From the NCBI GenBank assembly GCA_964517565.1, contig CAZFEG010000002.1, positions 1-44,913 of the forward strand: 44,913 nucleotides of DNA, in the 5' to 3' direction. A model generated the notes under the pieces. The model saw nothing but the letters and a program-made list of their open reading frames with translations. It was not told the DNA's origin and did no database searches. Of the stretch, positions 1-44,913 are shown in pieces. Position numbers and translations under genes: made by a program. This DNA is from an uncultured Methanosarcinales archaeon. GTDB lineage: Archaea; Nanobdellota; Nanobdellia; Woesearchaeales; SKGA01. How positions within the stretch are numbered: position 1 is the first letter of the stretch; every line of letters begins with the position of its first letter.

Positions 1-2
1 AT

Positions 3-1523
3 ACTATAACAAATTTTATTACTGGCGAGGAAGAGTTAATTAATGAGATAATTATTTCAAAAATAGAAAAAATCTTAACTCTTTCTTTAGATGAACAAGA
101 AATAAGTTTAACATCTTTTTTTAAAGAGAATTTTCCAGATATATCTATTAATTCTTTTTTTGAAAAACATTTTCCTAAAAAAAAAGCTCCTTCTGTTCGC
201 GTTTCCATAATTAAATCTTTCGAGAAGAAGCCTCAAAAAAGAACCATTCAAGATTTTGTTAAGCATTTTAATTTAAGATTTAAATTTCTTGAGCAATTAT
301 TAAAATCTCGTTCAGAATTATCTTCTTTAACTTCTATCAGTCGGTTGAAATCAAAAAAACCAAAAGAACGTGTTTCAGTTATAGGTATGATCTCTGAGAT
401 TAATTTAACAAAAAATGGTCATTATATTTTATTAGTTGAAGATCTTTCTGGAACTACTAAAGTTCTTATTCATAAAAATAATGCTGAATTAGTTATTGAG
501 GCCGAATCTCTTGTTCTTGATGAGGTTATTGGTATTGTTGGTTCTACTGGTAATGATATTGTTTTTTCTGAAACAATCATTCATCCAGATATTCCTTTAA
601 GTAAGGAATTAAAAAAATCTCCTTACGATAATTATGCTTTATTTTTCGGTGATATTCATTATGGTTCTAAAGAATTTTTAAAAAAAGAATTTATTCGTAT
701 GCTTTCATGGATTAATGGTAAAACAGGAACTATGGATCAAAGAAAAATTGCGAAAAAAGTAAAATACATTTTTTTAACTGGTGATGTGGTTGAGGGTGTT
801 GGTATTTATCCAAGTCAAGAAAATGATTTAGAAATTTTAGATATTCGTTCTCAATATGATTCTTTTGCAAAATATTTAGAGAAAATACCTTCCCACATTA
901 AAATAATTATTTGTCCAGGAAATCATGATGTTGGTCGTATTGCTGAACCTCAACTTCCTATTGATAAAGATTATGCAAAAGCTATATGGGCTTTACCAAA
1001 TGTAATAATGGTTTCAAATCCTGCTTATATTAGTGTTGATGTTTCTGATGATTTTCCTGGTATTGATGTTCTTATGTATCATGGTTATTCTCTTATTCAT
1101 TATGCTGATCAAGTTCCTGTACTTAGAAATCATGGTGGACAAAAAGTTGCTGACGAAATTATGGAGTTTTTATTAAAACGTAGACATCTTGCTCCAACTC
1201 ATGGTTCTGCATTGTATATTCCTGATGTTGTTGAAGATGGTTTACTTATAGATCCTATTCCTGATATTTTTGTCACAGGTCACATTCACCGCGCTCAATC
1301 AAGAGTATATCGTAACATCACTTGTATTAATAGTTCTGGTTGGACTGCTATTACTGATGATCAAGAAAAGAGAGGTTTAGAACCACAACCTGGAAGAATT
1401 TTTGTTGTTTCTCTTAAAACTCGCGAAGTTAAGATTCTTAATTTTTCTACAACCAAAGATGTTGGTTCTGTTGTTGAACGTAAGCGCTTACAAGCTCAAA
1501 GTCGCGCTAAGGTGAAAAGTTAA
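3..1523 (+). CDS. DNA polymerase II (PolD) small subunit DP1, 5'-partial. The frame is open back to the window edge, and the track start at 345 is an internal TTG.
   Basis: I translated frame 3 by hand from position 3 to 345 and found no stop. An OB-fold-like segment (VSVIGMISEINLTKNGHYILLVEDLSG) is followed by calcineurin/Mre11-type phosphoesterase motifs FFGDIHYGS, FLTGDVVEGVG, ICPGNHD, MYHGYS and FVTGHIHR, as is typical of DP1. Confidence 0.9.
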   Translation, partial: TITNFITGEEELINEIIISKIEKILTLSLDEQEISLTSFFKENFPDISINSFFEKHFPKKKAPSVRVSIIKSFEKKPQKRTIQDFVKHFNLRFKFLEQLLKSRSELSSLTSISRLKSKKPKERVSVIGMISEINLTKNGHYILLVEDLSGTTKVLIHKNNAELVIEAESLVLDEVIGIVGSTGNDIVFSETIIHPDIPLSKELKKSPYDNYALFFGDIHYGSKEFLKKEFIRMLSWINGKTGTMDQRKIAKKVKYIFLTGDVVEGVGIYPSQENDLEILDIRSQYDSFAKYLEKIPSHIKIIICPGNHDVGRIAEPQLPIDKDYAKAIWALPNVIMVSNPAYISVDVSDDFPGIDVLMYHGYSLIHYADQVPVLRNHGGQKVADEIMEFLLKRRHLAPTHGSALYIPDVVEDGLLIDPIPDIFVTGHIHRAQSRVYRNITCINSSGWTAITDDQEKRGLEPQPGRIFVVSLKTREVKILNFSTTKDVGSVVERKRLQAQSRAKVKS

Positions 1524-2024
1524 ATGTTTGTTCGTGCTAAGCTTGTGAAAGGTAATTCTTACGCTTATCTTGTCGAAAACAAATGGGTTAATGGTCGTGT
1601 AAAACAATTATCTAAAAAATATTTAGGTAGAGTTATTTTTTTAACGGATAAAAACACTTTTCCATCCCCTTCCGAGATAGATTTTTCAGAATCTAAACAA
1701 GCAATTATTAAACAAATTATTTGTTTGGAGTTCCTGCAATACAGTTTTACCTTAAATTCTAAAAAAACCATTTTATCTATGGATAATATTTCTATTAATT
1801 TATTAAAAGGAAAAATTAAGAAGAATAAGAAAGATATTGTTTTGTTTCTTAATGGTCGTTATGTATATGGTACTATTTTGTCTCAATTAATAGATTTCCT
1901 CCAACCAGAGTCTCATGAAGATACTAAAGGTGAAAAACTTGCTACAGCATTTAGTGATGCAGGTATATCTATTTCTCAGGATCAATTTATTCAATTATAC
2001 AAAAAAATATATTTTAATGTTTAA
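1524..2024 (+). CDS. Hypothetical protein (166 aa) whose ATG directly abuts the DP1 stop codon
   Basis: The long ORF has a TAA|ATG junction at 1521-1526. I recognise no family. The N-terminus is MFVRAKLVKGNSYAYLVENKWVNGRVKQLSKKYLGRV. Confidence 0.5.
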   Translation: MFVRAKLVKGNSYAYLVENKWVNGRVKQLSKKYLGRVIFLTDKNTFPSPSEIDFSESKQAIIKQIICLEFLQYSFTLNSKKTILSMDNISINLLKGKIKKNKKDIVLFLNGRYVYGTILSQLIDFLQPESHEDTKGEKLATAFSDAGISISQDQFIQLYKKIYFNV

Positions 2025-2026
2025 TT

Positions 2027-2362
2027 TTAGTCAAAATATTTTTTTAATTTTGTACCTATGTAGAGTCCAGCAAAATAGATAATTATTATAAGAAATTTAT
2101 TATAACTGAAAATAAGTAGGCCTATAAGAAATATTAGCACATTAATTATAATAATTATGTCTATTTCTGGTTTAAATAATTTTGTGCTTGTAAACAAAAG
2201 GCCAGCAAGAATTGCGATGAAGAATATGAGTGGTGTTTTTCCTATTACCCAAGAGAGGAGTAATCCTCCAAAAAAACTTAATAAAACAAAGTATACGAAC
2301 CAATAGTCCTCTATATTTGATAATTGTTTACCAATATTTCCAAGGATGCCTGCTATTGCCAT
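2027..2362 (-). CDS. Small integral membrane protein (111 aa)
   Basis: The translation has three to four hydrophobic spans. No family motif was recognised. Confidence 0.5.
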   Translation of the reverse strand: MAIAGILGNIGKQLSNIEDYWFVYFVLLSFFGGLLLSWVIGKTPLIFFIAILAGLLFTSTKLFKPEIDIIIIINVLIFLIGLLIFSYNKFLIIIIYFAGLYIGTKLKKYFD

Positions 2363-2403
2363 TTTAAGAAATTCTTATATAATTTTTAATATTCTTATCT
2401 TTT

Positions 2404-2676
2404 ATGTTTTTATTTAAATTATTCGGTTTTTTAGATTTTTTAGTGGCTATTTTGCTATTTGTAACACCTGATCATATTGCTCCTATAAGGCTTCTTATCG
2501 GCGCAGGCTTATATCTTATAGCTAAAGGAGTTATCTATAAAGGTGATTTGTTAAGTGCTATAGATCTTTCTATAGGAGTATATTGTCTTCTAGCAATTAT
2601 TTTCCCAATCACTTTTCTAAGTTTTTTAACAGGAATTTATTTATTTCTTAAAGGATTTTATTCTATGATTATTTAG
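2404..2676 (+). CDS. Small integral membrane protein (90 aa)
   Basis: The sequence is hydrophobic throughout, with about three TM spans. Confidence 0.45.
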   Translation: MFLFKLFGFLDFLVAILLFVTPDHIAPIRLLIGAGLYLIAKGVIYKGDLLSAIDLSIGVYCLLAIIFPITFLSFLTGIYLFLKGFYSMII

Positions 2677-3410
2677 ATATGTTTTCGTAGATATTTATTG
2701 AATAAAACCCAGAACAATCCTCCTATGAGAACAGCAATCATTGGCGCGTAATATGCACTTATTATTGTTGCTATTGCAAAGGCTATTGAGAATATGAATA
2801 ATACAAAGTAAGGTAGTTTTCTTGAATAAAACAAGTGCACCCCTATATTGTTTGGTGCTGGTATAAGTGCGAAAACTGCGAATAGTGCTGCAATAATCAT
2901 TCCATGATGAAAAAAATATAATCCCGTTACAAGATAGGTCATTTGAAAGAATATTGATAGGAAAATGCACGCTATTGGTGCTGTTGCAAGTATGAGAAAT
3001 ATGTCTTTTTTGTTTTCTCCAGGGAGAACAACACCGTGTCTTAGTCTTGCAATTGTTTCTGTTTCAATCATTCCTGGGAAAAAAATAGGTAAATAACTGT
3101 TTGTTATGAAACTTAATACGAAGCCCACAAGTAAACCTTCAAACCAAGATTTATATGTTGCAGTATATTTTTTTCGTATTGCAATAATTTTTGTTACTGC
3201 TATAAATATAAACAAAATTATTCCTATGAGTATAATCATTGTTAGAATTCTTGAGAGAATGTTTGTTATTGTGAGTTCTATATCTTGCCAGAAGAATTTG
3301 GCGAAGAACATAAACATAGTTATTGCTATGATAATTGTTGTAATAATCATACCTCTTATTTCGCTTGGATTAAACGAAAAGTACCTTTTAAAATGGTATT
3401 GATATGTCAT
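2673..3410 (-). CDS. Multi-pass membrane protein (245 aa)
   Basis: There are six or more hydrophobic spans. No HExxH or other catalytic motif was seen. The antisense and alternative-frame ORFs at 2695-2970, 3106-3402 and 3285-3644 are judged spurious. Confidence 0.6.
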   Translation of the reverse strand: MTYQYHFKRYFSFNPSEIRGMIITTIIIAITMFMFFAKFFWQDIELTITNILSRILTMIILIGIILFIFIAVTKIIAIRKKYTATYKSWFEGLLVGFVLSFITNSYLPIFFPGMIETETIARLRHGVVLPGENKKDIFLILATAPIACIFLSIFFQMTYLVTGLYFFHHGMIIAALFAVFALIPAPNNIGVHLFYSRKLPYFVLFIFSIAFAIATIISAYYAPMIAVLIGGLFWVLFNKYLRKHI

Positions 3411-3482
3411 TATTCTTCTTTTGAGAATATATTGTTTAAATACTTTGCTTTAATATGGTCTTTTCAAAGAAGTATTAATGTC

Positions 3483-3890
3483 TTAAATGTTGGTTTTTAT
3501 AGAATATTTTGTACCACAAGCTTGACATTTAACAAAATAAATTCCTGTATCTTTTGTTATTGTTGTGTCTGGTTTTCCGCATTCTTTACATATTACGAAT
3601 TGATCTGTGAATTGTTGTACTCGTTCATTTATTTTGTTTGCTGAAAGTTTCGTGTTGAATATAACGAATGTTCCTTCTACTTGTCCTTTTGTTGCAAGTT
3701 GTTTTTCAACATATTTTACAAGCAAAGGTACTTTTCTTCCGAGTGTTGTTGCTATTTGTTTAAAATTACTAATTACTGTTTTATTTCCTTGAAGATGTCC
3801 TTTTACTTTAGGTATTTGAAATCTTTCTCCTTTATTTGTATCTTCAGGTAAAAGTTCTCGGCCTCTTTGTAACATTGCTTCGTAATCCAT
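3483..3890 (-). CDS. eif2b: Translation initiation factor aIF2 beta subunit
   Basis: The layout matches archaeal aIF2-beta: RFQIPKVKGHLQGNKTVISNFKQIA...LVKYVEKQLATKGQVEG, followed by a C-terminal zinc ribbon CKECGKPDT...CQACG. Confidence 0.9.
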   Translation of the reverse strand: MDYEAMLQRGRELLPEDTNKGERFQIPKVKGHLQGNKTVISNFKQIATTLGRKVPLLVKYVEKQLATKGQVEGTFVIFNTKLSANKINERVQQFTDQFVICKECGKPDTTITKDTGIYFVKCQACGTKYSIKTNI

Positions 3891-3938
3891 TGTATTTGAG
3901 AAAAGAAGTCTTCTTTTTAAAGCTTCTTATGCTTTTAT

Positions 3939-6900
3939 TTAAAATCCTGTGAGACTCGTTTGCTTTTCTTTTTCTTTACCAAACACATCCAAGATTCGTT
4001 TTTGTGTGAGTTGAAGTGTTTCTTTAAGATATGGTGAAACATTATATTCTTCAGCCAGGTTGATACTCATCTGCATATATTTAATTATTGATCCTTCTGA
4101 TATGGTAAAGATTATCTTTCCACCGCAAGTAGTACATTTTCCAACAAGTGGTGGTCTTCTGTATTTTTCGTTACAATGTACGCAGCGAAATTTTTGGAGT
4201 GAGAATTTTCTCAAATTACCTTTTGTATCTCTTATGAAATGTTTTTCTATTATAAGTCTTGCAACGTCTGTTGTATCAACAGCACGTATTTTTTTTGCTA
4301 AAGCCATTTGCCCGTCTATTTTTTCTTTCATAGAAGGGATTGTTTTGTATGCTGAGCAGAGCACTCCTGAATTTATATTGTCTGTGTCATGTGTGAACAT
4401 CATTCCTTCAAATTGTTCTTCTGTGAATAATGTATTATTTATTTGTTTAATTTTTATATCCCAAGGATATTTATATTCTTCACAAGCTTTATAAAATTCC
4501 AAAGGATATTTGTCAACGATATCCACATTAAATGCCATGTCATCAACTTCTGCAGGGTTGAGGAGTGTTGTAAGTACAATGGGGGCATCCATTGTTGATC
4601 CTCTGCTTGTTCCTAAAAATTTTTGTGAAAAATTAAGAAATGCATCCATAAGTAGGAATGCGCACGATTCATCTCCGTCACAGTCTCGCCTCATTGCAGC
4701 GTGATAAAGGGGGTGTGCTAGAAATCCTTGTGTTTTTGAAAAACCAATTATTCTTCCAATCATTCCTGCAGATGTGTGTGGTGCGAGTCCTATTATGAGT
4801 TGTCCTATGAGATCTTTTGTTTTTTTCGCATTATAGTATGCTGGTAAATTGTAGAGTTGTTGTAGTTCTTCATCAATAAATTTTGTTGCATTAAGTAATA
4901 TTTCTGCACTACCTTTGTCTGGAGAAACATCTGATGCTGGCAAAACTACATCTTGTGCTCGTAATTCTAGAACTTGGTTTTCATTTTCTAATGTTTTTCC
5001 ATAAACATCTTTTTTATATCCTAATTGTTTTAATCTGTTGATCGAAGTTCCTATTTCTTTTGGTTTAAAGTGTGTGAGTGTTATTTCGCTTGCATCAAAT
5101 CGTATTGTTCCGTCTTTGTTTACTGCAACATCGTTTTTTGCTCTAAGTATTGCTTTCAATAAATGTTCGGGGGTTTTGTCTCTTCCAACCGTTCCCCTCA
5201 CTCCTTTAATAAGGTCTGGATATATTTTTGTATCCATTTTTTTAAGGCAATAAGAAAAGAGATCTTTAATTGGCACGTTCCATTCTTTATAATCTGAATA
5301 TTGTTTATCTGGGTGTTTCTCTGCTTCTTCAGGGCTAATTTCTTCTCCTGTTTTCCAGTCAATTTTTTGTCGTATGGTTTTTGTTTCACACATATCACAT
5401 ATAGAAAAAGGTGTTCTGTTTTTACATTGAGGACATAAAAATACTGGAAATAAACTCGTTACTTTTCCTGCAATGAGTGCTGATTGAAAACTTCTTAACC
5501 GGCCGCCATCATTTCCTACTGGAAAAAGTCCGTGTGGTGAACCAGTCATTTTTCTCATTTTTGCTTTTTCTGGTCGACCCATTCGACCCCCAATAAATAT
5601 TCCTGACAAATCTTTGATGATAACAGGACTAATAATGTTGATAAGTTTTAGACTTTCTGTTTCTCCTTCATTTATTTGTTCGTTAATTATTTTCTCAATG
5701 TGTTTTGCATCGAGTGCTGATTTTATTTGTAATGTTTCACTAATTGCAAACACTGTTTCTCCTGTAATGCTTACCGTTTCATCTTTTACTTTGTGTGGAA
5801 CCCCCAATAATTCGAGCGCTCTTTTTCCTTTTTTAAATTCTTCTTTTAAGGGAATATTTATTTTTGGGATTTCTAGAAAGAATTCTGCATTTGATAGCCA
5901 ACGAACTAATTCTAAAAGTTGTTTTGTGTTTATTTCTTTGTAAAAAAATATGTGTTCTGGATGGAGAGGAATATTTAATCCGAGAGAAAGTTTTTTTGCC
6001 ATTTCATAAGATATTTTTGTTGTGTGTGGTTTTTCAAATATTTTTTTCAAATCGTTTTCATCTATATCATATGTTTTTGTGCAGAATTGTATTCTTGCTG
6101 CGTCATCTATTTTATATTCTTTGCTTGTTTGTTCGCTAAATTCTTCATCAATTGCTTTTTTGAGTTCTAGTAACCAATATTCTTCAGAGTATCCTGAGGG
6201 GATAAGCATGTGTGCTCTGTCAAAGAAGTCACCGTAGTTTACAAGGACATCCCCCAAATAGAGTATTTCTTTTACTTCTTTTGTTATTTTGTTTCCTTCT
6301 TCTTCTGAAGAAATATAAAGAACACTTCCGTCGTTAAGTTTTACTATTGGTCCTCTGATTGTGTCGCATGGAGTGAATGCTGCAGCTTTTCCTGGTCGTT
6401 CAACTTTAAGTTGTGTTCCTGTTGCGATAAAGTCATCTAGTACACTCATTGTTGCAGGGTGTATGCTTTGTCCTGAGTATCCGCTAGCACGTCCACGTCC
6501 GTATCTTAATCGAAAACCGCCGCTTCTCATAGGGTGTGCAAGAACAGGTCTTCCACCAACCAAATCTTTTACAAAGGTTGCATCTGGCTTTACTTTTTCT
6601 TCACTTGCATTATCTGTTTTTTCTTCTTGCGTATTTTCTGCATCTTTTGCTTTTAGTTCTTTTTGAAATTTAATGTGTTTTTCTAGAAAGTTCCAGTCAT
6701 CCATGCCAAAGTCTTTTCCCCAGTTTCCTAGTTGTTTCCAGAGTTTTGGTGCTTTCAAAGGGATGCATGATGAATGTATAAGACAATACCCGCTTCGTAG
6801 AAAATTAGTTTCTACTCGCTTAAGATCTTTGAGGCTTGCGTTGGATAATTCTCTTTTTTCAGATGGATCCCCCGCTATTTCAACAGGAATATTTTCTAAT

Positions 6901-7607
6901 AAAAATTCTGTTTCTTCTTTGAATGGGAAGTATTGTAAGTTAGCAACATATTGATGGTAATCTTCTAGTTCTGCATAGCATCGTCGTATCTCTTTTTCGT
7001 CAGGATCATATTTTGCGTAGCCCATTTGTTTTCGAACGTAGTCTGCGATAAGGACGCTTGTTGCTGCCGCTGTTCCTCCCGCATTTCGTATTGGTCCTGA
7101 ATAATTGAGTCTGAAGTATTCTCCTTTTCCATCTCTTCGAGGTTTTATGTCTATACTTGTCAATCCTTCAAGAGGTGCAGAGACAACACCTACAGTTACA
7201 TATGCGAATCCTGTTCGTATTCCCACTTCTATTGCTTCTTTTTTATCTTCGAATGTGCAGAATTTTTCTTGAGCTATTTCGTGTGCTATTTTGAAAGCAA
7301 CTCTCCAATCTTGTGAACTGTATTCTTTTTCAAGTTCAATAATTCTCTCAACAACTCCACTCCCAATAATTTGTGGTGCTACAAAAGCTATAATTCCTAC
7401 AACTCTTTCAGCCATATTTTTAGCTAGCGTTATTTCAACGTAATCTTCTGGGTCAAAGCCTTTTTTTCTGGCTTTTTGAGCTATCGCGTATGCTTCTTGA
7501 GTTTTATTTTCTAATTCTTCGAAGTATCTATTAATAGAAGGGCTACAAGCCATGTCTGTTTCAATCATTGTGCTATACCGTATAAGGGTTGAGTTCAATT
7601 TTAGCAA
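3939..7607 (-). CDS. DNA polymerase II (PolD) large catalytic subunit DP2
   Basis: The size (1222 aa) is typical for DP2. It has several Cys4 zinc modules (CPQCKNRTPFSICDMCE; CVHCNEKYRRPPLVGKCTTCGG) and conserved blocks such as GGRPVLAHPMRSGGFRLRYGRGR and LAPHTSAGMIGRIIGF. The real start may be ATG at 7568 (MIETD) or 7553 (MACSP). Confidence 0.95.
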   Translation of the reverse strand: MLKLNSTLIRYSTMIETDMACSPSINRYFEELENKTQEAYAIAQKARKKGFDPEDYVEITLAKNMAERVVGIIAFVAPQIIGSGVVERIIELEKEYSSQDWRVAFKIAHEIAQEKFCTFEDKKEAIEVGIRTGFAYVTVGVVSAPLEGLTSIDIKPRRDGKGEYFRLNYSGPIRNAGGTAAATSVLIADYVRKQMGYAKYDPDEKEIRRCYAELEDYHQYVANLQYFPFKEETEFLLENIPVEIAGDPSEKRELSNASLKDLKRVETNFLRSGYCLIHSSCIPLKAPKLWKQLGNWGKDFGMDDWNFLEKHIKFQKELKAKDAENTQEEKTDNASEEKVKPDATFVKDLVGGRPVLAHPMRSGGFRLRYGRGRASGYSGQSIHPATMSVLDDFIATGTQLKVERPGKAAAFTPCDTIRGPIVKLNDGSVLYISSEEEGNKITKEVKEILYLGDVLVNYGDFFDRAHMLIPSGYSEEYWLLELKKAIDEEFSEQTSKEYKIDDAARIQFCTKTYDIDENDLKKIFEKPHTTKISYEMAKKLSLGLNIPLHPEHIFFYKEINTKQLLELVRWLSNAEFFLEIPKINIPLKEEFKKGKRALELLGVPHKVKDETVSITGETVFAISETLQIKSALDAKHIEKIINEQINEGETESLKLINIISPVIIKDLSGIFIGGRMGRPEKAKMRKMTGSPHGLFPVGNDGGRLRSFQSALIAGKVTSLFPVFLCPQCKNRTPFSICDMCETKTIRQKIDWKTGEEISPEEAEKHPDKQYSDYKEWNVPIKDLFSYCLKKMDTKIYPDLIKGVRGTVGRDKTPEHLLKAILRAKNDVAVNKDGTIRFDASEITLTHFKPKEIGTSINRLKQLGYKKDVYGKTLENENQVLELRAQDVVLPASDVSPDKGSAEILLNATKFIDEELQQLYNLPAYYNAKKTKDLIGQLIIGLAPHTSAGMIGRIIGFSKTQGFLAHPLYHAAMRRDCDGDESCAFLLMDAFLNFSQKFLGTSRGSTMDAPIVLTTLLNPAEVDDMAFNVDIVDKYPLEFYKACEEYKYPWDIKIKQINNTLFTEEQFEGMMFTHDTDNINSGVLCSAYKTIPSMKEKIDGQMALAKKIRAVDTTDVARLIIEKHFIRDTKGNLRKFSLQKFRCVHCNEKYRRPPLVGKCTTCGGKIIFTISEGSIIKYMQMSINLAEEYNVSPYLKETLQLTQKRILDVFGKEKEKQTSLTGF

Positions 7608-7737
7608 TATTTATGACTTTATATATGTACCGCCTTCGTTTTTTATTTATTAGATTTTCACATATTTTTTTCACAAAATATTTTTTCCATTTTTGTCTTT
7701 TCGAGGCTCTTTTAGCACTAGACAACTTACCCTTATG

Positions 7738-7746
7738 TTTATAAAA
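7738..7746 (+). promoter_or_regulatory. TATA box (TTTATAAAA) for hef. Its spacing implies a leaderless or near-leaderless mRNA.
   Basis: TTTATAAAA lies about 23-31 nt upstream of the ATG at 7769, and no SD sequence lies between them. Confidence 0.4.
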
Positions 7747-7768
7747 CAATCTTGGTTTTTTTCAACTC

Positions 7769-10024
7769 ATGCTCAAAGACTTTTCACCAAGAGAATATCA
7801 AGCAGACATTTTCTCTACAGCTGCACAGTATAATACTTTAGTAGTTTTACCTACTGGTCTCGGTAAAACCGCAATTGCTATGATGTTAGCTGCTCGTCGT
7901 CAATTAAATTATCCATCTAGTAAAGTTGTTATTCTTGCTCCAACAAAACCTCTTGTTGAACAGCATGCAAAATCTTTCAAAGATCAATTTATGTTGTCTT
8001 CTGATTCTTTTGCACTTTTTACAGGTGCTGTTTCTCCAAAGAAACGTCACGAATTATGGAAGTCTGCCCGTTTCATTTTTTCAACACCTCAGTCTTTAGA
8101 AAACGATATTTTGAGTGGGAAATTATCTTTTGAAGATGTTTCTTTACTTGTTGTTGATGAGGCTCACCGCGCAGTGGGTGATTATGCTTATGTTTTTTTA
8201 GCAAGTAAGTATGTTGATCAAGCTCGCCATCCAAAAATTCTTGCTCTTACAGCATCTCCTGGTACGACAAAAGAAAAAATTGATGAAGTTGCTGCACATG
8301 TTTTTGCAGAAAAAATAGAATATCGAAAGATTACAGATAAAGATGTTGCAAAGTTCGCTCAAGGTTCAGATATTTCTTGGGAAACTGTTGTTTTGTCTGA
8401 AGACAATAAAAGAATTGTTGCATATTTGCAAAAATGTTATCTTTCTAAACTAGAAAAAGTAAAAGAATTTAGTTTACTAAAGTATGCTCCTTCTTCTTAC
8501 AAAAAAATTGCTCTGCTTGAATTACAAAGATCCTTACATCAAGCAGTTTCAAAAGATATGTATACTCCTGAACATTTACAGTCTATTAGTTTGCTTGCTG
8601 AAGCTCTTAAAGTACAACATGCTTTAGAACTTGCAGAGACTCAAACATTGTATGCCCTTCATGAATATTTATATGGAATTCTTTCATCTGCAAGAACTGC
8701 AAAAACTCGTGCCGTAAAAAATTTAGCAAGGGATCCTTTTTTCCTTTCTGCACTTTCCTTGACAAGAGATTTATTGAAAGACAATAAAGAACATCCTAAG
8801 TTACATTTACTTGCTGAAAAAGTAAAACAATTTCTTCAATCACGAGAAAACGCTAAAATAATTATTTTTACCCAGTACCGAAATACTGCTCTTCGTGTTG
8901 AAGAAACAATTAAATCTTTTTGTTCTTCTTCGCTTTTTTTTGGTCAGCAGAAAAAGAATGGTATTGGTTTTTCTCAAAAAAAACAAAAAGAAGTTCTTGA
9001 TCGTTTTCGTGAAAATGATTTTTCTTGTCTTATTGCCACAAGTGTTGCAGAAGAAGGTTTGGATATTCCTTCTGTTGATGCGGTTTTCTTTTATGAACCT
9101 ATTCCTAGTGCTATTCGTTCTGTTCAGCGAAGAGGAAGAACGGGGCGACATACGCGTGGTTTTGTCACTGTTTTTTTAACAAAAGATACTCGTGACGAAG
9201 CATACAGGTGGGTTGCTTTTCATAAAGAAAAACGCATGTATTCTCTTCTTGATTCAATGTCTAAACAAGGGTCTATTCAACTTATGGGTAAAAAGGAACA
9301 AAGTACTCTTGAAGATTTTTCTGCACCTTCTTCAAAAAATGTACAAAATGAATTCAGGCCAAAAGTTGTTGCTGATTTTCGAGAGAAGGGTTCTCCTGTT
9401 CTTAAGATTCTTTCAAAGTATAATGTTGACCTTGAATTAAAGCAACTTAGTGTCGGGGATTTTATTCTTTCAAAAAATGTTTGTGTTGAATATAAAATCG
9501 CTTCAGATTTTGTAGATTCTATTGTTGATGGTCGTTTGTTAACTCAGTTGCGTTCTTTATCTCAATATACAAAACCAATTATTCTTATTGAAGGCGACCC
9601 TTTATTATATCTTTCAAGGAATGTGTCTGCTTCTGCAGTGCGAGGTATGCTTGCAACTATTGTTTTGTCTTATAAAATTCCTATTCTGCATTCTAGTTCT
9701 CCTTTAGAGACTGCTAAACTTCTTATTCTTCTAGCTTCTAAAGAACAAGAAGATTCTAAAGAAACGTTTTCATATCATTCAGCTAAACCTCTTGATGATG
9801 CTGCTTTACAAGAATATATTATTGGAAGTTTTCCTCAAATTGGTGGTGTCTTAGCAAAGTCCTTATTAGAAAATTTTGATTCTTTACATAAATTCTTGTC
9901 TTCTTCTGAGGCGGATTTAAAAAATATTTCTTTAATCGGAACAAAAAAAGCTGCAGAGTTATATCGTTTTTTTCATTTATCTTATTCTCAATCAAAAAAT
10001 AAACATTTGAAGAGCATTAAATAA
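7769..10024 (+). CDS. hef: Hef (helicase-associated endonuclease for fork-structured DNA), an XPF/FANCM-family protein
   Basis: The N-terminal SF2 helicase carries VVLPTGLGKT, VVDEAHRA, LTASPG, TSVAEEGLDIP and QRRGRTGR. The C-terminal ERCC4 nuclease carries VADFRE...GDFILS...VEYK, followed by an HhH2-like tail. Confidence 0.9.
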   Translation: MLKDFSPREYQADIFSTAAQYNTLVVLPTGLGKTAIAMMLAARRQLNYPSSKVVILAPTKPLVEQHAKSFKDQFMLSSDSFALFTGAVSPKKRHELWKSARFIFSTPQSLENDILSGKLSFEDVSLLVVDEAHRAVGDYAYVFLASKYVDQARHPKILALTASPGTTKEKIDEVAAHVFAEKIEYRKITDKDVAKFAQGSDISWETVVLSEDNKRIVAYLQKCYLSKLEKVKEFSLLKYAPSSYKKIALLELQRSLHQAVSKDMYTPEHLQSISLLAEALKVQHALELAETQTLYALHEYLYGILSSARTAKTRAVKNLARDPFFLSALSLTRDLLKDNKEHPKLHLLAEKVKQFLQSRENAKIIIFTQYRNTALRVEETIKSFCSSSLFFGQQKKNGIGFSQKKQKEVLDRFRENDFSCLIATSVAEEGLDIPSVDAVFFYEPIPSAIRSVQRRGRTGRHTRGFVTVFLTKDTRDEAYRWVAFHKEKRMYSLLDSMSKQGSIQLMGKKEQSTLEDFSAPSSKNVQNEFRPKVVADFREKGSPVLKILSKYNVDLELKQLSVGDFILSKNVCVEYKIASDFVDSIVDGRLLTQLRSLSQYTKPIILIEGDPLLYLSRNVSASAVRGMLATIVLSYKIPILHSSSPLETAKLLILLASKEQEDSKETFSYHSAKPLDDAALQEYIIGSFPQIGGVLAKSLLENFDSLHKFLSSSEADLKNISLIGTKKAAELYRFFHLSYSQSKNKHLKSIK

Positions 10025-10136
10025 TTCTATGCTTCGCCGTGATTTGAACATTCATTTAAGGATTCATTTTTAATTAAGTTTATATATAGCTTCTGTTAAT
10101 ACATGAGTATTCTATTACTATACGAGGTGTATATAT

Positions 10137-11543
10137 TTGGCTCCAAAGAAAAAATCTAAAAATGAACAACTACAAGAAAAATTAGTGTATGATCGAGAAA
10201 GCACTTGGCTTTCCTATAAACCAGCTGATATGAAAAAAGTTTTTGCTTTTTCTGAAAAATATAAAGACTTTTTGTCATCTAGTAAAACCGAGCGTCTTTG
10301 TACAGCAAATGTCATTTCTGCTTTGACAAAATCTGGTTTTAAGAACATTTCTTCTGTTAAAAAGGCGAAACCTTTTGATAAACTTTTTAAGGTTTTCAAA
10401 AACAAAACTGTTATCGCATTTATTGTTGGAAAGAATCCTGAAGATGTACACATTATTGGAAGTCATATGGATTCTCCACGTTTAGATCTCAAACCTTTAC
10501 CATTATATGAGGATGCTGATCTTGCATTACTCCAATCACATTATTATGGTGGTGTAAAAAAATATCATTGGGTTAATTTACCTCTTGCTTTGCATGGTGT
10601 GATTTTCACGAAGAAAGGAAAGAAAGTAACTTTATCAATTGGTGAAAAAGATTCTGAACCAAAATTCCTTATTCCTGATCTCTTACCTCATTTAGGTCGT
10701 GATCAACTTGATAGAAAAGGTTCTAAGGTTGTATCTGGAGAAGAACTTAATATTGTTGTTGGAAGTTTACCTGTAAATGATAAGGCTATAAAAGAACAAG
10801 TAAAGTTCGCTATCTTAAAAAAATTACATGAAGACTATGGTTTAATTGAAGAAGATTTTGCAACAGCAGAATTAGAATTTGTTCCAGCAAGTAAAGCTGT
10901 TGATGTTGGTTTTGATAGATCTTTAATTGGTGCCTATGGTCAAGATGACAAGGTTTGTGTATATACTTCTCTTCAAGCACTTCTTTCAATTAGTAATCCT
11001 TCAAAAACGGCTGTTGCTTTGTTTGTTGATAAGGAAGAAATTGGTTCTGTTGGTGATACTGGTGCTGATAGTTTTATACTAAAAACCTTTGCTGAAGATT
11101 ATGTTAAGCTTCTAGGTCTAAAAATTACTTCAAATAAAATTTTAGAACTCGCAAAAGCTATCTCTGCAGATGTTACTGCGGGACTTAATCCTAATTATAA
11201 GGATGTTCAAGATTCTCAAAACGTTTCTTTCTTAGGACACGGCGTTTCTGTAGAAAAATATGGTGGTGGTGGAGGAAAATATAGTACGAATGATGCGCAC
11301 GCAGAATATATGTCCTTTATCCGTTTACTCGTTGACAAACATAAAGTTCCTTGGCAAACAGGAGAAATGGGCAAGATAGATATTGGCGGCGGAGGCACTA
11401 TTGCTATGTTTATGTCAAGATATGGTATGGATACTGTTGATGTTGGTCCTTGCGTCTTAGGAATGCATTCTCCTTGCGAGTTAACCTCAAAATCTGATGT
11501 ATATTCAGCATATTTATTTTACAAAGCCTTTTTTGAAGCTTAG
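10137..11543 (+). CDS. M18-family aminopeptidase (aspartyl/Ape-like)
   Basis: Motifs GSHMDSPRLDLKP, YGQDDKVCV, VDKEEIGS and LGMHSPCEL are present. The TTG start is preceded by GAGGTG. Confidence 0.8.
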   Translation: MAPKKKSKNEQLQEKLVYDRESTWLSYKPADMKKVFAFSEKYKDFLSSSKTERLCTANVISALTKSGFKNISSVKKAKPFDKLFKVFKNKTVIAFIVGKNPEDVHIIGSHMDSPRLDLKPLPLYEDADLALLQSHYYGGVKKYHWVNLPLALHGVIFTKKGKKVTLSIGEKDSEPKFLIPDLLPHLGRDQLDRKGSKVVSGEELNIVVGSLPVNDKAIKEQVKFAILKKLHEDYGLIEEDFATAELEFVPASKAVDVGFDRSLIGAYGQDDKVCVYTSLQALLSISNPSKTAVALFVDKEEIGSVGDTGADSFILKTFAEDYVKLLGLKITSNKILELAKAISADVTAGLNPNYKDVQDSQNVSFLGHGVSVEKYGGGGGKYSTNDAHAEYMSFIRLLVDKHKVPWQTGEMGKIDIGGGGTIAMFMSRYGMDTVDVGPCVLGMHSPCELTSKSDVYSAYLFYKAFFEA

Positions 11544-11630
11544 ATTAGTTCACAACATATGTACTTAATAGGTGCATTTGTGGACAAATTTTAGAAAGGT
11601 TTTTAATTTTCTTCTTCTTTTTATTTTCAT

Positions 11631-13253
11631 ATGTTCCTCTCAACTTCTCTAAATCACTATAAACGTCTTCAAGTACGAAAAGCTCTCATCGAACAATCTT
11701 CCAATAAAGAAGTGAGTGTGATGTATGGTATTGGTAAGTTTGGTAAGCGTCCAGATGTCCTTATTTATGAGAATGATGTGCTTGAGCTTGCTAAAAATAA
11801 GGTAAGTTCATTTCATTGTTCAGAAGAATCTTGGCATAACCCTCTTTCCATAACCACAGGTATGAAACGTCATGAACTCGACGATTTACGTACTGGTTGG
11901 GATCTTATTCTTGATATTGATTGTCCTGATTGGCCTTTAGCAAAACTCACAACCCATTTATTCATAAAGTCTTTACAAGATCATGGTATTAAAGCTATAT
12001 CTGTTAAGTTTTCAGGAAATAAAGGTTTTCATATAGCTGTTCCTTTTGAGGCTTTTCCTAAACAAATAATGTTTGATGGTGAATTAAAAGATCTAAAAAA
12101 CATTTTTCCTGAGGGTCCAAGAAAGATTGCTTTTTATTTGTTAGAATATATAACTCAACAGTATGCTTCTCTTCTTCAAGACTCAATTATTCTTGATGGC
12201 GTTACTTTTACTTTTGATGAACTTCGTTCTATTGCAAAAAAAACAACCCAGTCTTTGTTTATTTTTCTTTGTTCTACTTGTAAAAAGGAATTTGAACATC
12301 AGCCTCGTCAGCAAAAACCTTCATATGTTTGTGCTCGTTGCGGACATTCATCAAATCCTCAAGGTTCTCCAGAAATTATTAAATGTGAACACTGTAAATT
12401 TCCTGTTGAACAGCAAGTAAACACGTCAAAGTCTTGTCCGTTTTGCCACAGTAAGACTCCTTTAGAGAGGCATTTTAATTGGTTGGCTGTTGTGGATGTT
12501 GATACGGTTTTAATTGCTTCAAGACATCTTTATAGAATGCCTTATTCACTCCATGAAAAGTCTGGTTTGGTTTCCATTCCTCTTCCTCTTGATGGGGTCT
12601 TATCTTTTGAAAAAGATGATGCAAAACCTGAGAATATTTCTTTTGATATTCCTTTTTTAGATCGTTCAAAGGCAGATCCTGCTTTGGGAGTTTATTTGTT
12701 AGGTGAGGCTTTTAGTCGAGATCTTCAGAATTTGTCTTATATTCCTGACGAAAAATTTTCTCAAGTTATTCAAAAACCTATTGAATTACCTAAAGATGCT
12801 ATTTCTGAAGAGTTTTTCCCTCCTTGTATCAAGCTACTTTCACAACCTTTGAAAGATGGGAAGAAAAGGGCTCTATTTATTCTTATTAACTTTTTACGTG
12901 TTTCTTCGTGGTCTATTGAGCAAATCGAGGATTTTATTTTTAAGTGGAATAATCTTCATCCTGAACCTCTTAGAGAACAGTATCTTCGTGGTCAGTTATT
13001 TCAAATTAAAAAGGGGAAACAAGCACTTCCTCCGCCTAATTGTGATAATAAAGATTATTATTCCTCTCTTCTTGTTTGTCAGCCTGATAATTTTTGTTCA
13101 CGTGTAAGGAATCCTGCAATGTATGCTAAACGTAAATATGACTTTGCACAAAATTCAAAAAAAGCTAAATCTTCTACAAAAAAAGTCGTTTCTTCTAAAA
13201 AAACAGTAAAAAAAGGGAAGAAGGAAGAACAAAAAAAGGACAAAAAGAAATAA
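11631..13253 (+). CDS. DNA primase: the catalytic PriS fused to a PriL Fe-S C-terminal-like domain in a single chain
   Basis: PriS motifs are LILDIDCPD (DxD), FSGNKGFHIAVPF and DVDTVLIASRHLYRMPYSLHEKSG. An inserted region has 4 CxxC pairs. The C-terminal part has FFPPCIKLL plus three more Cys (PPPNC, LVCQ, NFCSR), as in the PriL 4Fe-4S domain. A Lys-rich tail follows. Confidence 0.85.
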   Translation: MFLSTSLNHYKRLQVRKALIEQSSNKEVSVMYGIGKFGKRPDVLIYENDVLELAKNKVSSFHCSEESWHNPLSITTGMKRHELDDLRTGWDLILDIDCPDWPLAKLTTHLFIKSLQDHGIKAISVKFSGNKGFHIAVPFEAFPKQIMFDGELKDLKNIFPEGPRKIAFYLLEYITQQYASLLQDSIILDGVTFTFDELRSIAKKTTQSLFIFLCSTCKKEFEHQPRQQKPSYVCARCGHSSNPQGSPEIIKCEHCKFPVEQQVNTSKSCPFCHSKTPLERHFNWLAVVDVDTVLIASRHLYRMPYSLHEKSGLVSIPLPLDGVLSFEKDDAKPENISFDIPFLDRSKADPALGVYLLGEAFSRDLQNLSYIPDEKFSQVIQKPIELPKDAISEEFFPPCIKLLSQPLKDGKKRALFILINFLRVSSWSIEQIEDFIFKWNNLHPEPLREQYLRGQLFQIKKGKQALPPPNCDNKDYYSSLLVCQPDNFCSRVRNPAMYAKRKYDFAQNSKKAKSSTKKVVSSKKTVKKGKKEEQKKDKKK

Positions 13254-13334
13254 GCAGCCTTTTTAGGCATTTAATCATGTTTATTATGTCTTTTTGGTCT
13301 TCGTTGCCTTTTTTCACCATAAACAACCAAAACA

Positions 13335-13342
13335 TTTATAAA
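13335..13342 (+). promoter_or_regulatory. Candidate TATA box (TTTATAAA) upstream of the ribosomal-protein superoperon
   Basis: The same octamer occurs upstream of rpl34e (27981), in the uS2 upstream region (34249) and at 44393. It lies 150 nt before the uL3 ATG. Confidence 0.35.
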
Positions 13343-13491
13343 GAGTTTTACTTTTCCCGTCGATACCCACAAAATAGTTTATGGGTGTGTAGGCCTGAAA
13401 ATGAACTTTTTTCAGTACCGGATGTAGTATTTCCAGCGTGCTGTTTCTAGTATTTGTTTTAAGGACTTAAAAAATAAGAGTAAGATATACA

Positions 13492-14478
13492 ATGGGAAAA
13501 CGACTAAATCCAAGACACGGAAGTATGCAGTTCTGGCATCGTGTAAGAGCTAATAGACCGTACGCAAGAGTTAGATCCTATCCTGAAAGTAAAAATGCTA
13601 ACCTTTTAGGTTTTGCAGGTTACAAAGCTGGTATGACTCATATAATGGTTGTCGATAACCAAAAAACATCCATGACTAAAGGAGAACAAATTAGTCTTCC
13701 TGTAACAGTTATTGAATGTCCTCCTCTTCGTTTATCTTCTATTCGTTTCCACGTAGCTCATAGTTATGGAACAAAAATTCTATCTGAATTATTTTTCAAA
13801 ACTACTAAAGAACTTCTCCGAAAAATTCCTGCTTCAAAAAAACTTTCAACTGAAAAAGATATTGATGCAGTTGATCTAACAAATCTAAACAAAATTTCTG
13901 TTCAAGTATATACTCAACCAAAATTAACAGGTATTGGTAAAAAAACTCCTGAAATATTTGAATTACAAATTGGTGGTTCTTTTGAAGAACAAATTGCTTT
14001 TGTTAAAGAACACATGAATAAAGATATTTCTGTTAAAGATGTTTTATCTGCTGGTTCCTATGTTGATGCTCGCGCAATAACTGTTGGAAAAGGTACTCAA
14101 GGACCTGTTAAACGGTTCGGTGTTAATCTTCGTTCTCACAAATCTGAAAAAACCATAAGAGGACCTGGTTCTTTAGGATCTTGGATTGCTCAAGGTCATA
14201 CCATGTATAGAATGGCTTTTGCTGGTCAAATGGGTTATCATCATCGAACCCAGTACAGTAATTATATTCTCGGAATTTTTGATGAAGTTGAAAAAGTGAA
14301 TCCTGATGGTGGATTTCTTCGATACGGAAATGTCAAAACAACTTATGTTTTAGTAAAAGGTTCAGTTCCTGGACCAAAGAAAAGATTAATCACACTTACA
14401 GCGCCACTGCGTAATGCTAAACCAGTAACGCTTCCAACCATAGTATCCATTAGCACTGAATCAAAACAAGGAAATTAA
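13492..14478 (+). CDS. rpl3p: Ribosomal protein uL3
   Basis: MGKRLNPRHGSMQFWHRVRA...GYKAGMTHI...GKGTQGPVKRFGV. It is the first gene of the canonical operon order. Confidence 0.95.
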   Translation: MGKRLNPRHGSMQFWHRVRANRPYARVRSYPESKNANLLGFAGYKAGMTHIMVVDNQKTSMTKGEQISLPVTVIECPPLRLSSIRFHVAHSYGTKILSELFFKTTKELLRKIPASKKLSTEKDIDAVDLTNLNKISVQVYTQPKLTGIGKKTPEIFELQIGGSFEEQIAFVKEHMNKDISVKDVLSAGSYVDARAITVGKGTQGPVKRFGVNLRSHKSEKTIRGPGSLGSWIAQGHTMYRMAFAGQMGYHHRTQYSNYILGIFDEVEKVNPDGGFLRYGNVKTTYVLVKGSVPGPKKRLITLTAPLRNAKPVTLPTIVSISTESKQGN

Positions 14479-14479
14479 G

Positions 14480-15322
14480 GTGACAGATATGAATGTAAAA
14501 GTACTTGATGCAAAAAAAACGGAAACCAAAACCGTAACGCTTCCTGCACAGTTTACCGAGCCTGTACGCCGAGATTTAATTAAACGTGCTGTTCTTGCAT
14601 TACAATCTAATCGTAGACAAAAATATGGTGCTAATCCTGAAGCAGGAAAAGGTTACTCCGCTTATCTTTCAAAACGACGAAATACCTATAAGAGTACTTA
14701 TGGTATTGGTCAATCACGAACTCCTAGAAAAACTCTTTCTAGAAGAGGAACAAGATTTTTTTATGTTGGTGCTTTTGCTCCACAAACAGTTGGTGGTCGA
14801 CGTGCTCACCCTCCTAAAGCTGAGAAAGACTGGGATCAAAAAATTAATATTAAAGAACGACGAAAAGCTATCCGTTCTGCTTTAGCAGCAACTATGATTC
14901 CTGAAATAATTATGAATCGAGGTCATAAATTGCCTGAAGGTTTCCCCTTTATTTTAGATGAATCTTTTGAATCCTTATCAAAAACAAAAGATATTCTTGT
15001 AGCACTTCAAACTCTTGGCTTCCAAGAAGAACTTGATAGAGCTACAAAAACTACAATCCGTGCTGGTACTGGTAAACGAAGAGGTAGAAAAACAATTACA
15101 AAAAAATCATTCCTTTTTGTTGTTGGAAAAGACTGTCCTCTTGTTAAAGCTGCAGCAAATATTCCTGGAGCAGATGTTGTTCCTGTTCATAGTTTAAATG
15201 CAGAACTTCTCGCACCTGGAACTCATGAAGGTCGATTAACTTTATTTACTGAATCCGCTTTAGATACTCTTTCACAAAGACAATTATTTACTGATATTAA
15301 ACAAACAGGTGGTCTTCAATGA
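14480..15322 (+). CDS. rpl4p: Ribosomal protein uL4
   Basis: The call rests on its position after uL3 and on the motifs RQKYGANPEAGK...GGRRAHPPK and GTGKRRGRK. The start is GTG at 14480 or ATG at 14489. Confidence 0.9.
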   Translation: MTDMNVKVLDAKKTETKTVTLPAQFTEPVRRDLIKRAVLALQSNRRQKYGANPEAGKGYSAYLSKRRNTYKSTYGIGQSRTPRKTLSRRGTRFFYVGAFAPQTVGGRRAHPPKAEKDWDQKINIKERRKAIRSALAATMIPEIIMNRGHKLPEGFPFILDESFESLSKTKDILVALQTLGFQEELDRATKTTIRAGTGKRRGRKTITKKSFLFVVGKDCPLVKAAANIPGADVVPVHSLNAELLAPGTHEGRLTLFTESALDTLSQRQLFTDIKQTGGLQ

Positions 15323-15567
15323 TTATCCAAGCACCTCTTTCAACTGAAAAATCCATTCGATTAATGGAATCTGAAAATAAATTAGTTTTTATTGTTGATA
15401 AAAAAGCAACAAAAGCTGAAATCAAAGAAGAACTTGAATCTCTTTTCAAAGTAAAAGTGGTAAAAGTAAATACGCTCATTGGTCCAGATGCAAAAAAGAA
15501 AGCATATGTTTCTTTTGCAGATGAAACTCCTGCTATTGATTTAGCAACAAAACTTGAACTTATGTAA
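15319..15567 (+). CDS. rpl23p: Ribosomal protein uL23
   Basis: PLSTEKSIRLMESENKLVFIVDKKATKAEIKEELESLFKVKV, in the expected operon position. Confidence 0.9.
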   Translation: MIIQAPLSTEKSIRLMESENKLVFIVDKKATKAEIKEELESLFKVKVVKVNTLIGPDAKKKAYVSFADETPAIDLATKLELM

Positions 15568-15577
15568 AGGTATAAGA

Positions 15578-16291
15578 ATGGGAAAACGAATTACAGCACA
15601 AAAACGTGGTCGAGGGTCTCCAACATTTAAGTCTCCTTCATTTAGAGCGAAGGGTGCTGCGAAGTTCCTTAACAAAGAAAACGCAATGGTTGTTGATATT
15701 ATTAATTGTCAATCTCATACTGCTCCTTTAGCACGAGTATATTACGATGATGGTGAAGCAGGATTATTAATTGCTTCAGAAGGAATCACTGTTGGTGATG
15801 AAATCGATATGTCTGCAACTGCAGAAGTAAATCATGGAAATGTACTCGCACTCAAAAATATTCCTGAAGGTGTTGCAATCTTCAATATTGAAGGAACACC
15901 GTTCGATGGTGGAAAATTTGCTCGTTCATCTGGAGCTGCAGCAAAACTTATTTCAAAATCCAAAGACACAGTTTTAGTCGAATTCCCATCAAAAAAACAA
16001 AAAAAGTTTCATCCAAATTGTCGCGCAACTATTGGTGTTGTTGCTGGTGGTGGTCGTGTTGATAAACCATTCCTTAAAGCAGGAAAGAAATTTTATGCTA
16101 TGAAGGCTAGAAATAAATATTGGCCAATTGTTTCATCAAGTGCAATGAATGCAGTAGCGCACCCATTTGGAAACAAGCGTACACTCAGAAAATCAAAAGC
16201 TAAACCAGCACCTAAAAACGCTCCACCTGGTAGAAAAGTTGGTGCAATTAGACCTCGTAAAACTGGTCGTGCAAAAGGTAAGAGGTTATAA
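15578..16291 (+). CDS. rpl2p: Ribosomal protein uL2
   Basis: [15 protein letters not shown]...[17 protein letters not shown]...NAVAHPFG. I prefer the ATG at 15578 over the track TTG at 15554. Confidence 0.95.
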
Positions 16292-16293
16292 GA

Positions 16294-16656
16294 ATGGCAC
16301 TCAAAGAATTCAAATTTCATGGTAAAACTTTAGAAGAATTACAAGCAATGAGTATTACTGAATTTTCAGAATTGCTTCCTTCACGTCAGAGAAGATCTTT
16401 CAAAAGAGGTTTATCTGAAGAAAAAAAGAAGTTAGTCGTAAAAGTTGAAAAAAAGAATAACGTGAAAACTCATCTTCGAGACATGATCATTTTACCTTCC
16501 ATGGTTGGTAAAACAATTCAAATCCACACAGGTAAAACATTTTTACCAGTAATTATTGTTGAAGATATGATTGGTAAATATTTTGGAGAATTTGCACTTT
16601 CAAGAAAACGCGCATCACACACCAGTATGGGTGTAACAAACAAACCAAAAAAATAA
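16294..16656 (+). CDS. rps19p: Ribosomal protein uS19
   Basis: [11 protein letters not shown]...[12 protein letters not shown]..., in the expected operon position. Confidence 0.9.
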
Positions 16657-16665
16657 GTGATATAA

Positions 16666-17238
16666 ATGGTAACAACAGCATATGCATTTGAAAATTTCGG
16701 CGAAGATATGGCTAGAGCCTATGGTCGTAGCCTTGACATTTCCACAAAAGTTTCCATTAATGTTTGTAGTGTACTTAGAGGAAAAGACGCTCAAACAGCT
16801 ATAGCATATTTAGATCGTGTTATGCATGAAAAACAAGCAGTTCCTTTCAAGAGATTTACCGATGGTGTAGGTCATAGAAAAGGAAAAATGGCTTCTGGTC
16901 GTTTCCCTTTCAAAGCAGCAAAATCAATTAAAGAACTTATTGAATCTGCTGTTGCAAATGCAGCAAATAAAGGTCTTGCTGAAGAATTAAAAATCGTTCA
17001 CATTTGTGCTCATAAAGCTTCAACACCCCTTCATCAAGGTCGTCAACGAAGACGTGCAATGAAAAGAACACATATTGAAGTTGTTCTTCAAGAAAGAGAA
17101 GTTCAAAAATCAAAATCCGTCAAACCAAAGGTTAAACCAACTCCGAAAGTTGTTGAAGAAAAACCTATTGAAAAAAAAGCAGCTCCTAAAACTGCTGAAG
17201 AATCAAAAGTAAACGTATCTGAGGAGAAAAAAGAATGA
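16666..17238 (+). CDS. rpl22p: Ribosomal protein uL22 with a Lys/Pro-rich C-terminal extension
   Basis: ISTKVSINVCSVLRGKDAQTAIAYLDRV...PFKRF...GHRKG. The tail is KSKSVKPKVKPTPKVVEEKPIEKKAAPK. Confidence 0.9.
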   Translation: MVTTAYAFENFGEDMARAYGRSLDISTKVSINVCSVLRGKDAQTAIAYLDRVMHEKQAVPFKRFTDGVGHRKGKMASGRFPFKAAKSIKELIESAVANAANKGLAEELKIVHICAHKASTPLHQGRQRRRAMKRTHIEVVLQEREVQKSKSVKPKVKPTPKVVEEKPIEKKAAPKTAEESKVNVSEEKKE

Positions 17239-18008
17239 TTGAAAGAAAATTTGTCGCTCAGAACTTCAAGGAGTTCCAAATAAAAAATTACATTCAAAAT
17301 ACTTTAAGTAGAGTAGGCTTAAGTGCTGTTACTCTTAAACGAACAAGTCTTGGTGAAAAACTTATCATCAAAGCTTCCAGACCTGGTCTCGTTGTTGGTC
17401 GTGGTGGAGCAACTATTCAGCGTTTAACAAAAGACTTACGATCAAAATTCAAATTAGAAAATCCTCAAATCGAAATTGAAGAAGTAACTGACTTCGGCCT
17501 TGATGCTGTTGTTGTTGCAGAAACAATTGTTAATCAGTTAGAACGTTTTGGTACACAACGTTTCAAAGGAATTGGCCATAAAATGCTTGCAACAATTATG
17601 AGTGCAGGTGCTTTAGGTGTTGAGATTCTTATCTCAGGAAAAATTCCTTCATCGCGTGCTAAAACCTGGAGATTCGCAGAAGGATACATGAAAAAATGTG
17701 GCGACATTGCAATTACTGGAGTTCACACAGCAAAAGAATCTGCTAATCTCAAAACAGGTGTTGTTGGTGTTCAAGTAAGAATTATGCCTGGAACTACAAA
17801 ACTTCCTGATCAAATAACATTCGATAAACAAATAATCAAAGACAGAGAAGAAGCTGAAGCTTTAGCAAAAGCACAAGCAGATTTAACTCCTGCTATTGAA
17901 TCTTCAGAAAAAGTTAATACTTCAAAAGAAGAAGCTCCTGCTAAACCAAAATCAACAAAAAAAGCTCCTGCTAAGAAAAAAACTTCAAAAAAGAAAGGGG
18001 ATGACTGA
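17235..18008 (+). CDS. rps3p: Ribosomal protein uS3 with a Lys/Ala/Pro-rich C-terminal extension
   Basis: KH-domain region PGLVVGRGGATIQRLTKDL. The tail is APAKPKSTKKAPAKKKTSKKKGDD. Confidence 0.9.
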   Translation: MIERKFVAQNFKEFQIKNYIQNTLSRVGLSAVTLKRTSLGEKLIIKASRPGLVVGRGGATIQRLTKDLRSKFKLENPQIEIEEVTDFGLDAVVVAETIVNQLERFGTQRFKGIGHKMLATIMSAGALGVEILISGKIPSSRAKTWRFAEGYMKKCGDIAITGVHTAKESANLKTGVVGVQVRIMPGTTKLPDQITFDKQIIKDREEAEALAKAQADLTPAIESSEKVNTSKEEAPAKPKSTKKAPAKKKTSKKKGDD

Positions 18009-18010
18009 AT

Positions 18011-18226
18011 ATGACTTTTAAACAATTAAAATCACTATCATTTGAAGATCAACAGAAAAAGATTGCAGAATCAAAAGTAGAATTATTAAAACTTAATGGG
18101 CAAGTCGCAACAGGAACTGCTCCTAAAAGTCCTGGCAGAATTCGTCAGTTAAAAAAAATTATTGCTCACATCCTTACTGCACAAAATGAGCAGAAGGAAG
18201 AAGAAATATCCAAACAAAATGGTTGA
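18011..18226 (+). CDS. rpl29p: Ribosomal protein uL29
   Basis: The call rests on its size and position and on LKLNGQVATGTAPKSPGRIRQLKKIIAHILT. Confidence 0.85.
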   Translation: MTFKQLKSLSFEDQQKKIAESKVELLKLNGQVATGTAPKSPGRIRQLKKIIAHILTAQNEQKEEEISKQNG

Positions 18227-18530
18227 ATTTGATCCAATAACTGGTTTACCAAAAGAATTGTCCTCATGGGATAACATAGCTAGGGAAAGCCAAGAAATCA
18301 AAATCAAAATAATCAAAAAAAAGTTTGGAAAAAAATATACTCTCGTTGAAGGGTTAAACAGTAGCGAAGTTAACATTCGTGATATCACAAAAAAGCTAAA
18401 AAACAAGTTTGCTTGTGGTGGTTCATCAAAAAAAGACATTGTTGAACTTCAAGGAGATCACATTAAAAAAATCAAAGATGCTTTGGTTGATTTGGGTTTT
18501 GTACCTGAAACAATTAAATTATCAAGATAA
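18219..18530 (+). CDS. sui1: Translation initiation factor aIF1 (SUI1)
   Basis: KKFGKKYTLVEGL...KKLKNKFACGGS...ELQGDH. I prefer the ATG at 18219 (MVEFDPITGLP), which overlaps the uL29 end by 8 nt. Confidence 0.85.
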   Translation: MVEFDPITGLPKELSSWDNIARESQEIKIKIIKKKFGKKYTLVEGLNSSEVNIRDITKKLKNKFACGGSSKKDIVELQGDHIKKIKDALVDLGFVPETIKLSR

Positions 18531-18531
18531 A

Positions 18532-18774
18532 ATGGTTAAAATATCAAAACAACCATTTATTGGCAAGCATCTTAAAATAATGCATGCAACAAACGAAACA
18601 TACACTTCAATTGAAGGCCTTATTGTTGACGAAACGAAACAATCGTTTCTTGTTGAACAAGATGACATTCAAAAAATTGTGTTCAAAAAAGGAACGCAGT
18701 TTAAAATTGGTGAAGTGCTTGTTGATGGAGACGCAATTAACAAACGCGTTGAAAATCGTATTAAATCACGGTGA
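18532..18774 (+). CDS. rnp1: RNase P protein component 1 (Rpp29/Pop4)
   Basis: It occupies the canonical archaeal position between SUI1 and uS17. The Sm-like core is GKHLKIMHATNETYTSIEGLIVDETKQSFLV. I prefer the ATG at 18532. Confidence 0.75.
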   Translation: MVKISKQPFIGKHLKIMHATNETYTSIEGLIVDETKQSFLVEQDDIQKIVFKKGTQFKIGEVLVDGDAINKRVENRIKSR

Positions 18775-19046
18775 AAAAAATGGAAAAACTATCTGTTCGT
18801 GGAAGATCATTCACAGGAAAAGTCGTCAGTGCAAAGATGCACAAAACAGTTGTAGTAGAGTGGGAACGACGAGTATTAATTCCTAAGTTCGAACGTTACG
18901 AAAAGAGACGATCAAAAGTAAATGTTCACAATCCTGAATCAATTAATGCACAAGAAGGAGACCTTGTTAAAATTCAAGAAATAAGACCTCTTTCAAAAAC
19001 AAAAAACTTTATCGTTATCGAAGTTCTTTCGAAAGCGGAAGAATAG
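18771..19046 (+). CDS. rps17p: Ribosomal protein uS17
   Basis: GRSFTGKVVSAKMHKTVVVEWER...VKIQEIRPLSKTKNF. Confidence 0.9.
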   Translation: MKKMEKLSVRGRSFTGKVVSAKMHKTVVVEWERRVLIPKFERYEKRRSKVNVHNPESINAQEGDLVKIQEIRPLSKTKNFIVIEVLSKAEE

Positions 19047-19055
19047 GGAATAAAA

Positions 19056-19457
19056 ATGAAAGCAATTAAAGCAAACGTTACTGACGGTCTTCAAGTGGGA
19101 TCTATAATTACCACTTGTGATAACTCTGGTGCTAAAGTATTAAAAATTACTGGTGTTAAACGTAAAAAAACAGTTAAAGGAAGAATTCCTGGAGCTGGTG
19201 TTGGTGATATGATTGTTGCTGCTGTAAAAAAAGGTCGACCTGATATGCGAAAACAAGTAGTTTTTGCAATTATTGTTCGTCAAAAAAAAGAATATCGAAG
19301 ACCTGATGGTACAAGAATTTCTTTTGAAGATAATACAGCAGTCGTCCTTAAAGATGATAAAGGTAATCCTAAAGGAACAATTTTCAAAGGCCCTATTGCA
19401 AAAGAATCGGCTAACAAATGGCCTGCAGTTGCAAAAGTAGCAAATATGGTGATCTAG
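19056..19457 (+). CDS. rpl14p: Ribosomal protein uL14
   Basis: CDNSGAKVLKITGV...GDMIVAAVKKG...RISFEDNTAVVL. Confidence 0.95.
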   Translation: MKAIKANVTDGLQVGSIITTCDNSGAKVLKITGVKRKKTVKGRIPGAGVGDMIVAAVKKGRPDMRKQVVFAIIVRQKKEYRRPDGTRISFEDNTAVVLKDDKGNPKGTIFKGPIAKESANKWPAVAKVANMVI

Positions 19458-19461
19458 TACA

Positions 19462-19878
19462 ATGAAAACAGCATTTTCAATCCAATGGCTCAAAAGTATT
19501 CAACCACGTAAACAGCGTAAGTATGGTATGAATGCGCCACTTCATATTAGAGGAAACTTTTTACACGCACGTTTGTCAAAAGAATTGACAACAAAACACG
19601 GCATCCGTTCACTAAGAATTCGTTCTGGTGATAAAGTTACTATGATGCGCGGTCAGTTTAAAGGAAAATCTGGTCTTGTCGAAAGAATAGATTTAGGAAG
19701 AAGCAGAATTTATGTGGCTGGTGTAGAAACAATCAAAAAAGAAGGTGGTAAAGTACCTTATCCTATTCATCCATCAAATGTGTCTATTATAACAATAGTT
19801 ACTGATGATAAAAAACGATTAAAAAATAAAACTAAAATAAAGGAGAACAAAGATCAAAATGGTCAAACTACACCTTAA
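19462..19878 (+). CDS. rpl24p: Ribosomal protein uL24
   Basis: SIQPRKQRKY..., followed by a KOW motif GDKVTMMRGQFKGKSG. Confidence 0.9.
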   Translation: MKTAFSIQWLKSIQPRKQRKYGMNAPLHIRGNFLHARLSKELTTKHGIRSLRIRSGDKVTMMRGQFKGKSGLVERIDLGRSRIYVAGVETIKKEGGKVPYPIHPSNVSIITIVTDDKKRLKNKTKIKENKDQNGQTTP

Positions 19879-20548
19879 GAGACTATCAAGTCCACGAACG
19901 TGGCCAATTAAGAAGAAAACGTTGACGTTTATTGCTCGGCCTAATCCTGGACCTCATAAACTAGAACACCAAATTCCAATTACTGTGTTTCTAAGAGATC
20001 TCGTTAGTTTAGTTACAACTTCAAAAGAAGTGAAACAAATTTTACATAATAAAGACTGTTTTGTTGATGGCGTAATTTGTCATGATAATAAACGACCTGT
20101 TGGCCTTATGGATGTAGTATCCTTACCTAAAGCTAGTGAGTTTTATAGATTATTAATTAGTAAAAAAAATATGTTATACGCTGTTAAAGTTTCTGAAAAG
20201 GAATCTCAAATGAAAGTTTGTAAAATAGCTAATAAAACATCATTAAAAAAAGGTCTTCAACAACTTAATGCAACCGATGGAAGAAATTTTCTTGTTAAGG
20301 ATGCTAAAAAATACTCTGTTGGCGATTCTGTTCAAATTGAATTAGGTTCACAAAAGATCATTGCTCATTTTCCACTAGTTAAAGGAGCACAAATTTTGCT
20401 AACAAGCGGAAAATATGTTGGACAAGAAGGAGTTTTAGACTCTGTAGATCATAGCACTGCGTTTATTAAAATTGGTGATTCAACAATCACAACATTAAAG
20501 AAATTCGCATTTGTTGTGGGCACATCAAAATCAGTTATTACCCTATAA
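19859..20548 (+). CDS. rps4e: Ribosomal protein eS4
   Basis: HLKRLSSPRTWPIKKK...FLRDLV...GLMDVVSL. Confidence 0.9.
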   Translation: MVKLHLKRLSSPRTWPIKKKTLTFIARPNPGPHKLEHQIPITVFLRDLVSLVTTSKEVKQILHNKDCFVDGVICHDNKRPVGLMDVVSLPKASEFYRLLISKKNMLYAVKVSEKESQMKVCKIANKTSLKKGLQQLNATDGRNFLVKDAKKYSVGDSVQIELGSQKIIAHFPLVKGAQILLTSGKYVGQEGVLDSVDHSTAFIKIGDSTITTLKKFAFVVGTSKSVITL

Positions 20549-20562
20549 GGAGTTAGAAGAAA

Positions 20563-21072
20563 ATGAATAAAATGAGAGAAATTCGAATTGAGAAGCTGAC
20601 GCTAAATATAGGTGCAGGTCGAGACGAGAATGTGCTGAAGAAAGCTCTCAAGCTCCTCAAAAATATTACTGGAATCACACCTGTTCAAACAATCACTAAA
20701 AAACGTTTAGCAGCATGGGGTTTGCGACCAGGTTTACCAATCGGTGCAAAAATCACGATGCGTGGAGACGAAATATATCCTCTTGTTGAACGACTATTAT
20801 TATCAAAAGAAAAAAACGTTAAAAGTTCTTGGTTTGATAATCGTGGTAATGTATCTTTTGGTATTCATGAATATGTAGATATTCCTGATGTTAAATATGA
20901 TACAGAAATTGGTATTATTGGCTTACAAGTTTCAATAACTTTATCTCGTCCTGGTTTCCGTGTGAAAAAACGAAAACTTCGAAAAACAAATGTTGGTAAA
21001 CATCAACAGATTACAAAAGAAGAATCTGTGGCTTTTTTCACAGAGCGATTTTCAATTTCAATGGAGGAATAG
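20563..21072 (+). CDS. rpl5p: Ribosomal protein uL5
   Basis: MREIRIEKLTLNIGAG...GNVSFGIHEYVDIP. Confidence 0.9.
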   Translation: MNKMREIRIEKLTLNIGAGRDENVLKKALKLLKNITGITPVQTITKKRLAAWGLRPGLPIGAKITMRGDEIYPLVERLLLSKEKNVKSSWFDNRGNVSFGIHEYVDIPDVKYDTEIGIIGLQVSITLSRPGFRVKKRKLRKTNVGKHQQITKEESVAFFTERFSISMEE

Positions 21073-21073
21073 A

Positions 21074-21304
21074 ATGACTACTTCAGATCATACAAAAGTA
21101 CTTGTGCAAATAGGTAAAAAACCTGGTAAGTATAAGAAGTATCTTAAGCATAACGTTCCTCGAGAGAGATCTTTCGGAGAATCAACAAAAAAATGTTCAC
21201 ATTGTGGAAGAACTGGCGGGCACATTTCAAAATATGGTTTAAGTATTTGTCGTCAGTGTTTTAGAGATAACGCACTTGAACTTGGTTTCAAAAAATTTAG
21301 TTAG
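21074..21304 (+). CDS. rps14p: Ribosomal protein uS14 (zinc-binding type)
   Basis: CSHCGRTGGHISKYGLSICRQCFRDNALELGFKKFS. I prefer the ATG at 21074, which follows GGAGGA. Confidence 0.85.
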   Translation: MTTSDHTKVLVQIGKKPGKYKKYLKHNVPRERSFGESTKKCSHCGRTGGHISKYGLSICRQCFRDNALELGFKKFS

Positions 21305-21313
21305 AGGAATAAA

Positions 21314-21706
21314 ATGTCATTAAACGATACACTAGCAACTGTCCTGTCGCAAATAAAAAACTCAATTACTGTTGGCAAGTTAACAGTTGTGACAAAATTT
21401 AGTTCAAAACTCATCAAGCAAGTCTTAGAAATCATGCATGAAGAAGGTTACATTGGTGATGTTCAAGAAACAATTGATAGTAAAGGCGATTTTTTAACAA
21501 TACAACTTATCGGTAAATTGAATAGTTGTGGTGTTATTAAACCACGGTTTGCTATAAACCTGGCTGGCTTTGAAAAATTTGAAAAGAGTTATCTTCCTGC
21601 AAAAGGGTTCGGATTTATTATTGTTTCAACAAACAAAGGTTTGATGACGCATGTAAAAGCAAAGGAACAACACCTTGGCGGAAAATTAATTAGTTATTAT
21701 TATTGA
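21314..21706 (+). CDS. rps8p: Ribosomal protein uS8
   Basis: MSLNDTLATVLSQIKNS...IIVSTNKGLMTHVKAKEQHLGGKLISYYY. Confidence 0.9.
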   Translation: MSLNDTLATVLSQIKNSITVGKLTVVTKFSSKLIKQVLEIMHEEGYIGDVQETIDSKGDFLTIQLIGKLNSCGVIKPRFAINLAGFEKFEKSYLPAKGFGFIIVSTNKGLMTHVKAKEQHLGGKLISYYY

Positions 21707-21707
21707 A

Positions 21708-22265
21708 GTGATTATTATGGATACTGGAAAATTACAAGAATCAATTACCCTTCCTGAAGGTGTTACTGCAACTGTTAACAATGCAGACATAACTATTACA
21801 GGATCAGAAGGATCTGTAACAAGAGCATTCTTACATCCCAGAATCAAAATAATATTAAATGATGGTATTGTTATTTTTGATGCATCTAAATCATCAAAAA
21901 ACGAAAAGAAAATTATTAAAACATTCGCTGCTCATTTGAAGAACTTATTCAAAGGAGTTACTGAAGGTCACACTTACAAATTAAAAATTTGTTCAGGACA
22001 CTTTCCAATGAATGTTTCTGTTAAAGGATTAAAATTAGTAGTAAAAAATTTTATTGGAGAAGCTGTTCCAAGAACTTTATTGTTTAAAGAAGGAGCGACT
22101 GTTAAAGTAGAAGGTGACATAATTATTGTTACTGGAATTAATAAAGAAATTGTTGCACAAGCTGCAGCTTCAGTAGAACAACTAACTCGAAGAGTTGGCT
22201 TTGATCGTCGTATATTTCAAGACGGAATCTATATTGTTGAAAAAGACGGTAAATCTCTTTCCTAA
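21708..22265 (+). CDS. rpl6p: Ribosomal protein uL6
   Basis: ITLPEGVTATVNNADITITGSEGSVTR...VGFDRRIFQDGIYI. The start is GTG at 21708 or ATG at 21717. Confidence 0.9.
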   Translation: MIIMDTGKLQESITLPEGVTATVNNADITITGSEGSVTRAFLHPRIKIILNDGIVIFDASKSSKNEKKIIKTFAAHLKNLFKGVTEGHTYKLKICSGHFPMNVSVKGLKLVVKNFIGEAVPRTLLFKEGATVKVEGDIIIVTGINKEIVAQAAASVEQLTRRVGFDRRIFQDGIYIVEKDGKSLS

Positions 22266-22275
22266 GGTGTATGAA

Positions 22276-22869
22276 ATGAATAAACAACTACTCACTATCA
22301 GAAACAAACTCAAGGCATCCATGCCAAAATTCATAAGACATGATGCTCACAAGAAAAAAAGAATTGGTATTTCTTGGAGACGACCACGTGGACGACAAAG
22401 TAAAATGCGTCTTCGATTAAAGAGTTATGCTCGAGCACGTTCAACCGGTTTTGGTTCACCTGTTGCAGTAAAGGGTCTTTCCCGTTCAGGTTTTACACAA
22501 AATGTTGTTGCAAATACTGCTGATTTCAAAGATTTAAATAAAACAACTGATGGCGTAATCATTTCACGAACTGTTGGTATGTTACGAAGAAGTGAGCTTG
22601 TTGATTTTGCTCAAAAAAACGGTTTCAAAACACTTAATATTAGTCCTGACAAATTCAAAAAATCTTTTGAAGCAGTTCTTGCAGCAAAAAAAGAACATAA
22701 AAAAGTTATTTCAAAAAGAAAAGAATCAAAAGAAAAACCAAAATCTAAGAAAGAAGATAAAAAAGGAACTGTTAAAACAACAACTCCTGAAGAATCTGAC
22801 GAAGAAAGTAAAGTTAAAGAAAAACAAGAAAAAGATAAACTACTTACGAAACGATCACAAGGTGACTAG
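22276..22869 (+). CDS. rpl32e: Ribosomal protein eL32 with a long Lys/Glu-rich C-terminal extension
   Basis: PKFIRHDAHKKKRIGISWRRPRGRQSKMR. I prefer the ATG at 22276. About 70 extra charged residues lie at the C-terminus. Confidence 0.85.
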   Translation: MNKQLLTIRNKLKASMPKFIRHDAHKKKRIGISWRRPRGRQSKMRLRLKSYARARSTGFGSPVAVKGLSRSGFTQNVVANTADFKDLNKTTDGVIISRTVGMLRRSELVDFAQKNGFKTLNISPDKFKKSFEAVLAAKKEHKKVISKRKESKEKPKSKKEDKKGTVKTTTPEESDEESKVKEKQEKDKLLTKRSQGD

Positions 22870-22871
22870 TA

Positions 22872-23324
22872 ATGAAGCTTACAGTACAAAAAAGATTAGC
22901 AGCATCGGTGCTTAAATGTTCCAGCAAAAGGGTTCAATTTGTTAGCGAGCGCTTACCAGATATTAAAGAAGCGATAACTAAAGCAGATATTCGCGCACTT
23001 GTTAGTGAAGGATTAATTTCAAAAGTTCAAGAGAAAGGTGTTTCTCGAGTTCGAGCAAAACACAAAGCCGAACAACGAAAAAAGGGTTTACAACGTGGAC
23101 CTGGTAAGAAAAAAGGAAAGAAAACATCTATCGTTTCAAGAAAAGAAACTTGGATGATTAAAATTCGTGCTCAAAGAAATTTTCTTAGCGAGCTTAAGAA
23201 AAAATCTTTACTGAAAGACGGAGCCTATAAGAATTTATATCGTAAATCTAAAGGTGGCTTTTTTAGAAATAAAAGACACATTAAACTTTATTTAAATGAA
23301 CACGGCCTTGGTCGGAAGGAGTAA
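22872..23324 (+). CDS. rpl19e: Ribosomal protein eL19
   Basis: MKLTVQKRLAASVLKCSSKRV...RGPGKKKGKK. Confidence 0.9.
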   Translation: MKLTVQKRLAASVLKCSSKRVQFVSERLPDIKEAITKADIRALVSEGLISKVQEKGVSRVRAKHKAEQRKKGLQRGPGKKKGKKTSIVSRKETWMIKIRAQRNFLSELKKKSLLKDGAYKNLYRKSKGGFFRNKRHIKLYLNEHGLGRKE

Positions 23325-23327
23325 AAA

Positions 23328-23882
23328 ATGGCAAAGAACGCAATTTACACTGTCAAATATCGTCGAAAGAGAGAAGGACGAACAAATTATAAGAAACGTC
23401 TTGAACTCCTTAAGTCAGGTTCACCAAGATTAGTTATTCGTAAATCTAATACTTCAATTACCTTACAATTAGTAATGTATGAATCTGATGGTGATAAAGT
23501 CCTTATAACATATACTTCAAAAAAATTAGAATCTTTCGGTTGGAATTATTCAAAGAAGTCTATTCCTGCATCTTACTTAGCTGGTCTCGCTTTTGCAAAA
23601 CTTGCTCAAGAGAAAAAGGTTACTAATATGATTTTGGATAATGGACTTCAATCATCCCAGTCTGGTTCAAGAGTATATGCTGCACTTAAAGGTGTAGTTG
23701 ATGCTGGTATTAATGTTCCTTGTTCAAAAGAAATTTTTCCATCAGAAGATAGAATTTCAGGGAAACATATTGCTCAACTTGGAAATCAAGAAAAACAATG
23801 TACTGCATATCTTAAAGCAAAACTTTCTGTGGAAAAACTACCAGAAGTGTTTGAAACAGTAAAGAAAAAAATTTTAGGTTAA
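23328..23882 (+). CDS. rpl18p: Ribosomal protein uL18
   Basis: YRRKREGRTNYKKRLELLKSGSPRLVIRKSN. Confidence 0.9.
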   Translation: MAKNAIYTVKYRRKREGRTNYKKRLELLKSGSPRLVIRKSNTSITLQLVMYESDGDKVLITYTSKKLESFGWNYSKKSIPASYLAGLAFAKLAQEKKVTNMILDNGLQSSQSGSRVYAALKGVVDAGINVPCSKEIFPSEDRISGKHIAQLGNQEKQCTAYLKAKLSVEKLPEVFETVKKKILG

Positions 23883-23883
23883 G

Positions 23884-24816
23884 GTGAAACACATGCAATC
23901 AAAAACTCCTCAAAGAAGATCTCAAAAACAAACTCGTAGACCAAATGCTCAATTAGTCCAACCAGAATTCAATAAGGATGCATGGAAGCCTAAAACTGAG
24001 CTTGGTAGAAACGTTAAGTCTGGTGAAATTAAACACATTGACGAAATCTTAGGTTCTGGAAAAAGAATTTTAGAACCAGAAATCATTGATGCTTTATTAA
24101 AAACTGAATCTGAGCTTCTTTTAATCGGTCAAGCGAAAGGTAAATTCGGTGGTGGACAACGAAGAGTATTCCGTCAAACTCAAAAGAAAACTCGAGAAGG
24201 TAACAAACCTAAATTCGCGACTTTTGCTGTTGTTGGAGATAAAAACGGACACGTTGGTGTTGGTTACGGAAAATCCAAAGAAACTGTCCCTGCAAGAGAA
24301 AAAGCATTTAGACAAGCAAAATTAGATATCATTTTAATTCGACGAGGAACAGGTTCCTGGGAAGATCAAAGTACTGAACCTCATTCTATTCCATTCGCTG
24401 TTGAAGGAAAATGTGGTTCATATAAAATTATATTAAAGCCTGCACCTAAAGGTAAAGGTTTAGTTTGTGATAAAGAAGTTGCAAAAATTTTAACATTAGC
24501 TGGAATAAAAAATATTTGGTCACAAAGTTTTGGTCAAACAAAAAACAAAATCAATGTTATTAAAGCTACGATGCAAGCTTTAAGAAGACTATCTACAATG
24601 AGTATTCATGATTCTCATAGAGAAACATTAGCAATTGTCGATGGTTCTCATGGTAAGTCACCTCTAGAAGTAGAAGTGAAACCTGCAGCTCCTAAAAAAA
24701 CAGAATCTTCTGATGCACCTAAAAAAGTTGTTGAAGAAAAAAAACCTGTTAAAAAAGCACCTGCTAAAAAAACTTCTCCAAAGAAACCAAAGGCTGAGGT
24801 GAAGTCAAATGAATAA
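23884..24816 (+). CDS. rps5p: Ribosomal protein uS5 with a Lys/Pro/Ala-rich C-terminal extension
   Basis: FAVVGDKNGHVGVGYGKSKETVPAREKAFRQAK. The tail is KPAAPKKTESSDAPKKVVEEKKPVKKAPAKKTSPKKPK. Confidence 0.9.
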   Translation: MKHMQSKTPQRRSQKQTRRPNAQLVQPEFNKDAWKPKTELGRNVKSGEIKHIDEILGSGKRILEPEIIDALLKTESELLLIGQAKGKFGGGQRRVFRQTQKKTREGNKPKFATFAVVGDKNGHVGVGYGKSKETVPAREKAFRQAKLDIILIRRGTGSWEDQSTEPHSIPFAVEGKCGSYKIILKPAPKGKGLVCDKEVAKILTLAGIKNIWSQSFGQTKNKINVIKATMQALRRLSTMSIHDSHRETLAIVDGSHGKSPLEVEVKPAAPKKTESSDAPKKVVEEKKPVKKAPAKKTSPKKPKAEVKSNE

Positions 24817-25165
24817 ACTTGCAGTTGTCCTTATTAGAGGAATAGTTGGTACTCGTGTTGATACAAGAGATACACTAACTTCATTAAATTTACAAAAAAA
24901 ACATGCTTGTGCTGTTCTTGAAGATAATCTTGTTAATAGAGGAATGTTAAATAAAGTTAAAGATTTTGTAGCATATGGTACAATTTCAGACGAAACATTT
25001 ACTCTTTTAGCTACAAGAAAAAAACACGCAACAAAAAACGTTTTTTTCCTTGCACCGCCCGTTGGTGGTTATGAAAGAAAAGGCATTAAGAAATCTTTTG
25101 TTGTTGGTGGCGCTTTAGGTGACCGAAAAGACGCAATGAATGATTTACTCAAAAAAATGATATAG
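24809..25165 (+). CDS. rpl30p: Ribosomal protein uL30
   Basis: LAVVLIRGIVGTRVDTRDTLTSLNLQKKH, in the expected operon position. Confidence 0.85.
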   Translation: MNKLAVVLIRGIVGTRVDTRDTLTSLNLQKKHACAVLEDNLVNRGMLNKVKDFVAYGTISDETFTLLATRKKHATKNVFFLAPPVGGYERKGIKKSFVVGGALGDRKDAMNDLLKKMI

Positions 25166-25177
25166 AGAGAATAGAGA

Positions 25178-25657
25178 ATGACACTTAACCATCGAAAAAA
25201 AAATTCTAGACATCGCGGATCATGGACTCATAGTTATGGTGAAAAGAAAAAACACCGAGGCGCTGGTAGTCGTGGTGGTAGAGGAAATGCTGGCTCTGGT
25301 AAACGTGGAGATGCAAAGAAACCTAGTTACTGGAAAATTAAAAATTTCGTAGGAAAACATGGTTTCACAAATCCCACAACTAAAGAAACTGTTAATGTTT
25401 CGATTTCACAATTAAACTCTTCAATAGCTGAATTAGTTGCTGATGGAAATGCGATTCAAGAAGCAAAGTCCTATAAAATTAATTTACAAGATTTATCTGT
25501 AGATAAGCTCTTAGGTACTGGTGCTCCTTTATTTGCATACCATATTGTTGTTCAACATGCAACGCCTGGCGCAATTAAGAAAATTGAAGAAAAAGGCGGT
25601 TCTGTTTTGATTGTAGTTAAAGAGAACAAGCTTCTTCCGGCACCTAAGCCAGAGTAA
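25178..25657 (+). CDS. rpl15p: Ribosomal protein uL15
   Basis: HRGAGSRGGRGNAGSGKRG, and it is the last r-protein gene before secY. Confidence 0.9.
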   Translation: MTLNHRKKNSRHRGSWTHSYGEKKKHRGAGSRGGRGNAGSGKRGDAKKPSYWKIKNFVGKHGFTNPTTKETVNVSISQLNSSIAELVADGNAIQEAKSYKINLQDLSVDKLLGTGAPLFAYHIVVQHATPGAIKKIEEKGGSVLIVVKENKLLPAPKPE

Positions 25658-25726
25658 TTGAGTTTTTGTGCAAGACAAAACTTTTTAAACTAGTTGCGTT
25701 ACGTTATATATTATAGGTTAAAGCAG

Positions 25727-27067
25727 ATGTCATTTAAATCATTATTAAAATACATTCCTGAAGTTAAGGGTCCAACACAAAAACACCTTTCTTTCAAACA
25801 GAAGTTGGTTTGGACTGGATTAGTTCTTTTAATATTCTTTATTCTTGGTGCAACTCCTCTTTTCGGTTTAGGAGCTAATGCCCTTTCTCAGTTCGAATTT
25901 TTATCTGTTGTACTTGGTGCAAGTTTTGGTTCTATTGTTTCCTTAGGTATTGGTCCTATTGTTACTGCTTCTATTGTTTTGCAGTTACTTGCAGGTTCTG
26001 GTATCATTAATCTGGATACTTCAACTCATGAAGGAAAAGCAATGTTTCAAGGTGTGCAAAAACTCTTGACAATATTCTTTATTGTTGTAGAAGCAGCGAT
26101 TTATGTTTTAATGGGTGGTCTTTCTCCTGAAGCAGGTGTTCCAGCTATAACTCTCATTGTTCAACTCTTTGTTGGTGGTTTAATAATTGTATTTTTAGAT
26201 GATGTTATTAATAAATGGGGTTTTGGTAGTGGGGTTTCATTATTTATTGCTGCCGGCGTATCTCAGCAAATTTTTATTCAGGCATTAAGTCCTCTCCATC
26301 CTGTTGTTGGTGGCGTTGCAAATACTGATGCATTTGTTGGTGCTGTTCCTCAATTTTTTAACGCTTTAAGTATGGGTGATTCTATTGGTGCAGGTATTGC
26401 TATTGGTGCTGTTATTGCAACACTTACTATTTTTGCTATTGTTGTTTTCGCTCAAGCTATGAAAGTAGAAATACCTCTTTCATTTGGTAGAATACGTGGT
26501 CATGGTATACGTTGGCCTCTTAATTTTATTTATACAAACGTTATTCCTGTAATCTTAGTTTCAGCTTTAGTTGCAAACTTACAATTATTTGGTTCGTTTT
26601 CAAAAAGCGGTTTTATCAATAATATTATTCCTTATCTAAGTAATACTTATCTTTTACAAAAAATCTTTGAAAAAAGCGCGACTTTTATCTTGGTTGTTCA
26701 ATCATTTACATATCTTATATTTTTTATGGGTGCTGCAGTACTATTTAGTTGGTTCTGGATGCAGACTTCAGGTCTTGATCCTAAAGCTCAAGCAAAACAA
26801 ATGATGTCTTCAGGTCTTCAAATTCCCGGTTTTAGAAAAGACGCACGAGTACTTGAACGTTTATTGAAAAAATACATTTTCCCATTAACAGTGATGGGTG
26901 GTTTATTTATTGGTTTCTTAGCTGCAATTGCAGATATGACTGGCGCATTTGGTTCTGGAACTGGTTTATTATTAACCGTTATGATCATTTACAAATTATA
27001 TGAAGATATTGCAAAACATCACATGGAAGATATGAATCCGATGTTGCGTAAGATGATGGGCAAATAA
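25727..27067 (+). CDS. secY: Preprotein translocase subunit SecY
   Basis: It has about 10 TM spans, GIGPIVTASIVLQLL, and the canonical position after uL15. I prefer the ATG at 25727 (MSFKSLLKYIPEV). Confidence 0.95.
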   Translation: MSFKSLLKYIPEVKGPTQKHLSFKQKLVWTGLVLLIFFILGATPLFGLGANALSQFEFLSVVLGASFGSIVSLGIGPIVTASIVLQLLAGSGIINLDTSTHEGKAMFQGVQKLLTIFFIVVEAAIYVLMGGLSPEAGVPAITLIVQLFVGGLIIVFLDDVINKWGFGSGVSLFIAAGVSQQIFIQALSPLHPVVGGVANTDAFVGAVPQFFNALSMGDSIGAGIAIGAVIATLTIFAIVVFAQAMKVEIPLSFGRIRGHGIRWPLNFIYTNVIPVILVSALVANLQLFGSFSKSGFINNIIPYLSNTYLLQKIFEKSATFILVVQSFTYLIFFMGAAVLFSWFWMQTSGLDPKAQAKQMMSSGLQIPGFRKDARVLERLLKKYIFPLTVMGGLFIGFLAAIADMTGAFGSGTGLLLTVMIIYKLYEDIAKHHMEDMNPMLRKMMGK

Positions 27068-27094
27068 TTATTTGCTTTTTTATGAGGTAAAAAA

Positions 27095-27880
27095 ATGTTT
27101 TTAGATACTATTCTTAATCCTGTATTAAATCCTTTATTGTCTTTAGGATCTTTCTGGACTATTCTTATTGTAAGTCTTTTTATTTCATTACTTACTACTG
27201 TTATTTACAAATATGCAACTGATCAACCAGCTTTACGTTCTTTGAAAGCAGATATGAAACGAAAACAAAAGAAAATGTCTGCCCTTAAAGATCAACCAAA
27301 AAAAGCTATGAAAATTCAAAAAGAAGTAATGAAATTAAATGGTCAATATATGAAGGCCTCTTTCAAATCCATGTTGTATACTTTTTTACCAATACTTATT
27401 TTTTTTGGTTGGCTCGGTGCAAACCTGGCGTTCATGCCTCTTTTACCTGGTGTTGATTTTAATCTTACTGCTGATTTCGAATCTACTGTTGATGGTCTCG
27501 TTACTGTTAATCTTCCTGAAGGTTTGTTTTTATCAGATAATCTTTCTAAAACTATTAGTGATTCTTCTGCTACTTGGACTGGAATTTCTGGACCTGAAGG
27601 TACATATGACTTAAGTGTTTTTCATGAGAATTCTGGGGAAGAACAATTCATCTCTGTTCTCATTACTAATGAGCAAGCCTATGTTGAACCAACTCATGTC
27701 TTTTCAGATTCCGATACTTTTTCAAAGATTATTGTTTCTCACGAGAAATTATTAATTTTCAAAGGAATTTTAGTTTTCAAAGATATTCCTTTTGTAAAGA
27801 ATGCTAATTGGTTCTGGTCTTATTTTATTTTCTCAATGTTATTTTCCACAAGTTTGAGAAAAGCCTTCAAATTGGCTTAA
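27095..27880 (+). CDS. DUF106 / EMC3-YidC-like membrane insertase homologue with an extra domain of about 95 aa between the last two TM spans
   Basis: TM1 is followed by a basic coiled region (KADMKRKQKKMSALKDQPKKAMKIQKEVMKLNGQYMKASFK) and then TM2, which is the DUF106 architecture. It sits in the conserved position after secY. Confidence 0.6.
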   Translation: MFLDTILNPVLNPLLSLGSFWTILIVSLFISLLTTVIYKYATDQPALRSLKADMKRKQKKMSALKDQPKKAMKIQKEVMKLNGQYMKASFKSMLYTFLPILIFFGWLGANLAFMPLLPGVDFNLTADFESTVDGLVTVNLPEGLFLSDNLSKTISDSSATWTGISGPEGTYDLSVFHENSGEEQFISVLITNEQAYVEPTHVFSDSDTFSKIIVSHEKLLIFKGILVFKDIPFVKNANWFWSYFIFSMLFSTSLRKAFKLA

Positions 27881-27980
27881 ATGAGTTTTAGGAAGGGCTG
27901 TACATCCTTTCTCTGCTTCCATTTTTTCTTTTGTTTTTCTTTAAGATTTATTTATTTTTTATACGTATCTGAGAACAAGC

Positions 27981-27988
27981 TTTATAAA
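27981..27988 (+). promoter_or_regulatory. TATA box (TTTATAAA) of the rpl34e-rpl14e unit
   Basis: It lies 51-58 nt upstream of the ATG at 28039 and is followed directly by the palindrome GTGAG-T-CTCAC. Confidence 0.45.
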
Positions 27989-28038
27989 GTGAGTCTCACT
28001 TCTTCTCTTTCACTACGAAAGTAGTAGTAGGTGTAAAT

Positions 28039-28305
28039 ATGCCAAGAGGAATGTTTAAATCAAGGACGCTACGGCGGGTCTTCAAAAGAGTACCTAGCGG
28101 TAGCACAAAATTACACTACATTGAAAGAAAACCAAAACAAGCTCATTGTGGACGTTGTGGGTCTATTTTACATGGCTCACCAAGAACAAGACCTATCGAT
28201 ATGAAACGTCTTGCTAAATCTGAGAAACGACCTGAACGACCTTTTGGTGGTGTATTGTGTAGCGCATGTCTTAGAGACATGATAAAAGTAGAAAGTAGAG
28301 AATAG
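28039..28305 (+). CDS. rpl34e: Ribosomal protein eL34
   Basis: FKSRTLRRVFKRVPSGSTKLHYIERKPKQAHCGRCGSILHG. Confidence 0.9.
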   Translation: MPRGMFKSRTLRRVFKRVPSGSTKLHYIERKPKQAHCGRCGSILHGSPRTRPIDMKRLAKSEKRPERPFGGVLCSACLRDMIKVESRE

Positions 28306-28370
28306 GTTTCTAAAACCATCTCTGGGTAAGGGTGACCTGCCCAATTGTAACGAGAAGGAGGCAAATATAT

Positions 28371-28688
28371 ATGGTATTTTCAATCGGTCGAGTTTGTGTT
28401 AAACTTGCAGGACGAGATGCTGGTAAAAAATGTGTTGTTGTTGATATTATTGATGAACGAACTGTTCTTATTGATGGTCAAACACGACGTAAAAACTGTA
28501 ATGTTTTACATTTAGATCCAACTAAATTAGTTCTAGATATTGATAAAGCTGCATCAAGTGAAGTTATCGCTGCTGCTTTTGAAAAAGAAGGTCTTATTGT
28601 TAGTGCTTCAACTAACTCTAAAAAACCATCTGATAGACCTAAAAAATCAAAAACTGTAAAGAATATTGCAAAATCTGAAAAAAAATAA
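28371..28688 (+). CDS. rpl14e: Ribosomal protein eL14
   Basis: The KOW-like N-terminus is IGRVCVKLAGRDAGKKCVVVDIID. The ATG at 28371 is preceded by GAAGGAGG. Confidence 0.85.
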   Translation: MVFSIGRVCVKLAGRDAGKKCVVVDIIDERTVLIDGQTRRKNCNVLHLDPTKLVLDIDKAASSEVIAAAFEKEGLIVSASTNSKKPSDRPKKSKTVKNIAKSEKK

Positions 28689-28721
28689 TTTTTTTAGTAC
28701 TTTTTCTTTTTTTTCTTTTTT

Positions 28722-29177
28722 TTATTTCTCGATACTTAAATAAACGAATTCTTCATTATTAATAATTATTTTTTCTATTTTCCTTTCTTTCTTAAGTTCT
28801 TGAACATATCTATAGAATGTTGCTTTCGAGCAATACTTTCTTCGATCAACAAATTCTTTTTTTAATTCTTTAAGTGCGAGGTTAGTTGTAGAAATTTGAA
28901 GCATTATTTCTTGTAGTATAATCTCTTTTTTGTGTCTCACTGCTTGTTGAGGTAATCTCACAGTCTCAATGAGTTCTGTAATTTCTTCTTCATTGTCTTC
29001 AATGATTGTTGTCTCAAAAGGACTAATTCCTTCAAATTCTTGTGTTTGAACTGTTCTGCTTTCTTCTTTAAGTCTCTGAAGAAGTTCTTCGAGCCGATTA
29101 ATGAGTATTTTTACCTCATTAACTCCTTTTCTTTCTCTATTTTCTTTGCTTTTTTCGTATTTGAACAGATCTTTCAC
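28722..29177 (-). CDS. Hypothetical protein with a C-terminal winged-helix-like DNA-binding region (151 aa)
   Basis: The C-terminus YCSKATFYRYVQELKKERKIEKIIINNEEFVYLSI resembles an HTH recognition helix plus wing. The N-terminal half is a charged coiled region. Confidence 0.5.
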   Translation of the reverse strand: MKDLFKYEKSKENRERKGVNEVKILINRLEELLQRLKEESRTVQTQEFEGISPFETTIIEDNEEEITELIETVRLPQQAVRHKKEIILQEIMLQISTTNLALKELKKEFVDRRKYCSKATFYRYVQELKKERKIEKIIINNEEFVYLSIEK

Positions 29178-29242
29178 AATAGATTAGAATTATCCTTTAA
29201 ATTATAAGGTTTTTTCTATTTTCCAACAAAAACTCTTGTTTT

Positions 29243-29381
29243 TGAGACTGTCTCAGTTAGTCTCAGAGACGCTACCTGAGACTCCATTCAGTCTCACAAG
29301 CCTTCTACCCTTAATCTCCATAGGAAACAAGGGGGTGTCTCAACCTGAGACTGTCTCACCAAGAGACTATTTGTTGAGACT
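29243..29381. repeat. Array of 11 GAGAC/GTCTC pentamers. It includes two copies of the 13-bp palindrome TGAGACTGTCTCA and one GTCTCAGAGAC.
   Basis: I counted the copies by hand. They start at 29244, 29250, 29260, 29266, 29278, 29291, 29337, 29347, 29353, 29363 and 29376. Confidence 0.9.
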
Positions 29382-29535
29382 AACCTTCATTTCCTCTTTT
29401 TGTAAGCTCTTTTACTTTCACTGGACACCCACTCATAAGCTATTTAAACGTCCCAAATATTCTTACTATTAATGGATCACCCCCTCATAATAAGTTTATG
29501 AGTGAAATAAAAAGGGAAACCAAGGAGGTATAACC

Positions 29536-29814
29536 ATGGAACAAATAAACGTAGATAAGAACACACCCGAAAAGAAATTTCGAGCAAGTCCCCTTACAGC
29601 AACTGTTTGGGCAAACGAAGTACAAACAAAAGAAGGCGAAACAAGAATGTACAGAACAGTTAGTCTTGAACGCTCATACAAGGACAAAGAAGGTTCTTGG
29701 AAATCAACAAATTCTCTAAGAATAAGCGATTTACCTAAAGCAACTCTTCTTTTAAACAAGGTTTTCGAGTACGTCAGCTTTAAAGATGAACCAGATTTGA
29801 TTGGAGAAGAGTGA
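29536..29814 (+). CDS. Small conserved-looking protein (92 aa), possibly a PC4/YdbC-like ssDNA-binding fold, co-transcribed with radA
   Basis: A strong SD (AAGGAGGT) lies 7 nt before the ATG. The segment RSYKDKEGSWKSTNSLRISDLPKATLLLNKVFEYV resembles the PC4 pattern REYW.D.EG...G.KGISL....W..L. The stop lies 5 nt before the radA ATG. Confidence 0.6.
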   Translation: MEQINVDKNTPEKKFRASPLTATVWANEVQTKEGETRMYRTVSLERSYKDKEGSWKSTNSLRISDLPKATLLLNKVFEYVSFKDEPDLIGEE

Positions 29815-29819
29815 TTCTT

Positions 29820-30755
29820 ATGACTAAAGAATTAGGAATACAAGATTTACCAGGCGTGGGTGCAGCAACTGCAGACAAGCTGATTTCAGGCGGTTTTGAT
29901 AACTTAATGGCTATTGCTGTCGCAACCCCTGGAGAGCTAGTAGATGCATCAGGAGTTACAGAAACAGCTGCTAGAAAGATGATTCAAGGAGCGAGATCTT
30001 CTATGGATATGGGTTTTCAAACAGGTGATGATCTACTTGTTAAACGCAGTAAAGTAATAAAATTAAAACTAGGAAGCGAAGGCTTTGATGCTATGCTTGG
30101 GGGAGGCTTCGAAACAGGTGCAATAACTGAATGTTTTGGACAGTATGGAAGTTCAAAAACACAAATAGCGCATATTCTTTGTGTAAATGTTCAATTACAA
30201 GAAGAAGGTGCTATTGCTGTCTATATTGATACTGAGAATACTTTCCGTCCTGAACGTATTATGCAAATAGCAGAAGGCGTGGGTTTAGATCCTGCGAAAG
30301 TTCTTAAAAACATTCGTGTTGCAAGAGCTTTTAACTCAGATCATCAGATGCTTTTAGCAGAAAAAGTTGAAGACTTAATTAAAGGCGGCGATGCTGTTCG
30401 ATTAGTTGTTGTTGATTCTTTAACTGCGCATTTCCGTGCAGAGTTTGTTGGTCGAGGAACGCTTGCAGAACGCCAACAAAAAATAAACAAACACATGCAC
30501 GTGCTCGCAAAGATCGCAGACATTCATAATATTTGCGTATATGTAACTAATCAGGTAATGTCAAAGCCAGATGCATTCTTTGGTGATCCAACTGAAGCAA
30601 TTGGTGGTCATATTGTTGCTCACAACAGCACTTTTAGAATATATTTGAGGAAAGGTAAAAAAGGTACGCGAGTTGGAAAACTTGTTGATAGTCCTAATCT
30701 CCCTGATGCAGAGTGCATATATCAAGTTCTTACTGAAGGTATTCGTGATGTTTAA
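29820..30755 (+). CDS. radA: DNA repair and recombination protein RadA
   Basis: The N-terminal HhH is LPGVGAATADKLISGGF. Walker A is GQYGSSKTQ and Walker B is LVVVDSLTAHFR. The GGHIVAHNSTFRIYLRKG motif is present. Confidence 0.95.
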   Translation: MTKELGIQDLPGVGAATADKLISGGFDNLMAIAVATPGELVDASGVTETAARKMIQGARSSMDMGFQTGDDLLVKRSKVIKLKLGSEGFDAMLGGGFETGAITECFGQYGSSKTQIAHILCVNVQLQEEGAIAVYIDTENTFRPERIMQIAEGVGLDPAKVLKNIRVARAFNSDHQMLLAEKVEDLIKGGDAVRLVVVDSLTAHFRAEFVGRGTLAERQQKINKHMHVLAKIADIHNICVYVTNQVMSKPDAFFGDPTEAIGGHIVAHNSTFRIYLRKGKKGTRVGKLVDSPNLPDAECIYQVLTEGIRDV

Positions 30756-30881
30756 TTTTTTTTTCTTTCATTGAATTTGCGAGATGTGCCAAAAATATTT
30801 TTGTTTTTTAGCATTTTTTGTAATTCTTACATTTTTCCTTAAAGAATAGTTTTTTATATTTGAGCTTTTTTTATTCTTCCT

Positions 30882-31934
30882 ATGCTTTCGTTAAAAAAGG
30901 ATTTTAAACACGGTACTGTCTCTCTGAAAATAACTCTTTTAGATGATTTATGGTATTTATCGCAAATAATCTCTCCTGGAGATTTCCTTACTGCTAAGAC
31001 TGAACGAAAAATAAAAATTGGCGATCCAAGTAAAGGAAACGTTCGCGTTATTCGCAAAACGATGACTCTTAAAATCTTTGTTGAATCTGTTGATTTTTCA
31101 GATCAAGGATCTCAATTACGAGTGAATGGTCTGGTTCAAGACGGCCGTGATGATGTTCCTAAAGGCGTATATCATGCAATTGGTTTAGAACTGAATGACA
31201 CTTTCACTCTTTCAAAAAATGATTGGCCTTTATTCTTGAGATCAAAATTAGATTCTGCTTTAACAAATACTGCGCACCAAATATTATTTATTGTTTTTGA
31301 TAGGGAGCGCGCGATTTTTGCACTTGTTCGACAGCAAGGTATTGAATATCTTGCAGATATAAAATCTTCCACTGAAAAGAAACAGTATGCTCAGTCGTCC
31401 ACCGATTCAATTTATCAAATAATTCTTACTCAGCTAGAAACATATATGAAAACCTATGATTGCAGTGGTATTGTTGCTGCTTCGCCTGCTTTTTGGAAAG
31501 ATAATTTAGAAAAACTGTTACCTGCAATTTTGAAGAAAAAAATAATTTTTATAACAACAAATACTGTTGATCCATCTTCCATACAAAAATTACTTAGTCG
31601 TCCAGAACTAGCTCGCGTACTGGCGGATCAGCGTTTGCAAAAAGAAGAATCGTTTATAGATCTTGTTTTAGAATCTCTTGTAAAGGATAAGCTAGCTTAC
31701 GGTTTTCATGACGTTCAAACAGCTGCAAATAATGGTGCAATACAAGAAATCGGCGTCTCCGAAAATTTTATTATTTCTTCTCGCCAAGACGGTACTTATG
31801 ATGTTCTTGATAGATTATTAAAACAAGTTGATAGAATGAAAGGTAAAGTTCATTTTCTTTCTTCACCTCAATCTTTAAAACGAATTGATGGTTTGGGTGG
31901 TATTGTTGGTTTACTCCGGTGGGTTGCTCCATGA
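30882..31934 (+). CDS. pelA: Pelota (aPelota/Dom34) mRNA surveillance / ribosome rescue factor
   Basis: The N-terminus is GTVSLKITLLDDLWYLSQIISPGDFLTAKTERKIK. The size is about 350 aa and the domain layout is eRF1-like. Confidence 0.85.
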   Translation: MLSLKKDFKHGTVSLKITLLDDLWYLSQIISPGDFLTAKTERKIKIGDPSKGNVRVIRKTMTLKIFVESVDFSDQGSQLRVNGLVQDGRDDVPKGVYHAIGLELNDTFTLSKNDWPLFLRSKLDSALTNTAHQILFIVFDRERAIFALVRQQGIEYLADIKSSTEKKQYAQSSTDSIYQIILTQLETYMKTYDCSGIVAASPAFWKDNLEKLLPAILKKKIIFITTNTVDPSSIQKLLSRPELARVLADQRLQKEESFIDLVLESLVKDKLAYGFHDVQTAANNGAIQEIGVSENFIISSRQDGTYDVLDRLLKQVDRMKGKVHFLSSPQSLKRIDGLGGIVGLLRWVAP

Positions 31935-32794
31935 ATTTCGAAACAGAGTTAATTTCTTTAATTAAAGAAAAAAAAGAATTAGCTTCTTTGAGTGATTCTT
32001 TTGTGAGTACTGTTTTACATCGTACTACTGCAACATTTTCTTTATCTAAAATGGATTCTTATGATTCTTTTGAGAAATTCCGAAGAAGCGCTCTTTGTAA
32101 ATTATTAGTAACTACTTCTAGAAAACATCTTCGAGAAGTGTATGGTTTATTCATAAAAAAACCATTACAAACTTGTGTTTCAACCCTAGAATCTTTAGAT
32201 TCAATCAATAATCCTCTTATTGATGAATTGTTGAGGTATCACCAATCAACTGCTGAACGTTTTGATGATTATGTTGTTATATATGATTTATTATTTTCTA
32301 CTTTGCATTCTATGGGTCTTTCAAAAGACTATTCTTTGCTAGACTTGGCTTGTGGCTATAATCCTTTCGCGTACAAATTTTTTCCTACGAAACCATCAAA
32401 TTATTTGGTTGTTGATCTTTCTCCAAGTGATATGTTTGCTCTTAATCAATTTTTTTCACAAACGAAAATTTCTGCCAAAGCATTTTCTTTTGATATCCTT
32501 AGTACGGAGTTTGATTCTTGGATTTCAACTATTTCTGTTGATGTCTGTTTTCTTTTCAAAGCTCTCGATTCTTTTGAGACTGTGCGAAAGAATAGTTCCA
32601 AGAAGCTTTTGTCTTCGATTAAAACATCTTTTTTTGTTGTTTCTTTTGCGCTCTCGACAATCGGTGGTCGCAATCATATTTCTGAAAAGAAACGTTCTTG
32701 GTTTGACAGATTTTGTAAAACTAATAATTGGTCTTTAAAGACTATTCAAACCGCTAATGAGATTTTTTACCTTGTTAAAAAAGGAAATTCTTAA
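31931..32794 (+). CDS. SAM-dependent 16S rRNA methyltransferase of the ArmA/Rmt/Sgm (FmrO, m7G1405-type) family
   Basis: Blocks matching my recollection of ArmA: LLRYHQSTAER (ArmA LLKIHSSTNER), LLDLACGYNPFAY (ILDFGCGFNPLAL), DVCFLFKAL (DVVFLLKML), FFVVSFA (NFVISFP), SWFDRF (LWFESF) and EIFYLV (ELVYI). The ATG at 31931 overlaps the pelota TGA (ATGA). Confidence 0.7.
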   Translation: MNFETELISLIKEKKELASLSDSFVSTVLHRTTATFSLSKMDSYDSFEKFRRSALCKLLVTTSRKHLREVYGLFIKKPLQTCVSTLESLDSINNPLIDELLRYHQSTAERFDDYVVIYDLLFSTLHSMGLSKDYSLLDLACGYNPFAYKFFPTKPSNYLVVDLSPSDMFALNQFFSQTKISAKAFSFDILSTEFDSWISTISVDVCFLFKALDSFETVRKNSSKKLLSSIKTSFFVVSFALSTIGGRNHISEKKRSWFDRFCKTNNWSLKTIQTANEIFYLVKKGNS

Positions 32795-32906
32795 AAAGGG
32801 TTCTTGTAACTATTTCACGAAAGTTAAAAACAGTAACATATAAATAGTAGTTATTTTACATCTATTATTAAAAAGGGTGAGGTTCCTTTTTAGGAGGGTA
32901 AAATAT

Positions 32907-33722
32907 ATGATTGTTAAAGAAGAGTTTCTAGCGAAGCTTCGAAGATATTTCTCGTTGAATTTATACGAAGCAAAGGTTTGGACTGCACTTTTATCTAGAG
33001 GTGTGAGTACTGCTGGCGAACTTTCGGACATTGCAAATGTTCCACGTTCACGAAGTTATGATGTTTTAGAATCACTTGAAAAAAAAGGTTTTGTTGTTAT
33101 GAAGATTGGAAAACCAATCAAATACATTGCAGTACCACCTAAAGAAGTTCTTGAAAGAGTAAAAAAGAACTTAATTTCTAAGACTGAAGCACACGTACAA
33201 AAATTAGATGAACTAAAAACAACTGATCTTATTGAAGAACTTAATTCTCTACACACTCAAGGTGTTGAGCTTATTGAACCTACTGATCTTTCTGGTTCTC
33301 TTCGTGGTAGACTTAATCTCTACAATCACATGGAGTTTACTATTCGAAGCGCAGAAGAGTCTGTCACTATTATGACAACCACTCAAGGTTTAATTAGAAA
33401 AGTTGAAGGATTTAAACCACTATTTGAAGAATTGGTTAAACGAGGCGTTAAAATAAAAATTGCTGCTCCTCTAACAACTGATGAAGCAAAAGCTGTTGTT
33501 AAAGATTTGGAAGGCATTGCTGATGTTCGTCATTTAGATGAAATTTCTGCACGGTTTATTGTTGTAGATAGTGCTGAAGTAATTTTCATGGTAATGAATG
33601 ATGATGCTGTACATCCAACGTATGACATAGGAATTTGGGTAAATACTCCTTTCTTTGCATCTGCTCTTGACCAATTATTTAATTTGGCCTGGAATACTTT
33701 GAAAAAATCGGTGAAAAACTAA
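32907..33722 (+). CDS. TrmB-family transcriptional regulator
   Basis: The N-terminal wHTH is LYEAKVWTALLSRGVSTAGELSDIANVPRSRSYDVLESLEKKGFV...KPIKYIAVPP. The ATG at 32907 is preceded by AGGAGGG. Confidence 0.8.
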   Translation: MIVKEEFLAKLRRYFSLNLYEAKVWTALLSRGVSTAGELSDIANVPRSRSYDVLESLEKKGFVVMKIGKPIKYIAVPPKEVLERVKKNLISKTEAHVQKLDELKTTDLIEELNSLHTQGVELIEPTDLSGSLRGRLNLYNHMEFTIRSAEESVTIMTTTQGLIRKVEGFKPLFEELVKRGVKIKIAAPLTTDEAKAVVKDLEGIADVRHLDEISARFIVVDSAEVIFMVMNDDAVHPTYDIGIWVNTPFFASALDQLFNLAWNTLKKSVKN

Positions 33723-33858
33723 TTAAAATGACTTTTTTATTTTTTTTCTTTTCATTAAATAATACCAACTTTGTAAGAGGTTGCAGTCTATTTCAAAACG
33801 CTGTTAGAAATATCTTTATCGAGCAAGCGTCTTTTATTTCTTTTTTGAGGTTAAATAT

Positions 33859-34221
33859 ATGAAGCAAAGGTCTAATAATTCTTTTAATATGGAACCCCCT
33901 ATCAAAGAAGGGGAAGTGTACACTGGCGTTATTGATGCAGTGGGTGAGAAAGGCGATGGTGTTCTTCGCATAAAAGGTTTTGTTGTATTCGTCCCTAAAG
34001 TTGCGAAAGGCGATTTTATTAAAGTACGAATAACTAAAGTTTTACAAAAAGTTTCTTTTGGAGAACTTGTTGAGAAATTGGATACGCCTCCACCTGAAGA
34101 ACAAAAGTTTGTTAAAAAAGAGAAAGTTGTTAGTAAAGAAATTGCAGAATTACTCACTACAACTGGTGATTCTGAAGATTTTGGTGATTCTGGCGACGAT
34201 GATTCTGAGGATGATGACTAG
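33859..34221 (+). CDS. TRAM-domain protein with an acidic C-terminal tail
   Basis: The TRAM core is GEVYTGVIDAVGEKGDGVLRIKGFVVFVPKVAKGDFIKVRITKV. The tail is DSEDFGDSGDDDSEDDD. Confidence 0.8.
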   Translation: MKQRSNNSFNMEPPIKEGEVYTGVIDAVGEKGDGVLRIKGFVVFVPKVAKGDFIKVRITKVLQKVSFGELVEKLDTPPPEEQKFVKKEKVVSKEIAELLTTTGDSEDFGDSGDDDSEDDD

Positions 34222-34248
34222 ATTCTCGTAGCTTTTTGAAGAGGCATC

Positions 34249-34256
34249 TTTATAAA
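34249..34256 (+). promoter_or_regulatory. Candidate TATA box (TTTATAAA) at the start of a 318-nt non-coding interval
   Basis: It is the same octamer as at the other putative promoters and lies 28 nt after the TRAM stop codon. Confidence 0.35.
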
Positions 34257-34563
34257 TCCCTCTTCGTTTTCAATTTGTATAACCTTTTGTAGGCTTGTTA
34301 AGATGAGCTTTATGTTTATCTGCAACCTCTCGTTGTGATATCGAGTCTACAACCGATTATAATCGGTGCACAGGTCAAAATAGTGCAGAATGAGTTTTTT
34401 CTCGTTCTCGTTTTTGATTGTTCATAAAGTATACTTTGCCTTTATGGGTTTAGTTGTCTGAAATGAACTCCAAAAACCTATGCTTTGGCAGAAAAACATG
34501 TTTTTTTTTAAATAGGTTTTATGTTTCAAGGAGAGGTTTTTGATTGCATCATTAGGTGATATT

Positions 34564-35163
34564 ATGGCTGATGAAGAACTATTGATTCCAACTGAAGATT
34601 ATCTTAAATCTGGTATTCACATTGGAACTAAATTTAGAACTAAATATATGGAAAATTTTGTGTATAAAACAAGACCTGATGGTCTTTCTGTTTTGAACAT
34701 AAAGCAAATTGATATAAGAATTAATGCTGCTGCTAATTTGCTAAGCAATTATGAACCTGAAGACATTGTCGTTGTTTCTCGAAGAGAAAACGGTTGGAAG
34801 CCTGTTCGTATGTTTGCAAAAGTAACTGGCTCAAAATGTTTTGCAGGAAGGTATCCTCCTGGTGTTATGACAAATCCTCAACTAAAAAATTTTGTTGAAG
34901 GAAAAGTAATGTTGTTAACTGATGTTGGTCCTGATAAAAATGCTGTAAAAGATGCTATGAGTATTGGTATTCCTATTATTGCTCTTTGTGATACAAATAA
35001 CAAAGCAAATAATTTAGACTTAGTTTTACCTTGCAATAATAAGGGTAAGAAAAGTTTAGGTTTGGTTTTTTGGTTACTTTCTAAATTGTATTTAGAGAAA
35101 AGAGGTTTAATCAATAAAGGTCAAGCTTTTGAGTATTCTGCTGAGCAATTTACTGAAGAATAG
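34564..35163 (+). CDS. rps2p: Ribosomal protein uS2
   Basis: LLIPTEDYLKSGIHIGTKFRTKYMENFVYKTRPDGLSVLNI...ALCDTNN. The ATG at 34564 is preceded by AGGTGA. Confidence 0.9.
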   Translation: MADEELLIPTEDYLKSGIHIGTKFRTKYMENFVYKTRPDGLSVLNIKQIDIRINAAANLLSNYEPEDIVVVSRRENGWKPVRMFAKVTGSKCFAGRYPPGVMTNPQLKNFVEGKVMLLTDVGPDKNAVKDAMSIGIPIIALCDTNNKANNLDLVLPCNNKGKKSLGLVFWLLSKLYLEKRGLINKGQAFEYSAEQFTEE

Positions 35164-35176
35164 TTTGCATTATAAA

Positions 35177-35881
35177 TTAATTTTTTTCTTTTTCTTTTTC
35201 TTCCATTTCTACTTCTTTAAGTCCTAAGTCGTGTATTTTGAAATAGATGCTTTTGTTTTCTTCAATGGATCGATGTTTTTTTATTATTGCTTTTCGAACT
35301 CCATCTTCTACATTTTGTAGTTCTATAAGGCATTTACTTTGATATTTGAGGAGGTCTCCTCCAACAATATTTACTTTTCCTTTTTGTTCAAAGTCACTAT
35401 ATACTTGATTTGTAATGAGAACTGGTATGTTGTTTTTTCTTGCGATTTCTGTGAGTGTGGCTAGTTGTATTCCTAGTTGTTTGTTCACGCTGTATATATT
35501 TTTTGTTTGTCCCATTTCGAGGCGGTAGAGCATAGCTATTGAGTCTACAATAATTATTCCTGTGTTTTTATGAGACATGAGTTTTAGTTTTTCAAATGCT
35601 TTTTTTTGTTCTGCGAATGTTGTTGGTTTGAGAATAATAATTTTTTTGAGTGCTTCAGCAACGTTTTCGTTGAGTTGTCTGAATCTAGATAATGAGAACG
35701 ATCCTTCAGTATCAACGTATATAACTTTTTTTTCTTTAAATGAACTTGCGCAGAGTAGACAAATATTTGATTTCCCGCTTCCCGCTGGTCCATATACTGT
35801 TGTAATAACTTCTCGTTCATATCCTCCTTCAAGGAGCCAGTCAAGAATGTCTGAGCCGGTACTTATTTTTATATCTTTCAT
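35177..35881 (-). CDS. radB: RadB (RecA-superfamily paralogue)
   Basis: It is a short RecA core without an HhH domain. Walker A is YGPAGSGKSNICL and Walker B is IIIVDSIAMLYR. Confidence 0.8.
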   Translation of the reverse strand: MKDIKISTGSDILDWLLEGGYEREVITTVYGPAGSGKSNICLLCASSFKEKKVIYVDTEGSFSLSRFRQLNENVAEALKKIIILKPTTFAEQKKAFEKLKLMSHKNTGIIIVDSIAMLYRLEMGQTKNIYSVNKQLGIQLATLTEIARKNNIPVLITNQVYSDFEQKGKVNIVGGDLLKYQSKCLIELQNVEDGVRKAIIKKHRSIEENKSIYFKIHDLGLKEVEMEEKEKEKN

Positions 35882-36279
35882 TATTCAAGAACCTCTATGC
35901 CTTTATGTAGTGTTTGAAATCCTTCTTCTATTTTTTCTCTATCTGATATGAATTCGTGTGTTCTAGGGTGGATAAGCCAGCTTTGATTTGTTTCTGGATT
36001 TGCAAAAATAATTGTTAGTTTTCTATTTGCAATAAATTGTTCCCACGACTTGTATAATTCTTCTATATTTTCTTTTGTGTTGGAACAGATTAAATATATT
36101 GTTTCTTTTTCTTTTGCATATTTGCTTATTTTTTGTAATTGTTCGTTAATATAATAATGTTTTTTTCCTTTTTTTTCTTCAACAAGTATGTTATTCTCAT
36201 TAAATGTTTGTTTAAGTATTTGTTTTTTCATACTGTCTTTATAGGTGATGTTGTGTTTTGTCCATTCATAGAGCTCCAT
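35881..36279 (-). CDS. Hypothetical protein (132 aa), translationally coupled to radB (TAATG overlap)
   Basis: It is a long ORF whose stop overlaps the radB ATG by 1 nt. No family was recognised. Confidence 0.5.
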   Translation of the reverse strand: MELYEWTKHNITYKDSMKKQILKQTFNENNILVEEKKGKKHYYINEQLQKISKYAKEKETIYLICSNTKENIEELYKSWEQFIANRKLTIIFANPETNQSWLIHPRTHEFISDREKIEEGFQTLHKGIEVLE

Positions 36280-36787
36280 GTGACTGTCTCCTTTGATTTA
36301 ATAGAAAAATACCGTAGGGGATGAAACTGCTTACGGTGAATGTAATCCCTAACAATATTGGGTTGTGTTCTACACCTAGACCTATTATTTGGCTTATGTT
36401 TGCTGCTTGCTTTGAAATAATGATGCTTGTAACTATTGCGCTTAAAGGTATACAAAGACTTATGAGGATGTGGTGGTGTGTTTCGATACTTTCTATGTCT
36501 CTTGCAAGAATGCTCGCTAAACTACCGTATAATAGCCCTATGATGAATATGCTTATGAGTGCAGATGTTTTGTTAAGAATTAAGAGAAATGGTTCAATGA
36601 GCCATGCTCCTAGAATTGCTCCTCCAATAATAAATACAAAGAAAAGCCATATCCCTAGTTTTTCTAAGAATTTCATCCAAGGTAATGGTTTGTGATTAGT
36701 TTTTGCTTTTAACAGAACTCTTTTGGCATGATTTATTTCTTCATCATTCCAACCTTTTTGTTTTAGTTCTTGTTCTTTGATTTGCAT
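36266..36787 (-). CDS. Membrane protein (173 aa) that overlaps the next gene by 14 nt
   Basis: A charged N-terminus is followed by about four TM spans. Confidence 0.5.
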   Translation of the reverse strand: MQIKEQELKQKGWNDEEINHAKRVLLKAKTNHKPLPWMKFLEKLGIWLFFVFIIGGAILGAWLIEPFLLILNKTSALISIFIIGLLYGSLASILARDIESIETHHHILISLCIPLSAIVTSIIISKQAANISQIIGLGVEHNPILLGITFTVSSFIPYGIFLLNQRRQSHGAL

Positions 36788-36856
36788 ATTTCGTTTTGTG
36801 ATTTGCTTCCTTAAAAATCTATCCTTTACTTAGTTTGCAGGATATGTGTCAGATAT

Positions 36857-39388
36857 TTATTCTTCGTTTCTATCTTGAACTGGTTCTTCTGTGGTTTCTT
36901 CAGTTTCTTGATTTTCATCAGCAAGGTGTTCTTTATTTACTAATGCAATATTTTTTACTGCATCTCCTGAACCAAGTCTCATTACTCTGAGTCCTTGGGT
37001 GTTCCGTCCAATAACACTTATTTGTTGTATATTTGTTCTAATAATTATTCCTTGTTTTGATATGAGTAATACTTCCTCATCTCCTTCAACTGCTCGTACC
37101 GCTGCAACCTGACCGTTTCTTTCGCTACAAACAATATTTCGCACACCTTTACCTCCTCTGTTAATGAGTCTGTAATCGGTTACTGGTGTTCTTTTCCCAT
37201 ATCCGTTTTCTGTTATTGTGAGTATTGTTTGTTCGTCTGATACTATGTTCATACTAATAACTTCATCGTCTTTGCTTAAGGATATTCCTCGTACTCCTCT
37301 GCTTGTTCGTCCTATTGGTCTTGCGTCTTTTTCTGAGAATCGTATTGCTTGTCCTTTTTTTGTTGCTATGAGTACATTTTCATTTCCTTTAGTCATACGT
37401 ACTGCTACAACATCATCGCCTTCGTCTAAAGTAATGCCTATGATTCCTCCTTGTCGAGGTCTGGAGTAAGCGTCTAAACTAGTTTTTTTAACAACTCCTT
37501 TTTTTGTTGCGAGTAAAAGATTATGTTCTTCATCAAATTCACTAACTGGTATAACTGCTGCAATATTTTCATCTTGGTCAAGATTTACAAGATTAATTAT
37601 TGCTTTTCCTTTTGCTTGTCTTGATCCTTCAGGAACTTTGTATACTTTAAGCCAATGAACTTTTCCTTTGTCTGTGAAAATAAGCATGTATGAATGAGTG
37701 TTTGCTATGAAGATGTGTTCGACGATGTCTTCTTCTTTCATTCCTGTTCCTATAACTCCTCGTCCTCCTCTATTTTGGACTTTGTAACTGCTTATCGCTT
37801 GTCTTTTTGCATATCCTGATTCGGTGATTGTTATTACTTGATTTTCTTGAGGTATAAGATCTTCGTCTTCAATAGATTCATCTTCAATGTCGCTGATTAC
37901 TGTTCTTCGTTCATCGCTGTATGTTTCTTTTAATTCTAAAAGTTCTTCTTTGATAATTTGTTTTATTTTTTCTGCACTTGCAAGGATAGCTTCGAGTGCT
38001 TCAATTATTTTTAGAACATTTTCATAGTCTGTTTTTATTTTTTCTCGTTCAAGTCCTGTTAATCTTTGTAATTTCATGTCCAATATTGCTTGTGCTTGTT
38101 CTTCTGAAAGAGTGTAATTTTTTTGAAGTTCTTCTTTTGCAATTTGTGCGGATGTGGATTGTTTAATTAATGCGATTATTTTGTCAAGGTGACCTAATGC
38201 TATTGTGAGTCCTTCAAGAAGATGTGCTTTTTTCTTAGCTTTTCTAAGGTCATATTCTGTTCTTTTTTTTACGACTTGTTTTCTGTGTTTTACAAATTCT
38301 TGTATAATTTCTTTTAAGTTGAGAACTTTTGGTTCATTATCTACTATTGCTAAGAGATTTGCTCCAATTGTTACTTGTAATCTTGAGTATTTGAATAATT
38401 GGTTTTTAACAACTTCATTGTTAGCATCTTTTTTTAGTTCAATAACAACACGAATACCTTTTCTGTTGGATTCGTCTCGAATGTCTGAGATTCCTTCTAT
38501 TTTTTTATCTCGTACAGCGTCCGCTATTTGTTCTATGAGTGCTGATTTATTTACTTGATAAGGTATTTCTGTAACGACGATTGCATTTCGTCCTCGTACT
38601 TGTTCATCAACAAATATTCCTCGTACTTTGACGCGTCCTTTTCCTTTGTGATATATGTGTAAGAGATTATTTTTTCCTATGATTATTCCTCCTGTTGGAA
38701 GATCTGGACCTTTTATTTTTGTAAGTATTTCTGTAATGCTTGCTTCTTCATTTTCAAGAACAATTATGGTTCCGTCAATTACTTCTCCAAGATTGTGTGG
38801 TGGAATATTTGTTGCCATCCCAACTGCAATCCCATTAGTTCCATTAACGAGTAATGCTGGAAATTTTGTTGGTAGTACTGTTGGTTCTTTGAGGCTGTCA
38901 TCAAAGTTATTTCTGAATGGTACTGTTTCTTTGTCAATATCTGCGAGGAGCATTTCACTTATTTTTGCAAGTCTTGCTTCTGTATATCTCATTGCTGCTG
39001 GACTATCGCCATCAATACTTCCAAAGTTTCCTTGTCCGTGAATAAGTGGATATCTTAGTGAGAAATCTTGTGCCATTCTAACAAGAGTATAATAAACTGC
39101 AGTATCTCCGTGAGGGTGGTATTTTCCCAGAACTTCTCCTACGATTCTAGCACATTTTTTGAATGGTTTGTTGTGGAACATACTTAATTCATTCATTGCA
39201 AAGAGTATTCTTCTGTGGACTGGTTTAAGTCCGTCTCGTACATCAGGGAGTGCTCTTCCAATAATAACTGACATAGCATAATCAAGATATGCTTCTTTCA
39301 TTTCGTCTTCTATTACTGCTTGAATAATTTGTTCTCCTTCCCCTTCAATAATGGGGTTGGGATTAGTTACTATTTTGTCGTCTTCCAC
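36857..39388 (-). CDS. gyrA: DNA gyrase subunit A
   Basis: [31 protein letters not shown] and [10 protein letters not shown] are present, and the C-terminal beta-pinwheel repeats contain a GyrA-box-like [10 protein letters not shown]. The start is GTG. Confidence 0.95.
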
Positions 39389-39481
39389 GTGCTCATAGAA
39401 TTCTTGGACGTTTATAAGTCTTGCGCTACGACTTTTTCTCTTGCTTAAATTAGTTGTTTTTTCAGGCTTAGAAAGATGTAT

Positions 39482-39628
39482 TTATACTCTTGAGACTATA
39501 GTTTCACGGTTTACTGTGAAATGCCTATTGCAATAAACGCAAGTTTTTTTCCCAGGTAATGTGCTACTCGCTCTTGCTTGGTATTTCATTTTTTGCCTGC
39601 ATTTAGGACATTGCACAAGAAAGGTCAT
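39482..39628 (-). CDS. Small zinc-ribbon protein (48 aa), absent from the ORF track because it falls below its size cutoff
   Basis: My hand translation is MTFLVQCPKCRQKMKYQARASSTLPGKKTCVYCNRHFTVNRETIVSRV. It has CxxC...CxxC, and its ATG begins 1 nt after the scpB stop codon. Confidence 0.5.
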   Translation of the reverse strand: MTFLVQCPKCRQKMKYQARASSTLPGKKTCVYCNRHFTVNRETIVSRV

Positions 39629-39629
39629 T

Positions 39630-40499
39630 TTATAGATAGTTTTCTTCAGATTTTTCTTCTGTTTCGGCTAATTTTTCTAGTTCTTTTAATGGATCTTCTT
39701 CCTCTTTTTCTTTATCCATTTCTCTTTTTGGTAATTCTTGTTTTCCAATTCTTTTACTAATTTCTTCGATTTTTTTATCGATGTCGTTTAAGAATGATTC
39801 TTCTTCTTTTTTTTCTTCTTCTGTTTTTTCTTTTACTCTTGGTTGAATTTCTTGTTCTTGGATAGTGTTTGTTTCGTTTCCTGTTTTTTCATTCATATCT
39901 ATTATTGCTAGGTTTCCTAATTTCTGTTGGTCTCCTGCATTTTCTACAGTTTTATCTTGTCCTTTTTCTATAGCTATAATTTCTAATTCAGTTATTTTTT
40001 GTTGTTCTTTACGAAGGTTTGCAAATATTTCTCGTATTTCCTCATCTCCTTCAACATCAAAATAATTATAGAATTTTTCTGTTATTTTAAGAATGAATGT
40101 TCTTCCACTTTCATCTTTCGTGATGAATTTTTCTTTTACAAGAAGTTTTATGTGTTCGTACGCACTTTGTCCACGCATATTTACTACTTCTGCTTGCATA
40201 ACTGGACTTCTATATGCAACAACTGCTAAAGTTTTAAGAACTGGATTTGGAAGTTCTGTTTCACTTACAATGTCTTGTATGAGTTGAGTATATTTTCCTC
40301 GTACTGTGAGTTTCCATTTATCGTTATGTTCTGTTATAAGTAGACTTCCGTTTCTTTCTAAGAGGTTTTCTTGTAATTCTTTGAGCGCTTTACTTATTTT
40401 TGCAGGTTTGCTTTGGCAGTAGTCTGCTAGATTGCTTTCACTCACGCCTTTGCCTGATGCATATAATATTGCTTCAATTTGGTTTGTGAGTTCGTCCAT
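39630..40499 (-). CDS. scpB: ScpB-like segregation and condensation protein with a long Glu/Lys-rich C-terminal extension
   Basis: The tandem winged-helix pattern is IEAILYASGKGVSESNLADY... and LPNPVLKTLAVVAYRSPVMQAEVVNMRGQSAYEHIKLLVEKFI...GRTFILKITEKFYNYF. Confidence 0.7.
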   Translation of the reverse strand: MDELTNQIEAILYASGKGVSESNLADYCQSKPAKISKALKELQENLLERNGSLLITEHNDKWKLTVRGKYTQLIQDIVSETELPNPVLKTLAVVAYRSPVMQAEVVNMRGQSAYEHIKLLVKEKFITKDESGRTFILKITEKFYNYFDVEGDEEIREIFANLRKEQQKITELEIIAIEKGQDKTVENAGDQQKLGNLAIIDMNEKTGNETNTIQEQEIQPRVKEKTEEEKKEEESFLNDIDKKIEEISKRIGKQELPKREMDKEKEEEDPLKELEKLAETEEKSEENYL

Positions 40500-40509
40500 T
40501 TTCTTTTTT

Positions 40510-41127
40510 TTATTGTATGAGATAGTATTTTGTTTTCTCTTTTTTTATTTTTTTCTCTTTTATGAGTGCTTCAAGAAATTTCTCGGCATGTTCTTTATTC
40601 ATACCTATTTTTTTCCCTATTTGTTCTACATTTCGTGGTTCGCTAAGACTTAGTATGATTGCATTTCGAGTCATTGCATTAAAATTACGTATCAGCGTAT
40701 CTATTTGTCCTTGGTCTGATTTACGCACCATTCCTATTTCGTGTAGTTTTGATAGTAGATCATTAATCCAATTAGTAACGTCTTTTTGAGGAATTGTAAA
40801 TTTGCTTGGTTCAATAATTTCAATAGATGCTGGAGAAAAATTCATTGCTAGCCAAGTAATCTTTTCTAGATTTTTTACAACGAGTTCTACTTCCGCAATT
40901 ACGCTAAAGAGTCCTTCATCTAGTTCTTCTGCGGGTTCGTATTCTTCGTTAAGAAATGTAAGTTCTTCATCTGTTTTAATTGTTTCAACATATGCTTTTA
41001 TCGTTTTTTCTATATGTTCTTTTGGTTGTCCTACAACTTCAAAAATAACAGATATGTGAACTTGACCTTCTTCAATTAGTTTCTTTATGTTTATTTTTCC
41101 CATGGTTTTCGCCTTGTTCGTCATCAT
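40510..41127 (-). CDS. Hypothetical protein: an alpha/beta N-terminal domain plus a C-terminal winged helix (205 aa)
   Basis: The C-terminus NAIILSLSEPRNVEQIGKKIGMNKEHAEKFLEALIKEKKIKKEKTKYYL is wHTH-like. The start is ambiguous (41127, 41124 or 41103), and the gene overlaps the upstream gene's 3' end. Confidence 0.55.
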   Translation of the reverse strand: MMTNKAKTMGKINIKKLIEEGQVHISVIFEVVGQPKEHIEKTIKAYVETIKTDEELTFLNEEYEPAEELDEGLFSVIAEVELVVKNLEKITWLAMNFSPASIEIIEPSKFTIPQKDVTNWINDLLSKLHEIGMVRKSDQGQIDTLIRNFNAMTRNAIILSLSEPRNVEQIGKKIGMNKEHAEKFLEALIKEKKIKKEKTKYYLIQ

Positions 41128-42862
41128 TATATCGTTCTTTTTTTATAAATCTATCGAAAACCTTTCGAGGCCCGTAACCAAAGAAAACACCCACTAGAAG
41201 CGCTATAACTACCCCTCCTAAAATAATTTGTGATTGGGTTGAGCTTTTTTTGCTCGTACTCTCTACAGAAGTGGTCTTTGCTGTTAATAGATTATTTACT
41301 TCCTTTGTTTCTGTAAAATTATGTGTTTTTGCTGTTTCTCTTTCTTTAAGATCTAATTGTTTAACTGTGCTCTGGTTTTCATCTCCTGCCTGTATTATTG
41401 TTGTTATTTTTTCTTTTGCTGAAATATTTTCTAAGTCGAATTGAATTGTTTCTTCACCCCTTATATCTACTTCTTTTTCCCACGTATTTGTTTCTGTTTG
41501 TATTGTTATGTTAAGAGGACCTTCTGCTTTTACTCGCACATACCAGCTAAATATTTCACTCACATAAGTATTTCTATTGTATGTGTTCATTATTTCTATT
41601 GTTTTTTTCTTTTCTTGATTTGTTTTTTCTAGTTCGTTTTCTTCTTCTGTTTTATTTTCTTCTTCAGGAAGTTCTGGTAACTGTATTATTTCTGTTATTG
41701 ATTCTCCCAAACCCTCTATTTCTATTTTTATTAATTCGGTGCTCGTGAGTCTATTAAATGGCAAAATCATATTTATTTCTATTCTATTTTGCTTTTCTAA
41801 AACTTTAATCTTTTGTGTTTCATAAACTTTTGTTCCTTTTTGGTCTTTGAAATTTATTGTAATAACTGTTTTTGTTGTTTCGCCTTTTTTAATTTCAACA
41901 TTTAGTTGTATTTCTTCTTTTTTTGTGCTTTTATAATATTCTGCCTTTGTTATTTTTATTTCTGTTTCAAATTCTTCATTCTCCCCGCCTTCTCCAACGA
42001 GCATAATTAGTTTTTTATCGTTTGTTGTATTGCAGTTGTTTTGTGCTTCTGCGTGGACAAAGAACCCTTGTTCAGGTAATGTACTTGAGCTAAATGTATA
42101 TTTTTTTGTTTGAAGATTTTTTGTTGTGTATGGTGTTTTAAGAAATTTTCCAGAAAGATCTTTTATTGCATATGTAATACTTGTGTTTTCATTAAATGGT
42201 TCGACGTAGAAATTTATTTGTACTTGATCCCCGACTGCATATGTTATTTTATCAGTATAAACTTTTATGAGTAGCGGGCAAGATTCTTTATTTGTATTAT
42301 TCTCTTCAGAAGGTTTTGGAGTTTCGTTTGTTTCATTATCTTCTGTTTGGTTGATTGTTTCATTAATTGTTTGGTTAATATTTTCATGCACACTTTCATT
42401 CAAAGGATTGGTTATATTTGTGCTTATGTTCGTTTCATTTGTTTCAGATATTTCACAAGTAATATTTACGTCCCAAAAAAGACTTATATTTTCGTTCAGC
42501 GGAGTGAATATATTTCTGTATTCTCCTGTTTTATTTGCATAAAATGTTCCTGTATTTGCTTTAGTATATTTTTTAAAACTTTTTTGAATTTCTTCTTGTG
42601 AAATTCTTTTCCCTATATGTTCTGTTTCATGCAGATATGTTAATTCTAGGTTTTCATTGTTTGAGCTATAGTTTGTACGTTGTATGTGAAATACTGTTGT
42701 TATTTCTTCAAAACAAGCTGTTTGATTGGTGAGAAGCAATTCTATTCCTAGTTCTTCTCTATCATAGTTTATTATTTTCATTTCTGCAAGAATCATTTGT
42801 CCACAGAATAAAACAATTAGTATTCCCATCACACCCATAATAATTGGTTTTGTATTTGTCAC
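41072..42862 (-). CDS. Type-I membrane-anchored surface protein, sequon-rich (putative N-glycoprotein)
   Basis: It has an N-terminal signal/TM (IIMGVMGILIVLFCGQMILA) and a C-terminal TM (IILGGVVIALLVGVFFGY) followed by a short charged tail. The beta-rich repeats have a dense N-x-S/T cluster. Confidence 0.7.
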   Translation of the reverse strand: MTNTKPIIMGVMGILIVLFCGQMILAEMKIINYDREELGIELLLTNQTACFEEITTVFHIQRTNYSSNNENLELTYLHETEHIGKRISQEEIQKSFKKYTKANTGTFYANKTGEYRNIFTPLNENISLFWDVNITCEISETNETNISTNITNPLNESVHENINQTINETINQTEDNETNETPKPSEENNTNKESCPLLIKVYTDKITYAVGDQVQINFYVEPFNENTSITYAIKDLSGKFLKTPYTTKNLQTKKYTFSSSTLPEQGFFVHAEAQNNCNTTNDKKLIMLVGEGGENEEFETEIKITKAEYYKSTKKEEIQLNVEIKKGETTKTVITINFKDQKGTKVYETQKIKVLEKQNRIEINMILPFNRLTSTELIKIEIEGLGESITEIIQLPELPEEENKTEEENELEKTNQEKKKTIEIMNTYNRNTYVSEIFSWYVRVKAEGPLNITIQTETNTWEKEVDIRGEETIQFDLENISAKEKITTIIQAGDENQSTVKQLDLKERETAKTHNFTETKEVNNLLTAKTTSVESTSKKSSTQSQIILGGVVIALLVGVFFGYGPRKVFDRFIKKERYNDDEQGENHGKNKHKETN

Positions 42863-43028
42863 ACTTTCTTTTTTTTCTTTTTTCTTTTTGTATGTTTCTC
42901 GCTTTTTTCCGAAAATATTTCGCTTTTTTTACTTGTTAATTACCCCTTAGGTGATTGTTTTTTCTTAAGAGTGGTGAGAAATGTTTTAATAGTCTCAATT
43001 CTATTTTATTTAAAAAAGAGGTGTAATA

Positions 43029-43715
43029 TTGGGTTTATTTAGCTTTAACAAAAAGAAATCAGTACCAAGCGGTAGTTCTCAGTCTTCAAATATTTCAAAC
43101 ATTAATGATTTACCTCCTATTCCTACAATTTCTGATCCTTCAACTGTTTCAACATTAAATAGCTCTGAAAATCAAAAAGCTTTTGATGCAAAACTGGAAC
43201 CTTCTCTTGATTCTCCAACGCTTTCTTCAGAGAGTACTTCTTTAGAAACGCCTTCTTCAGAGACGCCATCTAGCGTTCCTCTTTTTGAAGATCCTATTGT
43301 TACTTCTTCCAAAGAATCATCTTCTCAAGACTTTGATGAATTATTGGATGCTCAAACATTAGATAATGGTGCTGAACCAGAAAGTGATGTTTCATCATCA
43401 GACTTTCCTCGTTTTGAAGAATCTTCACATGATTCACTTCAACCAACTCCTGAAGCTTCTGATTTAGCTTCCTTTGATGAATCCGAATTTGATTTTCATG
43501 ATTTGTTCATTGAACAAGAAAAATATGTTGAGGCAATTACTGGTCTAAAACGGACAAAACATGATTTCGAAAGACGTTTTGCAGAAAACACTATGGATTT
43601 CATTCAACCAAATGAAAAAACTGGCCGTCTATTAAAAAAGATGAAAGCAAACTTTATGAAATTTAATAAAAATCTATTAATTATTGATAGCAAACTCGCT
43701 AAAAGCAAAATGTAG
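43029..43715 (+). CDS. Hypothetical protein: an MGLFSF N-terminus, a Ser/Glu/Asp/Pro-rich disordered region of about 150 aa, and a C-terminal helical module of about 70 aa
   Basis: The TTG start is preceded by AGAGGTG. The C-terminal module is paralogous to the next two genes. Confidence 0.6.
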   Translation: MGLFSFNKKKSVPSGSSQSSNISNINDLPPIPTISDPSTVSTLNSSENQKAFDAKLEPSLDSPTLSSESTSLETPSSETPSSVPLFEDPIVTSSKESSSQDFDELLDAQTLDNGAEPESDVSSSDFPRFEESSHDSLQPTPEASDLASFDESEFDFHDLFIEQEKYVEAITGLKRTKHDFERRFAENTMDFIQPNEKTGRLLKKMKANFMKFNKNLLIIDSKLAKSKM

Positions 43716-43725
43716 GTGTTAACCA

Positions 43726-43959
43726 ATGAAAGAAAAATCTTCAGTTTTTATACGAATTCACGAGTACCGCCAAGTTCTTGATGTAGTTGACGCATTAAAA
43801 AAGCAGCTTGTTGAAGTACGTGGAACCCTAAATGACATTAATGATCTTCGTACTCGAGAAGATGAAGATTTACAAAAATGGCAATCAAAAATAGATGAGA
43901 TTGAACAAAATGTTTTAGCTGTTGATCAAACCCTTTTTGAACCTGATGAGAAGAGATGA
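43726..43959 (+). CDS. Hypothetical coiled-coil protein (77 aa), a paralogue of the flanking genes
   Basis: VFIRIHEYRQVLDVVDALKKQLVEVRGTLNDINDL...QKWQSKIDEIEQNVLAVDQTLF. Confidence 0.6.
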   Translation: MKEKSSVFIRIHEYRQVLDVVDALKKQLVEVRGTLNDINDLRTREDEDLQKWQSKIDEIEQNVLAVDQTLFEPDEKR

Positions 43960-43965
43960 ACTGAG

Positions 43966-44355
43966 ATGCCTGAGAATTTTTTTGTGAAAGTAATTGATCC
44001 TAAACATATTAGAATTAAACTTCTAGAAACTTCACGTATGTCTTTAGAAGCGTCTAAAGTGTACTTTAATTTAATGGTTCTTCGAGAGGAAAAAACTAAA
44101 CTTGTTACACATTTAAAATCTCAGCTTCATTTGATGATGTCTCTATTTACTGAATTGGAGACAAAATTACCTAATAAAGAATTATTGCATTCTATTGATT
44201 CTTCTCTTAAAAAACAAGAAGAATCTGAAAAAAAGAAGAAAAAAACAACGAAGAATAAACCTTCTAATTCTGAGCCTTTAAAGAAAGAATCTGAGCTTGA
44301 CGCTCTTAACGATGCTTTAGCTCTTATTGAAGAGAGACTTCGTTCATTAGATTAA
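43966..44355 (+). CDS. Hypothetical coiled-coil protein (129 aa), a paralogous N-terminal module plus a Lys-rich linker
   Basis: FFVKVIDPKHIRIKLLETSRMSLEASKVYFNLMVLREEKTKLVTHLKSQLHLMMSLFTELETKL. Confidence 0.6.
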   Translation: MPENFFVKVIDPKHIRIKLLETSRMSLEASKVYFNLMVLREEKTKLVTHLKSQLHLMMSLFTELETKLPNKELLHSIDSSLKKQEESEKKKKKTTKNKPSNSEPLKKESELDALNDALALIEERLRSLD

Positions 44356-44470
44356 TTAATTCTTTTTAAGTTCTGTTTTTTCAAAAGAATATTTTATAAA
44401 TCGTTTCTTATTTCTATTGGTTAGTTCGCAATACAAGCTCTTATATCTTTATTTGCGGACTAAATTTTGA

Positions 44471-44494
44471 AAGATAACTTTGCAAAGTTATCTT
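44471..44494. repeat. Perfect 24-nt palindrome AAGATAACTTTG|CAAAGTTATCTT
   Basis: I read it directly from the sequence. Its 3' arm AAGTTATCTT recurs at 44560-44569, immediately before the tRNA. Confidence 0.85.
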
Positions 44495-44569
44495 CAGAAT
44501 TTTGCATTATTCAAAATTTTGAAAGACAAAATAGTTATAATTTACTTTTGTCTTGAACTAAGTTATCTT

Positions 44570-44704
44570 GCGGGGATGCCGGAGTGGTCAAACGGGATGG
44601 ACTCAAGCGTTAAATCGTCATTGAGTGAAGAGCGCAACAGTTGCGTGATGACTGAGCAATCCATTGGCTTAGTGCCTACAAGGGTTCGAACCCCTTTCCC
44701 CGCA
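44570..44704 (+). tRNA. tRNA-Leu(CAA) with a 51-nt intron at the canonical 37/38 position (intron 44608-44658)
   Basis: The acceptor stem is GCGGGGA/TCCCCGC with discriminator A. The T arm is AAGGG-TTCGAAC-CCCTT. The anticodon stem is ATGGA/TCCAT, and the loop is CU-CAA-G[intron]A. There is a long variable arm (TGGCTTAGTGCCTAC) and no encoded CCA. A BHB-like fold is possible: CTCA pairs with intron TGAG, flanked by 3-nt bulges. Confidence 0.85.
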
Positions 44705-44786
44705 GTTTTTTCATAATTTTTTTTTTGTTCAAGCGTGCGAGTCGTTTTTTTTTCTTTGTGCGTTCAAGTTTTTTTTACTTGGACTC
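44688..44786 (+). repeat. Direct repeat copy 1: the last 17 nt of tRNA-Leu plus 82 nt of T-rich downstream flank
   Basis: It is identical to 44816-44913 except for one T-run length difference (10 vs 9 T) and one A/C substitution. Confidence 0.9.
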
Positions 44787-44815
44787 TCTTGTTTCGCCTA
44801 GTTGCACTGGCGTGG

Positions 44816-44913
44816 GAACCCCTTTCCCCGCAGTTTTTTCATAATTTTTTTTTGTTCCAGCGTGCGAGTCGTTTTTTTTTCTTTGTGCGTTCAAGTTTTT
44901 TTTACTTGGACTC
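44816..44913 (+). repeat. Direct repeat copy 2, truncated by the window end
   Basis: See copy 1. The two copies are separated by a 29-nt unique spacer, TCTTGTTTCGCCTAGTTGCACTGGCGTGG. Confidence 0.9.

Follow-up and report, generated by a model that had tools for sequence, protein, structure and literature searches.

Recombinases of the RadA/Rad51 type depend on mediators, and in archaea the set of these is poorly defined. A question raised by the locus described here is whether a small protein of 92 amino acids (p92), encoded directly ahead of a radA gene, acts with the recombinase, and how the elements surrounding its gene might control the two. The locus lies within a stretch of 44,913 nucleotides, hereafter the window, and contains the features listed below. 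The original prediction, which had been made from the letters of the DNA alone, gave correct positions for radA, the 92-aa ORF and the 151-aa gene as well as for the hairpin and the GAGAC array.

28722-29177, minus strand: p151 gene, a 151-aa ORF (ORF list)
29243-29381, no strand: GAGAC/GTCTC array of 11 sites (site count)
29317-29340, plus strand: ORB-like element, inside the GAGAC array (pattern match)
29419-29448, plus strand: putative p92-radA promoter, element CACTGGACA plus TATA box (conservation)
29477-29534, plus strand: structured 5′ leader RNA (match to covariance model R1)
29484-29502, plus strand: 7-bp hairpin CTCATAA-TAAGT-TTATGAG, which is leader stem P2 (sequence and covariation)
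29536-29814, plus strand: p92, a 92-aa ORF (ORF list, homologue alignments and AF2)
29820-30755, plus strand: radA recombinase gene (NCBIfam and Pfam matches)

The recombinase gene was assigned to RadA by full-length matches above the curated cut-offs (NCBIfam NF003301, 449.3 bits with a cut-off of 259; TIGR02236, 448.7 bits with a cut-off of 361), and its product has the N-terminal HhH region (Pfam HHH_5, E 2.3e-9) and the Rad51 ATPase core (Pfam Rad51, E 6.9e-86) of this family. The Walker A motif of this RadA reads GSSKT, not GSGKT, and the same is true of 10 of 34 relatives. Upstream, p92 has the Shine-Dalgarno (SD) sequence GGAGGT (29524-29529) 6 nt ahead of its ATG, and its TGA stop (29812-29814) is followed after a 5-nt gap by the radA ATG at 29820. 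The bicistron that the original prediction had read from this spacing holds as a tightly coupled pair in close relatives, but not beyond them. Because the gap between the two genes is often 100-300 nt (median 97 nt), many lineages may transcribe radA on its own.

The linkage itself extends much further than the tight spacing. At all 80 loci compared, radA lies immediately 3′ of p92 on the same strand, while the remaining neighbours vary, and the order p92-radA is also found in 19/19 genomes of other orders. p92 is thus a genuine conserved gene linked to radA elsewhere, as the proposal of a co-expressed recombinase partner had supposed. Since the gene order is held in 99/99 loci across orders while the neighbours change, a functional tie to RadA can be argued, and p92, standing beside radA across a phylum of genome-reduced archaea, is a strong candidate for an accessory factor that has so far been missing. 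The adjacency could instead reflect shared regulation only, with p92 serving chiefly to regulate translation of the radA operon by binding RNA, or else having a housekeeping role unrelated to recombination. Some lineages among the sampled genomes do retain radA without a detectable p92, in keeping with such a role, but the constancy of the order amid changing neighbours speaks against it, and we consider it quite unlikely. A prediction of the complex of RadA and p92, run with alignments, scored 0.00 and was counted neither for nor against these readings.

The small-protein family of p92, which is found in Nanoarchaeota (Woesearchaeota and sister orders), is undescribed. The 163 close homologues of p92 are all unnamed or hypothetical; 4304 cluster representatives were obtained as relatives at E ≤ 1e-3, relatives were found in 390 species genomes, and 103 of the 121 sampled genomes of the phylum encode p92, mostly in a single copy. 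Searches of p92 and its relatives against Pfam, NCBIfam and PHROGs gave no meaningful match, and a profile search against PDB sequences returned noise only, with neither PC4 nor YdbC among the results. An ESM Atlas structure search with p92 led only to unnamed Nanobdellota and Planctomycetota clusters, and from the feature search in the same atlas came DUF6530, with a chance-level score of 0.76. In literature searches, neither the p92 protein nor its leader RNA was found to be described. Longer or fused forms are limited to three rare proteins whose extensions are uninformative.

Within the family, P11, K14, F15, W25, N27, R46, W55, D65 and P67 are invariant, which includes the aromatic residues F15, W25 and W55 and the basic residues K14 and R46, and Y48, K49 and K51 are nearly so. 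The core of p92 has a pI of 9.7 and is followed by an acidic tail. Across the family the C-terminal tails are acidic and hydrophobic (e.g., EEI, EEEIIM and EQDLFKGG), and by analogy they appear to resemble those of SSB-type proteins.

The C-terminal half of p92 had been likened to the PC4/YdbC pattern of ssDNA-binding proteins in the original prediction, which named structure prediction as a check. The AF2 model (mean pLDDT 84, core above 90) has four long antiparallel strands and a C-terminal helix (E10-17, E20-30, E36-49, E55-58 and H63-83), and both this β-β-β-β-α order and the strand lengths suit the PC4/YdbC fold class. In being small, with four antiparallel strands and then one helix, p92 is like PC4/Sub1, YdbC (DUF2128) and the PUR repeat of Pur-alpha; it also shares with them strands that bear conserved residues of aromatic and basic type, and a role in ssDNA transactions is plausible. 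We know of no description of PC4, YdbC or Pur-alpha members as recombinase-linked proteins. For YdbC, PC4-like binding of ssDNA has been described (PMC3575825).

Only the topology of this likeness stood. The Pfam PC4 profile (PF02229) matched 0/59 p92-family members at E ≤ 1, and a six-frame search with it in genome G000 and 20 relatives gave no match at the p92 locus and weak matches in other genes. In Foldseek searches of the PDB, the best match by E-value was Borrelia Pur-alpha (E 0.13, probability 0.54), and PC4 chains were found at E 0.58-0.9. VIA-align gave a Z of 4.3 to human PURA over 55 residues and of 3.0-3.2 to Borrelia Pur-alpha, with its best Z of 4.6 going to the unrelated Crl. 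A phage 'P15/SSB' model came up at E 0.17. Foldseek (PDB and BFVD) and VIA-align (wide and second-look modes) thus yielded no significant structural match for p92, to PC4 or otherwise; these searches used the monomer model, which may hide a true match if p92 forms a helix-swapped dimer. Such a dimer is what one would expect if p92 were a very divergent ssDNA binder of the PC4/Sub1/YdbC (or Pur-alpha/Whirly) type. The strand order and the Pur-alpha, PC4 and 'P15/SSB' scores lean in this direction, but the scores are not significant, the unrelated Crl and SIRV1 ORF131 do equally well or better, and neither the Pfam profile nor the PDB-sequence profile search connects p92 with PC4, so that we regard this origin of p92 as unlikely. 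Taken together, the sequence and structure searches tie p92 to no known nucleic-acid-binding family.

Another comparison is with T4 gp32 and bacterial SSB, which are ssDNA binders with acidic C-terminal tails; gp32, moreover, represses its own mRNA via the leader. p92 likewise combines a basic core with an acidic, hydrophobic-tipped tail, has a structured leader before its own gene and is encoded with recombination machinery. On the other hand, gp32 and SSB are OB folds, whereas the p92 model is not, and autoregulation of p92 is hypothetical. A further parallel is offered by recA-recX and by the RadA paralogues (RadB), where a small gene is also kept beside the recombinase over long evolutionary distances, but p92 is unrelated to RecX and the RadA paralogues in sequence and is located upstream, not downstream, of the recombinase gene.

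The idea of p92 as a replacement SSB was rejected: although a search of the genome for canonical SSB (PF00436) found none, canonical RPA subunits, OB proteins of the RPA type, are encoded. With RPA present there is no SSB gap to fill, a point in favour of p92 being an operon regulator or housekeeping protein. Our preferred reading is that p92 acts with RadA as a nucleic-acid-binding accessory, probably as a mediator or an SSB-like factor that binds ssDNA.

The control of p92 appears to begin with a putative promoter, which consists of the element CACTGGACA and, 13 nt on, the TATA box TATTTAAA at 29441-29448. The element is conserved ahead of p92 in the majority of the 80 loci, and the same combination of CACTGGACA, a 12-13-nt spacer and a TATA box is also present at four other promoters in the genome. 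Transcription from this conserved promoter would produce an mRNA that opens with a three-way-junction leader. In this leader, an anti-SD (about 29478-29483) pairs with the SD of p92 to form the outer helix P1, P2 is a variable hairpin, the A-rich junction GUGAAAUAAAAA at 29502-29513 is invariant, and P3 is a GG-GAAA-CC mini-hairpin (GNRA) at 29514-29521. The 7-bp hairpin noted in the original prediction corresponds to P2, a link to a phylum-wide leader RNA that had been missed.

In 79 of 81 sources, covariance model R1 matched at the leader position, each genome having a single copy, and the leader was also present upstream of p92 in 13 of the 19 genomes of other orders. In the leader alignment, standard base pairs occupied 88.8% of the pair positions, compared with 61.5% after shuffling, and the covariation score was 0.559, compared with 0.172 for shuffled alignments and at most 0.10 when the pairing partners were slid. 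Double changes were observed at 15/15 modelled pairs. P2 showed compensatory changes at 8/8 modelled pairs across loci, and at P3, paired in 100% of cases, 30 changes were double and none was single-sided. RNAalifold recovered P2 and P3 independently but not the SD-masking helix P1, whose support comes from the model-fitted alignment and from single-sequence folds. For the leader of the window itself, the predicted fold is no more stable than that of shuffled sequence (z = -0.38). Rfam gave no leader match at the gathering threshold in the window, and on the leaders of the window and of locus L063 it returned only noise at E > 3. With its site in the 5′ UTR, its compensatory changes and the involvement of the ribosome-binding site, this RNA falls into the class of structured cis-regulatory leaders, and it probably masks the ribosome-binding site of p92.

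Because the outer helix pairs the SD, translation of p92 is probably switched by whatever opens or closes this helix, and that of radA would follow where the two genes are coupled. The likeliest switch factor would be p92 itself, acting by feedback, with a small ligand as the alternative. Like SD-sequestering riboswitches and ribosomal-protein leaders, the p92 leader is conserved and covarying and includes the ribosome-binding site in its closing helix, but it matches no Rfam family and is archaeal. To our knowledge, few archaeal cis-regulatory RNAs are known, and the leader would extend this short list of structured examples.

If the ligand were a metabolite or an ion, the leader would be a riboswitch and not a site of protein feedback, and the function of p92 would be independent of the RNA. 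The compact three-way junction, the invariant junction sequence, the GNRA loop and the SD-containing closing helix all agree with this alternative. So do two arrangements typical of riboswitches: tandem leader copies, seen in one genome, and a copy before an unrelated gene, seen in one family, where a second leader precedes a 348-aa ORF with no assigned family and no similarity to p92. The latter arrangement is not predicted by strictly p92-specific feedback. However, the usual pattern of a single copy per genome, nearly always before the p92 family, is more typical of autoregulatory leaders, the aptamer core is just about 55-65 nt with short helices, and the leader is missing where p92 is missing, with no copy ahead of radA in any of the 13 genomes that encode radA without a detectable p92. 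A riboswitch therefore seems to us a possible but somewhat unlikely explanation. The same co-occurrence of leader and p92 would also suit p92 as an RNA-binding regulator of the operon.

Overall, these results lead us to propose that p92 is a nucleic-acid-binding accessory of RadA under translational control by its leader, a reading to which we assign a probability of roughly 0.55. The leader would then give a handle on the control of recombination without known damage regulators. A bolder version of this proposal, which we put forward as a doubtful one, is that p92 and its leader together sense ssDNA as a protein-RNA device. When free, p92 would bind the invariant A-rich leader junction and keep the SD in P1; once ssDNA from DNA damage or stalled forks had drawn p92 off, the ribosome-binding site would be exposed, and p92 and RadA would both rise. 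Such a sensor would be analogous to the autoregulation of T4 gp32, although its protein fold and its RNA motif would both be new, and, if true, would give genome-reduced DPANN archaea an SOS-like response that needs no LexA.

In the genus to which the window belongs, a second layer of control appears to have been inserted between rpl14e and p92, consisting of p151, the GAGAC array and one ORB-like site. In p151, a disordered acidic linker joins a long helix at the N-terminus to a winged-helix domain at the C-terminus, in agreement with the original description of a coiled N-terminal half and a wHTH-like C-terminus. In the AF2 model, a helix spans residues 3-47, residues 44-78 are of low confidence, and an H-H-H-β-β arrangement covers residues 81-147 (H81-97, H102-112, H118-130, E134-139 and E142-147; pLDDT 86-94). 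The top Foldseek matches were the winged-helix proteins Fur, SSV1 F-93, HlyU, PadR and MarR (probability 0.98-1.0, E about 0.01), and nearly all of the top 50 were winged-helix regulators, mostly at probability 0.98-1.0; Pfam gave a weak FUR match. The C-terminus therefore combines the three helices and β-hairpin wing of this domain with similarity to solved regulators. The Fur N-domain, ArsR/HlyU, PadR and SSV1 F-93 superpose on the C-terminal 70 residues of p151 (for SSV1 F-93, rmsd 1.5-2.6 Å over 60-67 aligned columns), but p151 differs from these regulators in having its long N-terminal helix and acidic linker in place of a metal-binding or effector domain, and in being confined to one genus-level clade.

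The GAGAC array, also reported in the original prediction, is genuine. It holds 11 GAGAC/GTCTC sites in 29244-29380, a density far above chance: the mean over the 1.09-Mb genome is 0.79 sites per kb, and its next densest 150-nt window has 4 sites. The array includes two TGAGACTGTCTCA palindromes; the palindrome TGAGACNGTCTCA occurs twice here and nowhere else in the genome. Homologues of p151 were found only in eight close relatives (loci L001-L008), all of which have arrays of 8-11 sites upstream of p92, whereas the remaining 72 loci have neither p151 nor such an array (at most 3 GAGAC sites). This strict co-occurrence suggests that p151 probably binds the array, which would make the latter its candidate operator array.

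Inside the array, the original prediction had overlooked an ORB-like element, a TCCA-TA-GGAAA dyad with a G-string, flanked by GAGAC sites. The pattern has its sole match in the genome here (a reversed control pattern gave 0 matches), and the element is kept at the same position in close relatives. It resembles ORB1 of P. furiosus, in which a TTCCA-NN-GGAAA dyad is followed by a G-string (PMC1904270). The TTCCA-NN-GGAA(A)-type dyad, the downstream G-string and the membership in a motif class associated with orc1/cdc6 make it, as judged from its sequence, a probable Orc1/Cdc6 recognition site. Pfam Cdc6_C had no match in G000, and by the NCBIfam model the main orc1 is absent from the 88%-complete assembly.

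Compared with archaeal ORBs at large, this one stands alone at about 29 kb from orc1, has no AT-rich unwinding element, and sits within a repeat array in a promoter region. Could the p151-p92 spacer nevertheless be a replication origin, with the ORB bound by Orc1/Cdc6, the GAGAC repeats serving as iterons and p151 acting as an origin binder? A single canonical ORB-like site is kept in at least eight genomes of the genus, dense repeats lie on both sides of it, and those genomes have no full ORB beside orc1. But a functional origin has several ORBs flanking an AT-rich unwinding element, and the spacer has one ORB, an AT content of 57-65% and no AT-rich block. G008, in turn, has an 88% AT stretch and a degenerate ORB upstream of orc1, and the cumulative GC-skew minimum lies about 18 kb off on a 132-kb contig of a relative. 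Locus L009, moreover, is without the whole module yet retains p92-radA. We consequently judge an origin here very improbable and prefer to see the p151/GAGAC/ORB insertion as an extra, recently acquired control layer, a hint of possible action by Orc1/Cdc6 at the promoter of radA. In three other genera (G016, G017 and G019), the same motif is located upstream of orc1/cdc6 itself, at a distance of 125-195 nt.

The window (GC ~33%) comes from a DPANN assembly of 1.09 Mb that is 88% complete and whose relatives carry the labels Woesearchaeota, Nanoarchaeota or Nanobdellota. Its features around radA, including the 92-aa ORF product upstream of radA (p92) and the divergent 151-aa ORF product (p151), are as follows.

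28722-29177, minus strand: p151 ORF, 151 aa, within the rpl14e-pelota interval
358 nt, within the same interval: spacer between p151 and p92
29244-29380: GAGAC/GTCTC array, 11 sites
29317-29340: conserved element like an origin recognition box (ORB), TCCA-YA-GGAAA-YAA-GGGGG, mid-array
29419-29427: upstream element CACTGGACA
29441-29448: TATA box of p92
29484-29502: hairpin (P2) of the p92 leader RNA
29536-29814: p92 ORF, 92 aa, within the same interval, with the SD GGAGGT 6 nt 5' of its ATG
29820-30755: radA, within the same interval, from its ATG to its end, beginning 5 nt past the p92 stop

The original prediction is thereby confirmed as to the hairpin, the GAGAC array between p151 and p92, and the SD-preceded 92-aa ORF that ends 5 nt ahead of the radA ATG. 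The window's radA matched the NCBIfam RadA equivalog with 449 bits. The Walker A motif of RadA (residues 110-114, window 30147-30161) reads GSSKT, the usual form being GSGKT; because the same change is found in 10 of 34 aligned relatives, it is a tolerated clade variant. The contig's first gene (3-1523) encodes the PolD small subunit, with Metallophos, DNA_pol_E_B and OB-fold domains.

Searches of Pfam and NCBIfam with p92 gave no match. A word-indexed search yielded 163 homologues, all unnamed or hypothetical and all lacking Pfam domains. When 1.84 billion cluster representatives were searched with a profile, 4304 matched at E <= 1e-3, including 1272 at E <= 1e-10. Within the GTDB collection, 390 species genomes encode relatives, and an even sample of the phylum contained p92, nearly always as a single copy, in 103 of 121 genomes and 84 of 97 genera. 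In the alignment, P11, K14, F15, W25, N27, R46, W55, D65 and P67 are invariant and Y48, K49, D50 and K51 nearly so. The core is basic (pI 9.7), while the C-terminal tails vary, being acidic with hydrophobic tips or having EQDLFKGG-like ends; the only three longer forms have uninformative extensions. Judged from these sequences, p92 represents a real and widespread protein family of a kind not recognised so far, and neither the protein nor its leader RNA was found described in the literature searched.

We then compared the p92 loci. Each of the 80 loci fetched has radA immediately 3' of p92 on the same strand, and the neighbours rpl34e, rpl14e and pelota are common to the nine closest of them only. 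The 19 weakest members of the family belong to other orders of the class; their coordinates again put p92 directly upstream of radA, even where radA carries inteins. The predicted bicistron thus holds for adjacency but not, beyond close relatives, for its tight spacing: the gap has a median of 97 nt and is <=20 nt in just 11 of the 80 loci, so that the 5-nt coupling is a trait of close relatives. In the sample, about 13 genomes have a radA clear of contig edges and no detectable p92; therefore, p92 is common and not universal. As to the inteins, radA in five genomes from other orders (G062, G073, G074, G078 and G121; 1413-3611 of the G073 locus L108) occupies open frames of 732-1393 aa in which the match to RadA falls into separate pieces, indicating inteins in the recombinase gene.

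The AlphaFold2 model of p92 (59 sequences) has a confident core, with a mean pLDDT of 84 and 56 residues >= 90, and consists of four long antiparallel strands followed by a 21-residue C-terminal helix, a predicted topology of the PC4/Pur-alpha/Whirly class. This agrees with the PC4/YdbC-like character originally proposed, but the structural matches stayed below significance and a PC4 profile match was lacking. Foldseek against the PDB placed Borrelia Pur-alpha first (E 0.13) and PC4 at E 0.58, and the top VIA-align score among 48,161 chains, a Z of 4.6 on Crl, was not significant either. A second look with VIA-align gave a Z of 4.3 for PURA, across 55 residues, and of 3.0-3.2 for Borrelia Pur-alpha, values obtained with a monomer model, which may mask a helix-swapped-dimer match. 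A BFVD structure search found no match under E 0.02, and the Pfam PC4 model matched neither the p92 family nor the p92 locus, its weak genomic matches falling in other genes. Because of these results, membership of PC4 is unproven, and we consider it unlikely that p92 is a true PC4 homologue. The weak PC4 matches in four genomes (L083-L086, from G015, G013, G018 and G019; ~15 bits, model positions 13-51) lie in ORFs of 150-250 aa unrelated to p92, which could form a PC4-like family of their own in these archaea. A role of p92 as stand-in for an absent SSB was rejected because the genome encodes RPA-type proteins of 380 aa (Rep_fac-A_C plus OB fold) and 220 aa (OB fold). In G115 (L106 3775-4749), a 325-aa RPA-like protein (OB fold plus DUF2240) is encoded three genes 5' of p92, and in this genome's family its gene shares a gene string with leader-p92-radA.

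Upstream of p92, the compared loci have a common order: CACTGGACA, a TATA box 12-14 nt on, about 30 nt, a C-rich anti-SD segment, a hairpin that varies in sequence and length, a near-invariant UGAAAUAAAA junction, a mini-hairpin, AA and the SD. CACTGGACA and the TATA box are kept throughout the order at the promoter of p92. The same element, with a TATA box 12-13 nt on, occurs at four further promoters of this genome (C42:7298, C43:6152, C43:4436 and C122:1265), in front of KilA-N/ORF6N-like, wHTH, LAGLIDADG-like and small ORFs, and the arrangement may represent an operator or promoter element common to them.

Of 81 sources, 69 matched a strict pattern for the junction and mini-hairpin, and the 2-bp stem was complementary in every case (GG..CC, GC..GC or CC..GG). 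Folded singly, 68 of 69 sequences have the SD paired with an upstream stretch, and the anti-SD follows the SD variants (ACCUC/GAGGU, CCUCC/GGAGG and YACCC/GGGUG). A covariance model (R1) built from ten leaders located the element immediately 5' of p92 in 79 of the 81 sources, with two weak stray matches in 893 kb. In the alignment fitted to R1, standard base pairs fill 88.8% of pair positions versus 61.5% in shuffles (0 of 500 reached it), the covariation score is 0.559 versus 0.172 when shuffled and <=0.10 with partners slid, double changes occur at all 15 pairs, and the mini-hairpin (P3) is always paired (100%) and has 30 double changes. RNAalifold independently recovered P2 and P3 and not the anti-SD/SD helix (P1), and the leader in the window shows no unusual stability (z = -0.38); for these reasons, P2 and P3 are firm predictions, and masking of the SD by P1 is probable. 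By this comparison, the predicted 7-bp hairpin belongs to a conserved p92 leader RNA, which is a new finding.

No Rfam family matches the leader, and that it is a ligand riboswitch seems rather doubtful. Among 19 genomes from other orders, 13 likewise have the leader in front of p92, and in the 13 genomes without p92 it never precedes radA. It is single-copy in this genome and most relatives, with two exceptions: a tandem pair before p92 in G073 (L108 1022-1081 and 1112-1173), and a second copy in one family (L106 2881-2947 in G115; L107 2858-2916 in G102) that precedes an unrelated 348-351-aa ORF without known family, just upstream of leader-p92-radA.

The data show the linkage of p92 to radA, the structure of the leader RNA and the co-occurrence of p151 with the array. 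As to the binding activities and regulatory logic of the system of p92, leader and p151, we infer, with a probability of about 0.55 for p92 and its leader, that p92 would be a small nucleic-acid-binding partner of RadA whose synthesis the leader would control, p92 itself being the most plausible effector. That p92 is an RNA-only regulator or has an unrelated role is quite improbable; the readings weighed here for p92, leader and origin are not all mutually exclusive.

The p151 protein has 12 detectable relatives. Its model shows a long N-terminal helix, an acidic disordered linker and a confident winged-helix domain, in line with the coiled N-terminal half and wHTH-like C-terminus described from the sequence; the closest structural neighbours of this domain are Fur, SSV1 F-93, HlyU, PadR and MarR. 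The array packs its 11 sites into 133 nt, whereas the genome has 0.79 sites per kb on average and its next-best window has four; the array is found nowhere else in the genome, where the 13-nt palindrome TGAGACNGTCTCA is also confined to it. The p151 gene is present in eight loci of close relatives only (L001-L008), and it is these loci, and no others, that have 8-11 GAGAC/GTCTC sites ahead of p92; in L009, gene and array are both absent and the promoter and leader are kept. Because gene and array co-occur in this way, p151 is likely to bind the array.

The mid-array ORB-like element resembles the Pyrococcus ORB printed in PMC1904270, and we read it as a predicted Orc1/Cdc6 recognition site. 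It occurs once in this genome and 0-3 times in related ones, the reversed control pattern giving none. In three other genera the motif lies 125-195 nt upstream of orc1/cdc6; in the window's genus it is at the radA locus, ~29 kb from orc1. The main orc1/cdc6 (~430 bits) is found in all relatives and is missing from this assembly, where by synteny it should lie just beyond the contig start, ~29 kb from the ORB-like site. It is very improbable that the spacer is itself a replication origin, because it contains one ORB only and lacks an AT-rich block, because the minimum of GC skew is found at another place, and because a relative of the same genus has an 88% AT stretch with a degenerate ORB-like sequence upstream of orc1 (G008:C1 57800-58520, L096). 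That stretch is the likelier place for the chromosomal origin.

Further GAGAC sites were observed nearby. Four lie within the p151 coding region (28934-29076), all on its coding strand, and make up the genome's second densest cluster; the gene contains sites in relatives as well, and they may serve as additional operators for autoregulation. In addition, a GTCTCA-containing palindrome (27989-27999, with a GAGAC site at 27993-27997) abuts the rpl34e TATA box.

Follow-up and report, generated by a model that had tools for sequence, protein, structure and literature searches.

The window analysed here is the whole stretch of 44,913 nucleotides. In this lineage, a module composed of a gene for a 151-aa winged-helix protein, two arrays of GAGAC/GTCTC sites and a single origin recognition box (ORB) lies between rpl14e and the radA operon. 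The features of the module are listed in Table 1.

Table 1. Features of the module, with positions in the window
Feature	Position	Strand	Details
Gene of 151-aa coiled-coil and winged-helix protein (family A), putative TGAGAC binder	28722-29177	-	AF2 model, family comparison
Four additional GTCTC sites, same strand	28934-29076	-	Within linker-coding part of the 151-aa gene; missed in the preliminary description
Palindromic TATA-like box CCTTATAATTTAAAGG (minus-strand reading)	29194-29209	-	Read from sequence; 35 bp from first TGAGAC site
Left arm of array	29243-29296	.	Six sites: TGAGAC 29243-48, GTCTCA 29250-55, GTCTCA 29260-65, GAGAC 29266-70, TGAGAC 29277-82, GTCTCA 29291-96
Single canonical ORB TCCATAGGAAACAAGGGGGT	29317-29336	+	Orc1/Cdc6 binding-site consensus
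Right arm of array	29337-29380	.	Five sites: GTCTCA 29337-42, TGAGAC 29346-51, GTCTCA 29353-58, GAGAC 29363-67, TGAGAC 29375-80

The array contains 11 GAGAC/GTCTC pentamers (first bases at 29244, 29250, 29260, 29266, 29278, 29291, 29337, 29347, 29353, 29363 and 29376), the number given in a preliminary description of this DNA. The extended form TGAGAC/GTCTCA is found in 9 of the 11 sites, and the other two (29266 and 29363) are AGAGAC. The two identical palindromes TGAGACTGTCTCA (29243-29255 and 29346-29358, separated by 103 bp), the opposite arrangement GTCTC-A-GAGAC (29260-29270) and the higher G+C content of the array (47% locally versus about 33% in the window) were also recovered as described. 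The low expectation that had been roughly estimated was borne out by calculation, with 0.12 sites expected from the background of 0.92 sites per kb outside the region and 0.24 from local base composition. The Poisson probability of at least 11 sites in 29244-29380 (expected about 0.12) is 2.5e-18, and the clustering of GAGAC is the most extreme among all 512 pentamers over the whole window. A search of the rest of the window for the palindrome TGAGACNGTCTCA, with up to 2 mismatches, returned a single weak match at 36279. Inside the 151-aa gene, 4 GTCTC sites were observed against 0.13 expected in 143 bp (P of about 1e-5). Over all family-A genes the intragenic excess is weak (15 sites versus 7.7 expected, P = 0.013) and comes mostly from this window.

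The two clusters of sites are 41 bp apart, and the ORB, which the preliminary description had missed, lies in this gap. The sequence TCCATAGGAAACAAGGGGGT fits the published archaeal and Methanomassiliicoccales ORB consensus (PMC4153887, Table 2), and its 3' G-run is abutted by the first site of the right arm. The same 20-mer was found no more than 1.5 kb from orc1/cdc6 in 23 metagenomic loci; in three inspected loci beside orc1/cdc6, it belongs to two inverted ORBs that enclose an AT-rich element. Each of 19 modules has one ORB, and the orientation of the ORB relative to radA is constant among the radA-linked loci.

In the AF2 model of the 151-aa protein, a long N-terminal helix (residues 5-45) is joined to a C-terminal winged helix (80-147) by a disordered acidic linker (44-72). 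Searches with this model in Foldseek gave generic winged-helix matches alone, and no similarity to Rep, RepA, Orc1, WhiP or TubR was detected with Pfam, NCBIfam, PDB sequences or Foldseek. The family to which the protein belongs (family A) comprises 46 clusters; where the source is named, it is a Woesearchaeota/Nanoarchaeota-type MAG. Residues C116, S117, Y122 and R123 of the recognition helix are invariant and Y115, K118, A119 and Y124 are nearly so, even though overall identity in the family drops to about 25-30%.

A TATA-like box had been proposed for the minus-strand winged-helix gene; such a box exists, slightly to the left of the position first assigned to it, and from its sequence it is likely the promoter of the 151-aa gene. 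On the other side of the array, the TATTTAAA box described at 29441 is present and also conserved in relatives. The suspicion that a 78-aa ORF across the array is an artefact is supported, as this ORF is not conserved in relatives. The label 'PC4-like', given in the preliminary description to the 92-aa ORF, was not confirmed: this ORF has no Pfam, NCBIfam or PDB sequence match, and Foldseek does not return PC4; its single-sequence model (pLDDT 66) contains a beta-sheet and a C-terminal helix. Both arms of the array lie upstream of two core promoters, a geometry that is in keeping with plain transcriptional control as well.

Comparison of radA upstream regions, which had been suggested as a check, revealed that the order array-ORB-array is kept in related Woesearchaeota, about 600 bp upstream of radA in L001-6, L008, L010 and L021. 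The G+C content of these conserved elements is 30 to 44%; the spacers have diverged, and TGAGAC(T) and the ORB alone are preserved. Arms equivalent to those of the window were found in the other 18 modules analysed, with a degenerate version in L003. Among the 193 sites of the 19 modules, T precedes GAGAC in 93% and follows it in 64%, and the spacings between sites peak at 6 and 11 bp. Over longer distances the spacings peak at 11, 22, 32-33, 43 and 54 bp, and sites of the same orientation are phased at about 11 bp. The periodicity (R = 0.40 at 11.1 bp) was reached in none of 2000 randomisations, a comparison that overstates independence because the modules are kin by descent. A GTCTC site abutting the ORB (+22) is present in 10 of the 19 modules, and sites near +48, +63, +69 and +80 in the right arm are recurrent too. 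Looping between the two palindromes was considered but is not a conserved trait: many relatives have no palindrome or only one, and where two are present their spacing varies, from 103 bp in this window to about 118 bp in both L002 and L153.

The family-A gene adjoins the array and the ORB in every context examined. The three parts occur together in at least four unrelated neighbourhoods (rpl14e/radA, L082, L084 and L214), three of which are without radA. In L084 another gene is inserted between the winged-helix gene and the module, and in L214 the orientation of the ORB is reversed. Among metagenomic loci containing the ORB 20-mer, matches to the family-A gene are limited to those with GAGAC arrays. 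The family-A loci, 227 kb in all, have their TGAGAC clusters solely at the module, except for an intragenic trio in this window. The close relative L007 lacks the gene, the arrays and the ORB, all three, and retains the promoter and leader of the 92-aa/radA operon intact despite the absence of the module. The element is not a dedicated radA operator, because it tracks the winged-helix gene in at least four neighbourhoods, three of them without radA, and because all its parts are lost together in L007. The first of three readings offered in the preliminary description, a multi-site operator for a winged-helix regulator, is thus retained in that the sites track the adjacent 151-aa gene, whereas the looping is not conserved and the link to radA is incidental.

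ORBs are also associated with a sister family of genes (family B), which comprises at least 2000 clusters and carries ORBs inside its own coding sequence. Tandem ORB copies in family B lie 43 bp apart and are read in two different frames, which indicates conservation at the DNA level. Reading of the 20-mer as a conserved peptide motif (SIGNKGV) was rejected on this ground and because the 20-mer is intergenic in family A, lies beside orc1 elsewhere, and is matched in family B by amino-acid variation that tracks ORB degeneracy. In L137, a textbook oriC lies about 5 kb away from family B genes, and the same ORB adjoins short repeats on a contig of a tailed virus. Homology between families A and B is unsupported statistically (hhalign E = 0.025, probability 2%), and the family B and virus observations would serve as supporting analogies for the main reading given below. 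The repeats around the embedded ORB of family B resemble microsatellites, and the flanking repeat motifs seen across families A and B are GAGAC, CAGAC, TCAACA, TTAACAC and TTCA.

On balance, we lean towards reading the GAGAC sites as iteron-like sites for the adjacent winged-helix protein, arranged as two phased arms around one ORB in a portable, cis-linked module of arrays, ORB and gene. In the mechanism proposed from these sequences, winged-helix dimers, whose DNA-binding domains are tethered by flexible linkers, would cover one face of the DNA to the left and to the right of the ORB. An Orc1/Cdc6 monomer would be bound at the central ORB, one winged-helix site directly touching the G-run side of the box, and the assembly would modulate the action of Orc1/Cdc6 there. 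The module could function as an accessory or captured replicator, or alternatively as a locus that controls the initiator in the manner of datA or DARS, and the winged-helix gene would be autoregulated simultaneously.

The second reading of the preliminary description, a set of ORB-like repeats at a replication origin, stands insofar as a true ORB (29317-29336) lies between the arrays; the GAGAC sites themselves are not ORBs, however, and the features of a canonical origin fail to appear. No second or inverted ORB was detected in the intergenic region with up to 2 mismatches, and the other match in the window, at 6870, is inside the DP2 gene. An AT-rich unwinding element between ORBs is missing at the module, where the ORB is flanked by arrays with 47% G+C; inverted ORBs with an AT-rich element are seen in the canonical oriC of L176, L204, L166 and L137. 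Searches of the 45-kb window by tblastn with 10 Orc1/Cdc6 queries detected no orc1/cdc6, and no Cdc6-like protein was found among the window ORFs scanned against Pfam. GC skew, suggested as a check for an origin, speaks against one, being positive from 9 to 36 kb with no cumulative extremum at 29.3 kb. Between 7.7 and 35 kb almost every long ORF is on the plus strand, with no switch at the module, and the ribosomal-protein operon (13.5-28.7 kb) is transcribed toward the module, where a leftward fork would collide with it head-on. Strong origin firing is unlikely because this operon runs at the module and the skew is unchanged over 9-36 kb. In L093 and L164, the fetched loci with PolD subunits closest to those of the window (46-50% identity), the gene order is ORB, orc1, DP1, DP2; the left end of the window falls within the DP1 gene, and this synteny would place the canonical oriC to the left of the window. 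At Sulfolobus oriC1 a single ORB is insufficient, and ORB2 and ORB3 are each required (PMC12141716). The module is probably not the main origin or canonical oriC of the genome. It is also rather improbable that it acts as an active chromosomal origin, secondary or captured, at which the ORB recruits Orc1/Cdc6 and the winged-helix protein is an origin-specific co-initiator like WhiP (Sulfolobus oriC3) or Rep (iteron plasmids). The canonical ORB, the portable layout in which a putative replicator is cis-linked to a DNA-binding gene, the AT-rich stretches that flank the arrays and the virus contig with the same ORB beside repeats are in line with such an origin, as are the documented captures of replicator-initiator pairs from extrachromosomal elements in archaea (PMC4010727). 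They are set against the lone ORB with neither an inverted partner nor an unwinding element between ORBs, the window without orc1, the unswitched skew and gene orientation with a head-on ribosomal-protein operon, and the L093/L164 gene order.

A purely transcriptional element is unlikely, although by no means negligible. The arrays would then be an operator or UAS for autoregulation of the winged-helix gene, and perhaps for the 92-aa/radA operon, and the ORB would be an extra transcription factor site (e.g., for Orc1/Cdc6 acting as such) with no replication role. The sites are co-inherited with the regulator gene and lie near its promoter, 35-90 bp upstream of its TATA-like box; the conserved TATA at 29440-49 is about 60 bp away on the other side. 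Regulators are commonly divergent from their targets, and an Orc1 paralogue is reported to be a DNA-damage regulator in Sulfolobus (PMC9738581). What is kept among relatives, however, is the link to the winged-helix gene and not the promoter geometry, as the intervening gene in L084, the reversed ORB in L214 and the ORB within the family B coding sequence demonstrate. The three contexts without radA and the intact 92-aa/radA promoter and leader of L007 also count against this explanation, and at least 10 phased sites around an exact initiator box far exceed the needs of a typical autoregulatory operator. The short, helically phased repeats in both orientations, arranged in two arms as a single cluster per locus beside the gene of a small dimeric DNA-binding protein, are also what a centromere-like partition site near an initiator site would offer to a winged-helix centromere-binding protein (TubR/tubC, ParR/parC or ParG/parH type). 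This is very unlikely, since no ParA, TubZ or SegA-type NTPase was found among the called genes searched with Pfam in L081-L084 and L213-L215 or among the window ORFs scanned, and the invariant central ORB would be left unexplained. Least credible, with only a slight chance of being correct, is a gene for a structured non-coding RNA, or else a cluster of GTCTC targets for type IIS restriction-modification. The region is G+C-richer and its RNA folds in the window have z-scores of -3.9 and -4.3, but both strands fold alike, relatives are not significant (L006, z = -1.6; L082, z = -0.5), the window has no Rfam or tRNA match, and the 13-bp palindromes would give 1-nt loops. An RNA gene was rejected, as significant fold z-scores occur in some relatives only and are equal on both strands. 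GTCTC is a known type IIS recognition sequence, and a target for such an enzyme was the third reading of the preliminary description. It finds no support: the pentamer is not clearly avoided (41 sites outside the module; expectation over the whole window about 52, sd 7.7), both the sites and their 11-bp phasing are conserved, and no restriction-modification domains were found among the part of the window ORFs that was scanned.

The preferred reading, iteron-like sites around one ORB, leads to a broader and more tentative proposal: it is possible, although doubtful, that DPANN archaea carry an unrecognised class of 'ORB-linked winged-helix' modules. These would either add another, cis-encoded level of control over replication initiation or be portable accessory replicators, used by viruses too. 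Family A would belong to it with GAGAC arms upstream of the gene, and family B with the ORB within the coding sequence. Members of this class may combine a coiled-coil and winged-helix gene, fused or adjacent to an exact Orc1/Cdc6 box, with short lineage-specific repeats, and the class may be present in organisms with a single Orc1/Cdc6. Literature searches (motifs; ORB and iterons) found no description of an array-ORB-array beside a winged-helix gene. To our knowledge, replication control in DPANN archaea has not been studied experimentally, and we know of no described example of an archaeal initiator box with a dedicated cis-encoded accessory factor. In a recent set, 208 complete Nanobdellota genomes were just rotated to orc1 (bioRxiv 10.64898/2026.05.13.725050). 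The locus offers a concrete and cheap test that involves one Orc1/Cdc6, a 151-aa protein and 150 bp of DNA. Should this element be co-occupied by both proteins, an archaeal initiator box would be working with a dedicated cis-encoded accessory factor. If the element is only an autoregulatory operator, it would still provide a well-defined regulator-site pair and correct the assumption that the array regulates radA. Family B would be an unusual case of a site for a replication protein that constrains protein sequence across thousands of lineages.

The consensus and register of the central 20-mer, TCCA-NN-GGAAAY-NNN-GGGGT, are those of canonical archaeal origins (Sulfolobus oriC1 and Pyrococcus oriC). 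These origins have two or more inverted ORBs, whereas the module has a single one; it also lacks an AT-rich unwinding element between ORBs and an orc1 gene beside it, and arrays of a second motif, richer in G+C, lie on either side of its ORB. The ori of phage lambda is located within gene O and oriL of SPP1 within gene 38. Family B resembles them in that initiator-related sites lie within the gene of a DNA-binding protein, in the part that encodes the linker, but its embedded site is the box of the host initiator and the surrounding repeats are microsatellite-like. A non-ORB element or non-Orc1 protein is essential at some archaeal origins, as in the ucm/UBP system of Sulfolobus oriC1 and with WhiP at oriC3 (PMC12141716; PMC4010727). 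The ucm element, 11 bp long, occurs once, within the unwinding element, and UBP, an abundant nucleoid protein shaped like a saddle, binds at hundreds of sites (PMC12141716). Neither ucm/UBP nor oriC3/WhiP is homologous to parts of the module.

Very short phased repeats nucleate protein-DNA complexes at the parC/ParR, tubC/TubR and parH/ParG centromeres and, as GAGGC pentanucleotides bound by T antigen, at the SV40 origin. The repeats of the module are likewise very short, direct and inverted, and helix-phased; the module has no gene for a partner NTPase or helicase, however, and those systems lack a central initiator box. The datA and DARS loci of E. coli are clusters of initiator boxes outside the origin that control the initiator, with IHF and Fis as second proteins. 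In Haloarcula, an ORB cluster downstream of oriC2 has been placed in an initiator-control model (PMC4010727). The module shares with these loci an initiator box outside the canonical origin, in its wider neighbourhood, together with (here putative) sites for a second DNA-binding protein, but it has a single box and not a cluster, and its second factor would be dedicated and cis-encoded instead of a general nucleoid protein. The origins of iteron plasmids (pSC101, P1, F and RK2) combine DnaA boxes and iterons with an adjacent winged-helix rep gene. The phased array and the host-initiator box next to the repeats are both found in the module, whereas a Rep homologue is not. The module differs in its archaeal host, in having an ORB as the box, in its chromosomal location and in a replication activity that is only putative, and its repeats are of 6-7 bp in both orientations, compared with 17-22 bp for iterons, beside a protein without detectable Rep homology. 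A host-initiator box beside short phased repeats, with a winged-helix gene alongside and its promoter beside the repeats, is common to both, and bacterial iteron plasmids and the datA and DARS loci are the closest analogues of the module.

The window contains 56 GAGAC/GTCTC pentamers, 11 of which belong to the array upstream of radA. All 11 sites given in the preliminary description were recounted, nine of them in the extended form TGAGAC/GTCTCA, and the two 13-bp palindromes and the GTCTC-A-GAGAC arrangement were found as it reported them. The background density beyond the array neighbourhood is 0.92 sites per kb, so that 0.12 sites are expected per 139 bp, and the expectation from local base composition is 0.24 per 139 bp. 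The Poisson probability of at least 11 sites is 2.5e-18, and GAGAC shows the strongest local clustering of all 512 pentamers in the window. The higher G+C content claimed for the array also holds (47% vs about 33% window-wide). The observation is confirmed; the interpretation placed on it is partly supported, as detailed below.

Features of the window and of compared loci (L-numbers denote related, metagenomic or viral loci)
Feature	Position	Strand	Remark
PolD DP1	left edge of window		incomplete; window starts inside DP1
PolD DP2	1-7607 region		inverted; four small genes between DP2 and DP1
Hef, PriS-like primase			encoded in window
Ribosomal-protein operon incl. SecY	13.5-28.7 kb	+	unbroken ORF run; identity by synteny with L081
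151-aa gene	28722-29177	-	family A
Repeat TTTTTTCTATTTTCC, copy 1	28769-28783		3' part of 151-aa gene
Four additional GTCTC sites	28934-29076	single strand	within 151-aa gene
Repeat TTTTTTCTATTTTCC, copy 2	29210-29224		just upstream of promoter
Palindromes (13 bp)	29243-29255, 29346-29358		103 bp apart
GAGAC/GTCTC array, 11 sites	29244-29376		range of site starts
GTCTC-A-GAGAC	29260-29270
ORB	29317-29336	+
92-aa/radA leader	29419-29535
CACTGGACA	29419-29427		about 8 nt upstream of BRE/TATA region
BRE/TATA region ataagCTATTTAAAc	29435-29449
Leader hairpin	29484-29488, 29498-29502		CTCAT pairs with ATGAG
92-aa ORF	29536-29814		stop overlaps radA start
RadA, Pelota, FmrO-like methyltransferase, TrmB			encoded in window
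GyrA, ScpB			encoded in window
L137 oriC	7360-7545		directly upstream of orc1
L137 family-B gene	12293-12958
L118 family-B gene	4664-5353
Other family-B loci			L088, L096, L125, L184, L189, others
L205 ORB 20-mer	10348-10367		beside (GTA)n run

The relatives of the RadA encoded in the window place the organism in Woesearchaeota/Nanoarchaeota (DPANN). In a set of 80 radA loci taken from species-level genomes, nine (L001-6, L008, L010 and L021; G+C 30-44%) contain 7-14 GAGAC sites within a 200-bp span at the corresponding position, some 600 bp upstream of radA. Read side by side, these regions have diverged in their spacers and keep the TGAGAC(T) sites together with one element at the centre. 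This element, TTCCAyAGGAAAyAAGGGGGTGT, is present at radA loci solely where arrays exist, in a single copy per locus and in constant orientation to radA. It agrees with the published consensus of the origin recognition box (ORB), the Orc1/Cdc6 binding site, which is CTTCCAGTGGAAACGAAAGGGGT in archaea and has the form GTTCCAGTGGAAATGG-AGGGGT in Methanomassiliicoccales (PMC4153887 Table 2). As an independent check, metagenomes were scanned for the ORB 20-mer, which gave at least 120 loci, and a viral collection added eight. ORFs of about 400 aa adjoining the 20-mer encode Orc1/Cdc6 in seven of ten tested cases, two more loci have an adjacent Orc1/Cdc6, and orc1 lies within 1.5 kb of the 20-mer in 23 loci among the matches listed. 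On inspection, the ORB of L176, L204 and L166 is paired with an inverted copy across an AT-rich element of 130-200 bp, as in a classical oriC. The consensus match and the location of the 20-mer beside orc1 in such layouts identify the central element as a genuine ORB. The GAGAC sites themselves are not ORBs, and the arrays bracket one ORB.

The site grammar was derived from 193 sites of 19 modules, each composed of a left arm, the ORB, a right arm and the adjacent winged-helix gene. The base 5' of GAGAC is T in 93% of the sites and the base 3' is T in 64%. Neighbouring sites are spaced mainly at 6 bp (abutting, direct or palindromic) and 11 bp, and distances between sites of the same orientation cluster at 11, 22, 32-33, 43 and 54 bp. 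None of 2000 randomisations reached the observed periodicity (R = 0.40 at 11.1 bp), a statistic that overstates independence because the modules are related by descent. Recurrent positions relative to the ORB are near -18, -37, -49, -60 and -72 in the left arm and near +48, +63, +69 and +80 in the right arm, and a GTCTC abuts the ORB G-run (GGGGGTGTCTCA) in 10 of the 19 modules. Such a grammar suggests that proteins would be arrayed along one helix face on both sides of the ORB. Looping between the two palindromes, as proposed previously, is no conserved feature, since the palindromes are inconsistently present across modules.

The 151-aa gene belongs to a family of coiled-coil and winged-helix proteins (family A) that comprises 46 clusters, those with a named source all being from Woesearchaeota/Nanoarchaeota-type MAGs. 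Orthologues of 141-212 aa are present in 10 of 10 loci compared. In the AF2 model, a long N-terminal helix (residues 5-45) is joined by a disordered acidic linker (44-72) to a winged helix at the C-terminal end (80-147), which is modelled with confidence. Foldseek returned only generic winged-helix proteins, among them HlyU/ArsR, SSV1 F-93, Fur and PadR. The recognition-helix residues in CSKATFYRY are invariant or nearly so, despite an overall identity down to about 25-30%. Every family-A gene that could be placed is adjoined by GTCTC arrays and the ORB, both in the rpl14e/radA context (the window, L001-6, L008, L010, L021, L081, L213 and L215) and in three unrelated contexts without radA (L082/L083, L084 and L214). 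Metagenomic 20-mer loci, among the matches listed, have a family-A match only where GAGAC arrays exist, and TGAGAC clusters, across 227 kb of family-A loci, are confined to the module, except for an intragenic trio in the window. The close relative L007 (RadA 78% identical) is without the gene, the arrays and the ORB, all together; its 92-aa/radA operon retains both promoter and leader. This co-occurrence across contexts and the joint absence indicate that the winged-helix gene, arrays and ORB form the unit of inheritance, and radA is, on this distribution, a mere neighbour. The perfect 15-bp T-rich direct repeat that roughly brackets the 151-aa gene could be fortuitous.

The leader of the 92-aa/radA operon is found in 11 of 81 radA loci, including L007, which has no GAGAC module, and L022 (G+C 62%). 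The stem of its hairpin, 3' of the BRE/TATA region, co-varies, with other base pairs in L001, L002, L006 and L008, and is followed by a nearly invariant TGAAATAAgAaGGGAaACCAAGGAGG immediately 5' of the ATG. The leader has no Rfam match and is a candidate for an RNA that regulates in cis. Transcribed together with radA, the 92-aa ORF is kept in relatives and has zero Pfam, NCBIfam or PDB sequence matches. Its single-sequence model has a three- to four-stranded sheet and a C-terminal helix, a PC4-compatible topology, yet PC4 is absent from the Foldseek matches.

The ORB also occurs within genes. Among the matches listed, 18 of 135 fall within an open frame of 150 aa or more when read in the SIGNKGV frame. 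Of these ORFs, 14 group into one family (family B), whose proteins are about 220 aa long and have a coiled coil at the N-terminus, a winged helix at the C-terminus and a low-complexity linker between them. The linker-coding region holds one or two exact ORBs, translated as S-I/T-G-N-K-G-V and flanked by microsatellite-like repeats, for example (CAGA)n, TCAACA, TTAACAC and (TTCA)n. Tandem ORBs 43 bp apart (L137, L088 and L118) are read in two frames, VPQEIRGF and STGNKGV, which shows that conservation acts at the DNA level. A search at the protein level gave 2033 or more clusters from Pacearchaeota and Nanoarchaeota, annotated as hypothetical or HTH proteins. The best 120 of these have the motif S-[I/T/S]-G-N-x-G-[V/A], in which x is unconstrained; its invariant residues correspond to ORB bases that do not vary, and its variable residue corresponds to the ORB spacer. 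Directly upstream of the family-B gene there is usually a gene for a winged-helix protein of about 95 aa; just past the other end, on the opposite strand, lies a convergent gene for a coiled-coil paralogue. Homology between families A and B has no statistical support, though the architecture is common to both. The family-B gene of L137 and that of L184 lie within a few kb of orc1 and the PolD genes. L137 has a textbook oriC, in which inverted degenerate ORBs (two mismatches each) surround a 125-bp nearly pure A+T element; its perfect ORBs are 5 kb away, inside the family-B gene, so the family-B ORBs are extra initiator boxes near the origin and do not constitute it. The same 20-mer on L205, an 11-kb IMG/VR contig of a tailed virus (major capsid protein, portal and large terminase in PHROGs), suggests that viruses of DPANN archaea make use of the Orc1/Cdc6 box of their hosts. 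A small ORF family near the 20-mer is common to L205, L206, L101, L165 and L090.

The earlier origin reading took the GAGAC repeats for ORB-like initiator sites; what survives of it is the genuine ORB at the centre, and tests for a canonical oriC were negative. That the module itself acts as a replication origin with occasional firing is possible, its ORB being exact, its layout that of a replicator cis-linked to a DNA-binding gene, the whole portable, and AT-rich stretches lying outside both arms; but the ORB is single, whereas Sulfolobus oriC1 requires both ORB2 and ORB3 (PMC12141716), no unwinding element lies between ORBs, orc1/cdc6 is absent from the entire 45-kb window, GC skew is positive all through 9-36 kb, and the ribosomal-protein operon is directed towards the module. 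In L093 and L164, the fetched loci with the best PolD-subunit match to the window (46-50% identity), the gene order is ORB, orc1, DP1 and DP2. Since the window starts inside DP1, this order makes it probable that the canonical oriC lies just outside the left end, about 30 kb from the module. The same order recurs in other DPANN contigs (L137, L184 and L185). We conclude that the module is an accessory, putative Orc1/Cdc6-binding locus.

The anatomy, conservation, phasing, ORB identity and gene linkage are established by these data; which protein occupies which site, and what would follow, we infer. The winged-helix protein, as a dimer whose two DNA-binding domains sit on flexible linkers, would bind TGAGAC(T) sites of either orientation in steps of 6 bp or about 11 bp, coating one helix face along both arms, and Orc1/Cdc6 would bind the ORB between them. 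In solved Orc1-ORB complexes, the G-run part of the ORB is contacted by the AAA+/ISM side, and the site abutting the G-run would put a winged-helix domain beside it. Orc1/Cdc6 might be stabilised, sequestered or remodelled, by datA/DARS-like or iteron-plasmid-like logic; the module might also fire now and then as an origin, and the winged-helix protein might autoregulate its own promoter, which lies 35 bp away. This composite winged-helix/Orc1 reading is given slightly better than even chances.

The ORB itself is already known (PMC4153887). The literature searched yielded no description of a lone ORB with phased arrays of another motif on both sides, of the cis-linked winged-helix family, which is uncharacterised, or of a sister family with ORBs inside its coding sequence. 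A canonical oriC has paired ORBs with an unwinding element, an adjacent orc1 and a skew switch, and the module has none of these. It differs from iteron replicons in that its winged-helix protein fails the Rep-homology test. By analogy, the module would work most like a combination of iterons with a host-initiator box.
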